Virus record (IMG/VR): IMGVR_UViG_3300028048_000071
Location: 32,001-96,000 of that record
DNA from: a virus
Taxonomy: Duplodnaviria; Caudoviricetes
Strand: one strand, 5' to 3'
DNA: 64,000 nt
The stretch's first letter is position 1; every line of letters starts with the position of its first letter. A program made the position numbers and the translations under genes. The notes under the pieces were generated by a model. The model did no database searches and had not been told where the DNA came from. It saw only the letters and a program-made list of their open reading frames with translations. Positions 1-64,000 of this stretch are shown piece after piece.

Positions 1-67
1 GAGTGATTTTGATAAATTTTGTATAAGCCATTGTAAAGATATTGAAGTTATTTTAGGAGGAAATGAT

Positions 68-448
68 ATGAATATTAAATTTTATTATAATAAGCAAGAT
101 TTTTCTAAAAATGATGGGGTTAAACTTAAAGATTCAGAAATTCAAGATATGATTGATGATGTAATTAAAAGATTAGACGCCCCAGGAGAGTATTCTTTCT
201 CTGCAACTGGAGATACTATTGTAATTGGCTTCAGATGGGAAGAAGAAATCAATATATATGTGTGTAAAAACTATGAACACGCAGAGGCTTGGCTAGATGA
301 AAATGGAAATTGGGAGAAAATGGACTGGCTAAAAGACTATGAAGAAGAGGAAATTCGTGAAAAATATGAGGAATTTTCAAGAGATGAACTTATAGAAATG
401 CTTATAAAAGACAGAAAACCTCAATATAATCCACGAAAAGAGGTCTAA
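68..448 (+). CDS. hypothetical phage protein
   Basis: 126-aa ORF preceded by AGGAGG SD; no recognised motif. Confidence 0.8.
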   Translation: MNIKFYYNKQDFSKNDGVKLKDSEIQDMIDDVIKRLDAPGEYSFSATGDTIVIGFRWEEEINIYVCKNYEHAEAWLDENGNWEKMDWLKDYEEEEIREKYEEFSRDELIEMLIKDRKPQYNPRKEV

Positions 449-525
449 AAACACTTAATTTTTGTTGAAAAATAGTGTAAAATGTATTAGAAATGGTTGA
501 TTTTTGTTAGAAAAGAGGTAATTTT

Positions 526-822
526 ATGAAGAAAATTGTAATAACTGAGCCATTTAGGGTAATTAGTAATGTTACAGACTGTGTTTATACAGTTAGAGAA
601 GTAGAAATCAATAAAAAGGGTATAATTGAAAATTATATCATAGATGGTAGAGCTTGGAGTCCTAGTAGATTCAGAGGTAACAAGCCTTTGTGTATAAACA
701 GAGTTTGTATGGAACCATTAGAAAATGTTCTTCCAGCTAGAGGAACAATTGAAGATGAATTATATAATATTATGGCATCTATACACAATATTATAAAAAA
801 AATAGAAGATAAGGAGGAATAA
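526..822 (+). CDS. hypothetical phage protein
   Basis: 98-aa ORF with GAGGT SD, in tight + strand operon. Confidence 0.75.
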   Translation: MKKIVITEPFRVISNVTDCVYTVREVEINKKGIIENYIIDGRAWSPSRFRGNKPLCINRVCMEPLENVLPARGTIEDELYNIMASIHNIIKKIEDKEE

Positions 823-824
823 AA

Positions 825-1319
825 ATGATAGAAGGAACAACAGTAACTCAAAATTATGGTTCTACTATTTCATATTTCACACCAAAAACTATGACTTTAA
901 AAGAAATATTAAAGTCTTGGTTAGATGAAAATCTAGGAGAGGGCTTTAGATTTAAATTTGATGATGAAGAATTTGTTGTAGAAAATAAAAAAATAAGAAC
1001 TGTAGATAAATTTCAATGTGATGATTATGGAAATGAAGATTATGAAGATTTATTTGATTGGATTAATACTGATAGTTTAGATGAAGAGGTTGAAATAACT
1101 AATTATGTTTATAGTATTTCTTTAAAATATGATGATTTCTATGATTATACACCAACAATTTATAATACAAACAGAGAAGTGAGATGTTGTCCTGTATGTG
1201 GAGGTAATGGAATTGTTAGTAACGGGTTCTATAATCATACCGGTAATACTTGGATTACATCGACAACTGCACCAGAACAATGTAGAAGTTGCAATGGTAA
1301 AGGGTATGTAGAAATATGA
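825..1319 (+). CDS. hypothetical protein with C-terminal DnaJ-type CxxCxGxG zinc finger
   Basis: CPVCGGNG ... CRSCNGKG pair; AAGGAGG SD. Confidence 0.75.
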   Translation: MIEGTTVTQNYGSTISYFTPKTMTLKEILKSWLDENLGEGFRFKFDDEEFVVENKKIRTVDKFQCDDYGNEDYEDLFDWINTDSLDEEVEITNYVYSISLKYDDFYDYTPTIYNTNREVRCCPVCGGNGIVSNGFYNHTGNTWITSTTAPEQCRSCNGKGYVEI

Positions 1320-1726
1320 TAGAGATTACAAATATCTGGGCTGGGTGGTTAACTTTTCAAATTCACTATGGAGATTTAACACATCAATTTACCGTTAGCT
1401 ATTTAGATGATTTTAAAGAAGAAATAGATTATTTATTAGGAATAAATGAAAACGATGAGCATCCGGAGTATTTATATAACTATAAATATGGAATAGAAAG
1501 TAGGGCTATTACACTAGACGGAGAAGGAACTTTGCTTAAACTTAGTATTTTAAAAACTGAATATGAGGATTACTTAACTCTTGTATGGTGGTTAAATGAT
1601 GAAATTCCTGTTTGTATGGTATTTGATTATTCAAGTTTTGTAGAAAGCTATCTAAACGAAATGAATAGAATTGGAGAAGAAACATATAAAAAAGATTTTT
1701 TAATGGATTATGAAAGAGAAGAATAA
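1316..1726 (+). CDS. hypothetical phage protein
   Basis: 136-aa ORF, ATGA overlap with upstream gene. Confidence 0.75.
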   Translation: MIEITNIWAGWLTFQIHYGDLTHQFTVSYLDDFKEEIDYLLGINENDEHPEYLYNYKYGIESRAITLDGEGTLLKLSILKTEYEDYLTLVWWLNDEIPVCMVFDYSSFVESYLNEMNRIGEETYKKDFLMDYEREE

Positions 1727-1737
1727 GAGGTGATTTT

Positions 1738-1935
1738 ATGTTAATGGTATTTTTAATATCAATCGCATTAACTTTATTGCTTACTGGGATAACATTCCCA
1801 ATACATATGGGATTGTTGTTATATTATTTACCTGAAGAATTAGTAGATAAAGCTTTTATTTTTAATACGGCTTTAATGTGGTTAATAATATTTATAATTT
1901 TAATAATAAATGTAAAGAGGGAGAATAAAAAATGA
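1738..1935 (+). CDS. small membrane protein (2 predicted TM segments)
   Basis: hydrophobic 65 aa; GAGGTG SD; ATGA overlap with next gene. Confidence 0.7.
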   Translation: MLMVFLISIALTLLLTGITFPIHMGLLLYYLPEELVDKAFIFNTALMWLIIFIILIINVKRENKK

Positions 1936-3188
1936 TTAAAAATTACGAGATAACAATAAGTCCTAATTATGTAAGTAATTGGGGAATAAATGAGGCTATA
2001 AGAGAAATACTTCAAAATGCTATTGATGCAGATAAAAATGGATATAAGAAAAGTATTTATTATAGTGGAGATACTTTATATATTAATAATGAAGGAATTT
2101 CATTATCTGCAAAAGACCTTATATTAGGGTGCTCAAGTAAATCAGACCAAGATGGTATGATAGGTAAATATGGAGAAGGATTTAAATTAGCATTAGTTGT
2201 TCTTTTAAGAAAAGGTATGAATGTTTATGTTGATAATAATGATAAATTATGGAGTCCTTCATTTAAAGTCAGTGAACAATTTGGAACTCAAGTTCTAAAT
2301 ATAGAAGAAAGTGACGATGGAAGAGGAGAAGGTCTAACTTTTGTTATCAGTCCGGTTGACCAACAACTATATAATTCTTTATTAAATTACTTCCCTTGTA
2401 TAGATGAAAGTTTTGGTAATGTTGTTAATTGTGATAATGGACAAATATTACTAGATAAGCAATTTAAAGGTAAAATGTATGTAGAAGGATTATATATTCA
2501 AACAGATGATAATTTTCAATATGGCTATAATTTTAATTCAGATGTTGTAGAATTAGACAGAGATAGAAAAGCAATTAATTATTATGAATTAAGAGCATTA
2601 ACTGCTCAGTCAATTGTTACGGCGGAAGAATGTAATAAAGAAATATTTGATGCTATTACAAAAAGTTGTGTTGATGTTAGAGATATAGAGGAAGTAATAG
2701 ATGAGGCTAGTGAATCTTTCTTGGAAGAATACAGGGAACAATTTTATGAAGAGAATGAACTTGAAGAAAATACTCTTGTTGCGACAGAATCTGTTATGAA
2801 ACAGCTTGAGCAAATGGATATAGATGTTCCAGTTGTAAAAGGAACAGAGATTCAAAGCTACTTAATTGCTAAAGCTAATGATAAATTAGGAATTATTGAA
2901 GAAGCAAAAGAAGCTATTAAAAATAAAGACGAAAAAGAAGAAGCTTTTGATGATTTTAAAAATTCTAAATATGCAAGATTAATGAATTGGTTCTATACAA
3001 ATAAACATTATTTACCAAAAAAGGCACAAGTTCCATTTCTTGATATAATGAAATCTATGACTCCATATGGATTTTATAAAATATCTGATTCTATTCCAGA
3101 AGAATTTGATTATTCTGATGAAAATATCAAAGCATTAAAAGAAGAGATATTAAAAAAGGAAGAAATTTTAGATGAAGAAGAGATGTAG
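1932..3188 (+). CDS. GHKL (HATPase_c-like) ATPase-domain protein
   Basis: N-box REILQNAIDA, G1-like NEGI, G2 box IGKYGEGFKLA; acidic C-terminal part. Confidence 0.8.
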   Translation: MIKNYEITISPNYVSNWGINEAIREILQNAIDADKNGYKKSIYYSGDTLYINNEGISLSAKDLILGCSSKSDQDGMIGKYGEGFKLALVVLLRKGMNVYVDNNDKLWSPSFKVSEQFGTQVLNIEESDDGRGEGLTFVISPVDQQLYNSLLNYFPCIDESFGNVVNCDNGQILLDKQFKGKMYVEGLYIQTDDNFQYGYNFNSDVVELDRDRKAINYYELRALTAQSIVTAEECNKEIFDAITKSCVDVRDIEEVIDEASESFLEEYREQFYEENELEENTLVATESVMKQLEQMDIDVPVVKGTEIQSYLIAKANDKLGIIEEAKEAIKNKDEKEEAFDDFKNSKYARLMNWFYTNKHYLPKKAQVPFLDIMKSMTPYGFYKISDSIPEEFDYSDENIKALKEEILKKEEILDEEEM

Positions 3189-3208
3189 GCATCAAAAAAA
3201 ATATCATT

Positions 3209-3403
3209 GTGAAAAAAAATTGTTTATATGAGGAATGTCACGGTTATCATTTAGCAGAGTATGATATATATTGCTCTAAATGTGGTGAATATTTAGGACA
3301 TTGGGCTTATGGAAGTTTTGAGCCAGAGTTTGAAATAAAATATGTTCTTAAAGGATTTAAAAAAATATATTGGTGGTTTAGATATTATATTTTGCAAAAA
3401 TAA
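3209..3403 (+). CDS. small hypothetical protein with CxxC
   Basis: 64-aa ORF, CSKCGEYLG; GTG start uncertain. Confidence 0.5.
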   Translation: MKKNCLYEECHGYHLAEYDIYCSKCGEYLGHWAYGSFEPEFEIKYVLKGFKKIYWWFRYYILQK

Positions 3404-3430
3404 AAACGAGTTTAATTACTCGTCTTTTTT
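3402..3430. terminator. bidirectional intrinsic terminator between convergent genes
   Basis: aaaaACGAGT-ttaatt-ACTCGTctttttt, A/T runs on both sides. Confidence 0.6.
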
Positions 3431-4618
3431 ATTTATCCAATCTTTTAAAAGTTCACGCATTCTTTTTGATGGTATATAAACTGTTATAGGTTTACCATCT
3501 CTTATTGCACTTCTATAAATAAACTGTATTAGTTCAGATAAAGCATAAGTATCTTCATCTACTTCTATGCCTTCTGTTTCAAAAAAGTGCTTTAATGTTG
3601 GCTTCATATATCTATTAGCTATATAAGCAACGGCAGTAGTATCTTTATAATCATTTGTCGCTCTAATATTTATTGGAACAAAAGCTTTTGTATATCCTTT
3701 ACCTTTTATAATATCATAATATTCTTTAAAAGTAGTCCAAAGTTTTTCTTCTATTGGTGTCCCTTCGGCAGTATGTTTAAAAAAGTTGCTTATATTATTT
3801 TGTAATTTTTTCATTAACATAGATTTTTTATTTCTATGAAACCAGGACATTGATAAAGAACCTCTATTATCTCCTATAGCATTTAGTTTGCTATCCTCTA
3901 CTATTGTTATTAATTTTTTTTGTTCATCATAATTATATTTAACTTCTTTTGTTGTTAGTTGATAATTATCAACATAAAGTCTTTCTATATCTACTTGATT
4001 ATATTCATAATAGGCTTTTTGCCCGTTAAACATATAAGTTAAGATATAAACTTCTTTAAAAGAATCAAATATTTCTATAGGGAAAGTCCAAACCAAAGAT
4101 ACTACTTCTCCGGAATCAGAGCAATGTGCTTTAACTCCTCCCATTTCTATCATATGTTTATAATCTAAAAACCTACCTTCATAATCTTTTTTTTCTTCAT
4201 TCCATATAACCGTCATATCTTCTTTAACAGTTATATATTCTTTAACAATTGTTTGTAAGTCATTTTTAGTTATATCTATTTCTTCAATAACATCTGCTGC
4301 TTCATCAACAACTAATATATAATCATAAAATTGAGTTAAATCTAATACTCTATCTGTTAATTTTTGAAATAAAGCGTGAGTAGAAACAACATTATAGCCC
4401 TTTTCTATAAGTCTAGTTAAATCTTCTGATTTAGTAGGGGCTTCTTCTGGCTCTATAAAATTTCTGTTTGTGCAAGATTCTTTTATTCTATCTACCTCAG
4501 TTAGAAATGGAGTTATATATAAAAATTTTTCATTGTCATTTTTTGAATTATTTATAAAATTTATCATTGCGGTTGTTTTACCTACACCACATCCAGCATC
4601 AACAACTTTTATTTTCAT
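3416..4618 (-). CDS. SF2 helicase-like protein (possibly SPbeta YonV-like)
   Basis: Walker A GCGVGKT, motif Ia YITPFL, Walker B VVDEA, motif VI QFIYRSAIR; start moved to 4618 (GGAGGAGG SD, TAATG overlap). Confidence 0.8.
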   Translation of the reverse strand: MKIKVVDAGCGVGKTTAMINFINNSKNDNEKFLYITPFLTEVDRIKESCTNRNFIEPEEAPTKSEDLTRLIEKGYNVVSTHALFQKLTDRVLDLTQFYDYILVVDEAADVIEEIDITKNDLQTIVKEYITVKEDMTVIWNEEKKDYEGRFLDYKHMIEMGGVKAHCSDSGEVVSLVWTFPIEIFDSFKEVYILTYMFNGQKAYYEYNQVDIERLYVDNYQLTTKEVKYNYDEQKKLITIVEDSKLNAIGDNRGSLSMSWFHRNKKSMLMKKLQNNISNFFKHTAEGTPIEEKLWTTFKEYYDIIKGKGYTKAFVPINIRATNDYKDTTAVAYIANRYMKPTLKHFFETEGIEVDEDTYALSELIQFIYRSAIRDGKPITVYIPSKRMRELLKDWINKKDE

Positions 4619-5331
4619 TATATTCCTCCTCCCGATAGCCATTTATTAAACTCTTCTAAAATTTTATCTTTATCTCTGAGATAATATTGATATATTAAAT
4701 CTAATCCATTATGAGTATATATATATTGAAGATTTTTATTTTTACAAACAAAGTCTCTTCCGGTACATTGTCTACAACTGTTAGCTAAATAATTTTTACC
4801 AACCATATTAAAATAGTCTTTGTTGTATGGATAGTAAAATCCACAAGTATTGCATCTCTTCCATAATGTATCTTTTCTTATTTCATAATCTCTTGTAAGA
4901 CACATTATACTCCATACATCATAATCAGATAAGTCTGGTTGATAACCTATAAATTCTTGACTGTTATTAGATGTAACTCCAAAATAATTTTGAGCTGCCG
5001 CTAAATATTTTTGTTTCATCATCATTTTCTTTGGGGTATCTTTTGCTAGAGTTAAATTTTTAAGTATAAGACACATACCCTCAGTATTCATAAACCAAGT
5101 TTTAGTAGTTTTATCTTTGGCTGAACTATTCGGGTTGGTATATTCTATAACTCTCATATGGACTCTAAATTCTTCTTTATCTCTATAAAATCCTGGTGTG
5201 GTTCTTCTAAAAAGAACTTTACTAAAAAAAGAACTTAAAGGGTACCAATATTCTCCAGTATCTTTTTCTAAAAGTCTGTATGTTGTGACGCTTAATATAT
5301 TATATGTTTCTAATTCATATTTTTTGGTCAT
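4618..5331 (-). CDS. putative DNA-binding protein (Bro-N/antirepressor-like N-terminus, C-terminal CxxC zinc finger)
   Basis: YWYPLS...TWFMNTEGMCLIL resembles Bro-N; CNTC...CRQC; start at 5331 (GGGTGA SD) lies downstream of the leftward promoter. Confidence 0.55.
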   Translation of the reverse strand: MTKKYELETYNILSVTTYRLLEKDTGEYWYPLSSFFSKVLFRRTTPGFYRDKEEFRVHMRVIEYTNPNSSAKDKTTKTWFMNTEGMCLILKNLTLAKDTPKKMMMKQKYLAAAQNYFGVTSNNSQEFIGYQPDLSDYDVWSIMCLTRDYEIRKDTLWKRCNTCGFYYPYNKDYFNMVGKNYLANSCRQCTGRDFVCKNKNLQYIYTHNGLDLIYQYYLRDKDKILEEFNKWLSGGGI

Positions 5332-5347
5332 ATCATCACCCATTGTT

Positions 5348-5376
5348 ATTCTACCATATTTATTTATTTTTGTCAA
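5348..5376 (-). promoter_or_regulatory. sigma-A promoter, leftward
   Basis: TTGACA(5376-5371)-17 bp-TAGAAT(5353-5348) with extended TG. Confidence 0.8.
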
Positions 5377-5384
5377 ATAAATTA

Positions 5385-5413
5385 TTGACAAAATGAGGTT
5401 TTTTTGATATAAT
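5385..5413 (+). promoter_or_regulatory. sigma-A promoter, rightward (nucleotidase-RNAP operon)
   Basis: perfect TTGACA-17 bp-TATAAT with extended TG. Confidence 0.88.
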
Positions 5414-5447
5414 GTAGTTAATTAAGATAGAGGAAGGAGGAAACACG

Positions 5448-6035
5448 GTGATGACAATTTACTTAGACTTTGACAACACTATAGTTGAAAGTAATAAGAG
5501 AATAATAGATATGTTAAATAAAAAATATGGTACATCTAAAACCGAGGATGATTTGTTTGATTATAATTATAATTCTATTTATCCGATTAGTGAAAAAGAA
5601 AAACTTCAAATGTTTGAAAGTGAAGAGTTTTATAATGGATTAGAATTTAAGACCGGGGTTTTAGATGTTTTAAATAAATATAGTCAGTCTTATAATATTG
5701 TTATACTAAGTATTGGTACTGAAGAAAACTTAAGAAGAAAACAAGATTGGTTGAAAAACAACTTACCTTACGACTTTAAATTTATTGGGTTTGATGGAAA
5801 ATCAAAAAAGAAGAGCCGTATAAATATGGATAATGCTATTCAAATAGACGATAATTTTGATTGTTTAAAAACTAATGCTGCTTTAAAAATATTATATAAA
5901 AGTTTTCATAACTTTCCTTGGCAAGAACCGACTTCTAGTGAAGAATTTATGGTGGTGAATACTTGGGAAGAAATAGATTCAATTTTAGATTTTTATAAAA
6001 AGTATAATTGTAAAACATTAGAGAAAATAAGGTAA
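5448..6035 (+). CDS. HAD-family 5'(3')-deoxyribonucleotidase
   Basis: motif I IYLDFDNT, motif IV IDD, FPW; NT5C-like. Confidence 0.75.
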   Translation: MMTIYLDFDNTIVESNKRIIDMLNKKYGTSKTEDDLFDYNYNSIYPISEKEKLQMFESEEFYNGLEFKTGVLDVLNKYSQSYNIVILSIGTEENLRRKQDWLKNNLPYDFKFIGFDGKSKKKSRINMDNAIQIDDNFDCLKTNAALKILYKSFHNFPWQEPTSSEEFMVVNTWEEIDSILDFYKKYNCKTLEKIR

Positions 6036-6049
6036 GGAGGAGATTATTC

Positions 6050-8806
6050 TTGAAGGTTCTTCAGAATTTATATTATGTTTATAAGATACCATCAAATAAA
6101 ATTAACAATTTAAAAACATATAGTTTCAAAGATGCCTCAAGAGATGGTTGTGTGGTATCTATAGGGGATAATTTAGTCTTTGCTAAAATAAGAGAATATT
6201 ATGGGGAAACAGGAGACCATATATCTTTATATAACAAAGTTCAAGATATAAGAAAAGAAATGAAAAATATTAAAAAGCAACCTACTTGTCAAGAAAATAT
6301 AGATAAGTTAAAAGATTTACAACATCAATTAGATAAAATGCTTTTTATAGATGATATAGTTAATATAAAAGTTGTTACAAAAAAAGAATATAAACAAATT
6401 GCAAGAGATGGATTTGATTTAAATGGAAAACATTATGTAAGATTTATGGTTGGTTCTGGTCAAATGAGAAGAAACACTGTAAGTTTTATTAATGAAGAAT
6501 TATATGATTATATGCAAGAACATTTAATGTGTGGATTAGATAAAAAAATAAAGAATATAAATCTTGCAAAATTAAGTGCTTATTTTGCTTTATCTTTTTC
6601 TTCTGTTCTTTGGGTTAGAGAACCAAAGGTTTGTGTTATAAAAGATTTTGATACTGTGATACCAAATCAAAAGCTTAATTTTATCTATAAAGATGATGAA
6701 GGAAAAAATCAGGTTAAAGAGATATATAAAGATTTAAAACTTAATAGCTGTGATGGTCAGGGAATTATAAGTCCGGAAATGGCTCAAAATTGGGCGGAAG
6801 ATATGCACTTAAACTATGTCCCTTGTTCCTTTGTTGTAAGAACAGCATTTGTAAAAGGAAATCTAGTTACATTTGATTTTAAAGAATATGCAAGAGAAAA
6901 TGGTATAACTAAAATTAAGGATAGATATGGAACAGAATATAACATTGATGATATTGATGTATTATTATCGGAATCACAATTTAAAATGGCAAAATATTAT
7001 TCTGCTTGGGAAGGCTATCTAAGTTATCATCATTCTTATAACTTAAAATGGGGAGTAGCAAGATATAACAAAGAATTTGATGATGAATATGTATTGACTA
7101 ATTATCAATATATACAAGTTCTTGATTTAGATAGAGAAGATATAAAAGGATTAGTATCTTGTACAACAGATTGGTTTAAAAATATCTGTAGTGGAGATAA
7201 ATTATATTCTTTAGCTTATAATATAGGAATTAAAAATCCAGAAGATAGTTTATCTGAAATAATTAATTCTTGTGGAAGTGCTTTTACAAAAGCTATTGTT
7301 AAAAATTCAAAAATGTTAGAAGATGGATATGTTCAGAGAAAGATATATAATTCTATTAAAGAATCTATTCGTCAGGCTAAATTAGGAAGAATATGGGTTA
7401 AAGGAAATTATCAATTTATGATAAGTGACCCTATTGCTCAAGTAAGAAATGCCTTAGGTTTATCTCCAGATGGAGAATTGCAGGCAAATGAAGTTTATTC
7501 AAATTTCTGGAATGAAAGAAATGTTTCTGGAGAGGTTTGTTTGATGAGAAGTCCATTGACTCATTATTCAGAAATAAATGTTGAAAGATTAGCGAAAACA
7601 AAAGAAATGGAAAAGTGGTACAAATATATTTATAGTGGTGTCATTTATAGTATATATGATATTGCTACTGTTAAGCACGCAGATTCAGATTTTGATGGAG
7701 ATATAGTTTGTTCAACTAATAATGAATATTTTTTGAAGGGTGCTATGAGAAATGAAATTCCTATTACTTATGAAAAAGAAATGGTTCCTACTCAAAGAGT
7801 AACATTACCTAATTTTATTAGATGTGATGTTAAAGGATTAGATACTAAAGTTGGACAAATAACTAATTATTCAACAAGTATGATAGCTATGCTTCCATTG
7901 TTCAAAGGAGAAGGTCAACAAGAGCAGCTTCAAGAAATGCAAAAAAGAATAAAATTGCTTAGAGAAATACAAGGAGCAGAAATAGATAAAATTAAAGGGA
8001 CTACCCCACCTCAATTTCCTAGAGAATGGAGATATTGGGTTAAAATAGACAAAGATGATGATGATATAACTAAAGCAGAGAAATATAAATATAATTCAAT
8101 GGTTGTTAAGAAAAAACCTTATTTCTTTATTTATTTATATTCTACTTTGATGAAAGAATATAAAGCGTATGAAAAAAACTTTAATAGTATTAGTTACAAA
8201 CATTTTGGAATGTCTATTAAAGATTTATTAAGAAAAGAAAATAGGTCTGAAGGAGAAAATAAACTAATTAGAAAATATAGAAAATATTCTCCTGTGTTAG
8301 AAACAGATTGTGTTATGAATAATTTATGTAAAGAAGTAGAAAGTTCTGATTCTGATATTAAATTTCATCCAAGCAAGATTAGTTTATTAAACGAATTTGC
8401 AGATTATTCTAATATAGACGAAGAAAAATTAGTTACTCTGATGGATATATGTAAAACATATAAATCAGAAAAACAATTCAGAGGATTTTCTGCTATGATA
8501 GAAAATGAAGGAATTGCTGATGATGACGTTGCCGAAATTATGAATCAAGTTTTATACGGGCATAAAGATAAATATAGGGAAAAAATTAAAAACCTATTTA
8601 GCAATACCAGAGAACTTTTTAATCATTTAATGATGATGTGTCAAAGAAAAAATATTAATCACGATATAGTTTGGGATATAATGGGAGACGACATAATAGA
8701 TATTATACCCGTTTGTAATCCTACTGTTTTGATAGAAGATGATTATGGTGTTGAATATTTAGGACATAAATATCAATTACAGGAGGTGGATAATGTTAGT
8801 ATTTGA
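6050..8806 (+). CDS. yonO: single-subunit RNA polymerase, YonO-like (eukaryotic RdRP-related double-psi-barrel)
   Basis: CDGQG, KGNL, RSP and catalytic DFDGD motifs in RdRP/YonO order; 918 aa; upstream of late genes as in SPbeta. Confidence 0.85.
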   Translation: MKVLQNLYYVYKIPSNKINNLKTYSFKDASRDGCVVSIGDNLVFAKIREYYGETGDHISLYNKVQDIRKEMKNIKKQPTCQENIDKLKDLQHQLDKMLFIDDIVNIKVVTKKEYKQIARDGFDLNGKHYVRFMVGSGQMRRNTVSFINEELYDYMQEHLMCGLDKKIKNINLAKLSAYFALSFSSVLWVREPKVCVIKDFDTVIPNQKLNFIYKDDEGKNQVKEIYKDLKLNSCDGQGIISPEMAQNWAEDMHLNYVPCSFVVRTAFVKGNLVTFDFKEYARENGITKIKDRYGTEYNIDDIDVLLSESQFKMAKYYSAWEGYLSYHHSYNLKWGVARYNKEFDDEYVLTNYQYIQVLDLDREDIKGLVSCTTDWFKNICSGDKLYSLAYNIGIKNPEDSLSEIINSCGSAFTKAIVKNSKMLEDGYVQRKIYNSIKESIRQAKLGRIWVKGNYQFMISDPIAQVRNALGLSPDGELQANEVYSNFWNERNVSGEVCLMRSPLTHYSEINVERLAKTKEMEKWYKYIYSGVIYSIYDIATVKHADSDFDGDIVCSTNNEYFLKGAMRNEIPITYEKEMVPTQRVTLPNFIRCDVKGLDTKVGQITNYSTSMIAMLPLFKGEGQQEQLQEMQKRIKLLREIQGAEIDKIKGTTPPQFPREWRYWVKIDKDDDDITKAEKYKYNSMVVKKKPYFFIYLYSTLMKEYKAYEKNFNSISYKHFGMSIKDLLRKENRSEGENKLIRKYRKYSPVLETDCVMNNLCKEVESSDSDIKFHPSKISLLNEFADYSNIDEEKLVTLMDICKTYKSEKQFRGFSAMIENEGIADDDVAEIMNQVLYGHKDKYREKIKNLFSNTRELFNHLMMMCQRKNINHDIVWDIMGDDIIDIIPVCNPTVLIEDDYGVEYLGHKYQLQEVDNVSI

Positions 8807-9578
8807 CGAAAAAAAATATGCAAGAAATCTTTTAAAAGAAAAAAAGTTTCAAACATATAGGCAAAAAGATATAGAAAGATATATTCTTATTAGATATTTA
8901 GCCAATGAAGGAAAGAATTTTGATGAAATAAAAAAAGAATTAGAAAAATTCCCTCTTATTGGATGTGAATATTTAGATAAAAAAGATGTTGATTTAATTT
9001 ATAGCAAAATAGTAGATAGAGCTCTTAGTTGCCCACTTGTAACCGATATTGAGGTTAATATTTACAAATCAGAAGTTGAAATAATTAATAATTTAGAAGA
9101 TGAAAATCTAAAGAACTTATTATTTATGTTGTTGGTTTATTATAAGTGGGCTGTAAATCAATCATATCTATATTTCTTTAGCAAACATAATAATGTTAAA
9201 ATGGTTATTACCAATGATATGGATGTTTGGAAATATGCGGGTATTATGAAGTTAAGAGTTGCCGAAAGATATAGACTATGTAATAAATTAATAATTAACG
9301 GTCTATATGTGGAAGATAATTTTAAATCAAATAATTATTTTTATTTACCTTTTTCTGTTGACGAAGGAGAAATTGCCTTTACAATAAAAAATTATGACAA
9401 TATATTAGGCGAATTGCAATTTTATAATGATAAAGAACATTATAAAAGATGTGCTATTTGTGGAACGGTTATTAGAAAAACACGTTCTCCAAAAAAATAT
9501 TGCACTAATTGTGCACACGACGAAAATATAAGAAAAACAAAAGAAAACAAAAAAAGTTTGAAAACCCAATCCTCTTAA
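8793..9578 (+). CDS. hypothetical protein with C-terminal zinc ribbon (possible RNAP accessory factor)
   Basis: CAICG...KYCTNC; overlaps RNAP stop; AGGAGG SD. Confidence 0.65.
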   Translation: MLVFDEKKYARNLLKEKKFQTYRQKDIERYILIRYLANEGKNFDEIKKELEKFPLIGCEYLDKKDVDLIYSKIVDRALSCPLVTDIEVNIYKSEVEIINNLEDENLKNLLFMLLVYYKWAVNQSYLYFFSKHNNVKMVITNDMDVWKYAGIMKLRVAERYRLCNKLIINGLYVEDNFKSNNYFYLPFSVDEGEIAFTIKNYDNILGELQFYNDKEHYKRCAICGTVIRKTRSPKKYCTNCAHDENIRKTKENKKSLKTQSS

Positions 9579-9672
9579 AACATTGAAAATAAAGGGCAAA
9601 ACAGATGTTCGTAAAAATATTATATATAATGAGAAAGAAAAACAAGTTTTATTTAATAAAAGGAGTTTGATT

Positions 9673-10875
9673 ATGGAATTAGAAAGAAAAGAAGGAGAGA
9701 CAGAGATACAATATTTATGGCGTATTGGTAAAATGGTTGATGCTGGCAAAATAGGAAGTTGGAAAGATATAACTCCTACTTTAAATAAACAACTTAGAGA
9801 AGATGATGAATATTATGATGAGTCGGCATATAGAAAAAAATATCAAGCAGCTAAAAAGTTCTATGATGAAATTTTTTCTCAACAAGGAGACGAAGATTTT
9901 AAAAAAGAACAAGAAGAAATATTGAGAGAAATAAAAAAAGAAAAAATAAAATTAAGAGACGAAAGAACAGAATCTAATAGAGGAATTAGAATAGAAGCCA
10001 GAGTCGAAGATAAACTTGATTATTTTGAAAAAATAATTGCAAATCAAGGCAAGGTAGACTATAAACCTCTTAAACCAGCCGAAAGAGAATTAATAAAAAC
10101 AAAATCAGACAATGATTTAGTTATTATGTTAAGTGATTTACATATAGGTCAAACTTTTGCTTCAGCTTGGGGAAGATATAATTTAGAAGTCGCAAAAGAT
10201 AGAATGAACCAATATTTAAATAAAATAATAGAAATAAAAGATAGACATAATTCTGAAAATTGCTTTGTAACATTGCAAGGAGATATGATTAGTAATTCTA
10301 TTCATAAAACTATTGCAATAACAAATAGAGAAAATGTAATTGAGCAAGTAATATCTGCTAGTGAAATGATAACTGCTTTTTTAGCAGAGCTTAGTAAGAT
10401 ATTTAATAATGTTACAGTAGCAAGCGTTGTTGGTAATCATTCAAGAATAGATAAAAAAGAAGATGCTCTTAAAGATGAAAGATTAGATACTCTAATTGAA
10501 TGGTATGCAAAAAGTAAATTAGAGAATTTTGAAAATATAGAATTTATTGAACCTTATGATAATACATTTAATTGTTTTGTTGTTAGAAACAAACATTACT
10601 TTATTGTTCACGGGGATTATGATAAATTTGATATGGCGGGAGTTGCCAAATTAAGTATGATGGCGGGTTATTTCCCTTATTGTATTTTATTTGGACATAG
10701 ACATTTCCCTGCTACAACTGAAATCAATGGTATTAAATTAGTTCAGTCTGGGAGTTTTCCTGGTGCTGGAGATGACCATACTATTGAATTAAGATTAAGT
10801 GGAAAACCATCTCAAACAGTATTAGTCTGCAATGAGGATGGAATAGAATGTAATTATACAGTGGAACTCGATTAA
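9673..10875 (+). CDS. calcineurin-like metallophosphoesterase (YonJ-like)
   Basis: SDLHIG, GDMI, GNHSR, HGD, GHRH motifs; start at 9673 after AGGAG. Confidence 0.8.
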   Translation: MELERKEGETEIQYLWRIGKMVDAGKIGSWKDITPTLNKQLREDDEYYDESAYRKKYQAAKKFYDEIFSQQGDEDFKKEQEEILREIKKEKIKLRDERTESNRGIRIEARVEDKLDYFEKIIANQGKVDYKPLKPAERELIKTKSDNDLVIMLSDLHIGQTFASAWGRYNLEVAKDRMNQYLNKIIEIKDRHNSENCFVTLQGDMISNSIHKTIAITNRENVIEQVISASEMITAFLAELSKIFNNVTVASVVGNHSRIDKKEDALKDERLDTLIEWYAKSKLENFENIEFIEPYDNTFNCFVVRNKHYFIVHGDYDKFDMAGVAKLSMMAGYFPYCILFGHRHFPATTEINGIKLVQSGSFPGAGDDHTIELRLSGKPSQTVLVCNEDGIECNYTVELD

Positions 10876-10891
10876 GAGTTCTTTTATTTTT
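10863..10891 (+). terminator. possible weak intrinsic terminator
   Basis: GAACTC-gattaa-GAGTTC followed by T run. Confidence 0.4.
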
Positions 10892-10910
10892 GAAAGAAAG
10901 GTGAGATTAG

Positions 10911-11738
10911 GTGGCTACAAAAAGTAAGAAAATTACTACAAGTCAGCCAAAAGAGCCTAAAAGAATTTGTCAGAATCAATCTTGTAATGCTATGGGAAGA
11001 TACCAAAATAATAGTGATTTTTATAAATCAAGAAATATATCAATAGGTTATCACCCTTATTGCAAAGAATGTGTTAATGAGATAATAGATATTGATAATA
11101 TGCAAACTGTTTATGATGTTTTGCAAACTTTAGACACACCATTTATACAGGATGTCTGGAAAGAGGCTCTGGCAGATATAGATGGTAATTATATAGATAA
11201 ATATTTAAATTTAATAAATAACACATATAAATCAAGATATGAAAATGCAAGATTTAAAGATAGTATTTATGATAGTGAGCTAGTATTAGAAAAAGATGAA
11301 AATGGAAATGAAGTTAAAAATTGGGATGATACTTGGCAAGGTTATTATTCAAAAAGAGAATTAAATTATCTTAATAAATATTATCAAGATTTAAATAATG
11401 ATTTTAAAATTATAACAACAAATCATAAGGATTATGCTAGAAGAATAGCACAAGCATCATTGATAATGAATGATACTTATAATGTTATGAGAGATAATCC
11501 TGATGATAAAGATGCGGTAAGTGCTTATAATACTGCTGTATCTAATTTTGATAGATTATCTAAATCAGCACAATTTGCCGAAAGTCAAAGAGGAGCAAAT
11601 GATGTTTCTCTTGGTTGTTTTGGTAGAGTATTTGATGCTGTTGAAAAACATAATTTCGTTCCTCAACACATACCAGAAGATAAAGATATGTTTGATAAGA
11701 TTATAGAACAATTTTCAAATATTGAAAAGAGTTTATAA
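10911..11738 (+). CDS. putative terminase small subunit (YonG-like)
   Basis: N-terminal Cys cluster (CKEC); TAATG-coupled to large terminase; positional inference. Confidence 0.55.
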   Translation: MATKSKKITTSQPKEPKRICQNQSCNAMGRYQNNSDFYKSRNISIGYHPYCKECVNEIIDIDNMQTVYDVLQTLDTPFIQDVWKEALADIDGNYIDKYLNLINNTYKSRYENARFKDSIYDSELVLEKDENGNEVKNWDDTWQGYYSKRELNYLNKYYQDLNNDFKIITTNHKDYARRIAQASLIMNDTYNVMRDNPDDKDAVSAYNTAVSNFDRLSKSAQFAESQRGANDVSLGCFGRVFDAVEKHNFVPQHIPEDKDMFDKIIEQFSNIEKSL

Positions 11739-13504
11739 TGGCAGTAAATATAAAAAAAGTTAGAAAGGGTGTAGAAGCTCAAAAATCTTGGGGATATGAT
11801 AACACTGATTCTCCATTGAGTTATGACCCTATTAATGAAGAAAAAATTGATTATGAAGAATGGACTAAATTCTTATCATACTATAGATATTATGTTGATG
11901 AATTTGCTGTAGACATATTAGGAATGACTAATTTGTTCCCATTTCAAAGACTTTTATTAAGAGCAATGGGAAAATTTCCAAACATAATGTTTATAATGTG
12001 TAGAGGTTTAACAAAATCATATATTGCTGCAATATTTATTTGTTGTATGGCTATCTTATATCCAGGTATGGCAATAGGAATTGTTTCTGGAAATGGTAAC
12101 CAAGCAAGAATGGTTGTTAAACAGAAAATAGAAGGGGAATTATGTAAAAACGAAAATATTAAAAGAGAAATTAAAAGTATAAAAACAAGTTTAGATGATT
12201 GTATTGTTACTTTTAAAAATGGAAGCTCAATAAGGGCTTTTACTTTGGGTAACAATCAAAAAGGAGATAGTTCAAGAGGTTGGAGATTTCAACTTATATT
12301 AGTTGATGAAGCTCGTCTAGTTAAAACAGAAGCATTAAAAGAAGTTTTAATACCAATGACTAAAACTCCAAGAACTAATGCAATAGATTTAAAAAAGAAA
12401 TTTCCAGAGGCTCCTTATGAAGAAGGACGAATGGTTTATATTTCATCTGCTTGGTTAAAAACTTGTGATTTATATCAAAGATTCTTAAATTTCTATAGTC
12501 AAATGACTTCGGGTGATAAAAACTATTTTGTTGCAAGTCTTGATTATAGAGTAGGTATAGATGCTGGATTATTTACAGAAGAAAATATGATGTTAGAAAA
12601 AAATGACCCAGAGATGACTTTAGATAAATGGGCTTATGAATATGAAGGTCGATTTGTTGGAAGTGCAAATGATAGTTATTATCCATATGATATAACTTCA
12701 AAATGTAGGTCATTAGATAGATGCGAATTAGAACAACCTAAAAAATGTCAATATAGATATATTGTAACGCACGACGTTGCTGTATCTGGTAAATCAGGTT
12801 CGGATAATTCCTGTACTCACGTTATAAAATTAATACCTAAAAAAAATGGTACTTTTACAAAACAAGTTGTTTTTACAAAAACAATGAATGGGGCTACTTT
12901 AAAAGAACAAAGAGATTTCTTAAGAGAGCTTATTCATATTAGATTTCCTAATACGGATAAATTAGTAATAGATGCTCAATCTGCTGGACAGGGTTTATTA
13001 TCATTGTTAGAAGAACCTTGGACTGCAAGAAATAATAGAGGAGAAGTAGAAGAGTTCCCTCCATTAATTTGTGATGACGATGAAGAAGCACAGATACTAT
13101 TACCGGATGCTGAACCTCTAATAAGAGGAATAACTGCAACACAAGAATTTAACAGCACTTTTTATCCATATATGAAAAGTGGTTTTGAAGATAGAAGTCT
13201 ACAATTATTGGTAGATAGTAGTGAAACAGATGAAGCATATAAGAGTGGTAAATATAGACCAGAAGAACAGGTAGTTCACGTTGAGCACGATAGCTTAGTT
13301 CAAGAATTAAGTAATATAAAACAATCATATTCTGAAGGTGGTAAAATAATTTATACCAGAATAGTTAAAAGTAAAAAAAGAGACCGTGCAACAAGTTTAA
13401 TGTATGGTTTATCTGTTGTTTGGGAATATGAAAAACAAGGAAAAGCAGATATGTATAAAAAAGAGGTAGACCCTCTTGCATATTTAAAAAAATATATATA
13501 TTAA
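11738..13504 (+). CDS. terL: terminase large subunit
   Basis: LFPFQ adenine motif, degenerate Walker A CRGLTKS, Walker B LVDEA, YISSA coupling motif, nuclease HDVA...KRDRATS. Confidence 0.9.
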   Translation: MAVNIKKVRKGVEAQKSWGYDNTDSPLSYDPINEEKIDYEEWTKFLSYYRYYVDEFAVDILGMTNLFPFQRLLLRAMGKFPNIMFIMCRGLTKSYIAAIFICCMAILYPGMAIGIVSGNGNQARMVVKQKIEGELCKNENIKREIKSIKTSLDDCIVTFKNGSSIRAFTLGNNQKGDSSRGWRFQLILVDEARLVKTEALKEVLIPMTKTPRTNAIDLKKKFPEAPYEEGRMVYISSAWLKTCDLYQRFLNFYSQMTSGDKNYFVASLDYRVGIDAGLFTEENMMLEKNDPEMTLDKWAYEYEGRFVGSANDSYYPYDITSKCRSLDRCELEQPKKCQYRYIVTHDVAVSGKSGSDNSCTHVIKLIPKKNGTFTKQVVFTKTMNGATLKEQRDFLRELIHIRFPNTDKLVIDAQSAGQGLLSLLEEPWTARNNRGEVEEFPPLICDDDEEAQILLPDAEPLIRGITATQEFNSTFYPYMKSGFEDRSLQLLVDSSETDEAYKSGKYRPEEQVVHVEHDSLVQELSNIKQSYSEGGKIIYTRIVKSKKRDRATSLMYGLSVVWEYEKQGKADMYKKEVDPLAYLKKYIY

Positions 13505-13524
13505 AGGAAGGTAGGTGAATAAGA

Positions 13525-15195
13525 TTGAGTAATAAAAAGGTTAAATCTAATACGGAGACTAATTTAACAGAAAAACAAGTAATAGAAGTTCTACAAGCAT
13601 ATGATAAAGCTTTAAATATTAGAGATAATCAAATTGCAAATGGCGTTTTTGATGTAACAGCATTTTCTAAAGGTATGGCTGATGCAGGAGCATTTACTCC
13701 ATATACACAAAATGAAATAATGAAAAGAATTAATATTGCTACGAATAGTGCTCCAGATGGAAAAAAAATAGATGAAGCATTATCTAATCCAATTGATAAT
13801 GAAGGTAATTTAGTTAATTATGGTCAATCTTATTATTTCAGTAGTTTAATGTATAAACGAAATCAAGAATATCTAGCAAACCTACCTGCGTTTGATTTAG
13901 AAATATCTTGTATTAATGCAAAACCAGAAGACTACAAAACAAATAAATATAAAAATGATTATGAAGAAATTAAAAAATTTATTAATTCTTTTAACTATAG
14001 AGAGCAATTCAAAAATATTGCTTGGAATATAGTTATGAATGAAACTTATTATGCAATGTTTAGAGAATTAGGAGATAAGTCTGTTATCCAAGAATTCCCT
14101 GCTAAATATTCTATGATTACTGGTAAATGGGAATATGGTCTTTTATATGATATAGATATGAATTGGTTCCTTCAGGGGGAAGTAGATATTAATTGTTATC
14201 CTGATTGGGTAATAAAAAAATATAAAGAAATGTTTGATGGTAAAAAAGAAAAACCATATATTCCAAGTAATAAGATAAATAAGAGAACTGGTACTTTTGG
14301 ATTATGGACTCAAACAGACCCTGCAGATGGATGTTGGGTTTTTAAATTTAATCCTAATCATAATTTACAAGTTCCATTTTTTTCTGGAATGTTACCAGAA
14401 ATGGCTGTCCTTCCAATATTAAGAAACCTACAAGTTAATCAAAGTATGGCTGCTGCAAGAAAATTATTAGTTTCTTCAATACCATATTTAAATGAAAAGA
14501 AGGCTGCTAGTGTAGCAAATCAATTAGCTATAGATGCAGATACTTTAGGTAAATTTATTGGACTTGCAACTCAAGGATTAGAGGCTGCAATTAAAGTATT
14601 AGCTTTACCAACTGAAGACATTAAAGGTGTTGAATTTAAAAACACTGATAGTGATACTTATGAAACATTTATGACTTTAACAAGTTCTTTATTAAGTGGT
14701 GGTAAAGTAATATTTTCAACAAGTGAAAATCAAAATGCAATAGAAACTCAATTTTCTATTGATATAGATAGAATGTTAATTAAATCTATATATCCTCAAT
14801 TTGAAAACTTTTTAGAATACTATGCAAATAAACATACTAAAAAATTCAAATGGGCATTTAGATTTGTTGGAACAAATGATAAATTTGATAGAGAAGCTAG
14901 ACAAGATGAGGCATTTAAATATGCTGATAAAGGAGTTGTTCTTCCAAATAAAATTGCTTCATCATTAGGAATGAATAAAATAGAATTAGAGAGAGAATTG
15001 GAAGAGATGAACGCTAGTGACTTTATTGATAAATTAAGACCTATGATTAATATTTATACTCAAGGAAATGTTACTGCTGGTTCAACACCAAATAATGGTG
15101 CTGGAAGACCTCAAGTTAAAGATGGGGATTTAACTAATAGTGGCAGTGAGACCAGAGATAAAGGGTCTAATATAGAAAAAGGTGGAAACCTATAA
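13525..15195 (+). CDS. portal protein (YonE-like)
   Basis: 556 aa directly after terL; GAGRP C-terminal motif typical of this portal group. Confidence 0.8.
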   Translation: MSNKKVKSNTETNLTEKQVIEVLQAYDKALNIRDNQIANGVFDVTAFSKGMADAGAFTPYTQNEIMKRINIATNSAPDGKKIDEALSNPIDNEGNLVNYGQSYYFSSLMYKRNQEYLANLPAFDLEISCINAKPEDYKTNKYKNDYEEIKKFINSFNYREQFKNIAWNIVMNETYYAMFRELGDKSVIQEFPAKYSMITGKWEYGLLYDIDMNWFLQGEVDINCYPDWVIKKYKEMFDGKKEKPYIPSNKINKRTGTFGLWTQTDPADGCWVFKFNPNHNLQVPFFSGMLPEMAVLPILRNLQVNQSMAAARKLLVSSIPYLNEKKAASVANQLAIDADTLGKFIGLATQGLEAAIKVLALPTEDIKGVEFKNTDSDTYETFMTLTSSLLSGGKVIFSTSENQNAIETQFSIDIDRMLIKSIYPQFENFLEYYANKHTKKFKWAFRFVGTNDKFDREARQDEAFKYADKGVVLPNKIASSLGMNKIELERELEEMNASDFIDKLRPMINIYTQGNVTAGSTPNNGAGRPQVKDGDLTNSGSETRDKGSNIEKGGNL

Positions 15196-15207
15196 AGGAG
15201 GGCTTAT

Positions 15208-15420
15208 ATGTTTATAGTAAATTCAAAAAATATTAACTTCTCAAACATATATGTTTGTGGAGAACAAATAGGTAACTTCCTAATAGAAGAAGGATTTCCA
15301 CTATTAGGAAGAGAAGGCAAAAAAATGAAATTTGCCAAAACAGAAAGATTAGAAAAAGTTTTACTTCATTTACCTGCCAAACTTAAATTATTGAGAAAGG
15401 TGGGGTTGATAGATGGATAA
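15208..15420 (+). CDS. hypothetical protein
   Basis: 70-aa ORF with AAGGAGG SD between portal and protease. Confidence 0.7.
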   Translation: MFIVNSKNINFSNIYVCGEQIGNFLIEEGFPLLGREGKKMKFAKTERLEKVLLHLPAKLKLLRKVGLIDG

Positions 15421-16783
15421 ATTTTTATTAGATATTGAAAATTTTGAAATATTACCTGAAGAATATTCAGATGAACAATTGGCAACTGTAGAAATATATG
15501 TTTGCCACGATGGTAATAATAGACACAATGTCCCTATTTCAAGAGAAGCCTTAGTAAAAGCTAAAGATACATTAAAAAATAAATTTTTAGTTGCAGGTTT
15601 TGATGGAAATGATTTTGAAGGACACGAACCAGATGAAATGATAGTAGGGTTCTTCCCAGAAAGTTCAAAAATGAAATTTGAAAAAAGAAAAGGAAGAACT
15701 TATTTGGTTGCTCAAGCTATAATGTCAAAAGTTTATGCTAAATGGGCTTATGATATTTTTAAAGAAAAAGGTAATCAAAGAGATGTTTCAATGGAAATAA
15801 CTGTCTTAAGGGGACAAGTTGATGAAAATGATAACCTATTAACTATAGATGAATTTGTATTTAATGGAGTTACCATTTTAGGATTGAGCCACGTACCTGC
15901 CTGTGAAGGCAGTAGTGCATCTATAATCAAATTTGACTGTGAAAATGCACTAAAAGTTTATAATGAACACCGTGATGATACTGCTATGGTGGAATTTTCA
16001 GGAAAGGAGGAAACAGGTACAATGGATGAAACTAAAGAAATAGTTGAAGAAGTTGAAGTTAAAGCTGAAACTAAAGAAGAAGAAAAAGTTGAAGAAGAAA
16101 CTAAAACTGAAGAAACTACAGAAGAATCATCTAAAGAAGACGATAAAACTATGTATTCTGAAGATGATAAAGAAAAAGACTTTGAATCTGAAGATGATAA
16201 ATCAGAAGATGATGATGACGATGACAATGATTCAGATGATTCAGACGATTCAGATGATAAAGATGAATCTAAGGAAGATGTAGAAGAAAAAGTAGAGAAC
16301 GAAGCTAAATCTGAGGAAGTTGAAGACGTTGAAAAAGAATGTAAAAACGAATCAGATGTAGAAGAAGTTGAAAAAGAATGTAAAAACGAAGAAAATCTTC
16401 CTACTGAAAATTGTGAAACTGATGAACCTGAAAAAGAAGAAGACCCTGAAACTGTTAAAGCAGAAAGAGATTCTTTAAAACAAGAATGTGAGGTTCTAAG
16501 AGACAAAGTTGAAAAATATGAAGCTAAAGAAAAATCAGTAAAAATAGAAAGTATAATTTCTGGTGTAGTTGATTTATTTAGTGCAGATGAAATTTCAGAG
16601 TTAAGAGAAGAATCTAAGAAATATTCATTAGATGAATTAAATATCTTTGACAATGAAGTAAAAGCTAGAGCTTTTGATAAAGTTAAAGCTAGTAAAAAAG
16701 TTGAAGATAAAAATTTTACAAGAATGGCTGTTAACGATGTTTTAGATAAACAAGAAAGTACATCTAAATATACGTGGAAATAA
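15413..16783 (+). CDS. prohead protease / scaffold fusion (YonD-like)
   Basis: CHDGNNRHN, VSMEI, GVTILG...PAC protease-like N half; very acidic coiled C half with duplicated VEKECKNE. Confidence 0.75.
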   Translation: MDKFLLDIENFEILPEEYSDEQLATVEIYVCHDGNNRHNVPISREALVKAKDTLKNKFLVAGFDGNDFEGHEPDEMIVGFFPESSKMKFEKRKGRTYLVAQAIMSKVYAKWAYDIFKEKGNQRDVSMEITVLRGQVDENDNLLTIDEFVFNGVTILGLSHVPACEGSSASIIKFDCENALKVYNEHRDDTAMVEFSGKEETGTMDETKEIVEEVEVKAETKEEEKVEEETKTEETTEESSKEDDKTMYSEDDKEKDFESEDDKSEDDDDDDNDSDDSDDSDDKDESKEDVEEKVENEAKSEEVEDVEKECKNESDVEEVEKECKNEENLPTENCETDEPEKEEDPETVKAERDSLKQECEVLRDKVEKYEAKEKSVKIESIISGVVDLFSADEISELREESKKYSLDELNIFDNEVKARAFDKVKASKKVEDKNFTRMAVNDVLDKQESTSKYTWK

Positions 16784-16810
16784 TTAAAAATTTAGAAGGA
16801 GGAAATTCAA

Positions 16811-17338
16811 ATGAACGAAAAAATAGTATTAATACCAAGTTTAGTTGCTGCTAAAAATGTTGATTCATATAATGCAAGTTTTATTGCTACAACTGACATC
16901 GACAATGGTATGGTTTTCGCTGCTGGAGATTATAGCGACGAACAAGTTTATGACGTAGCTGCTATTGGTGCAGATTTACACAATATCTATATGGCATTTA
17001 GTCCAGAAGATACAATTATCACAGATGCTATGGGAAATGAATATAAAATTGGTATCAATGACCCAAGAACATTCACTAACGTAGCAGGAAAGGTTTTCAG
17101 TGCTTATAGACCACAAGTTGGAGACAAAATTTTAATCTCTGCTGCTGGTATTGAAGGAACTGCTAATGATTATGCAGTTGTTGCTACTGGAGAAAACAAA
17201 TTACAATACGCTAGTGCTGCTGTTTCAGGATTATCTTATAAAGTATTAAATGCTGATGATTATATTACAATTGGTGGAGCAACTAACATTGGTTCACAAA
17301 GAGTTGCAGCAGTATTATTAGAATGTGTTGCTATCTAA
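16811..17338 (+). CDS. capsid decoration/structural protein (YonC-like)
   Basis: between scaffold and capsid genes; strong SD; highly-expressed codon style. Confidence 0.6.
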   Translation: MNEKIVLIPSLVAAKNVDSYNASFIATTDIDNGMVFAAGDYSDEQVYDVAAIGADLHNIYMAFSPEDTIITDAMGNEYKIGINDPRTFTNVAGKVFSAYRPQVGDKILISAAGIEGTANDYAVVATGENKLQYASAAVSGLSYKVLNADDYITIGGATNIGSQRVAAVLLECVAI

Positions 17339-17404
17339 TAAATAACAAAAAAACAAAAGAATAAAAAGAAATAATTAATAAAATATTAGAAGGAGGAATA
17401 TAAA

Positions 17405-18493
17405 ATGAGATTACCAAATAGTGTTTTAGCATTCACAGCAAATGATGAAAATAGAAAGAACGCTTATTCAAAATTTGTTGAATATTATGAATCATATATA
17501 AATGGTAAAAAAAGTAGTGCAGCTGGTACTACATTTGAAGAAATGAACAGCAAAATGTTAGAATTCTATACAGATGAAATCGAAAGAATGTCAGGAAGAA
17601 AAGTTAGCGATTATAATGATTTAGCTCAATTCTGCAACTTCTCTGATGTTAAAGAATCTGCATTTGCTATTATTGGTATGATTACTGATTTAATTATACC
17701 TGACGCTTTAATTAAAGATTTAGGAGTTATTGCAGAAGTTAAAAACGGTTCTTGGGGAGACACTTTAAAAGTTGATATTGAACCAAGAGATTTATTTGTT
17801 GTTGCTAAAGGTGGAAGAGCAAGAAGAGATTTTGATATAACTAGACAATTCAAAGGAGAAAAGACTGTAGTTCCTGAAGTACACGCAATTTCTGTAGGTA
17901 TTTCTTTATATGATGTTTTAAGAGGAGCTTATACATTAGCTGAATTCGTAAGAAAAGCTGTTATGTCTATTGAAACTCAAATGAGATATGACATTTATGA
18001 TGCTTTCGCTACTATGATGAATAACTTACCAACTACTGGTTCAGCTGCATTAAAGATTTCTGGATGGAATCAAGATTCTGCTATCGCATTAGCTCAAAAA
18101 GTTAGTGCTTGGAATGGTGGAAGACAAGCTATCTTCTTAGGAACTAAATTAGCATTATCAAAAATCTTACCTGCATCTACAAATACTAGAATTTTATTAG
18201 GAGATGAATACGTTAAAGTTGGTTACTTAAGAGATTTCTTTGGAATTTCTTGCGTAGAATTAGAACAAGTTGCTGATTATAAAACTGAATTTGCAGTTAA
18301 ATTAGACGACCAAAAAATCTATGTTTTATGCCCAGGTACTGACAAATTAGTTAAAGTATTCGTTGAAGGTTCTACATTAGCAAATAACGAAACTAACTTC
18401 TATAATGCAAACTTACAACAAGTTGCTACATTATATAAATCTTATGGTGTTGGTGCATTTACTTCAGCTTTAGCTGGTGAAATTGCTCTATAA
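17405..18493 (+). CDS. major capsid protein
   Basis: 362 aa, position, strong SD, biased codon usage, followed by terminator. Confidence 0.8.
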   Translation: MRLPNSVLAFTANDENRKNAYSKFVEYYESYINGKKSSAAGTTFEEMNSKMLEFYTDEIERMSGRKVSDYNDLAQFCNFSDVKESAFAIIGMITDLIIPDALIKDLGVIAEVKNGSWGDTLKVDIEPRDLFVVAKGGRARRDFDITRQFKGEKTVVPEVHAISVGISLYDVLRGAYTLAEFVRKAVMSIETQMRYDIYDAFATMMNNLPTTGSAALKISGWNQDSAIALAQKVSAWNGGRQAIFLGTKLALSKILPASTNTRILLGDEYVKVGYLRDFFGISCVELEQVADYKTEFAVKLDDQKIYVLCPGTDKLVKVFVEGSTLANNETNFYNANLQQVATLYKSYGVGAFTSALAGEIAL

Positions 18494-18520
18494 TTTGATT
18501 TATATTAACAGATATATATT

Positions 18521-18558
18521 GAGGGGTAATGAAATTAATTTCATCCCCTCTTATTTTT
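18521..18558 (+). terminator. intrinsic terminator after capsid gene
   Basis: GAGGGG..ATGAAAT/ATTTCAT-CCCCTC hairpin then T-rich tail. Confidence 0.7.
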
Positions 18559-18581
18559 AGTAAAAAAGGAGAGATAATATT

Positions 18582-19250
18582 ATGGCTACTACTACAAAAA
18601 AGAATAGTACAGTTAAAAAAGAAGAAGTAAAAAAAGATGAATACACAAAAAATTTAGAAAATCGTATTTCTGAATTAGAAGAATTAATTAAAGGTATGGC
18701 TGCTGCTACTAAAACAGCTAGCGAACCAACAGTAAATAACATCACTCAATATATCGGAGATAATAATAAAGATGTAGTTTTGACGTCGTTAACAGTTGGT
18801 CAATTAAACTTATCAACCGAAGGGTATGGGCAAGGTGTTGTTTACACATTTGAAGAAATAGGAGAACAACAGTCTATCCCTTATGATGACGTTAAAAAAA
18901 TCATTAAAAATAATAAAAATTTTATTGAGGGAGGAAATGTATTCATTAATGACGATGAAGTAATTAAAAGTCAAAGATTAGAAAACATTTATAAGAAACT
19001 ATTAAGTTATGATGGAATGCTTGATTTATTAAATAAAGATAGAAAAGCATTCACAAAAATTTTTAGTGGTATGACTAAAAATCAAAAAGAAAATTTAAAA
19101 GGAATTATATTTGATAAATTAGCAAAAGACTCATCTAGTGTCGATATGAATATTGTTCAAGTTATGAATGAAGATATGAATATAGATATAATGAGTGAAG
19201 TAAAAAATGCAAAAGATTTAATGGATTATATGAAAAGTGACAAGAACTAG
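18582..19250 (+). CDS. hypothetical head-module protein (YonA-like position)
   Basis: 222 aa with AAGGAG SD, follows capsid. Confidence 0.65.
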   Translation: MATTTKKNSTVKKEEVKKDEYTKNLENRISELEELIKGMAAATKTASEPTVNNITQYIGDNNKDVVLTSLTVGQLNLSTEGYGQGVVYTFEEIGEQQSIPYDDVKKIIKNNKNFIEGGNVFINDDEVIKSQRLENIYKKLLSYDGMLDLLNKDRKAFTKIFSGMTKNQKENLKGIIFDKLAKDSSSVDMNIVQVMNEDMNIDIMSEVKNAKDLMDYMKSDKN

Positions 19251-19261
19251 GAGGGGTATAT

Positions 19262-19783
19262 ATGGAAGATGAAGTATTAACTCCAGTAGATGAAACTGAA
19301 GAAGAAAATACTACAGAAAATGAAGAAGTAAAAGAAACTACTTCATATGATGATATAATTGACCTCGCTTTAGTGTCCATTGAGGATTATCACTTGAATA
19401 GATTAGCGGTAGCTTCACCAAAAGATTTCAATATAGTTTTAGAAGGTTTTATGGTTAGAGGATTGGCAAATTTTGAAAATTGTAGACAGGATTTATCTGA
19501 TAGAGATAGTTCGGCTAGGGTATTTAATTGTGCTTTAACTGAAATAGAAAAAAGTATCATAGCTGACTATACTGTTATAGCGTGGCTTGATAAAGAAATA
19601 AATGATGTCAGACAAATTACTGGTATGATGCAAAATAATAAAGAAGCACACAGATATTCAGAAGCCAATAACCTTAACGCTAAAATAAATAGAAGAAACC
19701 AGTTAATTGAAGAAGTTGCTACTAAGAAAACTACTTATAGTTTTAGCAAATCTAATTGGTTAAATAAGTGGGCATTAGATTAG
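19262..19783 (+). CDS. putative head-tail adaptor
   Basis: position; helical LTEIEKSIIADY..IAWL segment. Confidence 0.55.
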   Translation: MEDEVLTPVDETEEENTTENEEVKETTSYDDIIDLALVSIEDYHLNRLAVASPKDFNIVLEGFMVRGLANFENCRQDLSDRDSSARVFNCALTEIEKSIIADYTVIAWLDKEINDVRQITGMMQNNKEAHRYSEANNLNAKINRRNQLIEEVATKKTTYSFSKSNWLNKWALD

Positions 19784-19784
19784 A

Positions 19785-20150
19785 ATGAAATATGATTTTA
19801 ATTTAGATGAAAAAGCTACACTAGATTCTTTAACTATATTAATAAATCAATGTTGGAAAACATTGCCTATTTTTGAAGGAAAAAATAAAAATAGTGAAAT
19901 CGCATATTCCCGTGATGAAGCTTATGAAAATTATCAAAAACATCTTACTTTTTTAAGCACTAAATTAATAGGTGCTAGTGAATTATGGAAAGACAACCAA
20001 TATTATGTAGAATTACTTTATATGATAGAAGGTATGAAAAGTTTTAGTCCAGAAGAGCACGATAGAGTTAAATACATAGTAAACCATTGCACTAATCTTA
20101 TTAATAATATGAAAGATGAGGTTATGAAGGATGGCACTCAAGTATTATAA
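19785..20150 (+). CDS. hypothetical virion-assembly protein
   Basis: 121-aa ORF in connector region. Confidence 0.6.
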   Translation: MKYDFNLDEKATLDSLTILINQCWKTLPIFEGKNKNSEIAYSRDEAYENYQKHLTFLSTKLIGASELWKDNQYYVELLYMIEGMKSFSPEEHDRVKYIVNHCTNLINNMKDEVMKDGTQVL

Positions 20151-21420
20151 TGCCACTCAGGCTACTAGAATTACCAATCCTACTAAAGCTTATTATGATG
20201 ATTTCGTTGCAATAAGCAATCAAACATTTGATAATGCACCTAATGTTAAATACAATGAAATTCAATATGAAGTTCATTATGGTCAAAGAGACTTTAAACC
20301 AATACCAATGGTTAGAGTTGAGCCTGTTGTTAATTATAATACAGGTATTCAAGTAGGAGATGATTATCAAGTATTTATTTTTACTCCAGATTTTCCTGAA
20401 CCATATTATGGTATGAAATTTAAATGGGGTAGAAATTATTATTTAGTTATAAATGTTGATAAAGGTTCTGGATTATCTACCAGTGCAGAAGTAAGAAGAT
20501 GTAATAATACATTGAGATTTTTTGATGAGAATGGGAATAAAATATATGAACCTTGCATTTTAGACCAAGTGTTAAGATTCACGAATAATAATGACACTAT
20601 GACTATCGTCACTGGTAAAGCTGAACAATATGTATGGTGCCAACGTAATAGTAGAACTGTCAAAATAAAACCTAATGATAGATTTTTATTTGGTGTTCCT
20701 GAACAAAGAATTGGATTTAGACTATATGCTGGTGGTTTAGGAAATTCTCTTAATACAATTACAGGAGATGACCATTCACCAACTCTAACTCAATTTTATA
20801 TAGAAGAATATGAAATAAATTATCAAGAAGATGATATAGAAAATGGTTTTGCTAGTGCGGAAAGATATGAATATAGTATTGATATAAGTGAAAATAACAC
20901 TTATTTTGATATTGGTGCTACAGCTACTTTGAATGCTGTTATTTATAGAGGAAAAGAAGTGGTAAATAAGAATGTCATTTGGACTTCTTCTGATGAAGAT
21001 ATTATCTCTGTTAATGATAAAACTTTAACTGCAATTTCTGCAGGAGAAGTTACATTATATGCTGCTATGGAAGATAATAAAAATATTTATGGTTCTATAA
21101 ATATAACTGTATTAGATTCTGAAACAGAAGAGGATATATACAATATACTAATTAATCCAGATATAAATTATGTTTTAGAAGGAGAGACAATTTCTATAAC
21201 TGCTAACTTATATAAAAATGGAATAAAACAAGATGATATGTTGACTATTGTAGATGTAAGTGAAAACGTACCTAGACAAAATTATAGGATGACTGTTAAA
21301 GACAACACATTTACAATTGAAAATAAGCAGAAATATTTAAAGAATAAAGTGAAAGTTCAATGTTCTTATAATAATGAATTATTTGAAGTATTTGAATTTA
21401 CATTGAGGGGGTTATATTAA
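20131..21420 (+). CDS. head-closure/connector protein with Ig-like (Big_2) domain
   Basis: VIWTSSDEDIISV...AISAGEVTL Ig motif; position. Confidence 0.6.
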   Translation: MALKYYNATQATRITNPTKAYYDDFVAISNQTFDNAPNVKYNEIQYEVHYGQRDFKPIPMVRVEPVVNYNTGIQVGDDYQVFIFTPDFPEPYYGMKFKWGRNYYLVINVDKGSGLSTSAEVRRCNNTLRFFDENGNKIYEPCILDQVLRFTNNNDTMTIVTGKAEQYVWCQRNSRTVKIKPNDRFLFGVPEQRIGFRLYAGGLGNSLNTITGDDHSPTLTQFYIEEYEINYQEDDIENGFASAERYEYSIDISENNTYFDIGATATLNAVIYRGKEVVNKNVIWTSSDEDIISVNDKTLTAISAGEVTLYAAMEDNKNIYGSINITVLDSETEEDIYNILINPDINYVLEGETISITANLYKNGIKQDDMLTIVDVSENVPRQNYRMTVKDNTFTIENKQKYLKNKVKVQCSYNNELFEVFEFTLRGLY

Positions 21421-21977
21421 TGGTTGATATGAAAGCCGTTAAAGATGCTTATGCAACATATAATGTTATGCCAGAATTAAGTTATAAGATTATAGAACAT
21501 TTGATGACTAATCCAGAAGCAGAAATTATATGGAAATTATTAAAATATAATGATGCAGAAGCTTGGTCTAAGCCAAATTTGACCAAGAAGGAAAAGGCAG
21601 CAATGATATATGATGGGGTTGGAGCTCAAGATGATTTTAATGTTTTTCTTGATTATTTTATGGATGAATCTACAAATAAGGAGAAAAGTTTCTTGAGAAT
21701 TTATCCGGCTCAAATATTTCCTACTACAAGAACATATGGAATTTGTTGTGTTAATATAGAAGTGTTTATACACTCTCAAATAAATCATTTATCAAATTAT
21801 ACCACTAGATTAGATACTATAATTCAAAAACTATTAGAAGTATTAAATGGCTGTGACGTTAATGGAGTAGGGGTCTTATACTTCGACGCTAGCGTTACTA
21901 CTTATAGTCGTATTATAACTACTGGTGAAAAGCCATATAAAGGTAAAGTAATCACAATGGGGGTTAATTTGGCTTAA
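21420..21977 (+). CDS. putative tail completion/terminator protein
   Basis: position; TAATG coupling on both sides. Confidence 0.5.
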   Translation: MVDMKAVKDAYATYNVMPELSYKIIEHLMTNPEAEIIWKLLKYNDAEAWSKPNLTKKEKAAMIYDGVGAQDDFNVFLDYFMDESTNKEKSFLRIYPAQIFPTTRTYGICCVNIEVFIHSQINHLSNYTTRLDTIIQKLLEVLNGCDVNGVGVLYFDASVTTYSRIITTGEKPYKGKVITMGVNLA

Positions 21978-22744
21978 TGAATAATATAAAAGAATATGAT
22001 TTTTACTTATTCTATGATAAACCAATACCTTATAAAGATTTACTTATTTATCCTGCTACTATGGATAAATATTTAGATTTTCATTTTTATATAAATTGTT
22101 TATTATTAGATAAAAATAGTATTCCTAACCCAGAAGTTATATCAATGACATATTTACAATTTTTGTATTATATGGCAAGTACGACTGAGTTACCATATTT
22201 GTATATGTTCAAGGAGCTGTTGAAGATGGTTTTACATATAGATGATGATAGCTCTTTTTGGTTTGGAACAGATTCAAACGGTAAAGCTATCTTTAAAATA
22301 AATGGGGTCGCTTACAATTCTGATGATTGTGATAAAATGACCGATATTATTTTTATGCAAAATAGTATAGAACATATAGACGAAACTATTCAAAAAGAAG
22401 TAAGAGACGCAATGGATAAAGCAAAGGTCTATAAGATGAAACAAAACGCATATAAAATGTGTTCTTTAGAAGACCAAATGATATGCGTCTTAATATCGAC
22501 ACCTTTAAAGTTGCAAGATATTTATGATTTAACAATCAGAAAATTTAGCAAAATATTAGAGCGTGTTGACCATAAATTGCATTATGAAATTTATTTAGGT
22601 GCTGAAATGTCTGGTATGGTTAAGTTTAAAGACGAAGACCATATTAAACATTGGATGGCTGATTTAACAAAATCAGATAATTATGAAGATGTTAAAGTTG
22701 ATGCTGAAGAAATGCACCATAAAATAGATGATATAAATAAATAA
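21977..22744 (+). CDS. hypothetical tail-assembly protein
   Basis: 255 aa; IYDLTIRKF...HW motif; precedes tail tube gene. Confidence 0.55.
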   Translation: MNNIKEYDFYLFYDKPIPYKDLLIYPATMDKYLDFHFYINCLLLDKNSIPNPEVISMTYLQFLYYMASTTELPYLYMFKELLKMVLHIDDDSSFWFGTDSNGKAIFKINGVAYNSDDCDKMTDIIFMQNSIEHIDETIQKEVRDAMDKAKVYKMKQNAYKMCSLEDQMICVLISTPLKLQDIYDLTIRKFSKILERVDHKLHYEIYLGAEMSGMVKFKDEDHIKHWMADLTKSDNYEDVKVDAEEMHHKIDDINK

Positions 22745-22766
22745 AAAAAATGAAGGAGGATAAAAT

Positions 22767-23807
22767 ATGAAAAAGTTTTTAGTAAGTACAGCTAATGTAT
22801 ATGGTTACGATTCTGACGATAACTTACTATTCGTTGGTACTACATTAATGGACAGTTCTATTGAAACAACTTTATCAAATACTGATGTTCGTGCTGGACA
22901 AGGTAACCAATTACAATATATTTATTATCACACTGCTGAAATGAACATTACTATTAATGAAGCTCAATTCTCATTACCATATTTAGCATTAAACGTAGGT
23001 TCTGCTATTACAACTGGAGCTAATGTATGGACTACTGAAACTATATCAGTTGAAAACGGAGCTGGAACTGTTACTGGAACTCCATTAGCAATTTCTGGAA
23101 CAACTTTATATGGTTGGGTTACTGATAAAGACGGTAATATTGAAAGAGTTACTTTCACAGGAAGTTCATTCAATATGAGTGATAGTACATATGCTGGTGA
23201 TGTTTGTGTAAGATATTATACTAATGACGCTTCTGCTCAACAAATTACTGTTTATGCAGATATGTTACCAAGTACAATTAGATTAGTTATGGAGGCTCAA
23301 TTATGTAGTTCTGATTCTACAACAAATAGAATTGGTACATTACAAGTTGAAGTTCCAAGAGCTTCAATGACAGGAGCATTTACATTATCAATGACTCCAG
23401 ATTCAGTAGCTCAAACTCCATTAACAGTTAGAGCATTATCATATACACCAACAAATAATGGTGGATGTACTGCAAATAGACCAGTATATGCTCAAATAAC
23501 TGAAATTTTATTTGATAGAAAATGGTATGACAATGTTATAGCATTAGCTATTGAAGGTGGAGATTTCTCATTAGTAGAAGGAGCAACAAAGACTTTAAAA
23601 GTATTTGCTATTCCTAACGATGGAAGTGCTGCATTCTTAGCACCAGTATCTGCTATTACATTTAGTTCAGATGATGATACAAAAGCATCTATAGACAATT
23701 CTGGAGTTGTAACAGCTGAAGCTGCTGGTTCAGCAACTGTTAAAGCTACTATCACTGAAAAACCATCAGTAGATGCAAATGTAATTGTTACTGTAACTGC
23801 TGAATAA
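22767..23807 (+). CDS. major tail (tube) protein with C-terminal Ig-like domain
   Basis: highly-expressed codon style, strong SD, FSSDDDTKASIDNSGVVTA Ig motif; no sheath gene seen, so siphovirus-like. Confidence 0.75.
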   Translation: MKKFLVSTANVYGYDSDDNLLFVGTTLMDSSIETTLSNTDVRAGQGNQLQYIYYHTAEMNITINEAQFSLPYLALNVGSAITTGANVWTTETISVENGAGTVTGTPLAISGTTLYGWVTDKDGNIERVTFTGSSFNMSDSTYAGDVCVRYYTNDASAQQITVYADMLPSTIRLVMEAQLCSSDSTTNRIGTLQVEVPRASMTGAFTLSMTPDSVAQTPLTVRALSYTPTNNGGCTANRPVYAQITEILFDRKWYDNVIALAIEGGDFSLVEGATKTLKVFAIPNDGSAAFLAPVSAITFSSDDDTKASIDNSGVVTAEAAGSATVKATITEKPSVDANVIVTVTAE

Positions 23808-23816
23808 TTTTAGTTT

Positions 23817-24278
23817 ATGGCTAAAATAAATTGTCAATATAGTCAATATAAAAAAGTTGGTTTAGAGCAGAGTTTAACCTGCTCTTTAACCGGCAAATAT
23901 TGTACTAAACAAAGGTATTGTCCTACTCAACGTAGGTTAGTTAATACTGATGATTGGCAGACTTGTACTCAGTTAAAAAAGGAGGAACTACAAATGGCTA
24001 ACAAAAAGAATACTAAAAAGGCTAATGTTACAAAGACAGTTCCTGTTGAAGAAACTGTTGAAACAAAAGTAGTAGAAGAATCTATAATTGAAACAGAGGA
24101 AAAAGTTTCTGCTATTGAAGTAGAAAAAGAACCAGAAGTTGTTGAGATTAAAGAGGATTTTACTAAATATGAAATAATATTAGCAACTCCATCATATTAT
24201 ATAATTAATAGAGATGGTAAAAACATAACAATAAAAGAAATAAATAATTATAAGAAAGGGGACATTGTTACTTTATAA
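23817..24278 (+). CDS. hypothetical protein (Cys-rich N-terminus; alternative start at 23994)
   Basis: open frame with CxxQRYC; strong internal AAGGAGG before ATG 23994. Confidence 0.55.
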   Translation: MAKINCQYSQYKKVGLEQSLTCSLTGKYCTKQRYCPTQRRLVNTDDWQTCTQLKKEELQMANKKNTKKANVTKTVPVEETVETKVVEESIIETEEKVSAIEVEKEPEVVEIKEDFTKYEIILATPSYYIINRDGKNITIKEINNYKKGDIVTL

Positions 24279-24307
24279 AAGGACGTGTCCTTTTCTTTTT
24301 ATTTTTA
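24254..24307 (+). terminator. intrinsic terminator
   Basis: AAAAGGAC-gt-GTCCTTTT (or GAAAGGGGACA/TGTCCTTTTC) followed by long T run. Confidence 0.6.
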
Positions 24308-24342
24308 TAAATTACAAAATAGAGAAGAAAAGGGGCTAATAT

Positions 24343-24792
24343 ATGGAACAAATTACAATTGGACAAATATTCAGCATCTTTGCGGTACTTGCAGGTGCAA
24401 TTGGTTCTATAGGAATTGTTATAGGTGCCATTGTTAAGTTTTGGAAATGGGTCAATAAAAAAGAAATGAATCCGATTTTAGAAGAAATAAAAAAAGTTAA
24501 TGATAAAATCGAAAAAGTTAATAAAAATGTTGATGACGTTAGAGATGATATGACTAAAAAGATGGATGAAGCACATCGACAGATGAACGAGAAAATAGAC
24601 TCATTAGAAATAAACCAATGTAAAGATGCAATTGTTGATTTTATATCAGATATAAAGTCAGGTAAAAACGTATCTTCAAAAGAAGAACGTGCTTATGAGG
24701 CTTATGATAAATATACTAATGTATATCATCAAAATTCTTATATCCATAAATTATGGGAAGAGAATATAAATAAAGATAATACAAAGGAGTAG
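24343..24792 (+). CDS. membrane-anchored coiled-coil protein (holin/lysis-associated candidate)
   Basis: one N-terminal TM helix, coiled coil, C-terminal YDKY...NSYI. Confidence 0.6.
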   Translation: MEQITIGQIFSIFAVLAGAIGSIGIVIGAIVKFWKWVNKKEMNPILEEIKKVNDKIEKVNKNVDDVRDDMTKKMDEAHRQMNEKIDSLEINQCKDAIVDFISDIKSGKNVSSKEERAYEAYDKYTNVYHQNSYIHKLWEENINKDNTKE

Positions 24793-24799
24793 ATGAACA

Positions 24800-24982
24800 T
24801 TGGAACTCATCATTATTATTTTGGTGTTGATGATTATAGGATTTGTAATAATCCCCGTGTGCTTAAATTTGTGTAAAGAACAGATATGGGAATTTGTTAA
24901 AGAGAATATAGAAAAAGACGCAAGATATAACAAGATGGTGAAAGAAATGTTGAAAGGAAAAAAAATAAGATGGAGATTTTAG
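24800..24982 (+). CDS. small membrane protein
   Basis: 60 aa, N-terminal TM, AAGGAG SD, TTG start, overlaps next gene. Confidence 0.5.
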   Translation: MELIIIILVLMIIGFVIIPVCLNLCKEQIWEFVKENIEKDARYNKMVKEMLKGKKIRWRF

Positions 24983-25500
24983 GAATTGATGCCGCAACTA
25001 AAAAAACCGGTTATAGCATTTTAGATTCAGAAACTGGCAATTTGGTTGATTATGGCTTAATAGAAACTAGCTCTGTTGATGTTAGGGACAGAATGAAGGA
25101 AATCTATTCTAAATTAAAAGAAATAATTACAAATAATAATAACATCAAGGTAGTTGTTGTTGAGGATGTACCCGTTAATAATCATTCAAATTTAAAAACG
25201 GGTAAGGACTTATCAATACTACACGGAGTAATATTAGGGGTATGTTTTGAACAACACCTACCTTGTGTAGTTTATGCACCATCAGGTTGGCGTTCAGTTG
25301 TAGGAACCTATGACGGAACTAGACAAGGGATGAAAAGAGAAGTGCAAAAACAAACTGCCGTAAATAAGGTAAACGAAATATATAATTTGGATTTTAATTA
25401 TTATCCAAGAGATACAAAAAAGAATAAAAGTGATGATGATAAGGCTGAGGCTATATTAATAGCAAGAGCTTTGTATTTAGAAAACAAGGAGGAAATTTAA
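24970..25500 (+). CDS. ruvC: RuvC-like Holliday junction resolvase
   Basis: ILGIDAATKKTGY, VVVED, APSGWR, DDKAEAILIA acidic catalytic pattern. Confidence 0.8.
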   Translation: MEILGIDAATKKTGYSILDSETGNLVDYGLIETSSVDVRDRMKEIYSKLKEIITNNNNIKVVVVEDVPVNNHSNLKTGKDLSILHGVILGVCFEQHLPCVVYAPSGWRSVVGTYDGTRQGMKREVQKQTAVNKVNEIYNLDFNYYPRDTKKNKSDDDKAEAILIARALYLENKEEI

Positions 25501-25502
25501 TT

Positions 25503-26009
25503 ATGGAAAAGATTGAAAGAAATGGAGTTTCAGTTGAATTAAAAAGAAATTATCTTACTGCAGGACAAGTTACTAATTTAATTTCTGAAGTTATAAAAAT
25601 TTATAATAATGGAGGATTATTAGATGATTATGCTTTTAATCCTGTTGATATGGAAATGAATTTTTATGCTGGATTATTTTATTATACAGTAGAAGAATAT
25701 AATGATATGGAAGATAATGATGAATTTGAAAAACTTTTTAGTGCAGGTATTCATAAAGAATTATTAGAAAAAGTTGAAAATGCTCAACTTGCATATGATT
25801 TAATGTGGAAAACTGCTAAAGAAGTAGGTAATTCAATTGGAACAATTTTAAATAAAATAAAAGGTTTTCTTGATAATTTACCAGAACAAGAAGATTTAAA
25901 TAAACTTGTAGATAAATTACCTAAAGAATGGGAAGCTGTTAAAAACGAATATGACGACATTATTGGAAGAAAAATAGAAGATAATGAAGTTAAGGGGGAC
26001 AAGGAATAA
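25503..26009 (+). CDS. hypothetical protein (possible tail assembly chaperone)
   Basis: acidic 168 aa upstream of tape measure; AAGGAGG SD. Confidence 0.55.
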   Translation: MEKIERNGVSVELKRNYLTAGQVTNLISEVIKIYNNGGLLDDYAFNPVDMEMNFYAGLFYYTVEEYNDMEDNDEFEKLFSAGIHKELLEKVENAQLAYDLMWKTAKEVGNSIGTILNKIKGFLDNLPEQEDLNKLVDKLPKEWEAVKNEYDDIIGRKIEDNEVKGDKE

Positions 26010-26031
26010 TATTCCACGCCCTCTTTTTTTT
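25992..26031 (+). terminator. terminator-like hairpin
   Basis: AGGGGG..GGAATA-a-TATTCC..CCCTCT then T run. Confidence 0.45.
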
Positions 26032-26063
26032 AGGAAATAACAAAATTGAAAGGAGACGGCTTT

Positions 26064-26579
26064 ATGGCACAAACTTTTAATAATAATAATGAAATGAAAA
26101 GTTATTTTAATAAAGTAATAGAAGAAGTTATTGAAGCTGTTTCTAATGATTTATTAAATGATTTTTTAAAACATATTGATGAAACAATATATGCTGCTAA
26201 ACCAGGAGAGTATGAGAGATATTATAAAGATGGAGGTTTTTATTCTGGTTGGAAAATATCTGATGAACAAGATAAACAAATCGGAGATTATGTAAAAGCA
26301 TTGGTTTTTGATGGTAGCAGATTAATCGCTCCTCAAAATGATATGAGAAATAGTCAGATGTCACACGGTGGTCACGATGGTGGAGATGTTAGAAACTTAA
26401 TGGCAATGATATTAAATAATGCTTATGATAACCTTATGTATTCTTATAATGGTGGTGCTTTATATTTAGCTGAACTTAGTAGCCAAGGATATTGGGATTC
26501 TTATGTTATAGATTTAGATAAAAAGATAGTTAAGTGGTTCGATAAAGAACTTGGAAAATATGGCATAAAAAGGGGGTGA
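26064..26579 (+). CDS. hypothetical tail-region protein
   Basis: start 26064 after AAAGGAG; precedes tape measure. Confidence 0.6.
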   Translation: MAQTFNNNNEMKSYFNKVIEEVIEAVSNDLLNDFLKHIDETIYAAKPGEYERYYKDGGFYSGWKISDEQDKQIGDYVKALVFDGSRLIAPQNDMRNSQMSHGGHDGGDVRNLMAMILNNAYDNLMYSYNGGALYLAELSSQGYWDSYVIDLDKKIVKWFDKELGKYGIKRG

Positions 26580-26586
26580 ATAGCAA

Positions 26587-29500
26587 ATGGATAGTAATAA
26601 ATATAGCGTAAAAGTTGGAATTAAATTAGATGAAAAAGCCGTTGCTAATATTAGTAATGAATTAGATACAAAATTGAAAGATAAGAATGTCAATATTAGT
26701 ATTGATGCTAAAAATCTTGAACAGATAAAAGACCTTTTAAATAATATTTATCTCGAATTAGGGCGTATCGAAAAGAAGAATGGATTTAGTTCTGCTACTA
26801 AGGGAGCTAAAGAATTTAATAAAGAACTTGAACAAACAACAAAACGTATTAAAAATCAATCTTTTGCAACAGATAACTGGGTTTATAACTGGTCTAAAGC
26901 GATGCAATCTTTCTTAACATATAATACGGTAACTCAATTCTTTAATACTGTTAGTGATGGAATTAAAGATATGATAAGCCAAGTTAAAGAATTAGATGAT
27001 GCTTTAACTGAGTTTAAAAAAGTATCTGATTTATCGGGAGAAGCACTAGATAGATATGTAGATAAAGCTTATGAAATGGGTAAAACGGTTGCTAAGACTG
27101 GAACAGAAATGATTGAAGCTGCAACTTCATTTAAAAAATCTGGTTATGGAGATGAAATGTCTCTTGAATTAGGTAAAGTTGCAACAATGTATACAAATAT
27201 TGCAGATGAAGCAATTAGTTCTGCGGATGCTGCTGATTTCGTAATAGCACAAATGAAAGCGTTTAAACTTGAAACCGGAAGTGCCACAGAAACTTTAGAA
27301 AACGCATATCACGTTATTGACTCTGTAAATGAGGTTTCAAATAACTTTGCTGTTAGTTCTGCAGATATTGCAACAAACTTAGGTAAAGCTTCTGCGGTAA
27401 TGGCTAATGCTGGAAACTCTCTTGAACAAATGATTGGTCTTATGACGGCTGGTACAGAAATTACTCGTAATGGTAGTAAAGTAGCTAATGGTTTAAAAAC
27501 TTTGACATTAAGACTTCAAGGAATGAATGATGAAGGAGAAAAAGACCTTGAATTACAAGCACAAATGGAGGCTTTATTCCAAAAATTAGGAATTTCTGTT
27601 TATGATACGAATGGACAATTAAAAAACACATATGAAATACTTTCTACTTTAGCTCCTGTTTATGAAACATTAACTAATGCTGAAAAAGCTTATGTAACAG
27701 AAACAATTGCCGGTAAATATCAAGCACAAAATGCTGCTGCTATTCTTTCAAACTGGAAAGTTGCTGTTGATGCAACTACTACTGCTTTAAATAGTAATGG
27801 AAGTGCTGCAAAAGAAAATGAAAATGTTTTAGAATCTATTCAAGGACATTTACAAAAATTAAATAGTGCCTGGGAAGAATTATCAAGAAATTTATTTAAT
27901 AGCGACTTATTAAAATTTATAATAGATTTAGGAACTGCGTTTTTAAAATTAGCAAATAGTGGTGTTGGTAAATTTATAATAAAAATGACTGCAGGTATAG
28001 TTATTTATAAATTGGCTACTACTGCATTACAAAAATTATCAACTACTATAGTTTTAACTGCGGCAAAACAACAATTATTGGCGGGTAATACTAAAAAAGT
28101 AACAGAAGAAATGCTTAAGGAAAAGGCTGCAAGTATGACACTTGGAGGTTCCTTAAAACAATTAGGAGGGACTGGTGCAGCAGCTTTAAAATCTTTAGCT
28201 GTTAGTCCTCTTGGTTGGATTTCTGGAGCAATTACTGCCGTTACTCTTATTTCATCAATTCTTAAAGGAATAGATGAACAACAACACGAAGCTGCTCAAA
28301 AGACTGTTGAGGCGGCTGGCGAATTAGATGATAAGATTTCTAATTTAGATGAAATGTCTACAAAAATACAAGAATTAAGAAGTGTTACAGATAGCAGTAC
28401 ATCTAGTTATGAAGATGCAACAAAAGCAAGAGAAGAATTAAATAAAATACAAAAGCAATTAATAGAAGATTATGGTGCAGAAGCAGATAAAATTGATTTA
28501 GTTAACGGTTCTATTTCTGAGCAAATAGCAGAATTAAAGAAGTTAAAAAAAGAAGCGGCTCAAGATTATCTTGATAAAAATAGAGATGAATATAATAACG
28601 CTAAATATAAGCTTTATGATAAAAATAGAATGAGGCAGCTTCAAGGAAGTGATTCTACTAGAGCTTTAGGTACTGAAAACAGATGGGAAACTGATGTTAA
28701 AAGTATTACTTTCTTAGGTAAAAATGCAAAAAAAGAAAAGCAAGAATATATAGATGAACAAAAATTCTTTAATGAGTATGTAGATAATTATAAAGAAATA
28801 ATGAATAAATATGGTAAGGTTAAGGAAGAAGCAAACAAAAATAATGGGAAAACAGAATTAACCTTTGTAAGTGATAATGCCGATTCAGAAAAGAAGGCAT
28901 TGGAAGAGTGGAAAAAATATTTATCTGATAATGAAAAAGAAATAGTAAATTCAGGAATAATGACTCAAAAAGAATTTGATAGAGCTTTAGAATATACTAC
29001 CGATAATATAGGTGTTTTAGAAAAAAGATATGCTGATTATTATAATGTTTTAAAAGAATATCAAAAAGAACAACTTACTGCTGCAGGGTATGATGATTTT
29101 ATTGCAGATGTTAAAGAACTATCAAATACTGAAGAATTAAATAAAGAAAATGTTCAGAAATTAATTAACAAATATGATGGTCTTGGAAAAGCTTTAAAAA
29201 GTAATGGCATATCTGTAAAGAAGATAATTAAAGAATATCAGAATGTAGGAAAAGTTGTTAGTGAAAATTCTAAAGATATAGAAGATGCTACTAAGTTATT
29301 CTCTGATGAAGGAATGACTAGAAGTCAAATATTAAAATTAAAAGATAATAAAAATGCTTCTAAAGATTTAACTGATGCTTATAAATCATTAAAGAAAATA
29401 GCTGATGATTCTGGAATCAGTATGGAAGCTTTAATTAATTATCTAGTTCAAACAAAGCAAGTTGCTAAAGATACTAATGAAGAAGTAGTAAAAACTGTTG

Positions 29501-30782
29501 ATACTGTATTAAAAGAATTTGATACTGATATATCTTCAATAGCAGATAAATACGGCGTATTAACTTCCGCAGCAGAAGAATTTAATTCAAATGGATACAT
29601 AACAGTAGATACATTTAAAAGTTTAATGGATAATAATTTGTGGCAATATTTAGATTGGACTGCAAATGGATTAAATGCAAATACCGACGCATTAATTAAT
29701 GAAGCTGATGCCGCTAAATATAATGCCCTTGTTGCCTTACAAGATGCTTTTGCAAAAGATGCTCTTGCTATTGCAACTGGAGATGTTAGCAATCAGAGTG
29801 AAATAGCAAAAGCTGCTGTAGCGGGATTAAAGGGAGAAATGGATTCTGCTGGTCTTATTGCTCAAGCTAGAGCAGGAAATTTATTTACTTATGCTGGAGC
29901 TATTCAGGCAATTAAAGATGCAGAAAAAGGAAAAGACCTAAGCGACGCAGACATTGAGAAAAAAGCAGGACAATTAAAAAATCTTGCTACTGCATATAAT
30001 AATGCGGCAAAAGGAATTGCAAATATAAATTTACAAGCTTCTGCCAAGAAATCCCGTGGTTCTGGAGGGGGAGGAAGTTCATCCTCTAAATCCGAAAAAG
30101 AATGGTGGGAGAAGGCTTACGATGATTTAAAAGCCCAATTTGATTATTCTGATATAACAATAGAACAATATATTGGTGGCTTAGAAAATCTTCTAGGTAA
30201 ATTAGACAAAGGTTCTGATGCTTGGAAAAAGATTAATAAAGAATTACAAAAAGCTAAACTTGATAAAGTTAAAGATGATTACAATGCTGGTCGTATATCT
30301 TTAAATCAATATATTATTTCTTTACAGAATCTGCAAAAAGCATACAAAGAAGGAACAGACGCTTGGAATGATTTAGCTGACGCAATTAAAAAAGCTAAAT
30401 TAGATAAATTAAAAGAACAACAAAATGATTTGAAATCAGCATTATCTGCTGTAAATGATACATTAGATAAACAAATAGATAAATACGAAGAAGCAAAAGA
30501 TGCTGCTGATAAAAAATATGATGATGAAATAGATAAACTTGAAGAACTTCAAGATAAATTAGATGACCAAAATGATGATTATGAAAGAGCTCAACAAGCT
30601 GTTGCTGATTATTTAGATGAACAAATGAATGCAATGGAGAAACAACGTGATACTGTAGAAACATATTATGATAATGTTCTTGATGCAATTGAAAAGATGA
30701 ATGAAAAGCAACAAGAGTCTCTTGAATTAGCTGAGGCATATGAAGCATTAATGAATGCAATGACTCAAAAGACCAAGAAGGT
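26587..30782 (+). CDS. tape measure protein, exon 1
   Basis: TP901-type TMP core (ELDDALTEFKKV...IDSVNEVSNNFAVSS...AGKYQ); ends at predicted 5' splice site ...AAG AAG GT. Confidence 0.88.
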
Positions 30783-32137
30783 AGAATATATGCTTTCTAT
30801 AAAGATAGCTCAAAACGGGGAAACTCCTGAGAAGGACAATCCCGTGGGTAAGATTTATTTTAAATATATTATAATGAAAGGAGTAGAATTATGGCTAGTG
30901 GTAAAAGATACACTATCGAAGAATTTAAAAATAAATTATTAGATATAAATTCAAATATTGAAATTATTAGTGATGAATATATAAATAATCATACTCCTTT
31001 GAAATATAAATGCAAAATTTGTAATAATGAGTGGGAAGCAAAACCACAACATTTATTAAGAGGGCACGGATGTTTAAAGTGCCACTTAAATAAAATAAGT
31101 TTAAATATTAATGATATACAAAATAAGGTAGAAAATATTACTATTATTAGTATAGAAAATAATAAATTAAATTGTAAATGCGATATTTGTGGCTACGAAT
31201 GGCAGACTTATAAAAGCTGTATATTACAAGGTCATAAATGCCCACAATGTGCAATTAAAAGAAGAACATTAACAAATGAAGAATTTATAAATAGGTTAAA
31301 TCAAATTAATAAAAATATTATATTATTAGAAGAATATAATGGAGCACATAATAAAATAAAAGTAAAATGTAAGATTTGCAAACAAGAATATAAAGTTACT
31401 CCTAGTAATTTATTAAAGGGGAATAAATGTAAAAGTTGTTTAGAAATAGCGAGAACATATAGCAAAGAAGATATAGAAAAAAGATTAAACAAAATTTCTA
31501 TTATAGGTGAATATAAAAATACTCACACTAAAACATTATTTGAATGTAATAAATGTAAACATAAATGGAATGCTTTACCGTCTTCTATATTATATGGGAA
31601 TGGATGCCCAAATTGTTGTTTATCAAAAGGAGAAAGATTTATTAGACAATTTTTAGAAGATAAAAATATTACGTTTGAACAACAAAAAAGATTTTCAGAT
31701 TTATTTTATAAAAATATCAAAAATAAATTATCTTATGATTTTTATTTACCTGAATATAATTTGTTAATAGAATATAATGGAAAACAACATTATTCCCCTA
31801 TAGATAGATTTGGAGGAGAAGAAGCTTTTATTAAACAACAAAATAGAGATAAATTAAAAGAGCAATATGCAAAAAATAATAATTTAAACTTATTAATTAT
31901 AAAATATAATGAAAATATAGAAGAAAGACTAAAACAATATATTTAAAATAAAATCCCGTAACGACCACAGAGATATAGGTAACTATACTCGTATGCTATC
32001 CTTTCACATAATGTGATTGAAGGTATGGTCTGAACTGCAACTATAATCTTAAAATGAAATTGCAGAATTAGGTTTAACGACCTAATCGCCACGAATAAGT
32101 GGTCAGTAACCTATAAGGTGAAAGTAACAGAGTTTTG
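30783..32137 (+). ncRNA. group I self-splicing intron in tape measure gene
   Basis: P1 AGAAGGU/GCUUUCU with U.G at 30782; P3 GATAGC(30804-09)/GCTATC(31995-32000); P4 ACGGGG/TCCCGT; P6 stem enclosing the ORF; P7 GACCA(31963-67)/TGGTC(32026-30); terminal G 32137; splicing restores KTKK-V-YKEGLGW. Confidence 0.92.
30891..31946 (+). CDS. intron-encoded homing endonuclease (tandem CxxC zinc-ribbon repeats + Vsr/DUF559-like nuclease)
   Basis: four KCxxC..W/Y....L.G..CxxC repeats; SKGE...YDFYL...IEYNGKQHY...RDKLK; own AAAGGAG SD; lies in P6 loop. Confidence 0.85.
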   Translation: MASGKRYTIEEFKNKLLDINSNIEIISDEYINNHTPLKYKCKICNNEWEAKPQHLLRGHGCLKCHLNKISLNINDIQNKVENITIISIENNKLNCKCDICGYEWQTYKSCILQGHKCPQCAIKRRTLTNEEFINRLNQINKNIILLEEYNGAHNKIKVKCKICKQEYKVTPSNLLKGNKCKSCLEIARTYSKEDIEKRLNKISIIGEYKNTHTKTLFECNKCKHKWNALPSSILYGNGCPNCCLSKGERFIRQFLEDKNITFEQQKRFSDLFYKNIKNKLSYDFYLPEYNLLIEYNGKQHYSPIDRFGGEEAFIKQQNRDKLKEQYAKNNNLNLLIIKYNENIEERLKQYI

Positions 32138-33050
32138 ATATAAAGAAGGTCTTGGTTGGATTTGGACTACTGATGCCGAAGCTATTCGTGATGCTAAACA
32201 AACTTATGAAGATTTATTAAAGAATGCTACAACAAAAGAAATAGAGGAGCAAAAAGATGCCACTATAAATTCTTTAGAGGAACAAATAAATGCTCTTCAA
32301 GATTATATAGATTCTTGGGACAAAGTTCTTGATAAATTTGATAATGAGAAAAATAGAAATTTAGCAGATTTATTACTTGGGGAAAATTGGACTGAAATGG
32401 TCTCTCAATTAGACCCTCAAATAGTAGATGATTTTTCTGACGCTTATTATGAACTTCAAAAGAACTTAGAAGAAACAGAAAAACAAATAGAAGAACTTAA
32501 TAAGAAAAAAGAAGAAGAAGATGAGTATTGGGATAAATTAATAGATGACTTAGAAGAATATAAAGACAAATGGTCTGATGTAGCAGATGTTTATGAAGAA
32601 GCTCAAAATGCTCTAAAAGCACGTCAAATAATGGGTGCTAATTGGGAGCAAGATATTCTTAACAGAAGACTTGACGTATTAGAAAACTTTAAGAATAAAT
32701 ATAATGCAATACTTGCTGAAATTGATAAAGTAGATAATATGTCTACTAATCAAGCTTCTAATTATACTGCATTAAGATTACCTGGTTATGCTAATGGTGG
32801 AGAGGTGGATTATACTGGTCTTGCAGTATTACACGGAACTCCAAATAAACCAGAATATGTTCTTAATAATAATCAAATGAGAAATCTATTAGGAAATTTA
32901 ACTAAACCTAGATTTACTTCAAATTTAGAAAAAAGTTCTTCAGTTGTAAATAATTATAGTTTTGGTAATATTGAATTGCCAAATGTTACAAATGCAAGAC
33001 AATTTGCTAACGAATTAAAATCTTTATTAAATATAACTAAAAATCAATAG
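32138..33050 (+). CDS. tape measure protein, exon 2 (spliced product 1702 aa)
   Basis: frame open from 32139 (YKEGLGWIW...) into the 32397-33050 ORF; GYANGG..HGT..PEYVLN TMP C-terminal motif. Confidence 0.88.
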
Positions 33051-33106
33051 GTACCGACATAAATGTCGGAACCATAAGGTCGCCGGCGTAAATGTCGGCT
33101 TCCTTA
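33050..33106 (+). repeat. two tandem related hairpins sharing TAAATGTCGG
   Basis: CCGACAT-aa-ATGTCGG and GCCGGCGT-aa-ATGTCGGC. Confidence 0.7.
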
Positions 33107-33132
33107 AAAAATTAAAGAAAGGAGGAGAAATA

Positions 33133-35517
33133 ATGATATATCAACCTAGGTCAATTCAACCTACATATAAATCCATAGATGCAAATAGTGTTGAAGAAAT
33201 ATCTTTAGTAGTAAATACTTCAGATAGAGTAACTGCATATAAACTTACAGTTTATGATTGGGAAAATAATGTTATATATCAAGGGGACAAAGAAGATTTT
33301 GCTGTTGAACTATATAATGGAGACACTGGATTTATAGAATTAGGAAGAGATATAGGATTACAAAATGGTAATGATTATAAATGGACTGCTAGATTATATC
33401 AACCAGAAGCAGATATGTTAATAACATATGGAAATGTTCTGGAACCAACGACATACAATTATGTGGTTCCATCTGGTGGTTTAGCGGAAGATAATTATGT
33501 TGTAAAAGTTGGAGATTATGGTTTCTCTTTTATATTACCTAATGATGCTTCCGAGGATAATGTTTTATCTTATAATTCTTATGATGATACTGTTACTCTT
33601 AGATATAATAGTGGAACAAGTGAAAGTTTATTGGCTGTTACAAAAATAACATTAGGTAATTTTGCTACTTTAAATATGACAGACCAAGGAGATAATACTT
33701 ATAAATATATAGTTTCTGCAGATGGATTGAATGCGGGCGATTATTATATTGAAGTTGGTGGAAGAAATATTTGGTTTACGACATTATCAGACTTAAAAGA
33801 AAATGATTATGTTACATATAATTCTTCTACTCAAAAGGTAACACAAACTTATAATGATATAACAATAAGTTTAACTACTATCAACTCTGTTCCTTTGAAT
33901 TTTACACAAGCAGAAAATACTACAACTAATGTTTATTTAAAACAAAATATAAATATAAAATCAGATATGTTATTAAAAATAGGTGATGAAAGTAAATCTA
34001 TTTCAAGTTATGATGTTAATACTGGTTTATGTATTGTTAGTGAACCATTTACTAATATTCCTACTAAACAAGATAAATATTCTATATATTCTGATTTTAT
34101 TGAAACAACTCCAGAAAATGTTTTATATGTTAGAGAAGTTCCTACTGTAACAATAACTAATTATCAGGAAACTTTAACAACTAAAGATTATACTTTTACG
34201 GGCTCTTATGAACAATCAGACGATGTCCCACTTGTTTATTTCTTATGGAATTTATATTCTGTAACAGATAATGGTGCTTCTTTGATAAAAACATCTGGGA
34301 AGGTTTATAGTGCAAATATTCAATTTTATTATGATGGTTTTAAAACAGGGGAAACTTATAGAATAGAACTTACTTGTGAAACTGAATTTGGAGTTAAAAC
34401 AACAACTAGAGCATTGAATTTTAATGTAAATTATACTGCATTATCTTATGATGACCAGCCAGTAACAGTAAGTACAACAGACCAAGGTTTAAGAATTTCT
34501 TGGGCTACATTAACAAGTGATTCTCCTTATTCTTTATATACTCAGGGGGCAAAAGGATATATACAAACTAATAATAGTAGTTCCTCTATTATTTGGTTAG
34601 AAAGAGGGCAAACAATATATCCAGGTCAAATAATTAAAGTTGGAGAAAATGAAGTTTCAGGAGTTATAGATTCTTATAATAGAAATGATGGTAAGGCAAT
34701 TTTAAGAATACCATTAAGTTATGCTCCTGTAAATGGAGACCCTTATTATATATTAGCAGAACCAGATTACAATTTAACTGGTATTGAATTTTTAGAAGAC
34801 ACTCCATATGTAGGAGTTAATTCTGCAAAATTAGGAGATAATTATTTAGTTTATGAAAAAGATGGAGGTCTGGCTGTTTGGGATGATGAATTTACTGTCT
34901 CAATGCAATTTAGACCTGATGAAAATTTCTTTTACAGTGATAATGGAATATATAATGATATGATACAAATAGCAAGATATACTTCCGATACAGATGATGT
35001 TCACGATTTAATTATATATGCAAGAAATTATAACTTTGGATTTATGATGCCTACAACTGATGAAGATGGAGATTTAGTTGGAGGACAAATATCTCAACCT
35101 AGTGATAATAGAAGTATAGTTTATGTAAATGGAGATATAGATTTATCATCTGGATTAAAATATATTTGTTTTGTTAATTCTGGTTATGTAGAAAAAATAG
35201 AAAGTTATAATTCTGAAACTGGAGCTGTAACATTAAGTAAGCCATTAACAGATTCAATGAATCCAGCGGTTAATGATTATTATTTCTTATATTCTGCTGT
35301 TGAAGAGGCATTTTATGATAATCCAAATAATATCTTTGTATTACAACCAAGTACAGTAAAAAATATATATGCTGATTATATATGGACTGATGACGATGTA
35401 TGGAGAGATACAAATTATTGGGTTGAAGGTGGAACTCAAATTGAAAGAGCCTCAGAAAATTGGTGGAAGTTAAAATTAACAAATAATTCAATAGAAGTTA
35501 GAGAAGGAGGTGTATAA
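33133..35517 (+). CDS. tail tip/baseplate structural protein
   Basis: 794 aa beta-rich, first gene after TMP. Confidence 0.7.
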   Translation: MIYQPRSIQPTYKSIDANSVEEISLVVNTSDRVTAYKLTVYDWENNVIYQGDKEDFAVELYNGDTGFIELGRDIGLQNGNDYKWTARLYQPEADMLITYGNVLEPTTYNYVVPSGGLAEDNYVVKVGDYGFSFILPNDASEDNVLSYNSYDDTVTLRYNSGTSESLLAVTKITLGNFATLNMTDQGDNTYKYIVSADGLNAGDYYIEVGGRNIWFTTLSDLKENDYVTYNSSTQKVTQTYNDITISLTTINSVPLNFTQAENTTTNVYLKQNINIKSDMLLKIGDESKSISSYDVNTGLCIVSEPFTNIPTKQDKYSIYSDFIETTPENVLYVREVPTVTITNYQETLTTKDYTFTGSYEQSDDVPLVYFLWNLYSVTDNGASLIKTSGKVYSANIQFYYDGFKTGETYRIELTCETEFGVKTTTRALNFNVNYTALSYDDQPVTVSTTDQGLRISWATLTSDSPYSLYTQGAKGYIQTNNSSSSIIWLERGQTIYPGQIIKVGENEVSGVIDSYNRNDGKAILRIPLSYAPVNGDPYYILAEPDYNLTGIEFLEDTPYVGVNSAKLGDNYLVYEKDGGLAVWDDEFTVSMQFRPDENFFYSDNGIYNDMIQIARYTSDTDDVHDLIIYARNYNFGFMMPTTDEDGDLVGGQISQPSDNRSIVYVNGDIDLSSGLKYICFVNSGYVEKIESYNSETGAVTLSKPLTDSMNPAVNDYYFLYSAVEEAFYDNPNNIFVLQPSTVKNIYADYIWTDDDVWRDTNYWVEGGTQIERASENWWKLKLTNNSIEVREGGV

Positions 35518-35519
35518 TT

Positions 35520-36365
35520 ATGAGTGCAACTATAGATAAAGTTCAATTTAATAGTCATATAACTCTTGATTTTGCTCATTTTGAACAATTATATCAAGAT
35601 AAAAACCAAGATATTTTTGTTGAAAAATATAAGCCTGTTGCTAGTAATTATACACGTTCCTTGGTTTGTTTCGAGCCAGATGGAGATTATGATAGTAAAG
35701 GTATGACACAAGAAGCACTTGGTTATCAATTTGATATTTATAGAAATGAAATAGGAGATTCTAAATTAGTTCCTATTTATAAGACAAGTGTAGGTCAATT
35801 ATCAATAGTAGATTACAATGTAAGAAATCAAAAAGAATATCAATATTATGTATTTAAAGAAAATGAAGAATCATCTTCTAAAGCTTCTTTATCTAATATT
35901 GTGCAAACTTGTTGGTGGGATTATGCTATTATTGGTATGACTCTTGAAGATGAAGAAACCAAAACATATAAAGTAGACCCATCTGATGTTTGGTTATTTC
36001 AATCAAACGTATCAAGCGATAGTACAACTCAAAATTTTTCTAAAACAACTTATCAAACATTAATGCCTTATCCAACTGTTTCGATGGGTAAGTCTAATTA
36101 TGCAACAGGTTCATTCTCTGGATTAATAGGTAGGGTTAGAAAAAGAGGATATGATGAGGATGCTACATTGTTAGAACAATGGAATGATTTTTGTGCTAAT
36201 CCTCAATTGAAGCTATATAAAGACAGAAAGGGACATAAGTATATAGTAGATGTAACTTCAAGTTCATCAGATATTGCTGATGAAACTAGAGAGCAAGCAA
36301 CAACGGTTAGTGTTGGTTGGACTCAAATTGGGAATGCCGACGATTATGTTATTATAGGTGATTAA
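35520..36365 (+). CDS. tail protein (distal-tail-like)
   Basis: YPTV..G..NY..GSFSG and LKLYKDRKG motifs; position. Confidence 0.6.
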   Translation: MSATIDKVQFNSHITLDFAHFEQLYQDKNQDIFVEKYKPVASNYTRSLVCFEPDGDYDSKGMTQEALGYQFDIYRNEIGDSKLVPIYKTSVGQLSIVDYNVRNQKEYQYYVFKENEESSSKASLSNIVQTCWWDYAIIGMTLEDEETKTYKVDPSDVWLFQSNVSSDSTTQNFSKTTYQTLMPYPTVSMGKSNYATGSFSGLIGRVRKRGYDEDATLLEQWNDFCANPQLKLYKDRKGHKYIVDVTSSSSDIADETREQATTVSVGWTQIGNADDYVIIGD

Positions 36366-36366
36366 T

Positions 36367-37710
36367 ATGGCAAGGTCTATATATCAGGTTCAAGCACTAG
36401 CAGATATTGCAAGAGAATATTTAACGACTACTTATGGAGAATATTTAATTTTAACAAGTACATCTAATTATGATTTAGATGCTTTAGAAAAAGCTTTAGA
36501 AACAGGAAAATATGAGGCTTCTTTTAGATTATTTCTTTTACACCCAGATGAAACAATTAATTATGAAATTCCACAAGAAGATATTATTTTAGGTTCTGGG
36601 AATTATAATGAAAATTATCAGAATGGTCAAAGACGTAATTTGAATATTAATTTAGTTAATAAAGATGGTAAATATACTCCTAGTATAAATACTTTATGGG
36701 TACAACATAAATTTAGATTTGATATTGGAATATCTTTTGGAGGAGAGACATTCTGGTTTCCGAGAGGTATTTTTGTTATGGGTAATCCTAGCTCAACTCA
36801 TCAAGATTCAGATAAGCAAGTAACTTTAACATTAGAAGATAAATTTGCTTTATTAGAAGGTAAAATGGGAACATTAGAAACAACATATGAAATACCTGCT
36901 GGAACTGAAATAAAAGACGCAATAGAAGGTATTTTAACTATAGATACTGGAGCAGGTTATCCATTAGATTTAAAACCTATCATATATGACCACAATTTTG
37001 ATGGAATAGTTACTCCATATACATTAACAAAAGACCCTGGTTCTAATTTTGGTGAAATGATATTAGAACTTGCGGATATGTTAGGGGCAGAATGCTTTTA
37101 TAACGATTTAGGAAATCTATGTTTTATTGATATTAATGAAACAATACAAGACCCTAATAAACCTGTTATATGGCATTATAGTGACCAAAAGAAAGAATTT
37201 TTAGATTCTTCAACAAGTTATGATTTTAATAACATAATTAACGAAGTTCACGTTGTTGGAGACAATGTTAATGGAAAAATATTTAGTGCTATGGCAAGAA
37301 ATGATGACCCAGCATCTCCAATATGTGTGAAAAGAATAGGAAGACATATTGATTATATAAGTGATGCTGCAATATATAGTGATAAATTAGCACAAGATAG
37401 AGCTGACTATGAATTAAGATGTAAAAGTATAGTAAATACAAGTGTCTCAATTTCTGCGACATTTAATCCTTTAATATTTGTTGACAATATAATTACAATA
37501 GAAGACGAATTTTATAATTTCAAGAGAGAAAAATTTATTATTCAATCAATTAGTTACAACATAGGTGTTGATAATAAAATGACAATTACTGTATCTAATT
37601 TAACTAACGCTAATGCTGTAGATGATGAAGAGAATAGATATTTATCTGATAATGCTCACAATTTCATTACAACAGCATATGGAGAGTTTATGTTAGTAGG
37701 AAGGAGGTAA
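36367..37710 (+). CDS. tail hub/Tal-like protein
   Basis: FPRGIF, ECFYNDLGNL, INEVHVVG, AQDRADYEL; start 36367 after AGGTGA. Confidence 0.65.
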   Translation: MARSIYQVQALADIAREYLTTTYGEYLILTSTSNYDLDALEKALETGKYEASFRLFLLHPDETINYEIPQEDIILGSGNYNENYQNGQRRNLNINLVNKDGKYTPSINTLWVQHKFRFDIGISFGGETFWFPRGIFVMGNPSSTHQDSDKQVTLTLEDKFALLEGKMGTLETTYEIPAGTEIKDAIEGILTIDTGAGYPLDLKPIIYDHNFDGIVTPYTLTKDPGSNFGEMILELADMLGAECFYNDLGNLCFIDINETIQDPNKPVIWHYSDQKKEFLDSSTSYDFNNIINEVHVVGDNVNGKIFSAMARNDDPASPICVKRIGRHIDYISDAAIYSDKLAQDRADYELRCKSIVNTSVSISATFNPLIFVDNIITIEDEFYNFKREKFIIQSISYNIGVDNKMTITVSNLTNANAVDDEENRYLSDNAHNFITTAYGEFMLVGRR

Positions 37711-37715
37711 AATAA

Positions 37716-39629
37716 ATGTCTGCTAGTAAATATAAAAATGGAAAAAATAATAGTAATGGAAATAAAGACGATTTATTATCTATAAAGAATGTAATACAAG
37801 AAATTGCTCAAGCAGAAATTCAAAAATATGGACTTCCAACATACAAGGCTGCTATTGTTCAAAAGATAAATGAAGATGGAACTGTTGATGTTTATTTACC
37901 TCCAAATCAAGAAAATTTAGTTACTGGCATTTTAAATAAATGTGGAGAATTATTATTTGTTGGCGATAGTGTAGAATTAGCAACAAAGAACGGTAGTTTA
38001 ACAAATTGTTGGGTTGCTATTAAACACGGAACTATCGTTCAAGGTCAAGCAGAAGAAGTAGAAAATCTTAGTGGAGAAGTTGTAATGAAAGTTAAAAATG
38101 GAAGACTTTCAGTTACAGAATTACAAAGAGACCCTTCTCTTGGAAGTGCATTTACTATTATTGCTGAAGATATAAATCTTGATGGTATGAATATTGTTTT
38201 AAATGGTAGTAGGGGAATTACAATTAGTTCTCCTTATTTTAATGTGACAAGTCAAGGATATATAACTGCTACCGGAGGTAAAATCGGTGGTTGGGAAATG
38301 GGAGATACTAGATTATATAGTGGCTCTGGTTCAAATTATGTAGCATTAGATAGTGGAACACAAGGAACAAATTATCCTATTTGGGCTGGAAATGAAAATC
38401 CAGCAAATGCTCCTTTTAGTGTAACTAGGGGAGGAACTATAAAAGCTACTAATGGTACTATTGGAAGTTTTACATTAAATACTAATAGATTATATAGTGG
38501 TTCTGGAAACACAACTGCTGGTATTGGAGTATATGGAAGCGACCACGCATTTTGGGCTGGAAGTGAAACATCTAGTTCTGCACCATTTAGAGTTGGTCAC
38601 GGAGGAGGATTAGTTGCTACAAATGCAACCATAGAAGGTACTATTAGTGCCTCTACAATAACAGGTTCTACAATTTCAGGTAATACCATATCAGGTGGTT
38701 CTATATCTGGTACTACAATAACAGGTACAACCATTTCAGGTAATACTATTAGTGGAGGTACAATTTCAGGTACAACTATATCAGGTGGTTCCATTAATAT
38801 AGGAAATGGAGTATTTAGTGTTAATTCATCTGGTAGAATGGTTTGTTATAATTCTGGTGGAGGATATTTATCAATGAACGCTGGAACAACCCATCCTTAC
38901 GCAAGTGGTTTAAATGTTGGTTCGGCTGTTGTAATAAATGGTACAGAATTATCTAAATCAGATGGAAGATTGCGTTGTTATGGAGATTTTCAGGCTGCAA
39001 ATTTTTATACTTTAGGACACGTTCAGTGTAACGATTATATTGCTGGAAGTGCTATTAATTTATTATCTGGTAATTCAAGTGGTAGTGCATCTGGAGGAGG
39101 AATACTGATAAAAACAGGTAATGGACATATAACTTTAAACGCCGCAAATGGTGGAGGTAATGTTTATGCTTCAGGTACTGGTGTTTCTAATGCAAAAGTT
39201 GTAACGGATAATGGTAGTGCATCTAGTAAGAATACAAAAACAAATATTGAAAAATTTGCAAGTAGCGATTATAAAAAAGCTTTAAATTTATTAAGTAATA
39301 TTGATATTTATTCATATGACTATAAATATGATTTATATCAAAATAGACATCAATATGGATTTATTATAGATGAAATAGAAAAAATTGAAGGATATGAAAA
39401 ATATTTTGATTTTCATTCAGAAAAAGCTGGAGTATTTGGAGACCACTTAGATTTTTCTATGGGAGAAAAAGATTCTAATCCAGATGATGTTATAGAAGTT
39501 AAAGAATATAACAGAGATACATTAGATAAATTTATGTTAACTTGTATGAAGGCTATGCAAGATAAAATAGATAAACAAGAAGAAGAAATAAAAGAATTAA
39601 AAGAAATAATTAAAAATATAATTGTTTAG
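37716..39629 (+). CDS. central tail fibre/spike with C-terminal intramolecular chaperone (peptidase S74-like)
   Basis: GKIGGW/APFSV repeats, ISG pentapeptide repeats, SSKNTKTNI...YGFIIDEI and terminal coiled coil. Confidence 0.75.
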   Translation: MSASKYKNGKNNSNGNKDDLLSIKNVIQEIAQAEIQKYGLPTYKAAIVQKINEDGTVDVYLPPNQENLVTGILNKCGELLFVGDSVELATKNGSLTNCWVAIKHGTIVQGQAEEVENLSGEVVMKVKNGRLSVTELQRDPSLGSAFTIIAEDINLDGMNIVLNGSRGITISSPYFNVTSQGYITATGGKIGGWEMGDTRLYSGSGSNYVALDSGTQGTNYPIWAGNENPANAPFSVTRGGTIKATNGTIGSFTLNTNRLYSGSGNTTAGIGVYGSDHAFWAGSETSSSAPFRVGHGGGLVATNATIEGTISASTITGSTISGNTISGGSISGTTITGTTISGNTISGGTISGTTISGGSINIGNGVFSVNSSGRMVCYNSGGGYLSMNAGTTHPYASGLNVGSAVVINGTELSKSDGRLRCYGDFQAANFYTLGHVQCNDYIAGSAINLLSGNSSGSASGGGILIKTGNGHITLNAANGGGNVYASGTGVSNAKVVTDNGSASSKNTKTNIEKFASSDYKKALNLLSNIDIYSYDYKYDLYQNRHQYGFIIDEIEKIEGYEKYFDFHSEKAGVFGDHLDFSMGEKDSNPDDVIEVKEYNRDTLDKFMLTCMKAMQDKIDKQEEEIKELKEIIKNIIV

Positions 39630-39641
39630 GGAGGTTTTAGT

Positions 39642-39905
39642 ATGGAATTAGCTCAAATTATAACTTTAGTAACATTTATCGTTACTTTAATTTTAGGTTT
39701 TGTATCAAAAAAATCTAAATTTATTTCAAACAATTTAATACCTGTTCAAAATTTATTAATAGGATTAATTGTTGCTGTTGTTGAATGGATTATAACAAAA
39801 GACTTTAATACAGCTATCGCCTTAAGTGGTATTATGGCTGGTGGAGCTTATGATATAGTTCATAATATACAAAAAATGAAAATAGAAAATAAGGAGGAAA
39901 ACTAA
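39642..39905 (+). CDS. holin
   Basis: 87 aa, 2-3 TM helices, NNLIP, GAYD, charged C-terminus; upstream of endolysin. Confidence 0.75.
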   Translation: MELAQIITLVTFIVTLILGFVSKKSKFISNNLIPVQNLLIGLIVAVVEWIITKDFNTAIALSGIMAGGAYDIVHNIQKMKIENKEEN

Positions 39906-39907
39906 TT

Positions 39908-40039
39908 ATGATAGATGAAATCAATGAAACTGTATTAGTTGAACAAGAAGGAGATAAAGCTCCTGAAAGAGATAAAGATTTTGGTCTTTATGATGAAAAC
40001 GGAGAAATTATAAAAGAAGAAGAAAATACCGAAGAATAA
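39908..40039 (+). CDS. small acidic hypothetical protein (43 aa, not in ORF track)
   Basis: AAGGAGG SD, ATG 39908 to TAA 40039, fills holin-lysin gap. Confidence 0.55.
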
Positions 40040-40052
40040 GGAGGAATGTAAA

Positions 40053-41177
40053 ATGGCAAAAGTATTTGGTATTGACATAAGCACTTGGCAAAGAGGTTAT
40101 CCTTACGCTGGAGCTACCATAGAAGGAGTTAAATTTGCTATTTTAAGAGCTGGTTATAGTCAAACAAAAGACAACCAATTTGAAACTCATTATGCAAATG
40201 CAAAAGCTCAAGGTTGGGGCGTTGGAGCATATTGGTATATGTATGCTACATCAGTTGCTGGAGCACAAGCAGAAGCAAGAGCATTTTTAAGAGCTATTGC
40301 TGGAAAACAATTTGAATATCCTATTTATCTTGATATAGAAGATTCGAGCGTTTCAAATAATACATCTAAAGCAACTAGAGATGCAATGATAAGAGCATTT
40401 GGAGAAATAATTGAATCTGCAGGATATTATTTTGGTGTTTATACTAATAAATATTGGTATTCAAGTTTAATTAGTGGTTCTGAATTAAATAAAAAATATG
40501 ATTGGTGGATTGCTCAATGGTCAACTGGAGCTCCAACTGGAGTTAATTATGGATTATGGCAATTTGGTGGAGAAACAAATTATCAAAGAAGCAATAAAGT
40601 TGCAGGAGTAACTACAGACCAAAACTGGGCTGTTAAAGATTATCCAGCAATTATGAAACAATTAGGATTAAATGGATTCCCTAAATCAGGAGGAAATACA
40701 CCTGCACCACAACCAACACCATCAACTAAATCAGTAGATGAATTAGCACGTGAAGTAATTTCTGGTAAATGGGGTAATGGTTCTGATAGAAAGAATAGAT
40801 TAACTGCTGCTGGATATGATTATAATGCAGTACAAAATAGGGTTAATGAAATTTTAGGAACAGGTTCAGCTCCTGCTAAAAAATCTAATGATGAGATAGC
40901 TAATGAGGTTATAGCAGGTAAATGGGGTAATGGAAATGAAAGAAAAGCTCGTTTAACTGCTGCAGGATATGATTATAATACTATTCAAGGTTTAGTTAAT
41001 CAAAAACTTAATGGTGGTTCAAGTTCTAATGTTATAAAATATACTGTAAAATCTGGAGATACATTATCTGGAATTGCAGCAAAATATGGAACTACATATC
41101 AAAAAATAGCTGCTGATAATGGAATTGCTAACCCTAATAAAATCTATCCAGGACAAGTTTTAACAATAAAAAAGTAA
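40053..41177 (+). CDS. endolysin: GH25 muramidase + 2x CW_7 (Cpl-7) + LysM
   Basis: [19 protein letters not shown]; two [20 protein letters not shown] repeats; [13 protein letters not shown] LysM. Confidence 0.92.
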
Positions 41178-41181
41178 TTTT

Positions 41182-41219
41182 TATAAAGAGATGGCTAAAT
41201 AAGGTCATCTCTTTAATAA
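41182..41219 (+). terminator. terminator-like hairpin after endolysin
   Basis: AAAGAGATGGC-loop-GTCATCTCTTT. Confidence 0.6.
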
Positions 41220-41240
41220 AGAAAATAAGGAGGATAATAT

Positions 41241-41606
41241 ATGGCTATTTTAAGAAAGAAAAAAGATAAAAATAAAAAAATAGAAATAGAAAAAGTAGAG
41301 ATTAAAGAGAATGAAGAAATTAAAGAAGAAAAGAAAATGTTGGTTGATGATAGCACAACAAATGGAGAAAAAACAAAGGTCGAAGAAATTAAGACAACAG
41401 GGGAAGAAGAAATTAAACCTAGAAAAGTATCTTTAAAGAAAGGTTCAAAAGTTATAGTAAATGGTAGATGTTTTGGGGCATCATCATTAGAATGTCCTTT
41501 GAAAACTGTAAGAAATCACGAGACAAAGATACTTGATGTAGATAAGGATAATAATTCAATTTTAATAGATGAAGGTTGGATTAGTATAGATAATTTAGTT
41601 AAATAA
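41241..41606 (+). CDS. hypothetical protein (charged N-terminus, SH3-like C-terminus)
   Basis: LKKGSKVIV...GWISIDNL; AAGGAGG SD. Confidence 0.6.
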   Translation: MAILRKKKDKNKKIEIEKVEIKENEEIKEEKKMLVDDSTTNGEKTKVEEIKTTGEEEIKPRKVSLKKGSKVIVNGRCFGASSLECPLKTVRNHETKILDVDKDNNSILIDEGWISIDNLVK

Positions 41607-41654
41607 AAAAAGGGAGTTTGGTTTTTAATATAGATTAAGAAAAGGAGGGAAAAT

Positions 41655-42314
41655 ATGGCTAAGCAAACAATAAATAATCTTGAATCTGCGGCAACTGTTA
41701 GAAGCAAGATTAATAGTAACTTTACAGAACTATATGACCAAAAAGCTGATAAAAATCACGCATATACAGATTCAAGTTATGGTGCTGCATCAAACGAATT
41801 ATTTGGTCACGTAAAAATAAATGTTGCTAATGGCTTAAATGTTAGCGATGGTGTAGTAAGTTTAGCTCTTGCAACGACTACCGGTGCTGGTGCGGTGCAA
41901 TTAGCTGATTCTCTTACTTCAAATGACCCAACAAAAGCATTAAGTGCTGCACAAGGGAAAATTTTAAATGATACTTTAACATCGTTAGACGAAAATACTC
42001 CTCCAAAAAATCACGCAGTTGACAATGGTGATTATGGACTTGCAACAAGTTCTTTATATGGACATTTAAGAGTTACATCTGGAAATGGATTAACTTTAAA
42101 CGACGGGACTTTATCACTAAATGCCGCAACTACAAGTGCTGCCGGTGCAGTACAATTGGAGGATTCATTAGAATCTCAATCTACTACTAAAGCATTAACT
42201 GCTAATATGGGATATTATTTGAATAAACATAAAGCAGAAGCTTTTAGTGGAACAACAGTGCCAAGTAATAATCTTGGTAGTGATGGAGATATATACTTTT
42301 TATTAGAAAATTAA
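41655..42314 (+). CDS. tail fibre protein with fibre repeats
   Basis: duplicated YG.A...LF/YGH and ATT..AGAVQL.DSL.S...TKAL.A units. Confidence 0.7.
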   Translation: MAKQTINNLESAATVRSKINSNFTELYDQKADKNHAYTDSSYGAASNELFGHVKINVANGLNVSDGVVSLALATTTGAGAVQLADSLTSNDPTKALSAAQGKILNDTLTSLDENTPPKNHAVDNGDYGLATSSLYGHLRVTSGNGLTLNDGTLSLNAATTSAAGAVQLEDSLESQSTTKALTANMGYYLNKHKAEAFSGTTVPSNNLGSDGDIYFLLEN

Positions 42315-42329
42315 GGGGAGGTGTAAAAT

Positions 42330-43250
42330 ATGGCAGTAATATCAGAATATCCATTACATAACACAGGTCAAGAAGTTCAAACAGCAATTGACGATGCGTT
42401 AGATACATTACCTTATCAAATAGGTTTAAAGGCTAATACGGCGGATGTTTTAACAAAAACAAATACTGATGCTTACACTCCTACGTCTGACTATCATCCA
42501 GCAACAAAACTCTACTGCGATACAGTAAGACCTACTGTAACAATAGGGCAAACAACAACTGGAGCTGAAGGAACTGAAGCTCTTGTTACAAATACAGGAA
42601 CAGAAAGAGATGCTATACTTAATTTTACAATTCCAAGAGGAAATACTGGTGATGCTGCAGGATTTGCAACACCAACTGCTGTTGCTAATACTTTAGCACC
42701 AGGTTCACAAGCAACCGCATCTGTAGTTGCTAGTGGTGCTGCAACAAGTAAGTTATTTGAATTTACTTTTGGTATTCCACAAGGTATTCAAGGTATTCAA
42801 GGTATTCAAGGATTTTATGTAGATAATATAGTAAAAACATCTGGAACTGGAGCTGCTGGAACAGTAGACACTTATACAATGTATTTAAACGATGAGAATG
42901 AAACAGTTGCCGGAACATTTAATGTTTATAATGGGGCTGATGGTCAAGGTGCTGGTACCGTTACAAGTATTGGAATAACCAATTCAGACAATTCATTATT
43001 AATAACTGGTTCACCAATTACTTCAAATGGTAATATAGCTGTTGAGCATACTAATTCTATAACAGCACAAAGTAATTTAGCTGTTCGTGCATTATCTTTT
43101 GATGCAAGTGGACATATAACTGGATATAGTACAGTTGAAGAAACAGGTTTGATGTTTAAAAATGTATATGATACCGATGATAATGGAATAGTTGATGGAG
43201 CAGAATCCTTACACGATGAAGATAGCCAAATATGGTTTGAATTATCATAA
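42330..43250 (+). CDS. tail fibre protein with short collagen-like segment
   Basis: LNFTIPRG/FTFGIPQG units, GIQ x3 (caaggtatt repeat), YDTDDNGIVD. Confidence 0.7.
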   Translation: MAVISEYPLHNTGQEVQTAIDDALDTLPYQIGLKANTADVLTKTNTDAYTPTSDYHPATKLYCDTVRPTVTIGQTTTGAEGTEALVTNTGTERDAILNFTIPRGNTGDAAGFATPTAVANTLAPGSQATASVVASGAATSKLFEFTFGIPQGIQGIQGIQGFYVDNIVKTSGTGAAGTVDTYTMYLNDENETVAGTFNVYNGADGQGAGTVTSIGITNSDNSLLITGSPITSNGNIAVEHTNSITAQSNLAVRALSFDASGHITGYSTVEETGLMFKNVYDTDDNGIVDGAESLHDEDSQIWFELS

Positions 43251-43266
43251 TAGAAGGTGAAATTTA

Positions 43267-44379
43267 ATGGCAAGTACGTCTGGAACTTTATGGAATGAAT
43301 CGGTAATAGTACCTAATAAATGGTCTGGAGGACAATTAGTTACTCCAGAAGTTAAATCTACTGCAACTTATCAATGTGAAAGAAACGGTAGTCAATTAAA
43401 AATAAAAATAGATACATCAAATCATTGTACCAGTAGGGGTGCATATTGGGACTGGAGATGGGCTTTCTCAGTTTCAGTAAATGGAGTTGATATAGCTTCA
43501 AATATTCAAATAAAGCCTAGAACTTATTTAAATACAATTGGTACTAGAGTATTTAGTGCTTCTACAGGATGGGCTACTGTTAATATAGGTTCAGCAAATT
43601 CTGTAGTTGTGTCTGTTAGATATTATGACACTCAAGCCTATAATAATTCTATAGAGAGACATTCTATGGGAGGAGGTTCTCTTACTTTAGGGAATATACC
43701 TCAATTACCAAGCGTATCAATAAGTCAAAATAGTAAAACTCATAATTCAATTAGAGTAAATTACTCTACAAGTGGTTCTTATGACTATGTAAGAATCTTT
43801 TTAAATAATAATAAATATGGAGATTTTACAGGGAGTCCTGTAACAATTTCAAATTTAAGTCCTAATACAACATATAAAATATTTGCAAAGGCACACGGTA
43901 ATGGGGGTTTTGGTGGTCAAAGTAATACTCTTACTATAAAAACATATTTAACGCCTTCAACTGTAAGTTCTAATAAAATAGAAAATTTAGAGCCTTTTAG
44001 TTGTTCAGCATCTATGACTTCTAGTAATGCAAATAATACAAGTAAATATGAATTTGCTTTGTGTGATATAAATAAAAATGTTGTTCAGGGAGCATATCAA
44101 ACAAATAATTCTTATTATAATTTTACTGGAATGCAAGAAGAAACTTCATACTACATAAGATATAGAGTTCAATCAAAAGATTCTGGTTCTTGGTCTAATT
44201 ATGTCTATAGTCCATTATTTAAAACTCCAGCCGACCAAGTTAGAGCTTGGGGTAAAATAAATGGTTCTTGGAATAAAGGTAAAGTTTTCTTAAAGAAAGA
44301 TGGACAATGGGTTAAGGCAAAGAAGGCTTATGTAAAAATAAATGGAGAATGGATTTTATCAATTAATAAATATGATTAG
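43267..44379 (+). CDS. fibronectin type III domain virion protein
   Basis: NLSPNTTY and MQEETSYYIRYRV FN3 motifs; C-terminal KING.W repeats. Confidence 0.7.
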   Translation: MASTSGTLWNESVIVPNKWSGGQLVTPEVKSTATYQCERNGSQLKIKIDTSNHCTSRGAYWDWRWAFSVSVNGVDIASNIQIKPRTYLNTIGTRVFSASTGWATVNIGSANSVVVSVRYYDTQAYNNSIERHSMGGGSLTLGNIPQLPSVSISQNSKTHNSIRVNYSTSGSYDYVRIFLNNNKYGDFTGSPVTISNLSPNTTYKIFAKAHGNGGFGGQSNTLTIKTYLTPSTVSSNKIENLEPFSCSASMTSSNANNTSKYEFALCDINKNVVQGAYQTNNSYYNFTGMQEETSYYIRYRVQSKDSGSWSNYVYSPLFKTPADQVRAWGKINGSWNKGKVFLKKDGQWVKAKKAYVKINGEWILSINKYD

Positions 44380-44394
44380 AAAGGGGGAAAATGA

Positions 44395-44724
44395 ATGAAT
44401 AGTAAAAGATTTAGAAAAAATTTTTCTATATTTAAAGGGACAAATAAAAATATTGAAATTTTATTTGCTTTTGGAAAATATTGTCCTTATGAATTATCAG
44501 AAGGCGATAAATTAATTTTGACGGTTCTTGATTATAGAAACAATGATGAAATAGTAATTCAAAAAGAAGTTACTGGTGATAATATTTTTTCATTTATTCC
44601 CTCTGATACTGAAGAACTAGACGTAGGATTTTATAGATATAATGTTAAATTTATACCAGAAGACACAGAAGATATTTATGAAGTTATTGCACCTAGCACA
44701 TTTCATATAGAGGCGGGTGAATAA
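44395..44724 (+). CDS. BppU-N-like Ig-fold adaptor
   Basis: F.PSDTEEL..G.Y.Y.V pattern. Confidence 0.55.
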   Translation: MNSKRFRKNFSIFKGTNKNIEILFAFGKYCPYELSEGDKLILTVLDYRNNDEIVIQKEVTGDNIFSFIPSDTEELDVGFYRYNVKFIPEDTEDIYEVIAPSTFHIEAGE

Positions 44725-44726
44725 TA

Positions 44727-45134
44727 ATGGATGAAAGAACAATATGGGAAGATTTAGGAAAAACAAATCCAAGTATAGAATCTGAAGTTATTGAAGTAGG
44801 GAATATTAGTGATGTTGAAATAAGATGTCCAAGACCAAATGTTTCAGATAATTATAATAAATTAACTAATAAACCAAAAATTAACGGTGTTACTTTAGAA
44901 GGAAATAAGACAGCGGAAGATTTAGGAATAGATGTTGCTGATTTAAATTATGTTCACAATCAAACCGAAGCTTCTGATGAATGGGTTATAGTTCATAATC
45001 TAAATAAATATCCTGCTGTTTCAATAATAGATAGTGCTGGAGACGAGGTTGAAGGTAATGTTCACTATGACACATTAAATCAAGTAACAATAACTTTTAT
45101 AGGTTCTTTTAAAGGAACCGCAACATTAAATTAA
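44727..45134 (+). CDS. tail fibre-associated protein
   Basis: YNKLTNKPKINGVTLEGN and W.IVHNLNKYPAV motifs. Confidence 0.65.
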   Translation: MDERTIWEDLGKTNPSIESEVIEVGNISDVEIRCPRPNVSDNYNKLTNKPKINGVTLEGNKTAEDLGIDVADLNYVHNQTEASDEWVIVHNLNKYPAVSIIDSAGDEVEGNVHYDTLNQVTITFIGSFKGTATLN

Positions 45135-45154
45135 AACGAAAGGGGTAATATAAT

Positions 45155-46648
45155 ATGGCAAAAAGTTTTTTAGTTGATATTAACTTAAACAAAAATGAAT
45201 TGCAAAATGCTATTGTTCAAAATTTAGCAACTAACCCAAGCAATCCAAAGCCAGGTCAAGTATATTTTAATACTACAACAAATAGATTTAGAGTATATAC
45301 TGGAACTGAATGGGATGAAATGGGTACTGGTGGTGGAACAGTAACTAGCGTTGATGCTGCTAATACAGATGGGTCATTAACTATTTCTGGTAATCCAATT
45401 ACTTCATCTGGAACAATAACTGTTGACCACACAAATACAATTAGTGCCGTTACAACTTCTGGAATATATCCAATAAAAGTTGATGCAAACGGACATATCA
45501 CTGAGACTGGAACTGCTTTAGGTAATGTTTCAACTACTGCGGCAGGTTTACTTCCAGCATTTAGTTCTGCAAACCAATCATCTACAGCTGTAGCAACAAA
45601 TGATTATGTTTGGGATGCAACTACAAATAAATATTCAAAATTACCAGCAAACGCATTTAAAGATACTACTTATACAGATGGAACTGCTGGTTATACTTTA
45701 AAAGCAAAACAAGATAGTGAAGGAAATCAAATTAATACAACTTATGCACCATTAGCAAGTCCAGCATTTACTGGAACTCCAACTGCACCAAAAGCAACTG
45801 CTGGTGATAGTAGCGACCAAATCGCAACTACATCATTTGTTAGTGAGGCTTTAGGGGCTGTATCTGGTGCAATGCACTTTAAAGGTACTGTTGGTACTGG
45901 TGGAACTGCCGGAACTTCTTTACCAACTAGCGGAGTAACTATTGGAGACACATATAAAGTTGTAACTAAAGGAACTTATGCTGGTCAAGCTGCTGGTGTA
46001 GGAGACTTATTTATAGCAACTGCTACTACTCCAACTTGGGCTTATGTACCATCTGGAGATGACGCTGCTGTAACAAGTATTACTGCTGGTACTGGTTTAA
46101 CTGGTGGAACAATAACTACTACTGGTACTATTGCTTTAGCTACAAGTGGTGTTTCTGCTGGTACATATCAAGGTATAACTGTTGATACTTATGGTAGAGT
46201 AACATCTGCTCAAGATATGGGTTATACAACAAACGAAGGTACTGTAACTTCAGTAGGAATAACTGCGGGTAGCGGTATTTCTGTATCTGGTAGTCCAATA
46301 ACTACAAGTGGTTCTATTACAGTAGGACATACAAATTCAATAACTGCACAATCTACATCTGGAGTATATCCAATCAAAATAGATGCAAATGGACATATCA
46401 CAGAATATGGTAGTGCTGTAACTATTTTAAAGAAATATGCTGCTACTATAACAGGAGATGCAAGTAAAACAAGTTTTACTATAACTCATAATTTAGGAAG
46501 CAGAGATGTAACAGTTCAAGTATATGATGGTACAAGCTATGAAGAAGTAATTGTTGATGTAACAAGAACTAGTACTTCAGTTGTAACTATCGGATTCGCT
46601 AGTGCACCTGCAACAGGAGCTACTTATAGAGTTGTAGTAATCGGCTAA
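45155..46648 (+). CDS. tail fibre protein
   Basis: APLASPAFTGTPTAP, GTVTSV repeats, ITVDTYGRVT, C-terminal ITHNLG domain. Confidence 0.75.
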   Translation: MAKSFLVDINLNKNELQNAIVQNLATNPSNPKPGQVYFNTTTNRFRVYTGTEWDEMGTGGGTVTSVDAANTDGSLTISGNPITSSGTITVDHTNTISAVTTSGIYPIKVDANGHITETGTALGNVSTTAAGLLPAFSSANQSSTAVATNDYVWDATTNKYSKLPANAFKDTTYTDGTAGYTLKAKQDSEGNQINTTYAPLASPAFTGTPTAPKATAGDSSDQIATTSFVSEALGAVSGAMHFKGTVGTGGTAGTSLPTSGVTIGDTYKVVTKGTYAGQAAGVGDLFIATATTPTWAYVPSGDDAAVTSITAGTGLTGGTITTTGTIALATSGVSAGTYQGITVDTYGRVTSAQDMGYTTNEGTVTSVGITAGSGISVSGSPITTSGSITVGHTNSITAQSTSGVYPIKIDANGHITEYGSAVTILKKYAATITGDASKTSFTITHNLGSRDVTVQVYDGTSYEEVIVDVTRTSTSVVTIGFASAPATGATYRVVVIG

Positions 46649-46664
46649 TTAAGGAGGTGGCTAA

Positions 46665-47768
46665 ATGCAACTATTAAGTACATTAAATAGTCTTGATAAT
46701 GTTGCTGATGGTTCTACAAGAAAGCTTCTTAAAACCGCCACTTCAAGCGGTTCTGGGAATGCAGTAACCGCAGTTAGCATATCAGGCGACACTTTAACTT
46801 ATACATTAGGTTCATCGTTTTCATTGAGTAATCATACTCACGATGCAGCCACAACGTCTGCAGCTGGTTTTTTATCAGCCGCAGACAAAAAGAAATTAGA
46901 TGCAACTTCAGGTTATTATGGAACTTGTAGTACAGCAAAAGGGACTGCCGCAAAAGTTGTTGATTGTAGTAATTATGTTTTAGCAACTGGTGCAGTTATT
47001 TATGTCAAATTTACCAACGCCAATGAGTATAATGGTACTGCGACATTAAATGTTAATGGTACTGGAGCAAAAGATATTGCTAGAGTAGGTACAACAAAAA
47101 CAACCAGATATTATTGGAGTGCAGGAGAAGTAGTCGGTTTTGTATATGATGGTACAAATTATATAATAATTGAAAGAGGAACTGCCTCAACTACTTATTA
47201 TGGTGTTACAAAATTAATAACAACCGCAACAAATACATCTGAGGCTTTGGCGTTAACTCCAAAAGCATTAAATAATTTTGCACAAAATATGATTGCTAAT
47301 TATGCAGTATATTCATCTTCTTCTACCTATAATGTAGGAGATAGAGTTAGATATAGTTATAATACATATGAATGTATAGTGGCTATTTCAACAGCAGAAG
47401 CGTGGACTGCAGCTCATTGGAAGGCTTTAGACCCTTTACAAACACAGATAGATGAAAAATCTGAGGTTTCTATAAGTAGGAATTTAACTTCTGGAGAAAA
47501 AATAGGTACTATAACTATAGATGGAACAGCAACTGATTTATATGCTCCTGCTACAGGTAGTGTTAATACGTCTTTGGCTAGTCCACAACAAACATATTAT
47601 TTAACAGGAGTTCAAACAACTGCTGCTGGGCAAGGTAATTTATATAATAGTTATTTGTCTAGTACATATACAGGAATAAAATATGTAACTTCTACTTCTC
47701 AAGAAGGTGGAAGTTTATATGTAGACGACAGAGAAGTCGTTACAGGATTATATTATGAAATTTCATAA
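46665..47768 (+). CDS. tail fibre protein with CBM5/12-like module
   Basis: ATTSAAGFLSAADKKKLD, VKFT.AN...TLNVNGTGAK, TYNVGDRV.Y...YEC...W...HW. Confidence 0.72.
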   Translation: MQLLSTLNSLDNVADGSTRKLLKTATSSGSGNAVTAVSISGDTLTYTLGSSFSLSNHTHDAATTSAAGFLSAADKKKLDATSGYYGTCSTAKGTAAKVVDCSNYVLATGAVIYVKFTNANEYNGTATLNVNGTGAKDIARVGTTKTTRYYWSAGEVVGFVYDGTNYIIIERGTASTTYYGVTKLITTATNTSEALALTPKALNNFAQNMIANYAVYSSSSTYNVGDRVRYSYNTYECIVAISTAEAWTAAHWKALDPLQTQIDEKSEVSISRNLTSGEKIGTITIDGTATDLYAPATGSVNTSLASPQQTYYLTGVQTTAAGQGNLYNSYLSSTYTGIKYVTSTSQEGGSLYVDDREVVTGLYYEIS

Positions 47769-47792
47769 AATAAAAGAAAGGAGAGATAATTA

Positions 47793-50027
47793 ATGGCTAC
47801 AGTTAAGTTTTATAATGATAAAGAAAAAACTCAACAAGTATATCCAGAAATTGACCCAGATGGAAATTATCCTGGTGTCACAGTTGGACTTGCCAATAAC
47901 CTTGTTTCACCAGACGGTATAAATGATATAGATACTTGGCAATATCGTTCAACTGGTGGAGAACTTGATATTACTGATGGATATGCAACATTAAAGAAAC
48001 TTATTGGTACAACTGAATCTTCAACTATAGAAGAAAGTCTAACACATAACTTAATTACAACTGGTGTAACTTCTGTAACTGTTGATACAAGTACATTTAA
48101 AAGTCAAATAAGTACAAGTGGAACATATAATTTTATATATACTCCAACAATTACTTATTCATCTGCTTTAGTATATTCATTAAATAAAAGCACTTTTGCT
48201 AATTATGTAAGTCAAGCAACTGGAACATATACATTTACTTATACTGCTGTTGTTTCACCAGTAGATACATCTAGTGTTATACAAACTTTTACACAATCAA
48301 CATTTGTTAACAAAGTAAATGAAACACCAGATACTTATACATTTACATATAATGGTTCAAATTGGCAATTAGATGGAACAAACGTAACAATGAGTCAATA
48401 TGGTATTACAACAAAAGGAACTGAAACAAGTGGAACAACAATTACTGTTTATTATACAAGTAATTCTTGGTATTACAATAATGCCTCAATTTCTATGAGT
48501 AATTATGGTATTTCAACAACTGGCTCTGAATCTGTTGGAGACACAATTGCTATATCTTATACATCTAATGACTGGATGTTAAATAACACTGCAATAACAC
48601 TTGCTGATTACGGAATTGTAATTACAGGAGGAACTGCAGCAATTGACGATAATATTCAAATAATATTTATTGCTGAACAAGTAGGTGTAATTCAAACTGC
48701 AAATCCAACTGGATTATATAGTGTTGGAATGAACCAATTTAATAAAGATGGTTCTCAAATATTTAGAAATTATACATTAAATTCATCTGGTGGAATAAGT
48801 GCGGCAACTGGATATTATGTAATTTATTTTAAATGTATAGGAGGAGAAACTTATACTATTTATAATGAAACACCTTCATCTACTGTTAGAGTTGGTTATA
48901 GTGCAACTATCCCAACTACATCAAGCACTGTTACATTATTAAGTACAGTTTCATCATCTGAATGGGCTGATGTTCTAGTTAATGACTCATATAAATCACA
49001 CTATTATCCAAATAATCCTGGATATTTAGTTGTTGCGACAAGTGACATTGAAAATTTATGTTGTCATTTAACTTGGGAAGCAGTAAAGGATGATGTATAT
49101 GAATCTTATTTTAATTATACATTACCTATTCCATACACTGATAAAAATGGAGATGTAATAACAACTTATGGTTTAGTAAACTTAGATGATGGTACTCAAT
49201 ATTATGATGAAATAAATTTTGAAGACCTTAAATGGTATAAGAGAACAACTAGAATTGAATATAGTGCTGAAAACTTGGCAACTGTTCAAGCATTAGGTGT
49301 TCCATATTTATATGATGCAAATTGGATTTATTATGGTGTTAATACAGTTGAATATAACTTAGAAGACGTTTCTTATTCATATGAAATATCAAACTATGGT
49401 ACTGAAGAGTTTATTAACTCTGCATTGCCATTAACTGCAACAATATTCTATCAAGAAAACTTAAGAGATAAAATAAGATTCTCTATGGAAGTTATTGATA
49501 ATAAAGTTGAGAAAATTGATAGTGCTTCTACTTATACAAAATATTCAAGTGCAAAAGCATCTTATAACCTAGATAAAGCATTAAGACATATACTTGGTCT
49601 TGATGTAGATACATTCTCAACAAGCAGCACTTATGCTGTTGGTGATTATGTTGTATACGATGGTAAATTGTGGAAATGTACCACTGCCGTAACAAGTGCA
49701 GGAGCTTGGACTGGTAATGGATTATCTGTTAGAAGTAATAATAATGGAATATTACTTGATATGGACACAACTAAATTTTTAAAATTCTTAGATTCAGATA
49801 GACCTGGAAGTCCTTGTGGAATTCCTGAACTTTATGCAAATGATGGCGGTACATACCAAATTCATTTAACATATGCAACAACATCAAACGATTATCACTT
49901 CGCTAATGCTGCTGAATTAGAAGAACAAACTGGTCTTGTAGTAAGTAGTGCAACTGGTGGAGTATCATTTAGTTATAATAGTTCTTCTGCAAATTGGGAA
50001 GAATCATATTTATTTAAAGCAAATTAA
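47793..50027 (+). CDS. large tail fibre/baseplate protein with C-terminal CBM5/12-like module
   Basis: internal W...T/SMS.YGI repeats; STYAVGDYVVYDGKLWKC; last gene before cassette array. Confidence 0.72.
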   Translation: MATVKFYNDKEKTQQVYPEIDPDGNYPGVTVGLANNLVSPDGINDIDTWQYRSTGGELDITDGYATLKKLIGTTESSTIEESLTHNLITTGVTSVTVDTSTFKSQISTSGTYNFIYTPTITYSSALVYSLNKSTFANYVSQATGTYTFTYTAVVSPVDTSSVIQTFTQSTFVNKVNETPDTYTFTYNGSNWQLDGTNVTMSQYGITTKGTETSGTTITVYYTSNSWYYNNASISMSNYGISTTGSESVGDTIAISYTSNDWMLNNTAITLADYGIVITGGTAAIDDNIQIIFIAEQVGVIQTANPTGLYSVGMNQFNKDGSQIFRNYTLNSSGGISAATGYYVIYFKCIGGETYTIYNETPSSTVRVGYSATIPTTSSTVTLLSTVSSSEWADVLVNDSYKSHYYPNNPGYLVVATSDIENLCCHLTWEAVKDDVYESYFNYTLPIPYTDKNGDVITTYGLVNLDDGTQYYDEINFEDLKWYKRTTRIEYSAENLATVQALGVPYLYDANWIYYGVNTVEYNLEDVSYSYEISNYGTEEFINSALPLTATIFYQENLRDKIRFSMEVIDNKVEKIDSASTYTKYSSAKASYNLDKALRHILGLDVDTFSTSSTYAVGDYVVYDGKLWKCTTAVTSAGAWTGNGLSVRSNNNGILLDMDTTKFLKFLDSDRPGSPCGIPELYANDGGTYQIHLTYATTSNDYHFANAAELEEQTGLVVSSATGGVSFSYNSSSANWEESYLFKAN

Positions 50028-50049
50028 TGAATGAAAGGAGAATAATTTT

Positions 50050-50211
50050 ATGTTAGAAATAATTAAATCATTCTTCTCCCCTGTAGGGGGGGGCGAACAA
50101 GCTTCGCTTCACAGAATGGAAATATACAAAGGAAGGAGGATTTGCGTCAAGAGTATAGTAACTCTTCAAGCAATTCCGACTTCAATAGAAAGAGAGGTGA
50201 AGAGTATCTAA
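50050..50211 (+). CDS. leader peptide 1 of cassette-selection bank (53 aa in current G8 state; not in ORF track)
   Basis: GAAAGGAG SD; MLEIIKSFFSPV-GGG-EQ...EVKSI*; one extra G fuses it to the 50142-50486 frame. Confidence 0.8.
   Translation: MLEIIKSFFSPVGGGEQASLHRMEIYKGRRICVKSIVTLQAIPTSIEREVKSI
50086..50093 (+). repeat. poly-G tract 1 (G8), candidate phase-variable switch
   Basis: G8 after codon 12 of leader 1 in an AT-rich genome. Confidence 0.9.
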
Positions 50212-50291
50212 AATCTTCTTATGGAAGATTTGCAGATGGAAGCAACGCTTCTGTCTTAATCTCTTCATCTTTCGCAAGTGAAAATATCGTA

Positions 50292-50300
50292 GGGGGGGGG
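50292..50300 (+). repeat. poly-G tract 2 (G9)
   Basis: GTA-GGGGGGGGG-C in frame in extended leader. Confidence 0.9.
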
Positions 50301-50426
50301 CAGCTACGCTCGAATAATTATTCAGCAAGCAGTCGCTCTTATAAAGGAGGTGAAGGCAATTACGCTAGCTTAATGTCTAGTGATTTTGCCGGAACCGAGA
50401 CAATGTTAAACCCTGACCGCATAGTC

Positions 50427-50435
50427 GGGGGGGGG
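50427..50435 (+). repeat. poly-G tract 3 (G9)
   Basis: GTC-GGGGGGGGG-C in frame in extended leader. Confidence 0.9.
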
Positions 50436-50582
50436 CGAAATCCATTTGGATTCGTCTTCAAAGAAAGGGGGCAAGCCACTATTTAGACTTGCCTCTTATA
50501 CACGAAATGATTTCTCTTTCAAGAAGGGAGGTGCAGGCTTAACAGTCTGTACTCCTTTTTATTATGAAGGAGGTGTGTGTTA

Positions 50583-50966
50583 ATGCAAATTAATAAAGAC
50601 CTTATTATTAGTGGAACTAATATGACTTTAGGCGATACAGCCTATAAAGATATATATTCAACAACTGAAACCAAGACTAATAAGGTTTGGATTGATGGTC
50701 GTACTATATATAGAAAGGTTATTACTGGAAATTTATCTCAGGCACAATGGAATCACGGAATAACTTTTGATACTATTGTTTCTATAGAAGGTGTTTTTAT
50801 AAATACTAATTCTGGTAATACATTTAATATACCTAGTACAAGACCTGATTTTCCTGATTATCAAGTTGGTGTATTTGTGAATAATACATTTATAACTTTA
50901 GAACGTGCTACTGGTGCTCAACGTGCGGATATGAGTTTTTATGTAGTTTTAGAATATGTGAAATAA
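50583..50966 (+). CDS. cassette 1: tail-tip/receptor-binding module
   Basis: MQINKDL N-terminus; YSTTETKTNKVWIDGRTIYRKV fibre-tip domain; own SD AAGGAGGTG. Confidence 0.75.
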   Translation: MQINKDLIISGTNMTLGDTAYKDIYSTTETKTNKVWIDGRTIYRKVITGNLSQAQWNHGITFDTIVSIEGVFINTNSGNTFNIPSTRPDFPDYQVGVFVNNTFITLERATGAQRADMSFYVVLEYVK

Positions 50967-50995
50967 CACACACAACAGGCTAACAGCCTAACATT

Positions 50996-51403
50996 ATGGC
51001 TAAATTTACAATTAATAAAGACTTCTTTGTAGGTGATACAAATTATTCTTTAGAGGATATTCCTTTTGGAGTAGAACCCGAAGTCCCATCTAATCAAAAT
51101 TATTTTAAATTTGGGAATATGATGATTTGTTGGGGTTGGAGAAACGTAACTTTAAACTGGAATGGGAATGGAGCTTATGCTGATTTTAATTTAGCAAACG
51201 ATGGAACTCCATATAAAGATACTGCATATAGAATTGTTGGGAGTTATGCTGGAAGCACAGCTTATTATGCAGGAAACTGGTGCTGGTTTGAAAGCAAAGG
51301 GACGACAAGTGCAAGAGTAAATTGCTGGTGTGAACAAGCTAATAAACCAACATCTATTATTATAGGTTTTATAGCCATTGGAAGATGGCGTGATGCTGAA
51401 TAA
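50996..51403 (+). CDS. cassette 2: gp53-C-like tail-tip module
   Basis: TINKDF N-terminus; YFKFGNMMICWG...FIAIGRW; no local SD. Confidence 0.72.
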   Translation: MAKFTINKDFFVGDTNYSLEDIPFGVEPEVPSNQNYFKFGNMMICWGWRNVTLNWNGNGAYADFNLANDGTPYKDTAYRIVGSYAGSTAYYAGNWCWFESKGTTSARVNCWCEQANKPTSIIIGFIAIGRWRDAE

Positions 51404-51439
51404 AAACATTTCGTGATGAGCAAGCCTTTTGGCGAACTT

Positions 51440-51850
51440 ATGAAGATTAATAAAGATTTAATCGTAGAGGGTACAAATCATACATTAGAAGATATACCTT
51501 TTGATATTGATTTATCTGATGTGTATTCTACAAATGAAACAAAAACAAATAAGGTTTGGATAGATAACAGACCTATATATAGAAGAGTCGTTACCGGTAC
51601 AGTTACCGCTGCAGGTCAAGGACAAACTGTAACCACTATAAGTAATATAAGACAAATCTTGACTATAAGAGGAGTTATGTATTCTAATTATGGTCAATGG
51701 TGGAATATTCCTAATTATCACGGAGAAGCAGGATATGTAAATTCCATATACTGCGATGCAAATGGAAGAGTCAATTTAGGAGTTGGGAACTTTTATAGTG
51801 CCGGTAAACCTTTTATAATTATTTTAGAGTATACAAAATCTACTGACTAA
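51440..51850 (+). CDS. cassette 3: tail-tip module (paralogue of cassette 1)
   Basis: MKINKDL start at 51440; YSTNETKTNKVWIDNRPIYRRV...LEYTK; no local SD. Confidence 0.75.
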   Translation: MKINKDLIVEGTNHTLEDIPFDIDLSDVYSTNETKTNKVWIDNRPIYRRVVTGTVTAAGQGQTVTTISNIRQILTIRGVMYSNYGQWWNIPNYHGEAGYVNSIYCDANGRVNLGVGNFYSAGKPFIIILEYTKSTD

Positions 51851-51886
51851 CATTGTCTGAACGGCAAAAAAAATAATGCCGATTCT

Positions 51887-52309
51887 ATGAAAATAAACAA
51901 AGACTTAATTATTAGTGATACAAATTATACTTTAGGAGATGTTGCTGATTTTATATCAAATAAAATAGAAATTAAAGAGCTTGCTTCTACAACAGGAAGT
52001 GGCGAAAACATTACAATAGATTTGACCGATAGTTATAAAAATTATGACTTTTTATTAGTTCAATGGAGTCCATATTCTTTATATGGGAATATTGATTTTT
52101 ATATTATAGATACTGCTACAATTTTATCTACACAATATGGAAATTATCCTTATGAAACCGGACACCTTCAAACAACATCAGTATGGTCAAATGTCGTATT
52201 TGGCTTTTCATCAACAACTAGATTTATAGCTAAATGTGCAAATACAGGAACTTGGGGAAAAGGTTCTTTTAAAATAATTTCTATTAAAGGAATAAAATTA
52301 CCTCACTAA
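51887..52309 (+). CDS. cassette 4: tail-tip module
   Basis: MKINKDL N-terminus; LTDSYKNYDFLLV...IKGIK; no local SD. Confidence 0.72.
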   Translation: MKINKDLIISDTNYTLGDVADFISNKIEIKELASTTGSGENITIDLTDSYKNYDFLLVQWSPYSLYGNIDFYIIDTATILSTQYGNYPYETGHLQTTSVWSNVVFGFSSTTRFIAKCANTGTWGKGSFKIISIKGIKLPH

Positions 52310-52354
52310 TCACATAATAGAGCGACCGCTCGTAAATGAGCAAAAGCGAATTAA

Positions 52355-52732
52355 ATGATTATAAACACAGATTTAATCTACCCTATCGGTAGTATATATT
52401 TAAGCGTCAACGCAACCAATCCGTCAAAGTATTTTGGCGGAGCTTGGGAGCAAATTACATCAGACGCATATTTAAAGATAGTAACTCAAAATGCTGGTTC
52501 TTTAGGTGGAACCAGTGTAGACCACAAGATACCTATTGAAAGTATGCCTAGTCACGACCACGGTGTGTACGGAGCATTAACTGGAGAAAATAAACCTATT
52601 ACCAATACTGGTAATGATTGGGGAGTTAATACAACACACGGATGGACTACAAATGCCATTTCAAAGACTGGCGGTGGACAGGCTTACTATCCTTATTACT
52701 ATGGCGTTTATGTTTGGAAAAGAACTGCTTAA
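52355..52732 (+). CDS. cassette 5: gp10-C/tail-collar-like module
   Basis: MIINTDL-IYPIGSIY...FGGAWE...MPSHDH...VYVWKRTA; no local SD. Confidence 0.78.
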   Translation: MIINTDLIYPIGSIYLSVNATNPSKYFGGAWEQITSDAYLKIVTQNAGSLGGTSVDHKIPIESMPSHDHGVYGALTGENKPITNTGNDWGVNTTHGWTTNAISKTGGGQAYYPYYYGVYVWKRTA

Positions 52733-52775
52733 ATATACTCTCTTATGATGTTTTGAAGATTTAGATACAAATCTT

Positions 52776-53165
52776 ATGATTATAAATACAAATATGTTGT
52801 TAGCAGCCTATCCTGTAGGTTCGCTATATTTAACAACAAATGAAATAAACCCAGGAACCTTATTTGGTGGAACCTGGGAAAAATTGACTGGGGATGCTTA
52901 TCTTAAAATAGTGACAAGTAATCCTGGTCAATATGATGGTACGTCAGACCAACATAAAATACCTATCAATAGTATGCCTTCTCACAGACACGGTAATAGA
53001 GTTACTTTAAATATGTCTCAAGGTGCTGGTCAAGATAGAAGCCTTGTAGTTGGTGGAGGTCAAGTATGGAATACTGCGGACAATTATCAAAATCAATTTG
53101 TTGGTGGTGGACAACCTTATTATCCATATTATTATGGTATTTATGTTTGGAGACGTACAGCATAA
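52776..53165 (+). CDS. cassette 6: gp10-C/tail-collar-like module
   Basis: MIINTNML-AYPVGSLY...FGGTWE...MPSHRH...WRRTA; no local SD. Confidence 0.78.
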   Translation: MIINTNMLLAAYPVGSLYLTTNEINPGTLFGGTWEKLTGDAYLKIVTSNPGQYDGTSDQHKIPINSMPSHRHGNRVTLNMSQGAGQDRSLVVGGGQVWNTADNYQNQFVGGGQPYYPYYYGIYVWRRTA

Positions 53166-53193
53166 TCGGAATTGCTTAATGCAATAAAACTTT

Positions 53194-53367
53194 ATGAAAA
53201 ATATTTTATTAAATAAAATCCTTCACATCGGGGGGGGGCAGAAATGTCTGCTCTTCACAAGAAAGGAGGGTTGGCTATTATTTTGTAACGTCAACTCTTC
53301 AAGGAATGGAGGTGGCAGACATTTAATATCTGCTATCTCTTGTGGAGGTGTAATCTTATGCAAATAA
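53194..53367 (+). CDS. leader peptide 2 (57 aa in current G9 state; not in ORF track)
   Basis: MKNILLNKILHI-GGG-QK...ILCK*; no local SD; stop lies just inside cassette 7 start. Confidence 0.72.
   Translation: MKNILLNKILHIGGGQKCLLFTRKEGWLLFCNVNSSRNGGGRHLISAISCGGVILCK
53230..53238 (+). repeat. poly-G tract 4 (G9)
   Basis: ATC-GGGGGGGGG-C after codon 12 of leader 2. Confidence 0.9.
53230..53361 (+). promoter_or_regulatory. RBS bank 2: three SD modules
   Basis: AAAGGAGGG 53262, GGAGGTG 53308, GGAGGTG 53344; first two in hairpins without a cassette ATG. Confidence 0.8.
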
Positions 53368-53750
53368 ACGTAGATTTAATATATCCTATAGGTTCTTTAT
53401 ATTTAACAACGTCTACTGTATCACCAGCAGTTTTGTTTGGTGGTACTTGGGAACGCATTAAAGGTAGATGTATTGTAGGTGTAGACGAAAATGACACCGA
53501 CTTTAATACTGTTAGTAAAACCGGCGGTGAAAAAACACATACATTGACTGTGGATGAAATGCCAGCACACAATCACAATATTCAAGGTGCGATGAATGGT
53601 GCTTCTGGAAGTAGTTGGTGTGTTGCTTTAAATAGTGATAGAAGCGTAAACTGGTCTATCACTAATGGGTCACAAAATAAAGGTGGTGGACAAGCACATA
53701 ACAATCTACAACCTTATTACACTGCTTATATATGGCGAAGAACCGCATAA
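53358..53750 (+). CDS. cassette 7: gp10-C/tail-collar-like module
   Basis: MQINVDL-IYPIGSLY...GGEKTHTLT..EMPAHNH...AHNNLQPY...WRRTA; own SD. Confidence 0.8.
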   Translation: MQINVDLIYPIGSLYLTTSTVSPAVLFGGTWERIKGRCIVGVDENDTDFNTVSKTGGEKTHTLTVDEMPAHNHNIQGAMNGASGSSWCVALNSDRSVNWSITNGSQNKGGGQAHNNLQPYYTAYIWRRTA

Positions 53751-53781
53751 GATTACTTAGATATTAAATTGTCGAATAATT

Positions 53782-54159
53782 ATGAAAATAAACTTAGATT
53801 TTATATATCCTGTTGGAAGTATTTATATGAGTGTTAATGCTACAAATCCAGGAATTTTATTTGGAGGAACTTGGACTCAATTAAAAGATAGGTTCTTACT
53901 TGGTGCTGGAAATACATATTCCGCTGGAGATACTGGTGGAGAGGCAACTCATACGTTAACTTATAATGAAATGCCTCAACATAGTCACACATTGTATAAT
54001 GAAAATGCAAGTGGATGGACTTTAAGTAAAGCATCTTTAAAAACAGGAACAAATAAAGGATATTCTGGTAATATCCAAATTGGAGATGCTGGAGGTAATC
54101 AAGCACATAATAATATGCCTCCATATCTAGTAGTCTATATGTGGAAAAGAACTGCATAA
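53782..54159 (+). CDS. cassette 8: gp10-C/tail-collar-like module
   Basis: MKINLDF-IYPVGSIY...GGEATHTLT..EMPQHSH...WKRTA; no local SD. Confidence 0.8.
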   Translation: MKINLDFIYPVGSIYMSVNATNPGILFGGTWTQLKDRFLLGAGNTYSAGDTGGEATHTLTYNEMPQHSHTLYNENASGWTLSKASLKTGTNKGYSGNIQIGDAGGNQAHNNMPPYLVVYMWKRTA

Positions 54160-54205
54160 ATTATTTTGACAAAAAGAGTTGACACTAAAATAATAGTGTT
54201 ATAAT

Positions 54206-54634
54206 ATGAAAATAAATGAAGATTTAATAATTAATGGAACGGATTTAAATTTAAATGATATAGTACAAAAAATATCGGCACTTGAAAAATATCAAGTAGA
54301 ATATAATGCTGATTCAATTACTTTGACATTTACAAATAAATATCCTTGTATAGCAATTACATATATGTCTCACGCAGGATGGGGATTTGGAGGAAATGAA
54401 TGGATTTGGAATGCTGATTTAACTAATTCTGTTCATTTAGGTTATACTAAAGCCTATGTTAATGGTAATGACTTATTATCAAGATTTATGAGTTCTGTGT
54501 CAATTAACTATTGTCCAACTGCGGGAGTAGAACATACAACTGTAAGAACTACAACCAAGGGTAACTCTGGTAATAGCAATGGACAATCAGTATGTGTTAT
54601 TTGTTTACCATTAATAACTAATTCAAAAGAATAA
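54206..54634 (+). CDS. cassette 9: tail-tip module of a different type
   Basis: MKINEDLIINGT N-terminus shared with cassettes 1,3,4; no local SD. Confidence 0.68.
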   Translation: MKINEDLIINGTDLNLNDIVQKISALEKYQVEYNADSITLTFTNKYPCIAITYMSHAGWGFGGNEWIWNADLTNSVHLGYTKAYVNGNDLLSRFMSSVSINYCPTAGVEHTTVRTTTKGNSGNSNGQSVCVICLPLITNSKE

Positions 54635-54656
54635 TTATAAGAAATAGAGTAAAATG

Positions 54657-54701
54657 AAAGGGGAATAACTTAACTAAAATTTTTGTTATTTCCTTTTTTT
54701 T
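54657..54701 (+). terminator. intrinsic terminator ending the late/cassette operon
   Basis: AAAGGGGAATAAC...GTTATTTCCTTT then T run. Confidence 0.7.
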
Positions 54702-54706
54702 ACCGC

Positions 54707-54735
54707 TTGACATTATCTTCTTTTTGTGCTATAAT
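54707..54735 (+). promoter_or_regulatory. sigma-A promoter for modification/replication operon
   Basis: perfect TTGACA-17 bp-TATAAT with extended TG. Confidence 0.88.
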
Positions 54736-54794
54736 GCAATTACAATAGAAGGGAGATAATGTGAGGAGACAATACAAGAAGGGGTGAAACAACA

Positions 54795-54965
54795 ATGAAG
54801 AAATATTTATTGTATTTATTACGATGGCAATTGTCTACTCCAATTTTAGCTATTGTTTTATATATATTCAAAACAAATGAAATTTTAGAAACCATAATAG
54901 CCAATTTAATTGGTGGTCTAATTTTCTTTTGGGTTGATAAATGGATATTTAAAGAAAAGAGGTGA
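54795..54965 (+). CDS. small membrane protein (56 aa; not in ORF track)
   Basis: GGGGTGA SD; MKKYLLYLLRWQLSTPIL...ANLIGGLIFFWVDKWIF. Confidence 0.7.
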   Translation: MKKYLLYLLRWQLSTPILAIVLYIFKTNEILETIIANLIGGLIFFWVDKWIFKEKR

Positions 54966-54971
54966 GTTGGA

Positions 54972-55172
54972 ATGAATAATGATTTTCTAAACGATGATAT
55001 TAAAGATGCTCTTATTGAAAGAGATGGATTTAGACAGCAAGTTGAAGATTTAACTAAAATATTAAAAGAAATTCATCTTTATTTGGTGGGGAGATTTAAT
55101 GAGACTCAAGATACAAAATATTTAGATGACTTAATTAAATTCCAAGAAATGTGTGGTGACTATTATGGATGA
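54972..55172 (+). CDS. hypothetical protein
   Basis: 66 aa, GAGGTG SD. Confidence 0.65.
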   Translation: MNNDFLNDDIKDALIERDGFRQQVEDLTKILKEIHLYLVGRFNETQDTKYLDDLIKFQEMCGDYYG

Positions 55173-56145
55173 TAGTCAATATATTATACAGATAATTAAA
55201 TCTGACAGAGAGTACCCTTATGGGCAATGTATAACACCTAAAGAAATTATTCATAAAGATAGTATTACATCGGAGGATATTATTATTGTAAATGATAAAC
55301 TTAATAAACTTGATGATATTGACTTATATTTAGTAGATTTAAAAGTTAAATTTGCACAAATAAATCCTGAAAAATATTATTTAAGTTACTCTGGAGGAAA
55401 AGATAGTCACTTGCTTTATTGGTTCATTAAAAATTATCTAAAATGCAATGATATTAAAATTATAGGGATAAATACTTATATGGAAAATCCTCAAATCCTA
55501 AAAAGAATTATTAAAAATAGTGATAAGGTTTTACTGCCTACTCTTAAACCATTTGAGATAAAAGAAAAATACGGAATTCCTTGTTTTAGTAAAGAACAAG
55601 ATTTCTATATATATTATTATCAGAATGCACTTAGAAAAGGTAAAAAACCTAGCAAAACAATACAACAGAAAATTGATGGGACTTATGATAAAGGATTTAG
55701 TGGTATTTCTAAAAAGGCAAGAGAATATGTAAAAAGTGGTAATGCTCACAATATAACTCACTTGTGTTGCTATTATTTAAAGAAAAAACCAGCACACGAC
55801 TTTGAAAAAGAAACTGGTTTAAAGCCTATATTGGGAATTAGAAGTGAAGAATCTGCTTTAAGAAAAAGACAGTATACAACTTGCTTTTCTAAAAATGGTA
55901 AATTCACGCCAATACATAATTTAACAGATGACATTTTAGAAGGAATCATATCTAAATATAATATAGAAGTTCCAGAAATATATAATCATATAAAGAGGAC
56001 TGGATGTGAAGGTTGTCCTTATGGTAGTTATTATCACGAAACAGAAAAAGAACTTGAATTAATGACTCCAGCCAAAAAGAAGTTTGTTTGTGAGTTGTTT
56101 AAAGAAAGTTATGAAGTTTTAGGAATTGAGGTGAAGGAAGAATGA
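55165..56145 (+). CDS. PAPS reductase-family (PP-loop, Fe-S) protein
   Basis: SYSGGKDS PP-loop, CCYYLKKKP, GIRSEES..R, RTGCEGCP. Confidence 0.85.
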   Translation: MDDSQYIIQIIKSDREYPYGQCITPKEIIHKDSITSEDIIIVNDKLNKLDDIDLYLVDLKVKFAQINPEKYYLSYSGGKDSHLLYWFIKNYLKCNDIKIIGINTYMENPQILKRIIKNSDKVLLPTLKPFEIKEKYGIPCFSKEQDFYIYYYQNALRKGKKPSKTIQQKIDGTYDKGFSGISKKAREYVKSGNAHNITHLCCYYLKKKPAHDFEKETGLKPILGIRSEESALRKRQYTTCFSKNGKFTPIHNLTDDILEGIISKYNIEVPEIYNHIKRTGCEGCPYGSYYHETEKELELMTPAKKKFVCELFKESYEVLGIEVKEE

Positions 56146-57212
56146 GTCGTAAAAATATTAACTTTGATGTCAATGCAACAGAGAAGCCCGATAAACACGT
56201 TTTAAGGACGATGTGGCGACTTTATCGTCACGGGTATGCAAACCCTAATGCAACATATAAAGACGCTAGAATGACCGCAGAATTGATTGAGACGGCACGT
56301 GAGAAGGTTGCAAAAGCTTTAGGTTGTTATCCGGATGAAATATTCTTTACAAGTGGAGCATCGGAATCAAATAGTTGGATTCAAGCAAATTTTATTTTGA
56401 CTGTTGATGATAGGTCGCATCACTCTTTTGAAAGAATGGTTGGAATTAATCAATATGGTAAAGTAAAGACAATACCTTTAGTTGTTAGTGAAACTGGTGA
56501 ATGGCTCATTAATGAAGTAAAGGCTAATCCAAAACAAGAATACTTCCTTGATATGACACAAGGAATTGGTAAAATGAAAATAAATTTACACGATATGCCA
56601 AATGTAATTTATGCTAGTGCTTCAGGGCATAAATTTGGTGGAATTTTAGGTTGTGGAATACTCTATATAAGACACGATAAACAATCTAAAGTAAGACCAT
56701 TAATTGTTGGAAGTCAAGAAAAAGGAATTAGAGGAGGAACTCAAAATGTTCCGGCGATAGTTTGTTTTGGAGAAGCAATAGAAAAAGCGATGAAAGATAT
56801 TGATAAGAATCAAGATAAAATTAGAAAAGTTACAAATTACATATATACTAAAATAAAAACAGGAGATGCTATCCCGGTGGATGACACGCCGTTATTTATA
56901 TATAAGAGCATACCTGTAGATGTGCGTATGGCTGAGCCATATACAAATGTTATTAATATTACGTTCAATTATCTTACTGCAACGGCTGCGGTACAGATTT
57001 TTGATAAATTAGGTTTCAATATTAGTGCTGGTAGTGCCTGCAATTCGGAATCAGAAAGACCGTCAGAGGCTTATTTAGCAAGTGGGTACACGGAAGATGA
57101 GGCTATGAGGACTATTAGGATTTCAGTAGGTAAAAACAACACTATAAAAGAAGCCAAGAAATTCATAAAGGCTTTAAAAAAGGTTGTCGCACTTTATGAT
57201 GAAGAAGATTAG
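56142..57212 (+). CDS. iscS: cysteine desulfurase (IscS/NifS/DndA-like)
   Basis: YANP, IFFTSGASESN, SGHKFGG (PLP lysine), GGTQNV, SAGSACNS (catalytic Cys), IRISVG. Confidence 0.88.
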   Translation: MSRKNINFDVNATEKPDKHVLRTMWRLYRHGYANPNATYKDARMTAELIETAREKVAKALGCYPDEIFFTSGASESNSWIQANFILTVDDRSHHSFERMVGINQYGKVKTIPLVVSETGEWLINEVKANPKQEYFLDMTQGIGKMKINLHDMPNVIYASASGHKFGGILGCGILYIRHDKQSKVRPLIVGSQEKGIRGGTQNVPAIVCFGEAIEKAMKDIDKNQDKIRKVTNYIYTKIKTGDAIPVDDTPLFIYKSIPVDVRMAEPYTNVINITFNYLTATAAVQIFDKLGFNISAGSACNSESERPSEAYLASGYTEDEAMRTIRISVGKNNTIKEAKKFIKALKKVVALYDEED

Positions 57213-57242
57213 GAAATTCTGAAAGGAGGAAACGAGAGAGTT

Positions 57243-58133
57243 ATGGCAGGATTTCAAAAAGCAAAAAAGGAAAAAGTTTGGACAAAAGTATTATTGGGAG
57301 GAGCAAGTGGTAGTGGTAAGTCTTACTCGGCATTAAGACTAGCGACAGGATTGGCTAATAAAACTGGGTCAAGAATTGCAGCTATCGACACAGAAGCAGG
57401 ACGTATAAGATATTATGCTAATGAATTTGATTTTGATGATATGCAATTAGAAGAGCCTTATACTCCACAAAAGTATATTGATGCTATTGATGAGGCAATT
57501 AAAGGTGGTTACCAAATATTGATAATTGATAGTATCTCACACGAATGGAATTATTGTGTTGAAACACACGATAAAATGCCAGGAAATTCTTATACAAATT
57601 GGGCAAAAATTACACCAATGCACGACCGTTTTATGGAAAAAGTATTACAATCACCTTTACATATTATTGCGACAGTACGTGGTAAAGATGAATATGTACT
57701 TGAAGAAAAAAACGGAAAACAAGCACCAAAGAAAGTTGGTCTTGGTTATAAACAAAGAGACGGTGTTGAATATAATTATACAGTTACATTCAACATAGAC
57801 CAAGAAACACATATTAGTAGTGTTTCAAAAGATAATACTCATATCTTTGAAGGAAAATTTGAAGTTTTAACAGAAAAAGATGGAGAAGCATTATATGATT
57901 GGGCTAATTCAGGTGAGACACCAGTTGAAAAAACTTACGATTTACCTAAATTAAGAGAAGATATTATCACAAGAGCAAAAGAATTAGGAGGAAGTAAAAA
58001 TCCAAGTGTTAAAGAATCTTGTGAAAGATTAATTGGAACATTAAATCCAAATAAGTCTGAAGATGGAAAAGCTTTGACTCAATTGTTAGATGAGCTTAAG
58101 GCTATTGAAGTAAGTAAAGAAGGAGATAAATAA
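57243..58133 (+). CDS. AAA_24/Sak4-like recombination ATPase
   Basis: GASGSGKS, IDTE, LIIDSISHEW; upstream of SSB. Confidence 0.8.
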   Translation: MAGFQKAKKEKVWTKVLLGGASGSGKSYSALRLATGLANKTGSRIAAIDTEAGRIRYYANEFDFDDMQLEEPYTPQKYIDAIDEAIKGGYQILIIDSISHEWNYCVETHDKMPGNSYTNWAKITPMHDRFMEKVLQSPLHIIATVRGKDEYVLEEKNGKQAPKKVGLGYKQRDGVEYNYTVTFNIDQETHISSVSKDNTHIFEGKFEVLTEKDGEALYDWANSGETPVEKTYDLPKLREDIITRAKELGGSKNPSVKESCERLIGTLNPNKSEDGKALTQLLDELKAIEVSKEGDK

Positions 58134-58135
58134 TT

Positions 58136-58618
58136 ATGGCAAAAAGATATTATACTGTTTGGTCAGTAGAGTTTGAAAATGATAATAGAGCTAAAGTTTC
58201 TTTATCAAGAAGTCGTAAAGTTAGAGATAATGATTACGATAAATCACTAGAAAATGCTGGTATAGCAAATAATGGTTATATTACAGATTTTAGTGATTCT
58301 TATGTTAATTTTGTTGGAAAGGCAGTAAATCAACTTAAGAAATATGAAATAAAAGAAAGAGACAGAATTTATTGCGATATTGATATTTCAAATGAACCTT
58401 ATGTTGATAAAGATGGTAATAAAGCATATCCAAAAGGATATAAACATACAGTTTATGAATTTGAATTACCAGGAAGTTCAGAAGATGATACAACTCCAGC
58501 TCAAACACCAAAAAATATTGATAGAGAACCAAGAGTAGGAGCAGATGTTCCTGCACCACAAAGTGCACCTGTATCAACTATAGATGATGCTGAGGATGAT
58601 TCAGAATTACCATTCTAG
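58136..58618 (+). CDS. ssb: single-stranded DNA-binding protein
   Basis: OB-fold-like VNFVGKA; acidic C-terminus ending DDSELPF. Confidence 0.75.
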   Translation: MAKRYYTVWSVEFENDNRAKVSLSRSRKVRDNDYDKSLENAGIANNGYITDFSDSYVNFVGKAVNQLKKYEIKERDRIYCDIDISNEPYVDKDGNKAYPKGYKHTVYEFELPGSSEDDTTPAQTPKNIDREPRVGADVPAPQSAPVSTIDDAEDDSELPF

Positions 58619-58738
58619 GACACAACTAATAAGAGAGAATGTGTAAAAGGATGGTGATTGATATGCTTAATGAAGCGATAGCGAATTTGGCATTGAAATT
58701 CGCCAACGAAAGTTATTTTATAAAGGAGGTGGATTTCA

Positions 58739-60697
58739 GTGCTAGTTCCTCAAGAAAAAATTGATGAAGCTAAAAGAATATATGATGGACAGGCAATGGA
58801 AGAGATAGTGGAGTATTTAGGAGTTGCTAAATGGGATGAAAGAACAAAAAAAGGTTCTTGTCCTTGGCACTCCGACTCCAACCCATCCTTTATCTGGAAT
58901 GAGAAAAATAATTCTTTTCATTGTTTTAGTTGTAATCGTAATTATGGAATTATAGATTTATATCTCGACCAAGGATTAAGTTATATTGATGCAGTTAAAA
59001 AATTATTTGAGAATACTGGAATAGAATATAACTTTAGTATGCAAGGAGTCCATTCTAAACCTTCATATAGATACCCAAAACACGTAGATAGCGAAGATAG
59101 AAATATTGTAAATACCTATTGGGAGAAAAGAAAGATTAGCCAAAAGACACTTGATTATTTAGATGTTCAACAGGATGAAAATGGAAATACTGTATATCAT
59201 TTTTACGACGAAAATGATGTGCTAACTTCTGTTAAATACAGACCATCTCATAAACCAAAGGCAGGAGAGAATAAATGTTGGTTTCAAAAAGATACTGATT
59301 TTTCTCCTATATTATTTAATATGAACAGATGTGACCCTTCTAAGCCTTTATATATAACTGAGGGAGAACCTGATTGTATGTCTTTGATAGAGGTAGGAAT
59401 AACAAATGCTGTTTCTGTTCCTAATGGTTGTATGAATCAAAAGTGGATTGAACAATGTTGGGATTGGTTAGAACAATTTCCTAAAATTATTATATGGGGA
59501 GATAACGACGAACCCGGAATTAAAGCACGCAATGAAATTTGTAATAGATTAGGAACTTGGAGAACTTATTATATTGAGCCAAATCCAAATGATTTGATAA
59601 ATGCTTTTGGAACAGACAGAGATGGAAAATCTCCTAAAGATGCAAATGAGGTTTTATACTTTTTTGGAAGAGAAAAGGTTTTAGAATATGCTAACAGTCC
59701 AATAGAGCTACCCATTGAAGGAGTTTTCGATTTAGCTAGTGCTGAAGAATTTGATATACAAAATGCAGAGGGATTATATACCGGAATAAAAGAATTAGAC
59801 GACAAAATATATAAACTTGTTTTCGGAACATTAAATATAATTACTGGTAAGTCTGGAGAAGGTAAATCTGTATTTGTTAATCAGGTTGCCATATGTCAAG
59901 CTTTAGACCAAGGTTATGATGTGTTTGTATATAGCGGTGAATTACCAGCACCTGTATTAAAAAATTGGGTAGAAACAAATATGATAGGAAGAGAAAATAT
60001 TGAGATGAGTGATGGCGGTCACGTTAGACATTTCAATGGAGAAGCCAGAAAAAAAATGGAAGATTGGTATTCTGGTAGAGTAATGACATACGACGATAGT
60101 TCTGATGCTACGGCGACAACACTACTTCATAAAATGGAAGAAATGGCTCGTAAATTTGGAACGAAAGTTTTTCTTATTGATAACTTAATGATGGTAGATT
60201 TAGAATGTGATGAACAAAGTAGATTACAAGCTGAAAAAGATTTTATAAAAGACCTTATTAATTTCGCTAAAAAATTTAATGTATTAGTATTTTTGGTTGC
60301 TCATCCTAGAAAAACTGGAGAAATAAGAGTTACAAAGGATGATATTTCTGGAAGCTCTAATATAGTTAATTTGGCACATATGGTGTTTAGCGTTCATAGA
60401 TATACTGATTCTGAAAGAGCAGGTGAAATGAACGAAAGAGGTAACTATAGAAGAGGCAAAGAACCTATAAAATATGAAAGTGTAATTGAAGTATTAAAGA
60501 ATCGTATTACTGGATTAGTTCCAAAAGTAGATGTTTTCTTTGATTATCCGTCTTATAGATTTTATAGAACTCCAGCAGAAATTTGGCATAGATATAAATG
60601 GGATGATAATATTTCACCTTTAAGAACAGATGACCCTAATCCACACGAAATTCCTGGGGAGGAGGATAATCCTTTAAATGATAGAGACGAAGATTAA
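58739..60697 (+). CDS. DNA primase-helicase (CHC2 zinc finger + TOPRIM + SF4 helicase)
   Basis: CPWH..D..PSF...HCFSC; ITEGEPD, DNDEPG, KDANE; GKSGEGKS, IDNLM, VAHPRK, KNR. Confidence 0.9.
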   Translation: MLVPQEKIDEAKRIYDGQAMEEIVEYLGVAKWDERTKKGSCPWHSDSNPSFIWNEKNNSFHCFSCNRNYGIIDLYLDQGLSYIDAVKKLFENTGIEYNFSMQGVHSKPSYRYPKHVDSEDRNIVNTYWEKRKISQKTLDYLDVQQDENGNTVYHFYDENDVLTSVKYRPSHKPKAGENKCWFQKDTDFSPILFNMNRCDPSKPLYITEGEPDCMSLIEVGITNAVSVPNGCMNQKWIEQCWDWLEQFPKIIIWGDNDEPGIKARNEICNRLGTWRTYYIEPNPNDLINAFGTDRDGKSPKDANEVLYFFGREKVLEYANSPIELPIEGVFDLASAEEFDIQNAEGLYTGIKELDDKIYKLVFGTLNIITGKSGEGKSVFVNQVAICQALDQGYDVFVYSGELPAPVLKNWVETNMIGRENIEMSDGGHVRHFNGEARKKMEDWYSGRVMTYDDSSDATATTLLHKMEEMARKFGTKVFLIDNLMMVDLECDEQSRLQAEKDFIKDLINFAKKFNVLVFLVAHPRKTGEIRVTKDDISGSSNIVNLAHMVFSVHRYTDSERAGEMNERGNYRRGKEPIKYESVIEVLKNRITGLVPKVDVFFDYPSYRFYRTPAEIWHRYKWDDNISPLRTDDPNPHEIPGEEDNPLNDRDED

Positions 60698-61499
60698 AAA
60701 TATAAAAAAAGAGTTAGAAAAATTTAATAGGTATAAATTCTATGAAGAACCCCATATATATACTTATATAGAAGATGATGGTTCTGAAACTAAAGTAGGC
60801 ATTTCTGTTACAACTCTTGTTGGTCAATATGAACAAGAATTTGATGAAGATAGAGTTGCTACATTTAAATCAAAGAAAGATGGTATTCCAAAAGAAGATT
60901 TAATTGCTATGTGGCATTTTGATAGAGATTTTGCTTGTTGTAAAGGAACTCATACTCACGCATATAATGAATTTTTATGGCGTGATGGAGAATTATATGA
61001 CTATAACAAAGAAGCTGTAATTGATGAATTTGGTTATGATGTTATTGCACCTGTATGGGATAAATTAAAAAAAATATGTGAGAGTTTTTATAAAAAATTC
61101 AAAGATAGACTTATCCCAATTGGGTTAGAACAAATTGTTGGAAGCAGAGATTATGATGTAGCCGGAGCAATAGATTTCTTAGCTTATTCAAAAAAGTTAG
61201 ATGCAATAATTATTATAGATTATAAAACCAATAAAAAAATAGAATTTGAATCTTATAAAGATAAAAAAATGCTTTATCCTCTAAATCATATTCCTGATTG
61301 TAATTATTATCATTATTGTTTACAGTTGGCTATATATAAATTTATTTTAGAATATGAAACTAAATTAAAAATATATAATAAAAAATGGCTAATTTGGATG
61401 AATGAAGCTAATGATGATTTTGTACTATATGAATGTGAAAATTTAGATGATGAAGCTAAAAAAATATTGGAAGCAAGGAGAAAAGAAATATATGTTTGA
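60678..61499 (+). CDS. PD-(D/E)xK exonuclease
   Basis: SVTT, KGTHTH, E...AGAIDF...IIDYKT, YCLQLAIY. Confidence 0.82.
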   Translation: MIETKIKNIKKELEKFNRYKFYEEPHIYTYIEDDGSETKVGISVTTLVGQYEQEFDEDRVATFKSKKDGIPKEDLIAMWHFDRDFACCKGTHTHAYNEFLWRDGELYDYNKEAVIDEFGYDVIAPVWDKLKKICESFYKKFKDRLIPIGLEQIVGSRDYDVAGAIDFLAYSKKLDAIIIIDYKTNKKIEFESYKDKKMLYPLNHIPDCNYYHYCLQLAIYKFILEYETKLKIYNKKWLIWMNEANDDFVLYECENLDDEAKKILEARRKEIYV

Positions 61500-61707
61500 A
61501 AATAATATTGTTCAAAAAAGATTATTAAAAAGAAAACAAATTATGGATGACCTTGAAAAAGCTAAAAATGATGGCATAGATTGGAAGGTTAGACAACTAG
61601 AAAGTAAATTATATATGTTTAATAGAAAACATTATCCAAATGTATTTTGGAATAGTGCAGAAAAAGGAACATATAGGAAACCAAAAGAAAAGAAGGTGCT
61701 TGTATAA
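61492..61707 (+). CDS. hypothetical protein
   Basis: start 61492 overlapping upstream stop; TAATG coupling downstream. Confidence 0.6.
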   Translation: MFENNIVQKRLLKRKQIMDDLEKAKNDGIDWKVRQLESKLYMFNRKHYPNVFWNSAEKGTYRKPKEKKVLV

Positions 61708-62249
61708 TGGATATTAATGAATTAAGTGGTTGGGGAATATCTCAACAAATAGCAGAAATAGTAGAAAATGGTTTTACTTTTGATGAAGAAACTGGAGAGG
61801 TATTTTTTACAACTGATGATTTAGAGGCATTACAAGAAGCACTAGATAATAAATTAGAATCATTGGCTGGTATTTATCAAATGTATGTATCAAAAGGAGA
61901 TGCTCTTAAAATTAGAAGTAAAGATATTGCTGATAGAGCTAAATCATTTGAAAAGAAAGCTGATAGAATTAAAGAATATATAGATGCTTTAATGAAAGCA
62001 AATGGTAAAGATGATAAACCATTAGAAATTGGAGATAAAAAATTATCATATAGAAAAAGTAAGGCTACGAATATATTTGATGAAGATAAATTAAAAGAAT
62101 GGATAAATTCTAGTGATGAAAATAAACAAAAATATTTCAAATATAAAGAGCCAGAAATTGCAAAAAAAGAATTAGGGGACGCTTTAAAACAAGGTGAAGA
62201 AATCCCTGGAATTGAATTAGTAGAAAATAAAAATCTACAAATAAAATAA
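61707..62249 (+). CDS. siphovirus Gp157-family protein
   Basis: LSYRKS, PEIAKKEL..ALK.GEEIPG.EL..N.NLQIK. Confidence 0.82.
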   Translation: MDINELSGWGISQQIAEIVENGFTFDEETGEVFFTTDDLEALQEALDNKLESLAGIYQMYVSKGDALKIRSKDIADRAKSFEKKADRIKEYIDALMKANGKDDKPLEIGDKKLSYRKSKATNIFDEDKLKEWINSSDENKQKYFKYKEPEIAKKELGDALKQGEEIPGIELVENKNLQIK

Positions 62250-62269
62250 GGAAGAAAAGGAGAAAAAAT

Positions 62270-62485
62270 ATGGAACCAAATTTAGTTTTAACATTATCTG
62301 TGGAGGAAGTAAATAAAATTCTTGTTGGATTAGATTATTATCAAAAGGATATTAAAGGATTATCTGAAAAGATAGTTGCTATATCTGAAGGACAAATAGC
62401 AGAATTTAATAAGAAATTACAAGAAGAACAAGAAAAGGCTGCTCAAAGTGAAGAAGAAAAGAATAAGAAAGGAAAAGAAAAATAA
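62270..62485 (+). CDS. hypothetical protein
   Basis: 71 aa, AAGGAG SD. Confidence 0.65.
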   Translation: MEPNLVLTLSVEEVNKILVGLDYYQKDIKGLSEKIVAISEGQIAEFNKKLQEEQEKAAQSEEEKNKKGKEK

Positions 62486-62488
62486 TTT

Positions 62489-62758
62489 ATGAGTGAGAAA
62501 CAAGAAAAGAAAATAATCTGTAGAGATTGTGGAAAAGAATTTACACTTACTGTTGGTGAACAAAATTTTTATGAAGAAAAAGGTTTTGCAGAACCAGTTA
62601 GATGTAAAGAATGTAGAGATAGAAGAAAAGCAGAGAGAGAAAATCAAAACACTTCTCAAGAAGAAACACCTAAAAATGATTTAGAAGAAATGCTTGAAAA
62701 ATTTAAAGCAAATACAGTTCTTTTTGAAAATGAAAAAAGAAACAAAAAAAGAAGATAA
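62489..62758 (+). CDS. zinc-ribbon protein (zf-trcl-like)
   Basis: CRDCGKEF..TVGEQ.FY..KGF..P.RCKECR. Confidence 0.8.
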   Translation: MSEKQEKKIICRDCGKEFTLTVGEQNFYEEKGFAEPVRCKECRDRRKAERENQNTSQEETPKNDLEEMLEKFKANTVLFENEKRNKKRR

Positions 62759-62801
62759 AAAGTCAATTACACTTGACTTTTTTTATATTTTGTGATACTA
62801 T
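62757..62801 (+). promoter_or_regulatory. terminator-like hairpin overlapping a sigma-A promoter for dnaE
   Basis: AAAAAGTCAA-ttacac-TTGACTTTTT; TTGACT(62773)-17 bp-TACTAT(62796) with extended TG. Confidence 0.6.
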
Positions 62802-62832
62802 CTATATATAAGATAGGAGAGGGTGATAAGGA

Positions 62833-64000
62833 ATGAAATATTACAATTATCACTGTCATAATATGTATGGAAATCCTATTTCTATGGATGTTATTGTCAG
62901 TATGGAAGATTATTGTAAAAGAGCTATAGAATTAGGACACGACGCATTTTTCACCACTTGTCACGGTTTGCAGGGAGATATATTTCAGGCAACAACTTTA
63001 GCACATCAATATAATCTTAAAATGATTGTTGGTGCTGAATTATATTATGTTAAAGACAGATTTGAAAAAGACCGTAGTAATAGACATATAATAATAATAG
63101 CTTTAAATCACGACGGAATTAGAGATTTAAATAGAGTAATATCAGAATCTTTTACAACCGGAATGTATTATAGACCACGTATAGATGAAGAATTATTATT
63201 TTCTTTAAATCCTAATAATGTAATAATAACGACTGCTTGTGTTGCTGGTTTATGGAACGATGAAGAACTAATAGTTAAAATGAAAAATTATTTTGGAGGT
63301 CATTTATTTTTAGAAGTACAAGACCATAATGAAGAAATTCAAAAAGAAGTTAATAAGACGGTCATAAGATTATCTCAAAAATATAATATAAGAATTATAC
63401 ACGCAAATGATAGTCATTATATTTATCCAGAAGACGCAAAATATAGAGATTTATTTTTAAAAGCTAAAGGTATTGTATATGAACAAGAGGCTAATTTTAT
63501 ATTAGATTATCCAGATTATGATGAAATTGTAAAAAGATATGAAATACAAGGAATCTTAAATAAAAATCAAATCAATGAAGCACTTCAAAGTACAAATGTT
63601 TTTCAAGAAGTTGATTGTAGTGATTATATAAATGATGAAATAAAATTGCCTTCTGTTTCTGAAAATCCCAATGGAGAATTAAAAAGAATTATAAATGAAT
63701 CTTGGACTCAGGACAGAGAAAGAATCCCGAAGGAAAAATGGAAAGAATATCTTGATGCAATTCGATATGAAGTTGATATTATAGAGAAAACAAATATGGC
63801 TAATTATTTTTTAATTGATTATAATATTGCTAAGATAGCTAAAGAGAAATATAATGGTGTATTAACTAATACTGGAAGAGGAAGTGCTCCATCTTTCTAC
63901 GTTACACGACTATTGCATCTTACTAATATAGATAGATTGGAATCTCCTATTACGTTATTCCCTACTAGATTTATGTCTATTGAGAGAATTTTAGGGGCTC
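62833..64000 (+). CDS. dnaE: DNA polymerase III alpha subunit (family C), 3' truncated by window edge
   Basis: PHP motifs YHCH, GAELY, YYRPRID, TTACVAG, ANDSHY; polymerase motif GRGSA; absent from ORF track because no stop in window. Confidence 0.9.
   Translation, partial: MKYYNYHCHNMYGNPISMDVIVSMEDYCKRAIELGHDAFFTTCHGLQGDIFQATTLAHQYNLKMIVGAELYYVKDRFEKDRSNRHIIIIALNHDGIRDLNRVISESFTTGMYYRPRIDEELLFSLNPNNVIITTACVAGLWNDEELIVKMKNYFGGHLFLEVQDHNEEIQKEVNKTVIRLSQKYNIRIIHANDSHYIYPEDAKYRDLFLKAKGIVYEQEANFILDYPDYDEIVKRYEIQGILNKNQINEALQSTNVFQEVDCSDYINDEIKLPSVSENPNGELKRIINESWTQDRERIPKEKWKEYLDAIRYEVDIIEKTNMANYFLIDYNIAKIAKEKYNGVLTNTGRGSAPSFYVTRLLHLTNIDRLESPITLFPTRFMSIERILGA

Follow-up and report, generated by a model that had tools for sequence, protein, structure and literature searches.

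Two leader ORFs with four poly-G tracts as a candidate translational selector of nine phage tail-tip cassettes

A locus of nine small cassettes in the 133-kb genome (virus record of 132,932 bp) of an uncultured phage from gut or rumen is, with fair probability, a heritable and reversible selector that acts at the level of translation and expresses one gene of many. The window, i.e., the whole analysed stretch of 64,000 nucleotides, contains only four G or C runs of at least 7 nt, all of them within the two short leader ORFs of this locus (Table 1), and these four are also the sole runs of eight or more G across the whole record, with a chance expectation of about 0.14.

Poly-G tracts, leader stops and cassettes

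Varying the length of each tract in silico reproduced all the leader stops of the original prediction and shows that run length modulo 3 sets the frame and, with it, which of ten stops would end leader translation. The end of leader ORF 1 depends on the tract state; its longest form has 177 codons and extends to the TAA at 50581–83, and the chance of this read-through frame staying open at the local base composition is about 4e-8. The expectation of nine cassettes with one stop each held, the ten leaves corresponding to nine cassettes plus one relay, leader ORF 2. The predicted stop coordinates were also correct, and only the ATGs of cassettes 1 and 7 required a minor correction, to 50583 and 53358; the former overlaps the G8 stop of tract 3 (50581) as TAATG, and the G9 stop of tract 4 lies 7 nt beyond the latter. 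Tract 1 is G8 in the present genome, which selects the TAA at 50209–11, and this state is predicted to turn on cassette 6.

Table 1. Coordinates of the features of the locus in the window. For the tracts, the leader stop (first nucleotide) obtained in silico for each run length is given.
Feature	Position	Strand	Description
Leader ORF 1	50034–50583	+	own SD AAAGGAG 50034–40, ATG 50050
Tract 1 (G8)	50086–93	+	run scan; G7/G10, TAG 50156; G8, TAA 50209; G9, read-through
Module A	50131–50184	+	SD GGAGG, then hairpin AAGAGT/ACTCTT; stop TAG 50156–58 in loop
Module A selector	50168–79	+	perfect 12-nt complement of 53166–77, upstream of leader 2
Module B	50190–50232	+	SD GAGGTG; stop TAA 50209–11 (used in present genome)
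Module B selector	50204–18	+	complements cassette 6 spacer 52755–68
Tract 2 (G9)	50292–300	+	run scan; G10, 50315; G8, 50371; G9, read-through
Module C	50301–50339	+	stop TAA 50315–17
Module C selector	50318–39	+	core GTCGCTCT 50332–39; complements cassette 5 spacer 52319–39
Module D	50343–50408	+	SD GGAGGTG 50346–52; stop TAA 50371–73 in hairpin loop
Module D selectors	50384–91, 50398–408	+	complement cassette 4 spacer 51862–69, 51848–58
Tract 3 (G9)	50427–35	+	run scan; G9, 50484; G10, 50540; G8, 50581
Module E	50463–50513	+	SD AAAGGGGG; stop TAG 50484–86 at hairpin apex
Module E selector	50485–513	+	core CACGAAATG; complements cassette 3 spacer 51403–27
Module F	50518–50562	+	SD GGGAGGTG sequestered by ACTCC; stop TAA 50540–42 in hairpin loop
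Module G	50564–50585	+	SD GGAGGTG, then TAATG stop/start overlap with cassette 1
Cassette 1 (127 aa)	50583–50966	+	own SD; no family match
Cassette 2 (135 aa)	50996–51403	+	SD-less
Cassette 3 (136 aa)	51440–51850	+	SD-less
Cassette 4 (140 aa)	51887–52309	+	SD-less
Cassette 5 (125 aa)	52355–52732	+	SD-less; Gp10_C tip domain
Cassette 6 (129 aa)	52776–53165	+	SD-less; Gp10_C; predicted choice in present genome state
Leader ORF 2 (relay)	53194–53367	+	ATG 53194 SD-less, module A address; holds tract 4
Tract 4 (G9)	53230–38	+	run scan; within leader ORF 2; G10, 53286; G8, 53324; G9, 53365
Module H	leader 2, stop 53286	+	pairs with cassette 9 spacer 54174–97
Module I	leader 2, stop 53324	+	pairs with cassette 8 spacer 53758–73
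Module J	leader 2, stop 53365	+	holds cassette 7 SD and ATG
Cassette 7 (130 aa)	53358–53750	+	own SD; Gp10_C (E 1.7e-29)
Cassette 8 (125 aa)	53782–54159	+	SD-less; Gp10_C
Cassette 9 (142 aa)	54206–54634	+	SD-less; weak jelly-roll match
Hairpin and T-run closing array	54650–54712	+	read by eye; loop beyond hairpin-scan range
Sigma-70-type promoter	54707–35	+	perfect; 3' of array-closing hairpin

The cassettes encode small proteins with a common MKINxDLI N-terminus, which are probably tail-tip proteins fitting one docking site. The Gp10_C domain of cassettes 5–8 is homologous to the C-terminal domain of T4 gp10, and in the Streptococcus prophage Javan271 it makes up the C-terminus of a protein of 623 aa; this protein has a membrane-protein annotation, and its gene lies beside a tail-fibre gene, ahead of holin and lysin. 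Five of the nine cassettes gave no family or structure match, and receptor binding by those five is putative. Cassettes 1 and 3 form a YST-ETKT-WIDG-IYRK group, and the exact protein of cassette 2 occurs on at least 23 public contigs.

SD signals, local hairpins and long-range addressing

An SD-like sequence shortly before each stop, as had been proposed, is strong at nine of the ten stops, where it lies 6–19 nt upstream and forms a duplex of −10 to −12.5 kcal with the anti-SD (a level of −10 kcal is attained at only 1.75% of random positions in the window), and is weaker in module B (−7.5 kcal). Tract 2 doubles as the sole SD-like run ahead of the module C stop at 50315. The distant cassettes are indeed SD-less: the starts of cassettes 2–6, 8 and 9 and of leader 2, eight in all, are at background energy (0 to −3.5 kcal). 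Leader 1, cassette 1 and cassette 7 have SDs of −9 to −12.5 kcal located 7–8 nt from the ATG; a strong SD is present in 64% of the genes of this genome, and the median SD-to-ATG spacing in ordinary genes is 7 nt.

With the exception of module B, the stops are situated at or beside the apex of a local hairpin (9/10), and in the module hairpins the 5' arm contains the orphan SD, which is base-paired with an anti-SD-like segment of the 3' arm. Compensatory stem swaps keep the hairpins of module A (AAGAGT/ACTCTT versus CAAGGT/ACCTTG between strains) and module B (GAAGAG/CTCTTC or GGAAG/CTTCC). Across five lineages, 29 of 30 leaf stops fall inside local hairpins with energies of −9 to −20 kcal. They are found at the apex or next to it, and the SD is usually in the 5' arm.

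Every module has its complement in the spacer ahead of one distant SD-less start, and the pairs are strictly nested. The stop-to-cassette mapping is non-arbitrary, since the nested-order spacer is the best partner for seven of the eight modules and no other of the 40,320 permutations scores as well as the nested assignment. The nested partner was likewise best for 7/8 modules in L008, where none of 20,000 random permutations matched the nested assignment, and for all modules in L011 (6/6), L017 (4/4) and L023 (4/4), with the nested assignment again the unique optimum (1/720, 1/24 and 1/24, respectively). The weakest pairing is that of module F with cassette 2 (−17.2 kcal, p about 0.05 versus shuffles); both arms of this module are exchangeable with the cassette 2 spacer hairpin at 50974–96. 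The module F hairpin and its T-run (50530–62) score as terminator-like. Module G (50573–82) pairs with the 3' end of cassette 1 (50964–73), and the start region of cassette 7 (53350–61) pairs with its own 3' end (53745–56).

When the 4.6-kb array is folded without constraints, the helices of modules C, D, E and H with cassettes 5, 4, 3 and 9, respectively, are obtained again. Cofolding with and without a blocked 5' half revealed no consistent increase in long-range pairing that depended on the ribosome. In many modules the stop codon itself lies within the long-range helix; the helix therefore cannot be present while the ribosome is terminating there, and any hand-over has to come after termination. 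Estimated by eye in six 'type 1' modules, the path from SD to ATG across the end of the helix is about 11–13 nt, versus the median of 7 nt.

Diverged lineages and natural tract variation

The same design is found in diverged lineages whose helix sequences are wholly different and whose slippery repeat changes type (poly-G, (CAAT)8, (AAGC)8, (ATAC)14–15 or (AC)9). The number of leaves equals that of cassettes plus relays in the window locus, L008, L011 (seven leaves and seven cassettes, pairings 6/6), L017 and L023 (each with six leaves for five cassettes and a relay, pairings 4/4), L022 (three leaves, three cassettes) and the seven-cassette sister strains. The exception, L021, has five leaves versus four cassettes and one clear pairing only, so that the one-to-one rule is not absolute; the correspondence is thus kept despite sequence change in L011, L017, L022 and L023, while L021 departs from it. 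Gene order is identical in 11 related contigs.

All four tracts differ among natural strains and range over 8–11 (tract 1), 8–10 (tract 2), 8–11 (tract 3) and 8–9 nt (tract 4, G8 in L113), these lengths coming from metagenome assemblies, in which homopolymer miscalls are possible. The genomes L105, L107 and L109, from three samples, show no differences in 7,544 aligned columns outside tracts 2 and 3. Because the flanks are identical and tetranucleotide analogues exist, an artefact of homopolymer miscalling is unlikely. Natural genomes occupy at least five of the predicted states (A, B, D, F and G).

Proposed mechanism, alternatives and known systems

Replication slippage alters the length of the four G runs in the leader ORFs. 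In the mechanism that we propose, a module hairpin without an arriving ribosome would remain closed and silent, and it would reclose behind a ribosome passing in another frame. A ribosome terminating at the apex would leave the SD arm melted and would itself be placed much as at initiation, the SD being 6–19 nt upstream of the stop; through the long-range helix, the addressed ATG would then come to lie next to the exposed SD, and the same or a new small subunit would initiate on the addressed cassette only. Cassettes 1 and 7 would be terminal leaves using ordinary stop/start coupling, while one leader 1 leaf would address leader 2, where the choice would be repeated for cassettes 7–9. On this reading, translation would be handed over at the leader stop to the addressed cassette and expression would be strictly one of nine. 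Every sequence-testable part of the original prediction is upheld.

An occlusion-only 'thermometer' is improbable. Here nested helices would constitutively build split ribosome-binding sites and leader ribosomes would merely melt the modules they traverse, so that cassettes with modules past the leader stop would be on and earlier ones off, giving a subset rather than a single cassette. The SD–helix–ATG geometry is workable without a termination event, the nested helices are mutually compatible, and cofolding often gives a net long-range helix gain even in the free state. However, the first-module helix contains its own stop in L011, L017 and L023 and would always be disrupted, leaving that cassette or relay never on. 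The burial of SDs in strong local hairpins and the location of stops at hairpin apices, not between modules, also argue against such a thermometer, which leaves the start-codon distance of each stop from the SD unexplained.

Plain on/off coupling, in which the tracts gate cassettes 1 and 7 only, the others are translated independently and weakly, and the complementarities serve mRNA folding, stability or processing, is harder still to credit. Textbook coupling signals do occur at these two cassettes only, and binary leader switches of such a type exist (PMC3894217). However, this leaves unexplained the presence of one orphan SD and one stop per alternative frame, the one-to-one nested addressing recurrent in five lineages with unrelated sequences, the equality of leaves and cassettes at loci with 3, 6, 7 and 10 leaves, and the maintenance of SD-less starts in a genome where strong SDs prevail (64% of genes).

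Transcription attenuation, with the module hairpins as terminators or antiterminators governed by leader ribosome travel, is very unlikely, although the mechanism is proven for pil1 of Streptococcus gallolyticus (PMC3894217) and module F resembles a terminator (hairpin and T-run, 50530–62). A T-run is present in only one of the ten modules, and termination inside the leader would drop all downstream cassettes from the transcript, making pointless the long-range addresses, which are nested and up to 3 kb distant. We assign an equally small chance to non-heritable spreading, whereby polymerase or ribosome slippage at the G runs in each infection would yield a fixed tip mixture per burst. Some slippage in transcription or translation is possible on G9 runs; however, the tetra- and dinucleotide repeats of relatives act via DNA slippage, and DNA-level tract lengths differ between otherwise identical genomes. 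DNA rearrangement is scarcely credible: module/spacer pairs are inverted repeats in DNA and could serve as recombination sites of a shufflon-like system, but they are short (8–14 bp) and all different, with no shared core; the neighbourhood has no recombinase gene, an inversion at these repeats would leave SD and start unjoined, and all eleven related contigs have the same gene order.

The proposed selector has partial counterparts among known systems. In the RNA phages MS2 and Qbeta, the Min Jou long-range pairing couples coat and replicase translation. As proposed for the present locus, a start is controlled there through base pairing to a region located hundreds of nucleotides from it, and translating ribosomes alter the outcome, but the phage RNA has a single pair that activates by unmasking, with no repeat tracts, frame code or target choice. 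T4 genes 38 and 25 have hairpin-bridged ('split') ribosome-binding sites, and the calicivirus TURBS is a termination-reinitiation element. Both resemble the proposed selector in bridging an SD or rRNA-binding motif to a start or holding the small subunit for reinitiation; however, their helix is local and constitutive, whereas the one proposed here would close loops of 0.4–3 kb and depend on the leader ribosome stop.

No published description of such an architecture was found in the literature, the nearest being the binary pil1 switch of the S. gallolyticus pil1/pil3 leader-peptide phase variation (Danne et al. 2014, PMC3894217). In both systems a slippage-prone repeat is located in a short leader ORF outside the structural gene, the repeat number sets ribosome travel, remodelling (presumably also here) a downstream RNA hairpin, and a surface structure is controlled stochastically and heritably, as predicted for the phage. 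However, pil1 has a binary high/low output via a transcription terminator beside the leader, whereas the present locus and its relatives have 3- to 10-way outputs with up to four serial tracts and a relay, and targets up to 3 kb away reached by specific long-range pairing under presumed translational control.

The hypermutable poly-G receptor-binding genes of Campylobacter Fletchervirus (Sorensen et al. 2021, Cell Rep 35:109214), as presented in PMC11868660, are likewise phage contingency tracts generating subpopulations with different receptor-binding phenotypes, which are predicted here. In that account, however, the tract is inside each receptor-binding coding sequence, each gene being turned on or off on its own, and no leader, orphan SD bank, addressing or exclusivity is described, unlike in the present locus, where exclusivity would follow from the proposed mechanism. 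The invertible tail-fibre segments of Mu (Gin) and P1 (Cin), shufflons and diversity-generating retroelements, as outlined in PMC12823448, have the role predicted for the locus, in that a phage switches between receptor-binding tips encoded in a single genome. According to that outline, they switch host range by DNA change and need a recombinase or reverse transcriptase to rearrange or mutate DNA, whereas in the present locus the repeat length alone changes and gene order is fixed. The locus thus looks like an undescribed route to host-recognition switching without DNA rearrangement and, if the proposed mechanism is true, each tract state would give a virion with a different adhesin.

Organisation of the proposed selector block and its frame-dependent stops

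The virus record to which the window belongs is a complete, uncultured genome of 132,932 bp with a G+C content of 30%. The selector block occupies 4.6 kb of the plus strand downstream of a gene for a 744-aa fibre protein, and consists of leader ORF 1, six small ORFs, leader ORF 2, three small ORFs, a long-loop hairpin with a T-run that closes the array, and a promoter. This promoter, located right after the hairpin, is a perfect sigma-70-type TTGACA-17-TATAAT sequence with a TG extension, from which the next unit of small ORFs starts. Public gene calls for sister contigs assign a Phage_fiber_2 domain to the gene preceding the fibre gene, and the 497-aa gene next to it on the upstream side has matches among tail-fibre and decoration PHROGs; the selector therefore occupies the distal end of a fibre module made up of several genes. 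GenBank phages yielded neither a DNA match for the locus nor a protein match for the 744-aa fibre, and no Rfam family matched the locus.

Four G tracts, all lying inside the leader ORFs (tracts 1–3 in leader 1 and tract 4 in leader 2), are the only G or C runs of at least 7 nt in the window and the only runs of G8 or longer (G8–G9) in the whole 132,932-bp genome, where about 0.14 would be expected. Other simple repeats and A or T runs of at least 9 nt are absent from the 64-kb window, for which a rough estimate from its composition of 70% A+T predicts several A9/T9 runs; slippery runs seem to be avoided throughout the window save in the two leaders.

Features of the selector block and its surroundings (window coordinates, plus strand)
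Feature	Position	Partner or outcome	Remarks
Gene before fibre gene	46665–47768		Phage_fiber_2 domain in sister contigs
Fibre gene, 744 aa	47793–50027		CBM_5_12 domain
Leader ORF 1	ATG 50050		own Shine-Dalgarno sequence (SD), −9.0 kcal, 8 nt from ATG
Tract 1		stop 50156 or 50209, or reads on
Tract 2		stop 50315 or 50371, or reads on
Tract 3		stop 50484, 50540 or 50581
Leader ORF 2	ATG 53194
Tract 4		stop 53286, 53324 or 53365
Module A	50168–79	leader 2 spacer 53166–77	12 perfect pairs
Module B	50204–18	c6 spacer 52755–68
Module C	50318–39	c5 spacer 52319–39
Module D	50384–408	c4 spacer 51848–69
Module E	50485–513	c3 spacer 51403–27
Module F		c2 spacer hairpin 50974–96	both hairpin arms; weakest pairing
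Module H	53274–99	c9 spacer 54174–97
Module I	53318–32	c8 spacer 53758–73
Terminal leaf, leader 1	50581–85		TAATG
Terminal leaf, leader 2	ATG 53358	TAA 53365
Start regions of SD-bearing cassettes	50573–82; 53350–61	own 3′ ends 50964–73; 53745–56
Tract 2 region, AAAAUAUCGUAGGGGGG	50281–50297	CU-rich c6 spacer stretch 52738–52754	17 pairs including G-U
Module F hairpin and CCTTTTTATT	50530–50562		intrinsic-terminator-like score
Nine cassettes	50583–54634		common N-terminus
Closing hairpin, T-run and next promoter	54650–54735

A script varying the length of each tract reproduced all the stops derived by hand in the original prediction, and the four tracts in two leaders give ten leaves (frame-dependent leader stops) in total. 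The longest frame keeps 177 codons open in AT-rich sequence, with a chance probability of about 4 × 10−8. The claim that each stop closely follows an SD-like sequence held for nine of the ten stops, where such an element is found 6–19 nt ahead of the stop and forms a duplex of −10 to −12.5 kcal with the anti-SD (−10 is reached at only 1.75% of random positions), while that of module B is weaker; at module C the element is the G tract itself. Leader 1, cassette 1 and cassette 7 have normal SDs, and cassettes 2–6, 8 and 9 together with leader 2 lack one (0 to −3.5 kcal), so that eight orphan SD/stop modules face eight SD-less starts. Direct stop/start coupling, with an SD 7–8 nt upstream, occurs at the terminal leaves only, and for the eight distant starts a stop would come to lie beside a start solely via predicted helices.

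Folding of the 47 nt around each leaf stop revealed hairpins of −9 to −20 kcal; in 29 of 30 cases, drawn from five lineages, the stop falls within the apical loop or next to it. The 5′ arm usually contains the SD, buried by pairing with a CUCC/CUUC stretch of the 3′ arm, and the spacers preceding the cassettes are themselves weakly structured. Among close strains, the hairpins of modules A and B are maintained by whole-stem compensatory swaps. Transcription attenuation was ranked low as an explanation of the array, since only module F resembles a terminator, the other modules lacking a T-run and being complementary to distant spacers. Inside leader 1, the hairpin of module F together with the adjoining CCTTTTTATT has an intrinsic-terminator-like score; it could superimpose transcriptional control immediately ahead of cassette 1.

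The nine small ORFs had been described as receptor-binding cassettes, a designation supported by homology for four of them (5–8) and inferred for the other five (1–4 and 9). Cassettes 5–8 contain the Gp10_C domain (PF21939, E-values of 7e-11 to 2e-29), match the C-terminal domain of T4 gp10 in the PDB (E of about 1e-9), and match the C-terminal ends of tail-fibre PHROGs; in the Streptococcus prophage Javan271, the same domain forms the C-terminal end of a 623-aa protein encoded between a tail-fibre gene and the holin/lysin genes. For cassettes 1–4 and 9, sequence searches returned no significant match to a family or to a solved structure, and for the cassette 3 group the atlas offered nothing beyond clusters of viral hypothetical proteins and a weak hint of Gp53-like_C. 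All nine cassettes share a MKINxDLI-type N-terminus, M-(K/Q/I)-I-N-x-D-(L/F)-(I) or a close variant, over the first 8–10 codons, despite having unrelated bodies. This common N-terminus may be a docking peptide for the fibre or baseplate, or may provide an A-rich initiation region for the SD-less starts.

Long-range complementarity between modules and spacers

Exact-complement and local pairing searches linked each of the eight orphan modules to the spacer of one SD-less start. The order of pairing is strictly nested, the first module pairing with the farthest spacer; the nested partner is the best one for seven of the eight modules, and the nested assignment is the single best of 40,320 permutations. 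The start regions of the SD-bearing cassettes pair with their own 3′ ends.

An unconstrained minimum-energy fold of the whole array recovered four of the eight predicted long-range helices. When modules were cofolded with their 5′ half either free or blocked, no signature of a switch emerged consistently. The geometry of a putative split ribosome-binding site is present, but the estimated SD-to-ATG path of about 11–13 nt (8 nt in the sub-helices of modules A and D) is longer than the 7 nt of ordinary genes. In the whole-array fold, the tract 2 region also pairs with a CU-rich stretch of the c6 spacer; if this helix is real, tract length could tune it as well.

Tract polymorphism and recurrence of the layout in relatives

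An exact look-up of the cassette 2 protein in public assemblies retrieved at least 23 contigs, seven of which were read. All four tracts are polymorphic among strains. Three contigs from three different samples (L105, L107 and L109) are identical over 7,544 aligned columns save tracts 2 and 3, and their predicted states are c2, c4 and c1, respectively. Two contigs from the lineage of the relative L009, whose identity was judged by eye at about 99.5% from a list of their differences, have G8 in one and G10 in the other at tract 3.

Tract lengths (number of G) and content of the module A slot in the window locus (W) and related loci
Locus	Tract 1	Tract 2	Tract 3	Tract 4	Module A slot
W	8	9	9	9	relay leader and three cassettes
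L008	9	9	11	9	relay leader and three cassettes
L105	9	9	10		267-aa MKINTDFIYPDGW protein (L105:6257-7024)
L106	10	9	9		GDSL-lipase protein (L106:6259-7221)
L107	9	8	9		267-aa MKINTDFIYPDGW protein
L108	10	10	9		267-aa MKINTDFIYPDGW protein
L109	9	9	11		267-aa MKINTDFIYPDGW protein
L110	10	10	8
L111	10	10	9		267-aa MKINTDFIYPDGW protein
L014	9	9	8
L018	9	9	8
L016	11
L112				9
L113				8

In most sister strains, the module A slot holds a seventh cassette in place of leader 2, with the spacer core TCGGAATTGC kept, and an address of this type is retained in all of the module A slots listed. The relay bank of the window is therefore an add-on in an ordinary slot. DNA recombination of the inversion or shufflon type was ranked low, given that the inverted repeats are all different, gene order is the same in 11 related contigs, and the ORF and Pfam tables of the locus contain no recombinase.

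More distant relatives were sought by fibre-based and cassette-based searches of viral, metagenome and genome collections. Pattern scans of DNA with the tract flanks returned only members of lineages already found and one irrelevant G12.

Relatives of the selector locus
Locus	Fibre identity or route	Repeats	Layout	Module-spacer pairing
L008	92%	same four tracts	10 leaves as in W, with some of the cassette bodies exchanged	7/8 best in row; 0/20,000 permutations as good
L009, L010, L011, L101	74–75%	three tracts	7 leaves, 7 cassettes	6/6 nested, helix sequences unrelated
L017	55%; TGA = Trp	(CAAT)8 in leader 1, G9 in leader 2	3+3 leaves, relay and 5 cassettes	4/4 nested
L023	via cassette	(AAGC)8 and (ATAC)15	3+3, as L017	4/4
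L022	via cassette	(ATAC)14	3 leaves, 3 cassettes	B-c2 clear; A-c3 a 7-bp match by eye
L021	via cassette	(CAAT)13 and (AC)9	5 leaves, 4 cassettes	one clear pairing

The correspondence of stops to cassettes, expected to persist despite sequence change, does so in L008, the L011 lineage, L017 and L023, with L021 as an exception. Relatives carry perfect repeats of the types (CAAT)8–13, (AAGC)8, (ATAC)14–15 and (AC)9. Of 80 loci (939 kb) encoding related tip domains, the three closest were the only ones with such repeats, each time within a leader ORF that immediately precedes the tip cassettes. Recurrence of the layout in diverged lineages indicates that its logic outlasts complete turnover of the helix sequences, and even of the repeat type, which is what selection on a mechanism would predict.

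In L021 (5770-7900), both tracts lie in one leader, and two spacers are near-copies of the c8 and c3 spacers of the window without a matching module; this locus looks like a recombinant or mosaic, or a partly decaying, selector. In L017 (12537-14923 of the 112-kb contig Ga0265301_10000148), TGA is a sense codon: the cassettes and a number of large genes are open under table 4 only, and all leader stops are TAA or TAG; the phage of the window, unlike L017, uses the standard code.

Proposed mechanism and known systems

Sequence comparison shows frame-dependent stops, orphan SDs buried in hairpins with the stop at the apex, specific nested complementarity to SD-less starts, a logic conserved across lineages, and natural tract polymorphism. 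The observation on which the original prediction was built is confirmed. Its interpretation is supported at every level within reach of sequence comparison, from which we infer the translational hand-over and the exclusivity of expression. A ribosome terminating at the apex of a hairpin would have opened the SD arm and would sit in an initiation-like register; the long-range helix would then bring the addressed ATG beside the freed SD, so that this cassette alone is initiated. Hairpins not reached would stay shut, and those read through would reclose.

As a whole, the locus could be a digital demultiplexer, a reading to which we give an even chance of being correct. Hypermutable repeats would act as ternary digits, reading frames would be converted into termination positions, and RNA address helices would route the terminating ribosome, or the freed SD, to exactly one of up to nine adhesin genes, with one output feeding a second decoder. 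Host-range switching would then be heritable, reversible and mutually exclusive, involving neither a recombinase nor a change of gene order, and the slots would be swappable between strains. A purely local on/off switch was ranked low. L011, L017 and L023 speak against an occlusion-only model, as opposed to termination hand-over: in these loci the helix of the first module contains its own stop and would be melted by every leader ribosome, so that the target could never be expressed. Ribosomal bypassing (‘hopping’) from the leader stop to the cassette was also considered and dropped, as what the two sites share is complementarity and not matching codons, and 0.4–3 kb separates them.

The locus shows two features of a simple-sequence-repeat contingency locus: perfect, unusually long tracts whose length alters predicted expression, and tract lengths that differ between otherwise identical genomes. 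The closest mechanism on record is the leader-peptide switch pil1 of Streptococcus gallolyticus, a binary device in which a repeat in a leader ORF determines how far the ribosome reaches and thereby controls a hairpin acting on a transcription terminator (Danne et al. 2014, PMC3894217). Both place the repeat ahead of the regulated genes, in a short leader that is translated from its own SD; however, pil1 has an intrinsic transcription terminator between leader and gene, whereas in the window only module F resembles one. According to a 2025 phase-variation review (PMC11868660), the poly-G tracts of Campylobacter phages lie inside receptor-binding genes and act as on/off switches; phage contingency loci are likewise described in a 2025 preprint as on/off frameshifts inside genes. 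In agreement with the original prediction, which knew of no description of the architecture, no multi-way, RNA-addressed leader selector was found in full-text literature searches or in the review.

The model lends itself to direct testing, as the complete device is an RNA of about 4.7 kb that requires no protein specific to the phage; if true, it would also offer a compact natural design for one-of-N expression switches. Should the model hold, it would represent a new class of gene-choice mechanism beside inversion, gene conversion and retrohoming: a heritable memory with several possible values, stored in the leader reading frame and read out through long-range RNA addresses. It would also account for how large phages of gut and rumen could keep a whole set of alternative adhesins while displaying one of them at a time, and would bear on host-range prediction from metagenomes and on phage-host population dynamics.

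What the first reader, a model, noticed from the sequence alone, without database searches (positions are those of the whole stretch)
50133..53193. Nested long-range complementarity joins each orphan SD module in bank 1 to the spacer before one specific distant start codon
SEEN reverse-complement pairs. Leader 2: AAGCAATTCCGA 50168-79 / 53166-77 (12 bp perfect) plus TTGCGT 50142-47 / 53179-84. Cassette 6: GTATCTAAAATCTTC 50204-18 / GAAGATTTAGATAC 52755-68 (one bulge) plus AAAATATCGTAGGGGGG 50281-97 / 52738-54 (17 bp with G-U). Cassette 5: GTCGCTCT 50332-39 / 52319-26. Cassette 4: GGCAATTA 50355-62 / 51874-80, TTTTGCCG 50384-91 / 51862-69, AGACAATGTTA 50398-408 / 51848-58 (11 bp perfect). Cassette 3: GCCA 50475-78 / 51430-33, CTTGCCTC 50488-95 / 51418-24, CACGAAATG 50501-09 / 51407-15. 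Cassette 2: AGGCT 50535-39 / 50985-89, AGTCTGT 50544-50 / 50975-81, GTGTGTGTTA 50573-82 / 50964-73. The order is nested (5'-most module pairs with the most distant spacer), so the helices can coexist and loop out whole genes. The helix nearest each SD ends 6-9 nt before the partner AUG. INFERENCE: a split ribosome-binding site, with SD and AUG up to about 3 kb apart brought together by structure. Several G-U pairs argue for RNA rather than DNA pairing.
Basis: partly seen in the sequence, partly recalled or inferred. Interest (0 to 1): 0.93.

Follow-up and report, generated by a model that had tools for sequence, protein, structure and literature searches.

The report
Long-range RNA addresses for tail-tip genes
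In a complete 133-kb gut phage, each spare ribosome-binding sequence stacked in a short leader is base-complementary to the spacer before one distant receptor-binding gene that has none of its own; this conserved arrangement was not found in the literature searched, and with slippery G-runs it probably lets the phage translate one of nine alternative tail tips.

Summary
All six spacers pair best with their own module of bank 1, in strictly nested order. Cognate duplexes are -21 to -30 kcal/mol; non-cognate ones are -5 to -18. The summed longest Watson-Crick runs lie 6.5 SD above shuffles.

The same plan recurs in ten related phage loci from four lineages (tail-fibre identity 55-92%). The helix sequences differ between lineages, and two lineages use a (CAAT)n repeat instead of a poly-G tract.

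Targeted starts have no Shine-Dalgarno (SD) sequence. A relative without a bank has strong SDs on all seven downstream genes.

Most modules are predicted to fold as a hairpin that hides the SD and holds one leader-frame stop codon in its loop. An anchor helix starts 10-33 nt past that stop.

After each G-run one frame reads on and two frames stop, each in a different module. Assemblies differ in G-run length and occupy five selector states.

My reading: the helices tether masked SD modules to SD-less starts. A leader ribosome that terminates in a module opens it and switches on the tethered cassette.

The helices are well supported. The mechanism is inferred; there are no RNA or protein data. 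The G-U argument is not supported. I found no published description. The scan's earlier notes on this design concern this same genome only.

The parts
47793..50027 (+). Tail-fibre gene (744 aa, CBM_5_12 domain) just upstream of the bank; used as the marker to find related loci
   Evidence: ORF list; Pfam; homologues
50050..50211 (+). Leader ORF 1 as assembled. It has its own strong SD at about 50036-43, runs into poly-G 1, and in this assembly (8 G) stops at TAA 50209 inside the c6 module.
   Evidence: Frame map; SD strength -12.7 kcal/mol
50086..50093 (+). Poly-G tract 1 (8 G), the first three-way frame switch
   Evidence: The only four G/C runs of 7 or more in the 132,932-bp, 28.5% GC genome are the four tracts in the banks.
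50129..50180 (+). Module addressed to leader 2. SD 50129-39; strands 50142-47 and 50168-79; stops TAG 50156 and TAA 50159 in the loop of a local hairpin (50149-54/50161-66).
   Evidence: Pairs with 53166-77 and 53179-84.
50190..50297 (+). Module addressed to cassette 6. SD 50192-97; stop TAA 50209; strands 50204-18 and 50281-97. The SD is paired with 50261-71 in the predicted local fold.
   Evidence: Pairs with 52755-68 and 52738-54.
50292..50300 (+). Poly-G tract 2 (9 G), the second switch. It also overlaps the 3' end of the c6 anchor strand and is the only SD-like element of the c5 module.
50301..50339 (+). Module addressed to cassette 5. Stop TAA 50315; strand 50332-39 (extends to 50329 with one A-C mismatch).
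   Evidence: Pairs with 52319-26.
50343..50408 (+). Module addressed to cassette 4. SD 50346-50; stop TAA 50371 in a hairpin loop; strands 50355-62, 50384-91 and anchor 50398-408.
   Evidence: Pairs with 51874-80, 51862-69 and 51848-58.
50427..50435 (+). Poly-G tract 3 (9 G), the third switch
50460..50509 (+). Module addressed to cassette 3. SD-like GGGGG 50467-71; stop TAG 50484 in a hairpin loop; strands 50475-78, 50488-95 and anchor 50501-09.
   Evidence: Pairs with 51430-33, 51418-24 and 51407-15.
50520..50582 (+). Module addressed to cassette 2, plus the start region of cassette 1. SD 50526-31; stop TAA 50540 in a hairpin loop; strands 50535-39, 50544-50 and anchor 50573-82. The c1 SD (50566-75) is masked by 50552-58. 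TAA 50581 overlaps the c1 ATG 50583.
   Evidence: Pairs with 50985-89, 50975-81 and 50964-73.
50583..50966 (+). Cassette 1 (127 aa). It has its own SD and is reached by direct stop-start overlap.
50964..50995 (+). Address spacer before cassette 2 (ATG 50996, no SD). The anchor partner starts on the stop codon of cassette 1.
51401..51439 (+). Address spacer before cassette 3 (ATG 51440, no SD)
51848..51886 (+). Address spacer before cassette 4 (ATG 51887, no SD). The anchor partner starts on the stop codon of cassette 3.
52307..52354 (+). Address spacer before cassette 5 (ATG 52355, no SD)
52730..52775 (+). Address spacer before cassette 6 (ATG 52776, no SD)
53163..53193 (+). Address spacer before leader 2 (ATG 53194, no SD)
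53194..53357 (+). Bank 2. Leader ORF 2; poly-G 4 (53230-38, 9 G); the c9 module (stop TAA 53286; strands 53274-85 and 53290-99); the c8 module (stop TAA 53324; strand 53321-32); and the SD of c7.
53358..54634 (+). Cassettes 7, 8 and 9 (53358-53750, 53782-54159, 54206-54634) with address spacers 53748-81 and 54157-205. Only c7 has an SD.
54651..54700 (+). Hairpin plus T-run that reads as an intrinsic terminator and would close the fibre/bank/cassette unit. A consensus promoter follows at 54707-35. The terminator scan did not list this hairpin.
   Evidence: Read directly from the sequence; a weak Rfam 3'-UTR-like hit over the hairpin; the 12/12 promoter match

Best explanation
The complementary segments are RNA 'address' helices on one polycistronic mRNA that carries the fibre gene, the leader bank and the cassettes.

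Each bank module is a hairpin. Its 5' arm is an SD, its 3' arm is a pyrimidine anti-SD, and its loop holds the first stop codon of one leader reading frame. Just downstream, an anchor strand pairs with the spacer that follows the stop codon of the previous cassette. This tethers the module to one SD-less AUG that lies 0.4-3 kb away.

Slippage of the poly-G tracts during replication sets the leader frame. After each tract one frame reads on to the next tract and two frames stop, each in a different module. That gives 2n+1 exits for n tracts.

The leader ribosome that terminates in a module has melted its hairpin, while the anchor lies just beyond its leading edge. The freed SD strand, the proximal strands and probably the terminating ribosome itself then act on the tethered AUG. 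In that state the SD ends 2-7 nt before the helix and the AUG lies 5-11 nt after it. This is a split ribosome-binding site used for coupled re-initiation.

Modules not reached by the ribosome stay masked. The result is one tail-tip protein per selector state.

Shown: the helices, their specificity and conservation; the SD-less starts; the frame tree; and G-run length differences between assemblies. Predicted by folding: the SD-masking hairpins with the stop in the loop. Inferred: hairpin opening by the terminating ribosome, hand-over to the distant AUG, and exclusivity.
For: Independent helix sets with the same nested plan occur in four other loci:
- L004: six perfect runs of 10-14 bp, sum 73 against 44.2 +/- 2.5, with a diagonal 6x6 matrix.
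- L006: the c4 and c5 helices are replaced by different sequences.
- L134: a 21-bp helix plus 10-12-bp helices in two banks, with (CAAT)8 as the switch.
- L137.

Paired changes that keep pairing:
- The bank-2 c8 helix has T:A in the window and C:G in L006.
- G-U becomes A-U between L004 and L002.
- G-U becomes G-C between the window and L001/L006.

In all five bank-bearing loci tested, SD-less starts are confined to addressed cassettes. The bank-less relative L136 has SDs of -11.7 to -13.8 kcal/mol on all 7 downstream genes.

The frame tree is conserved in W, L001, L006, L007 and L004. Each exit stop lies 10-24 nt after an SD-like element and before or within the strands of a different unit.

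The stop lies in the apical loop of a hairpin closed by at least 4 bp for 13 of 20 exits, against 92 of 400 random stop triplets.

The cofold ground state has the SD masked in 8 of 9 modules, 7 of them with the anchor also formed.

Unconstrained MFE folds of the whole 3.1-3.3 kb RNA contain 4 of 6 (W), 2 of 6 (L004) and 4-5 of 6 (L006) anchors.

Near-identical banks differ only in G-run length: L002 9/8/8, L003 9/8/10, L004 9/8/9. These select c2, c3 and c1. Across all assemblies five states are seen.

The four G-runs are the only G/C runs of 7 or more in the genome.
Against: There are no RNA-structure, ribosome-profiling or proteomic data.

Ribosomes bound for later exits also pass through and melt the earlier modules. 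Exclusivity therefore needs an extra assumption: that termination, not transit, triggers initiation.

Some helices are short (c5 here is 8 bp; c5 of L137 is 8 bp). L001 has lost the SD of its c3 module.

One cofold (L004 module 7) shows no intermolecular pairs. The whole-RNA MFE of L004 recovers only 2 of 6 anchors.

Kilobase-range pairing must win against co-transcriptional local folding.

Bacterial termination-reinitiation is reported to need overlapping or very close stop and start codons (title of PMC10666635). A hand-over across a helix has no precedent.

Only four lineages give independent helix sets, and alignment-based covariation counts were spoiled by misalignment.
Confidence: 0.6

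Rival explanations
1. Constitutive split ribosome-binding sites. The helices alone bring each orphan SD next to its AUG, every addressed cassette is translated all the time, and leader translation plays no part.
For: The distances from SD to helix and from helix to AUG are right. The targets lack SDs. The leader-2 module is predicted to form the extended duplex with a free SD.
Against: 8 of 9 modules are predicted to hide the SD in a local hairpin. This reading does not explain why one leader-frame stop sits in each hairpin loop. It does not explain why the number of targets equals 2n+1 for n tracts. It does not explain why the only long G-runs of the genome lie in the leader. The c5-type modules have no GGAGG.
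Confidence: 0.12
2. Repressive masks of the MS2 Min Jou type. The helices sequester the cassette start regions, and leader ribosomes passing over the bank strands release them.
For: The bank strands lie inside leader reading frames. The anchor partners overlap the previous cassette's stop codon and the region upstream of the AUG. The starts of c1 and c7 are paired with their own 3' flanks.
Against: The released starts would still have no SD, so the orphan SDs would have no role. The proximal helix ends 5-11 nt before the AUG and leaves the AUG itself free. The through-frame would release every cassette at once, which makes the elaborate stop placement pointless.
Confidence: 0.12
3. Processing or stability stalks. 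Like the stems that flank rRNA genes, the nested helices are double-strand RNase substrates or protective structures that cut the operon mRNA into units.
For: Coaxial helix stacks total about 20-30 bp and loop out whole genes. This recalls rRNA processing stalks (general knowledge).
Against: It explains neither the SDs next to each strand, nor the SD-less starts, nor the stops in the loops, nor the link with repeat tracts. Individual helices are short and interrupted.
Confidence: 0.05
4. DNA-level function or by-product. The inverted repeats are recombination or inversion sites, or scars of cassette shuffling.
For: Cassettes are clearly exchanged between phages and leave 3' remnants in the spacers. 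The genome has one tyrosine recombinase.
Against: Each repeat pair is unique, so there is no common crossover site. All cassettes point the same way, and none of ten loci shows an inversion. Inverting between a pair would not join an SD to its cassette. There is no serine invertase and no reverse transcriptase. The recombinase lies about 76 kb away. Address sequences stay with the slot when the cassette changes.
Confidence: 0.03

Closest known systems
Split ribosome-binding sites: phage T4 genes 38 and 25 (recalled from the literature, not re-read) and E. coli thrS (Sacerdot et al., as described in PMC3936740)
   Same: The SD and the start codon are separated by a structured insert, and folding restores a workable distance. 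Here the SD ends 2-7 nt before the helix and the AUG lies 5-11 nt after it.
   Different: Known cases have one local hairpin of tens of nucleotides at one gene. Here the insert is 0.4-3 kb of whole genes. There are 6+2 sites per operon, each with its own address, and the SD is predicted to be masked until a leader ribosome arrives.
Long-range translational coupling in ssRNA phages (MS2 Min Jou interaction; Q-beta, PMC2978339)
   Same: Kilobase-scale base pairing between a translated upstream region and a downstream start region, so that upstream ribosomes decide downstream initiation.
   Different: In those phages the pairing represses a complete ribosome-binding site and any upstream translation relieves it. 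Here the targets have no SD, the upstream strand carries it, and many orthogonal pairs are nested.
Leader-peptide phase variation of the Streptococcus gallolyticus pil1 pilus operon (PMC3894217)
   Same: A short repeat tract inside a leader ORF changes the frame and so the point where the leader ribosome stops. That decides expression of downstream genes.
   Different: pil1 is an on/off switch that works through a transcription terminator. Here there are seven plus three outputs, no general terminator after the modules, and long-range helices that choose the output.
Hypermutable poly-G tracts in receptor-binding genes of Campylobacter phages, and phage contingency loci (PMC10877375, bioRxiv 10.1101/2025.10.21.683753)
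   Same: Slippage-prone repeat tracts give a phage population mixed receptor-binding phenotypes. G-run lengths differ between assemblies here too.
   Different: Those tracts lie inside the coding sequence and switch one protein on or off. Here they lie in a non-structural leader and route translation among separate genes.
Ribosome shunting on the cauliflower mosaic virus 35S leader (recalled knowledge)
   Same: A short ORF ends just before the base of a stable stem, and the ribosome resumes at a site on the far side of the stem. Here exit stops lie 10-33 nt before an anchor strand, and the AUG lies beyond the partner strand.
   Different: That is a eukaryotic scanning mechanism with one stem and one landing site. 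Whether a bacterial ribosome is handed over at all is untested here.
Invertible tail-fibre segments (Mu G / P1 C) and shufflons
   Same: Alternative receptor-binding ends are encoded side by side and chosen stochastically.
   Different: Those use a site-specific recombinase, common crossover sites and oppositely oriented cassettes. None of these features is present here.

Membership tests
Split ribosome-binding site (T4 gene 38/25, thrS type) | SD and start codon too far apart in sequence but brought to a workable distance by a helix between them | tested here: met
   In GGAGG-type modules of W, L004, L006, L001 and L007, the SD ends 2-7 nt before the proximal helix and the partner ends 5-11 nt before the AUG. 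This rests on predicted pairing only.
Split ribosome-binding site (T4 gene 38/25, thrS type) | The intervening structure is a local hairpin or domain of one 5' UTR | tested here: not met
   The intervening loops are 0.4-3 kb and contain whole cassettes.
Split ribosome-binding site (T4 gene 38/25, thrS type) | The ribosome shown to initiate on the folded form | not testable with these tools
   This needs toeprinting, reporters or structure work.
MS2-type long-range translational coupling | The upstream strand lies in a translated ORF, so that ribosomes disrupt the pairing | tested here: met
   All bank strands lie within one or more open leader frames.
MS2-type long-range translational coupling | The pairing masks a complete downstream ribosome-binding site (SD plus AUG) | tested here: not met
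   The targets have no SD (+1.4 to -2.9 kcal/mol) in W, L004, L006, L134 and L137. The AUG is left unpaired 5-11 nt beyond the helix.
Leader-peptide repeat-tract phase variation (pil1 type) | A slippage-prone repeat inside a short leader ORF upstream of the regulated genes | tested here: met
   Poly-G tracts of 8-11, or (CAAT)3-8, lie in the leader ORFs. Lengths differ between near-identical loci.
Leader-peptide repeat-tract phase variation (pil1 type) | The read-out works through a premature intrinsic terminator destabilised by the leader ribosome | tested here: not met
   Only the two overlapping hairpins at the c2/c1 end of the bank (50530-53 and 50552-72) are followed by a T-run. The other modules have none.
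Poly-G contingency loci in phage receptor-binding genes (Campylobacter phage type) | The tract lies inside the coding sequence of the structural gene it switches | tested here: not met
   All four tracts lie in the leaders. No G/C run of 7 or more occurs anywhere else in the genome.
Recombinase-driven tail-fibre switching (Gin/Cin invertases, shufflons) | A serine invertase or Rci-type recombinase next to the cassettes | tested here: not met
   There is no resolvase/invertase domain in the complete genome. The single tyrosine recombinase lies about 76 kb away.
Recombinase-driven tail-fibre switching (Gin/Cin invertases, shufflons) | Shared crossover repeats and cassettes in opposite orientations, with inverted isomers in populations | tested here: not met
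   Each repeat pair is unique. All cassettes are on the + strand in ten loci, with no inverted isomer.
Diversity-generating retroelement | A reverse transcriptase with template and variable repeats | tested here: not met
   There is no RVT_1 match in the genome.
Any curated RNA family (Rfam 15) | A match at or above the gathering score | tested here: not met
   Only four sub-threshold chance hits in 49800-54800.

The most novel reading that the evidence does not exclude
This is a bacterial 'ribosome router'. A ribosome that terminates a leader ORF at one of 2n+1 frame-selected stops is handed across a kilobase-range address helix to an SD-less start codon, while the SD stays behind in the leader. 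One mRNA therefore works as a heritable, reversible 1-of-9 translational multiplexer for receptor-binding proteins, with no recombinase and no transcriptional control. It would be the first prokaryotic analogue of ribosome shunting, and the first natural example of orthogonal RNA 'addresses' used to route translation.
Probability: 0.4. Interest if true: 0.95.

Novelty: categorically new. Interest (0 to 1): 0.9.

Why it matters
If the mechanism holds, it adds a new way for a virus to vary host recognition. Translation is routed among ready-made genes, and the choice is set by repeat-tract slippage and read out through RNA addresses. No DNA rearrangement or mutagenesis is involved.

It would also stretch two textbook limits. 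The first is how far an SD can lie from its start codon. The second is how far a terminating bacterial ribosome can be coupled to a new start.

The parts are short, orthogonal and modular. Four lineages use different address sets and two kinds of repeat. That makes the idea directly testable with reporters. It is also attractive as a design for programmable polycistronic expression and for phages with switchable host range.

For genome annotation, it explains arrays of SD-less tail-tip genes behind 'non-coding' G-rich leaders in gut phages.

Tried and rejected
- RNAduplex of single spacers against the whole 556-nt bank gave only modest z-scores (-1.4 to -4.0), because long internal loops inflate the background. 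I replaced it with longest-run sums, order tests and a module matrix.
- Counting interruptions of the helices gave too few events. Extending helices with G-U against A-C gave no preference for G-U (934 against 1099 extra paired positions). The strand and RNA argument from wobble pairs is therefore dropped.
- Alignment-based classification of each W helix in L001, L006 and L007 was spoiled by shifted spacer alignments. It gave 214 unchanged, 20 one-sided, 5 double and 51 'broken' positions, many of the last being artefacts. I rely on de novo detection in each locus instead.
- There is no close relative among deposited phage genomes; the best hit covered 4% of the query. There is no Rfam family.
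I therefore could not check G-run heterogeneity at read level, RNA ends or joints.
After filtering, it returned unrelated elements only.
- L010 looked like a switch-less relative, but its fibre gene is truncated and followed by unrelated genes, so it tells nothing. L135 is fragmented by what looks like another genetic code and was not analysed.
- Transcription attenuation as the read-out was considered and set aside, because only the two overlapping hairpins at the c2/c1 end of the bank have a T-run.
- Six literature searches found no description of orphan SDs paired to distant starts, or of a multi-output leader switch in phages.

Full report
**What is there.** The window is part of a complete 132,932-bp virus record with 28.5% GC. 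All genes in this region lie on the + strand. A 744-aa tail-fibre gene (47793-50027, CBM_5_12 domain) comes first, followed by a 556-nt 'bank' (50028-50582). After the bank come six small cassettes of 125-140 aa, a second bank of 164 nt (53194-53357) and three more cassettes. Four cassettes carry the Gp10_C tip domain. The others have no family, and nearly all nine begin with a shared short peptide. A hairpin with a T-run (54651-54700), read from the sequence rather than listed by the terminator scan, and a consensus promoter (54707-35) mark the end of the unit.

**The observation.**
- The longest perfect complementary runs between the six spacers and bank 1 are 10, 9, 11, 8, 9 and 12 bp.
- Their sum is 59, against 42.2 +/- 2.6 for shuffled spacers and 42.9 +/- 2.5 for random pieces of the window. 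None of 400 trials exceeded 54.
- The six bank positions fall strictly in nested order.
- In a matrix of six spacers against six modules, cognate duplexes are -21.3 to -30.3 kcal/mol and non-cognate ones -4.8 to -18.0. The cognate pair is the minimum of every row and every column.
- Bank 2 repeats the design for cassettes 8 and 9, with 12-bp, 12-bp and 10-bp helices.
- One detail failed. The G-U argument for RNA is not supported, because allowing A-C 'pairs' extends the helices just as much.

**Conservation with different sequences.** The fibre protein was used as a marker. It brought in ten loci that carry the bank and the array.
- L004 (75% fibre identity) has three G-runs and seven cassettes. 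Its six spacers match its bank with perfect runs of 14, 14, 11, 13, 10 and 11 bp (sum 73 against 44.2 +/- 2.5). The order is again strictly nested and the matrix again diagonal. None of the helix sequences resembles those of the window.
- L006 (81%) keeps some window helices but has different complementary pairs for c4 and c5.
- L134 (55%) and L137 (63%) use a (CAAT)n repeat as the first switch, and their address sets are unrelated again. L134 has a 21-bp helix to its second leader and perfect helices of 10 and 12 bp in its second bank.
- Among close relatives, some changes keep pairing. The c8 helix has T:A in the window and C:G in L006. G-U becomes A-U between L004 and L002. G-U becomes G-C opposite 50142-47.
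- When a cassette is replaced, the address stays with the slot. A remnant of the old cassette's 3' end is sometimes left in front of it.

**Why the helices concern translation.**
- The targeted starts have no SD. The duplex with the 16S tail is +1.4 to -2.5 kcal/mol for c2-c6, leader 2, c8 and c9. It is -16.2, -13.1 and -12.7 for c1, c7 and leader 1, and the genome median is -10.1.
- The same split is seen in L004, L006, L134 and L137. The related locus L136 has no bank, and all seven downstream genes there have SDs of -11.7 to -13.8.
- In modules with a GGAGG-type SD, the SD ends 2-7 nt before the proximal helix and the partner strand ends 5-11 nt before the AUG. This holds across lineages.

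- The four G-runs (8, 9, 9 and 9 G) are the only G/C runs of 7 or more in the genome.
- A leader ORF with its own SD runs into the first one.
- After each run, one frame stays open to the next run and two frames stop. Each stop lies 10-24 nt after an SD-like element and before or within the strands addressed to a different unit.
- Three runs give seven exits for six cassettes plus leader 2. One run in bank 2 gives three exits for three cassettes. L004 has three runs and seven cassettes, L134 has 1+1 switches and five cassettes, and L137 has five cassettes.
- Near-identical banks differ only in run length (L002 9/8/8, L003 9/8/10, L004 9/8/9). Across all loci the assembled states select c1, c2, c3, c6 or leader 2. 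The window itself is in the c6 state.

**Module structure.**
- Folding 43 nt around each exit stop puts the stop in the apical loop of a hairpin closed by at least 4 bp in 13 of 20 cases. Four more differ only by a 1-bp closure. The figure for random stop triplets is 92 of 400.
- The 5' arm of the hairpin is the SD and the 3' arm is a pyrimidine stretch.
- In cofolds of module plus spacer, the SD is paired locally in 8 of 9 modules, and 7 of those 8 also form the distal anchor helix.
- Unconstrained MFE folds of the whole 3.1-3.3-kb RNA contain 4 of 6, 2 of 6 and 4-5 of 6 anchors.
- The anchor strands begin 10-33 nt after the exit stop, about at the leading edge of a terminating ribosome. In the c6 module the distance is 72 nt. 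Their partners begin 0-9 nt after the previous cassette's stop codon.

**Mechanism proposed.** The anchors tether each masked SD module to one SD-less start. The repeat tracts set the leader frame, and the frame sets where the leader ribosome terminates. Termination inside a module opens its hairpin. The freed SD, and perhaps the same ribosome, then initiates at the tethered AUG. This is a split site used for coupled re-initiation. It explains the stop in each loop, the 2n+1 rule, the SD-less starts and the masking of c1 and c7.

It leaves one point open: why modules that are only traversed stay silent. Rivals, with my odds:
- a constitutive split site (0.12)
- a repressive mask of the MS2 type (0.12)
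- RNase processing stalks (0.05)
- a DNA-level role (0.03)

The DNA-level role is disfavoured for several reasons. Each repeat pair is unique. No inversion is seen in ten loci. There is no invertase and no reverse transcriptase, and the one integrase lies about 76 kb away.

**Novelty.** Six literature searches found no description. The nearest known elements each share one feature:
- split ribosome-binding sites (thrS via PMC3936740; T4 genes 38 and 25 from memory)
- MS2/Q-beta long-range coupling
- pil1 leader-peptide phase variation (PMC3894217)
- poly-G contingency loci in phages
- termination-reinitiation (PMC6728339)
- the CaMV shunt (from memory)

None combines orphan SDs, orthogonal kilobase-range addresses and a multi-output frame tree. 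Earlier notes of this scan on the same genome proposed the frame tree, the SD-less starts and the stop-in-hairpin rule. I tested these here and they hold. A note on another genome reported a (GAAC)n leader switch before phage tip genes, which fits the (CAAT)n variants found here.

**Limits.** All evidence is computational. Four lineages give independent address sets. Some helices are short. Structure predictions at the 3-kb scale are weak evidence. Read-level and RNA data could not be obtained.

Noticed in passing
L134:9387-9421 and L137:9369-9380: In two more distant relatives, the first frame switch of the leader is a tetranucleotide repeat, (CAAT)8 and (CAAT)3, instead of a poly-G tract. 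Later switches are still G-runs. The design therefore does not depend on the kind of repeat.
   Followed up: partly
L006:11699-11724, 12608-12632, 13039-13063; L001 about 5765-5790: A small hairpin element of about 25 nt (it starts GGATGC and ends GTGTCC, with a variable middle) is inserted in three address spacers of L006 and in the bank of L001. It lies next to the helices but not inside them. It may be a miniature mobile hairpin or a protein or RNase site.
   Followed up: no
L001:8688-8740; L002:14012-14063; L006:14445-14486: Remnants of the 3' end of a different Gp10_C-type cassette lie between a cassette's stop and the address sequence. Cassettes are therefore replaced by recombination while the slot's address is kept.
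   Followed up: partly
window 50210-50257: The window has a 48-nt insertion in the loop of the c6 module that L001 and L007 lack. Its first bases lengthen the complementarity to the c6 spacer, and the rest forms two extra local hairpins.
   Followed up: partly
window 50371-50375 (also L001, L007; L004:12987-12991): The exit stop of the c4 branch overlaps an ATG (TAATG) that re-enters the through-frame towards poly-G 3. Ribosomes leaving at this exit could therefore restart in the trunk. This is not present in all lineages.
   Followed up: no
L001:5912-5990: The c3 module of L001 has lost its SD-like G-run and hairpin, replaced by other sequence. It keeps the 9-bp anchor, so it may be a decayed or differently used slot.
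   Followed up: no
P0073 (779 aa): One fibre homologue carries a Gp10_C domain in the same polypeptide. This suggests that in some relatives the tip is fused to the fibre rather than encoded as a separate cassette.
   Followed up: no
L068:1-700; L077; L107; L124: Unrelated viral contigs carry three to five G8-G11 tracts within a few hundred bases, each inside or at the start of short ORFs in what look like DNA-modification or nucleotide-metabolism genes. This is possibly another multi-tract contingency system.
   Followed up: no
L135:9300-9910: The relative with 44% fibre identity has Gp10_C-like tip genes interrupted by in-frame TGA codons (for example within a conserved GGTW-like motif). That suggests a TGA-recoded genetic code rather than broken genes.
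   Followed up: no
window 54166-54207: The spacer before cassette 9 contains near-consensus -35 and -10 hexamers that overlap its two address strands. I took this as coincidence, but an internal promoter for c9 is not excluded.
   Followed up: no

Follow-up and report, generated by a model that had tools for sequence, protein, structure and literature searches.

A putative one-of-nine choice of tail-fibre tips in a gut phage, set by slippery repeats in leader reading frames and long-range mRNA pairing

In a gut phage, the choice of a receptor-binding tip appears to be made at random: slippery DNA repeats would determine where a leader reading frame stops, and the stop, through long-range mRNA pairing, would select one distant gene. 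The locus is quite probably a heritable switch, putatively giving the tail fibre one of nine tips by termination and reinitiation of translation. It lies within the window (the whole stretch of 64,000 nt analysed, IMGVR_UViG_3300028048_000071:32001-96000), and its features are listed in Table 1. No description of this switching mechanism was found in the literature.

The four poly-G tracts are the only G/C runs of at least 6 nt in the 64-kb window and in the whole genome of 132,932 bases. All four sit in leader ORFs; none was found inside a cassette in the scan of window and genome. The initial annotation had assigned a stop or read-through to each tract length, and in silico translation from ATG 50050 and ATG 53194, with the tracts set to 8, 9 or 10 G, reproduced every stop position. 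At tract 1, G8 leads to the stop for cassette 6, G7 or G10 to that for leader 2, and G9 reads on. At tract 2, G10 stops for cassette 5 and G8 for cassette 4, with G9 again reading on. There is exactly one frame that reads through at either of these two tracts. Tract 3 distributes G9, G10 and G8 to cassettes 3, 2 and 1, and tract 4 distributes G9, G8 and G10 to cassettes 7, 8 and 9. A small amendment is that the G9 stop of tract 4 falls 7 nt inside cassette 7 and does not overlap its ATG. The assembled window, with tract 1 at G8, is in the 'cassette 6' state. When the three segments of leader 1 were dinucleotide-shuffled, the correct number of open frames together with all stops placed after a Shine-Dalgarno (SD) sequence arose in about 5e-6 of cases.

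Table 1. Features of the locus; positions are counted from the first letter of the window
Feature	Position	Strand	Remarks
Tail-fibre-type protein, 744 aa	47793..50027	+	Pfam CBM_5_12; neighbours with tail-fibre repeats
Leader 1 reading frame	50050..50583	+	Own SD ~50033-50040; 7 possible stops
Tract 1, G8	50086..50093	+	Length mod 3: 1, leader 2; 2, cassette 6; 0, read-through
Module for leader 2	50130..50185	+	SD core 50135-39; stop 50156-58, within the loop of the hairpin; tether 50168-79
Module for cassette 6	50188..50297	+	SD core 50193-97; stop 50209-11; insertion of 48 nt, in frame, 50212-59; anti-SD arm ~50260-73; tether 50281-97 overlapping tract 2
Tract 2, G9	50292..50300	+	Doubles as SD of cassette 5 module
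Module for cassette 5	50301..50339	+	SD is tract 2; stop 50315-17; tether 50332-39
Module for cassette 4	50346..50408	+	SD core 50346-50; stop 50371-73; tethers 50384-91, 50398-408
Tract 3, G9	50427..50435	+	Three-way: cassettes 3, 2, 1
Module for cassette 3	50465..50509	+	SD 50467-71; stop 50484-86; tether 50501-09
Module for cassette 2	50522..50582	+	SD 50527-31; stop 50540-42; tether 50573-82 covers spacer of cassette 1 ribosome-binding site
Cassette 1 ribosome-binding site	SD 50569-73, stop 50581-83	+	Stop overlaps ATG; leader 1 end
Cassette 1, 127 aa	50583..50966	+	Tip family with beta-sandwich; 42% identity with cassette 3
Address of cassette 2	50964..50989	+	SD-less 5′ region
Cassette 2, 135 aa	50996..51403	+	No family match
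Address of cassette 3	51407..51433	+	SD-less 5′ region
Cassette 3, 136 aa	51440..51850	+	Predicted beta-sandwich
Address of cassette 4	51848..51880	+	SD-less 5′ region
Cassette 4, 140 aa	51887..52309	+	No family match
Address of cassette 5	52319..52347	+	SD-less 5′ region
Cassette 5, 125 aa	52355..52732	+	Pfam Gp10_C
Address of cassette 6	52738..52768	+	SD-less 5′ region
Cassette 6, 129 aa	52776..53165	+	Gp10_C; branch set by assembled G8
Address of leader 2	53166..53184	+	No own SD
Leader 2	53194..53367	+	Tract 4 and modules for cassettes 9, 8, 7
Tract 4, G9	53230..53238	+	Within leader 2; branches are cassettes 7, 8, 9
Module for cassette 9	SD 53265-69, stop 53286-88	+	In leader 2
Module for cassette 8	SD 53308-12, stop 53324-26	+	In leader 2
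Module for cassette 7	SD 53344-48, stop 53365-67	+	In leader 2
Cassette 7, 130 aa	53358..53750	+	Gp10_C / PHROG tail-fibre families
Address of cassette 8	53745..53773	+	Tether pairs with cassette 7 start region
Cassette 8, 125 aa	53782..54159	+	Gp10_C
Address of cassette 9	54174..54197	+	SD-less 5′ region
Cassette 9, 142 aa	54206..54634	+	Weak MSP1 jelly-roll match below cut-off

Tract lengths differ between assemblies. Across contigs (not reads, with homopolymer assembly error possible for G-runs) they range over G6-G11, ATAC x3-17 and AGAC x11-19; in contigs of relatives, tract 1 spans G7-G11 (close relatives) and tract 3 G8-G11. As in contingency loci, repeat length differs between near-identical genomes at the contig level, and different assemblies occupy different leaves of the tree. 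In the probable source run, one contig has tract 2 at G10, as against G9 in the window. Contigs of that run break at the tracts.

An SD-like sequence had been described shortly before each stop, and this holds for all 10 stops: in each case a 9-mer (-11.7 to -15.2 kcal/mol) begins 14-25 nt ahead of the stop. Every stop sits in a hairpin that buries an SD, 7-20 nt past the SD core and in or beside the loop, which is the fixed-stop arrangement of repY/repZ. The same bases can alternatively pair with the 5′ region of a distant target. The hairpin locks, and the tether arm that each target has to itself on the 3′ side of the stop, are computed features that go beyond the initial annotation. Local-fold z-scores of the module hairpins range from -2.0 to -6.1 for the window and from -1.3 to -7.3 over six loci. 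By pairwise folding, 16 of 50 modules (about a third) are not clearly shut by default, the cassette 9 module of the window among them (probability of a paired SD, 0.10). Past the ribosome footprint, the tether gave -14.9 as against -9.2. In an ensemble model of a reduced construct, all SDs are paired at rest (0.54-1.0) and activating helices do not exceed 0.15. When a 30S occupies a single SD, the cognate activating helix alone forms for four of the six targets; no such helix forms for cassettes 4 and 5.

The eight remote targets lack an SD of their own (SD strength 0 to -3.5 kcal/mol). For leader 1, the stop-to-cassette mapping first proposed has the lowest energy of all 720 possible assignments (-140 against a mean of -85 kcal/mol), and for leader 2 it is the better of two. 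A cruder matrix of shorter sequence windows misassigned several modules, those for cassettes 4 and 2 among them, which longer windows resolve. Cognate duplexes are at -22.5 kcal/mol against -10.9 for non-cognate ones of the same locus. For 45 of 48 targets, no module of the locus pairs better than the cognate one, the targets being partly hand-defined and the pairs of one locus (L071) assigned after inspection. The predicted split ribosome-binding site has about 4 nt between SD and helix and about 7 nt between helix and AUG, and its total spacing is a functional 7-15 nt in 46 of 50 predicted pairs (computed medians 4 + 7). Covariation is apparent in one 20-member module family, with 85% paired against 74% after re-dealing of partners and 40 compensatory cells against 21 +/- 4.5 for re-dealt partners (0/5000). 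A sigma70-like promoter match (11/12) lies within the cassette 9 address.

One stop per cassette was the correspondence named beforehand as the test in homologous loci, and it persists there despite sequence divergence: stops and targets both number 2n+1 for n repeats in 22 of 23 complete leader units, the six seven-branch leaders representing two lineages only. Exceptions are L003, with five stops, four cassettes and poorly matching addresses, and L036, whose cassette 3 branch stops at a TGA that has no SD close by. At the tract position, related gut phages carry repeat units of G, ATCA, ATAC, AGAC, AT, GA or ACAA. Addresses of remote slots are 97-100% identical, and the proteins in most such slots 25-57% identical (L039/L043/L042). 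Slot 7 is taken by a cassette in L039 and by a second leader in L055, the addresses in front being 93% identical. Cassette proteins are exchanged between slots among relatives, while the addresses keep their place. The 2n+1 rule, the preference of targets for their cognate modules, the covariation and the tract-length differences between assemblies support, at the level of sequence, the initial interpretation that tract length would select a stop and with it one predicted distant partner.

Nine cassettes had been claimed, and nine ORFs of 125-142 aa are present, each opening with an M-x-I-N-x-D/N-like motif; the start of cassette 3 is corrected to 51440. Cassettes 5-8 pass Pfam Gp10_C and match PHROG tail families, in line with tip homology, and the Pfam/PHROG comparison gave no family assignment for cassettes 2, 4 and 9. 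The top structural matches of cassette 3 are the tail-fibre tips of R2 pyocin and AP22 gp53, and are weak (Z 6.5-6.6; rmsd 3.5 and 91 aligned at Z 6.6). In the relative P0073 a Gp10_C tip is fused to the fibre at its C-terminal end, and cassette 8 is 59% identical to this tip over 59 aa. From the families and the weak fold matches, the cassettes may bind a receptor of the uncultured host. A complex model of three fibre C-termini with three copies of cassette 3 scores 0.84 against 0.00 for the best control; among solved complexes 58 of 80 attain the mark, among mismatched pairs 2 of 110. The runs share at least 91% of contacts, with a partner pLDDT of at least 92. The modelled interface comprises residues 1-4, 6-7 and 10 of cassette 3, the N-terminal motif common to all nine, and the predicted docking site on the 744-aa fibre is its C-terminal CBM5/12-like domain and last strand (residues 617-628 and 738-744). 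With a shared docking motif and one fibre site, the nine tips would compete.

In the proposed mechanism, slipped-strand indels in the G-tracts, at a rate that we infer, would set the leader frame; since tract length sets this frame, there would be one stop per genome. At rest, leader SDs would be shut in local hairpins, and the SD-less targets pre-docked via computed tether helices 3′ of the stops. A ribosome reading through a module would open its hairpin yet strip its tether, and modules past the stop would remain shut. An open hairpin and a held tether would therefore coincide at the terminating module only. The released 5′ arm could then pair with target sequence immediately ahead of the AUG, forming a split ribosome-binding site of the computed geometry, where the ribosome would reinitiate up to 3 kb away, as T4 genes 25/38 and the rep coupling of IncI/IncB suggest. 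Ordinary local coupling would serve cassettes 1 and 7. One branch would start leader 2, adding a three-way choice and giving 6 + 3 = 9 outcomes. The chosen tip would dock on the fibre C-terminus by the common motif, as modelled for cassette 3, and a tip swap would probably change the host receptor.

The same RNA architecture could instead give a cumulative or leaky output, every module crossed firing up to the stop and tract length setting a graded mixture. Elongating ribosomes melt hairpins too, and the modules that are marginal by default would suit such a scheme. It is nevertheless unlikely: a separate stop for each branch, close behind the SD core and kept despite divergence, would be superfluous, some tethers cover the SD or start of the next module, and in the ensemble model the modules lying upstream lose their tethers on read-through. 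Runs of G8-9 are able to slip in transcription and in decoding, and the tracts might thus serve transcriptional slippage or ribosomal frameshifting, with all nine tips made in set ratios in each infected cell and no heritable choice. Length variation is known from contigs, which do not separate DNA from RNA variation. However, repeats of 2 or 4 bases, with as many as 19 units, also occur at the same position, and their variable DNA copy number fits replication slippage. G-lengths among DNA assemblies cover all three residue classes mod 3, and a mere setting of tip ratios is distinctly improbable.

Leader-cassette fusions made by ribosomal bypassing, splicing or RNA recombination, with the long-range helices as guides, are very unlikely, although these helices place the stop region beside the cassette start and the first base of the stop is paired in 20 of 20 members of the module family. 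Against fusion, every target has kept an AUG whose distance to the helix is fixed, the SD is retained in the module, residue 1 of the cassette is used in the modelled interface, and Rfam gave no intron or ribozyme match at the locus; contigs, one RNA run included, hold no supported leader-cassette joint, which as contig evidence is weak. Rearrangement of the shufflon or deletion type, bringing silent cassettes to an expressed first slot with the leader structures incidental, would agree with the exchange of proteins between slots, with the tyrosine recombinase encoded in the genome and with L057, where a single cassette lies directly behind the leader SD. The nearest recombinase found is ~76 kb off, though, the cassettes are co-oriented and not flanked by near-perfect inverted repeats, and no rearranged joint is seen at the depth of the source contigs, joints of other strains aside. 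The 2n+1 rule and covariation would also go unexplained, and rearrangement is most improbable. Equally hard to credit is transcription attenuation, in which the hairpins would be terminators and the leader frame an on/off control of the entire array, on the model of pil1 of Streptococcus gallolyticus, which shares the repeat-in-leader design (PMC3894217). The cassette 2 module does resemble an intrinsic terminator (50530-53 plus a T-run), but the + strand of leader 1 has two terminator-like matches, both in the overlapping cassette 2/1 region, and leader 2 none. Because all cassettes lie downstream of all modules, attenuation could not pick among them, and it leaves the SD-less targets and specific complementarity unexplained.

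Termination-reinitiation with one tip chosen has partial precedents. Mu G, the P1 C segment, the R64 shufflon and diversity-generating retroelements have DNA rearranged or rewritten by a dedicated enzyme; the outcome proposed here, mutually exclusive or variable receptor-binding tips, is similar, but no such enzyme or sites adjoin this locus. In ribosome shunting of plant pararetroviruses, a short ORF terminates at the foot of a stem and translation resumes beyond it, and calicivirus termination-reinitiation tethers the post-termination ribosome via rRNA pairing. Unlike the present locus, these systems are eukaryotic, with a single fixed target and no mutational switch. In Fletchervirus the tracts lie within the regulated gene and switch independently on or off. 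Such poly-G tracts are described for receptor-binding genes of Campylobacter Fletchervirus (Sorensen et al. 2021, as cited in PMC10877375). In these and in phage contingency loci (10.1101/2025.10.21.683753), slippage-prone repeats in phage DNA diversify progeny, host recognition included. Rather than on/off repeats in a regulated gene or promoter, the tracts here are in non-product leaders and are proposed to enforce a choice among genes.

In the leader-peptide phase variation of pil1 (Danne et al. 2014, PMC3894217), transcription attenuation puts a single operon under weak or strong control. There as here, a simple repeat in a leader ORF shifts the ribosome stop and thereby an RNA structure controlling downstream surface-structure genes; here translation initiation would be controlled, with 3^k-type branches and each stop addressing another distant gene. 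In IncI-alpha ColIb-P9 repY/repZ and IncB pMU720 repBA, termination at a leader stop permits long-range pairing and reinitiation on the next gene, as proposed here; they have one adjacent target, on a scale of ~100 nt, whose own SD is masked and whose pseudoknot is under antisense RNA control (PMC4705826). At the present locus the leader would donate the SD, through helices over 0.4-3 kb, to up to seven targets per leader, by repeat-set choice; remote targets are SD-less, and no antisense RNA match was found in Rfam. In T4 genes 25 and 38 a helix between SD and AUG likewise restores functional spacing (11 nt for the split site of gene 25, a median of 11 nt here), but that helix is a local constitutive hairpin, whereas here it would close a kilobase loop and rival the SD-locking hairpin (PMC3014915).

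The locus is probably a modular, mRNA-encoded multiplexer that works without an enzyme: repeat length would select one stop, and the stop an SD-less distant gene or a further leader. As stops are wired by portable hairpin-plus-address pairs, trees of any depth could be built, and trees with 3, 5, 7 and 9 outputs and differing topologies are found across loci. Such multiplexers would occur widely among gut phages, most of them with links to uncultured Bacilli, and would give each phage genome strictly one receptor-binding tip.

The four G-tracts are real, being the sole runs of six or more G or C in the whole genome. When each tract was set between 8 and 10 G and translated in silico, all ten stops proposed in the initial annotation were reproduced, each preceded by a strong Shine-Dalgarno (SD) sequence, and tracts 1 and 2 were each followed by one open read-through frame and no more. 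None of the eight remote targets has an SD of its own, and the chance of obtaining such a tree from shuffled leader segments is about 5 per million. Stop-codon recoding was considered because two of the stops are TAG; it was rejected, as the genome shows no sign of recoding and homologues swap TAG and TAA at these stops. The insertion in the cassette-6 module is a multiple of three and leaves intact the read-through frame as well as the arm that locks the SD.

Coordinates of the switch locus, its surroundings and features of related loci (L handles)
Feature	Location	Remark
744-aa fibre, insert	window 49717-49990 (residues about 641-733)	about 90-100 residues between CBM5/12-like domain and last strand
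Switch locus	window 50050-54634	leader 1, cassettes 1-6, leader 2, cassettes 7-9
Insertion in cassette-6 module	window 50212-50259	48 nt relative to L036/L048; folds as two small hairpins
Sigma70-like match (11/12)	window 54166-54194	within cassette-9 address
Perfect sigma70-type promoter	window 54707-35	just beyond locus end
PAPS-reductase-like and NifS-like (aminotransferase class V) genes	window 55153-57212	directly downstream of locus
Tyrosine recombinase (Phage_integrase)	genome 5514-6545 (L096:1515-2546), minus strand	distant from locus
Three-leader locus	L089:3690-7880	rabbit-gut Bacilli bin; (AT)10 repeats in each leader
Lone tip gene	L057:9274-9732	close relative without switch
Parallel module-to-target order	L071:8138-9157; L076:5409-6453	
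Recurrent small hairpin	L036:5768; L047:10704 and 11609; L084:473 and 2034	GGGATG...TGTCC or CGTCC
G9 leader with SD-hairpin modules	L052:2400-2671	after distant (27%) fibre homologue; more G+C-rich contig, cut by contig end

Repeat lengths vary among relatives, with G-tracts of G6-G11, ATAC repeats of 3-17 units and AGAC repeats of 11-19 units. As assembled, the window stands at cassette 6, three related loci at cassette 1 (L036, L048, L039), two at cassette 2 (L037, L043), two at cassette 3 (L038, L055) and one at leader 2 and then cassette 7 (L047). Tract 2, G9 in the window, is G10 in one contig from the run that is probably its source, and another strain differs from the window by +2 G at tract 1, +1 G at tract 2 and -2 G at tract 4; all these lengths were read from contigs, in which assembly error at G-runs is possible. 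In three runs, contigs break off at tracts. An RNA run (X2) holds short contigs covering parts of the locus, and such contigs are no proof of transcription.

Arms in the 5′ region of each remote target are complementary to one leader module, a segment with an SD and a stop. When all module-target pairs were scored, the proposed stop-to-cassette map (leader 2 and cassettes 6, 5, 4, 3 and 2, then cassettes 9 and 8) had the lowest energy among the 720 assignments possible in leader 1 and, in leader 2, beat its one alternative. The computed local fold of each module is a hairpin that buries the SD and has the stop inside or next to its loop. In the alternative computed fold the SD is free, and a helix starts about 4 nt later and ends about 7 nt upstream of the target AUG. 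Across 13 loci, total unpaired SD-to-AUG spacing is predicted to be 7-15 nt for 46 of the 50 pairs; that of the split site of T4 gene 25 is 11 nt (PMC3014915). The tether, a module arm 3′ of the stop that pairs with the target, lies mostly outside the stretch that a stop-bound ribosome would cover, and its pairing is specific (-14.9 versus -9.2 kcal/mol); several tethers mask the SD or start of the next module. In an ensemble model of a reduced construct, leader 1 plus six addresses (the SD-less 5′ regions), the resting state has every SD paired, tethers docked in five of six cases and activating helices essentially absent. With the leader opened up to one SD, upstream tethers are lost and the cognate activating helix alone forms for four of the six targets. 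Because the model assumes equilibrium and its linkers are artificial, the result speaks to plausibility only. Rfam gave no match close to a gathering score.

Homologues were found via the 744-aa fibre and via the module motif. Loss of the one-stop-per-target correspondence would have counted against the initial annotation; the homologous loci keep it, with stops and targets both numbering 2n+1 for n repeats in 22 of the 23 leader units that are complete. Three-output trees occur in many small prophages, a five-output tree in L058, seven-output trees in L039 and L043, and relayed trees in L064 (3+3) and in the window, L036, L047 and L055 (7+3). In L089, leader 1 relays to leaders 2 and 3. The leader repeats are G-runs, ATCA, AC, ATAC, AGAC, GA, AT, AGCA and ACAA. 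All six seven-branch leaders, which represent only two lineages, rank 1 of 720, and mean duplex energy over 12 loci is -22.5 kcal/mol for cognate pairs versus -10.9 kcal/mol for other pairs of the same locus. Modules and addresses also covary: one 20-member module family, uncorrected for relatedness, has 40 compensatory cells against 21 +/- 4.5 after partner re-dealing, and one of its columns holds four pair types.

In one lineage, remote-slot addresses are 97-100% identical and most payload proteins there are 25-57% identical. One and the same address stands before a cassette in L039 and before the second leader in L055. By these sequence comparisons, addresses are a property of slots, not of proteins. 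Two close relatives without the switch (L059, L062) have cassette arrays with their own SDs. The lone tip gene of L057 directly follows the SD that starts the leader elsewhere, an arrangement that is either ancestral or the product of a deletion that collapsed the locus. There are exceptions: L003 has five stops, four cassettes and address mismatches, and the stop of the cassette-3 branch in L036 has no SD nearby. Module-to-target order looks parallel, not nested, at the three-way loci L071, L076 and, by eye only, L093; nested pairing as a general rule was dropped, as the first two do not fit, and the helices therefore need not all coexist. Close relatives carry the recurrent small hairpin as an insertion in their leaders and address regions; the window's leader lacks it.

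The L052 leader suggests a wider range for the switch. A search with cassette 1 found 33 loci, none with G-tract leaders; L003/L004 and L011 use other repeats. Among the best 40 INPHARED cultured-phage matches of cassette 7 (777 further records lay outside these), no isolate carried an array, all 40 being single-copy streptococcal prophage genes. One of three loci with an ACAA-repeat pattern was a chance match, as were L086 and L095 among 26 new matches to a hairpin pattern.

Gp10_C tip domains make up cassettes 5-8, which also match PHROG tail-fibre families, and in one relative a Gp10_C-type domain is fused to the fibre end. Cassette 2 gave no significant alignment with the fused tip of P0096. 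Most cassette pairs share 19-29% identity (37-53% within the Gp10_C group), and an N-terminal motif is common to all. Cassette 3 is predicted to be a beta-sandwich (pLDDT 90) whose best structural matches, all weak, are pyocin and phage fibre tips; Foldseek gave no match at E <= 0.001, and the Atlas yielded nothing beyond clusters without names and one Gp53-like_C lead at 40%. At most loci a similar CBM5/12-like domain or terminal strand closes the gene that precedes the leader. In a 3+3 complex model, cassette 3 contacts fibre residues 617-628 and 738-744 through its residues 1-4, 6-7 and 10, scoring 0.84 (best control 0.00) with between-run agreement of at least 91% and partner pLDDT of at least 92; the score mark was attained by 58 of 80 solved complexes and 2 of 110 mismatched pairs. 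This model of one cassette supports, without showing, a single fibre docking site for interchangeable tips. The fibre insert is missing from many homologues (about 655 aa) that retain the switch (L040).

The virus record has 132,932 bases, 28% G+C and 19 tRNA genes, and its closest occurrences are in gut metagenomes of cattle and sheep. The switch lies 3′ of tail-fibre genes. The sigma70-like match in the cassette-9 address could yield a near-leaderless transcript; L047 lacks its -35 box. The genes downstream are possibly a sulfur-modification pair. TGA is apparently Trp in L058 and L061/L062, relatives with a homologous fibre, and L058 retains the switch with TAA and TAG stops only. The host is probably Bacilli/Mollicutes-like, since genome matches to the shared leader motif lie mostly in uncultured Bacilli bins and TGA is apparently translated as Trp in two relatives.

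The whole is probably best read as follows. Replication slippage at a repeat would fix one stop; termination there would open one hairpin with the tether still holding; strand exchange would then build a split ribosome-binding site, and the ribosome would reinitiate on that one target only. The locus anatomy, its conservation, the covariation and the differences in tract length are direct observations, and the structures and docking come from computation; the slippage rate, reinitiation, exclusivity and host-range effect are what we infer for this switch. Cumulative or leaky output is unlikely, and non-heritable slippage yielding mixtures is slightly more so; as both share the same architecture, the locus is very probably a repeat-controlled translational selector as such. 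Bypass or splicing is very unlikely, and attenuation and DNA rearrangement are each highly improbable.

Phase variation by a repeat within a leader resembles pil1 (PMC3894217), termination-triggered long-range pairing with reinitiation resembles repY/repZ (PMC4705826), and split ribosome-binding sites are known from T4 (PMC3014915); phage contingency loci offer precedent for parts (Sorensen 2021, as cited in PMC10877375). The window locus lacks a defining feature of each of the classical contingency-gene, repY/repZ, T4 split-site and shufflon families; as to the terminator of pil1, one module looks like a terminator and leader 2 has none. A choice among several genes by stop position was not found described in the literature searched, subscription journals being largely uncovered, nor did the search find a paper on the leaders' repeat peptides.

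Because module/address pairs are short and, inside one locus, mostly orthogonal, reporters can test the claim directly, and such pairs could act as a translational multiplexer for synthetic biology. The switch would account for the unusual repeat peptides (runs of G, TNKQ, SINQ, DRQT, HTYI) that stand ahead of SD-less tip genes in many gut-phage tail regions. If the reading is true, bacterial ribosomes would reinitiate kilobases downstream at a start site built from two distant RNA segments and addressed by their own termination point, and phages would have, in addition to DNA inversion and mutagenesis by retroelements, another way of switching between mutually exclusive host ranges, by polymerase slippage and mRNA folding alone.
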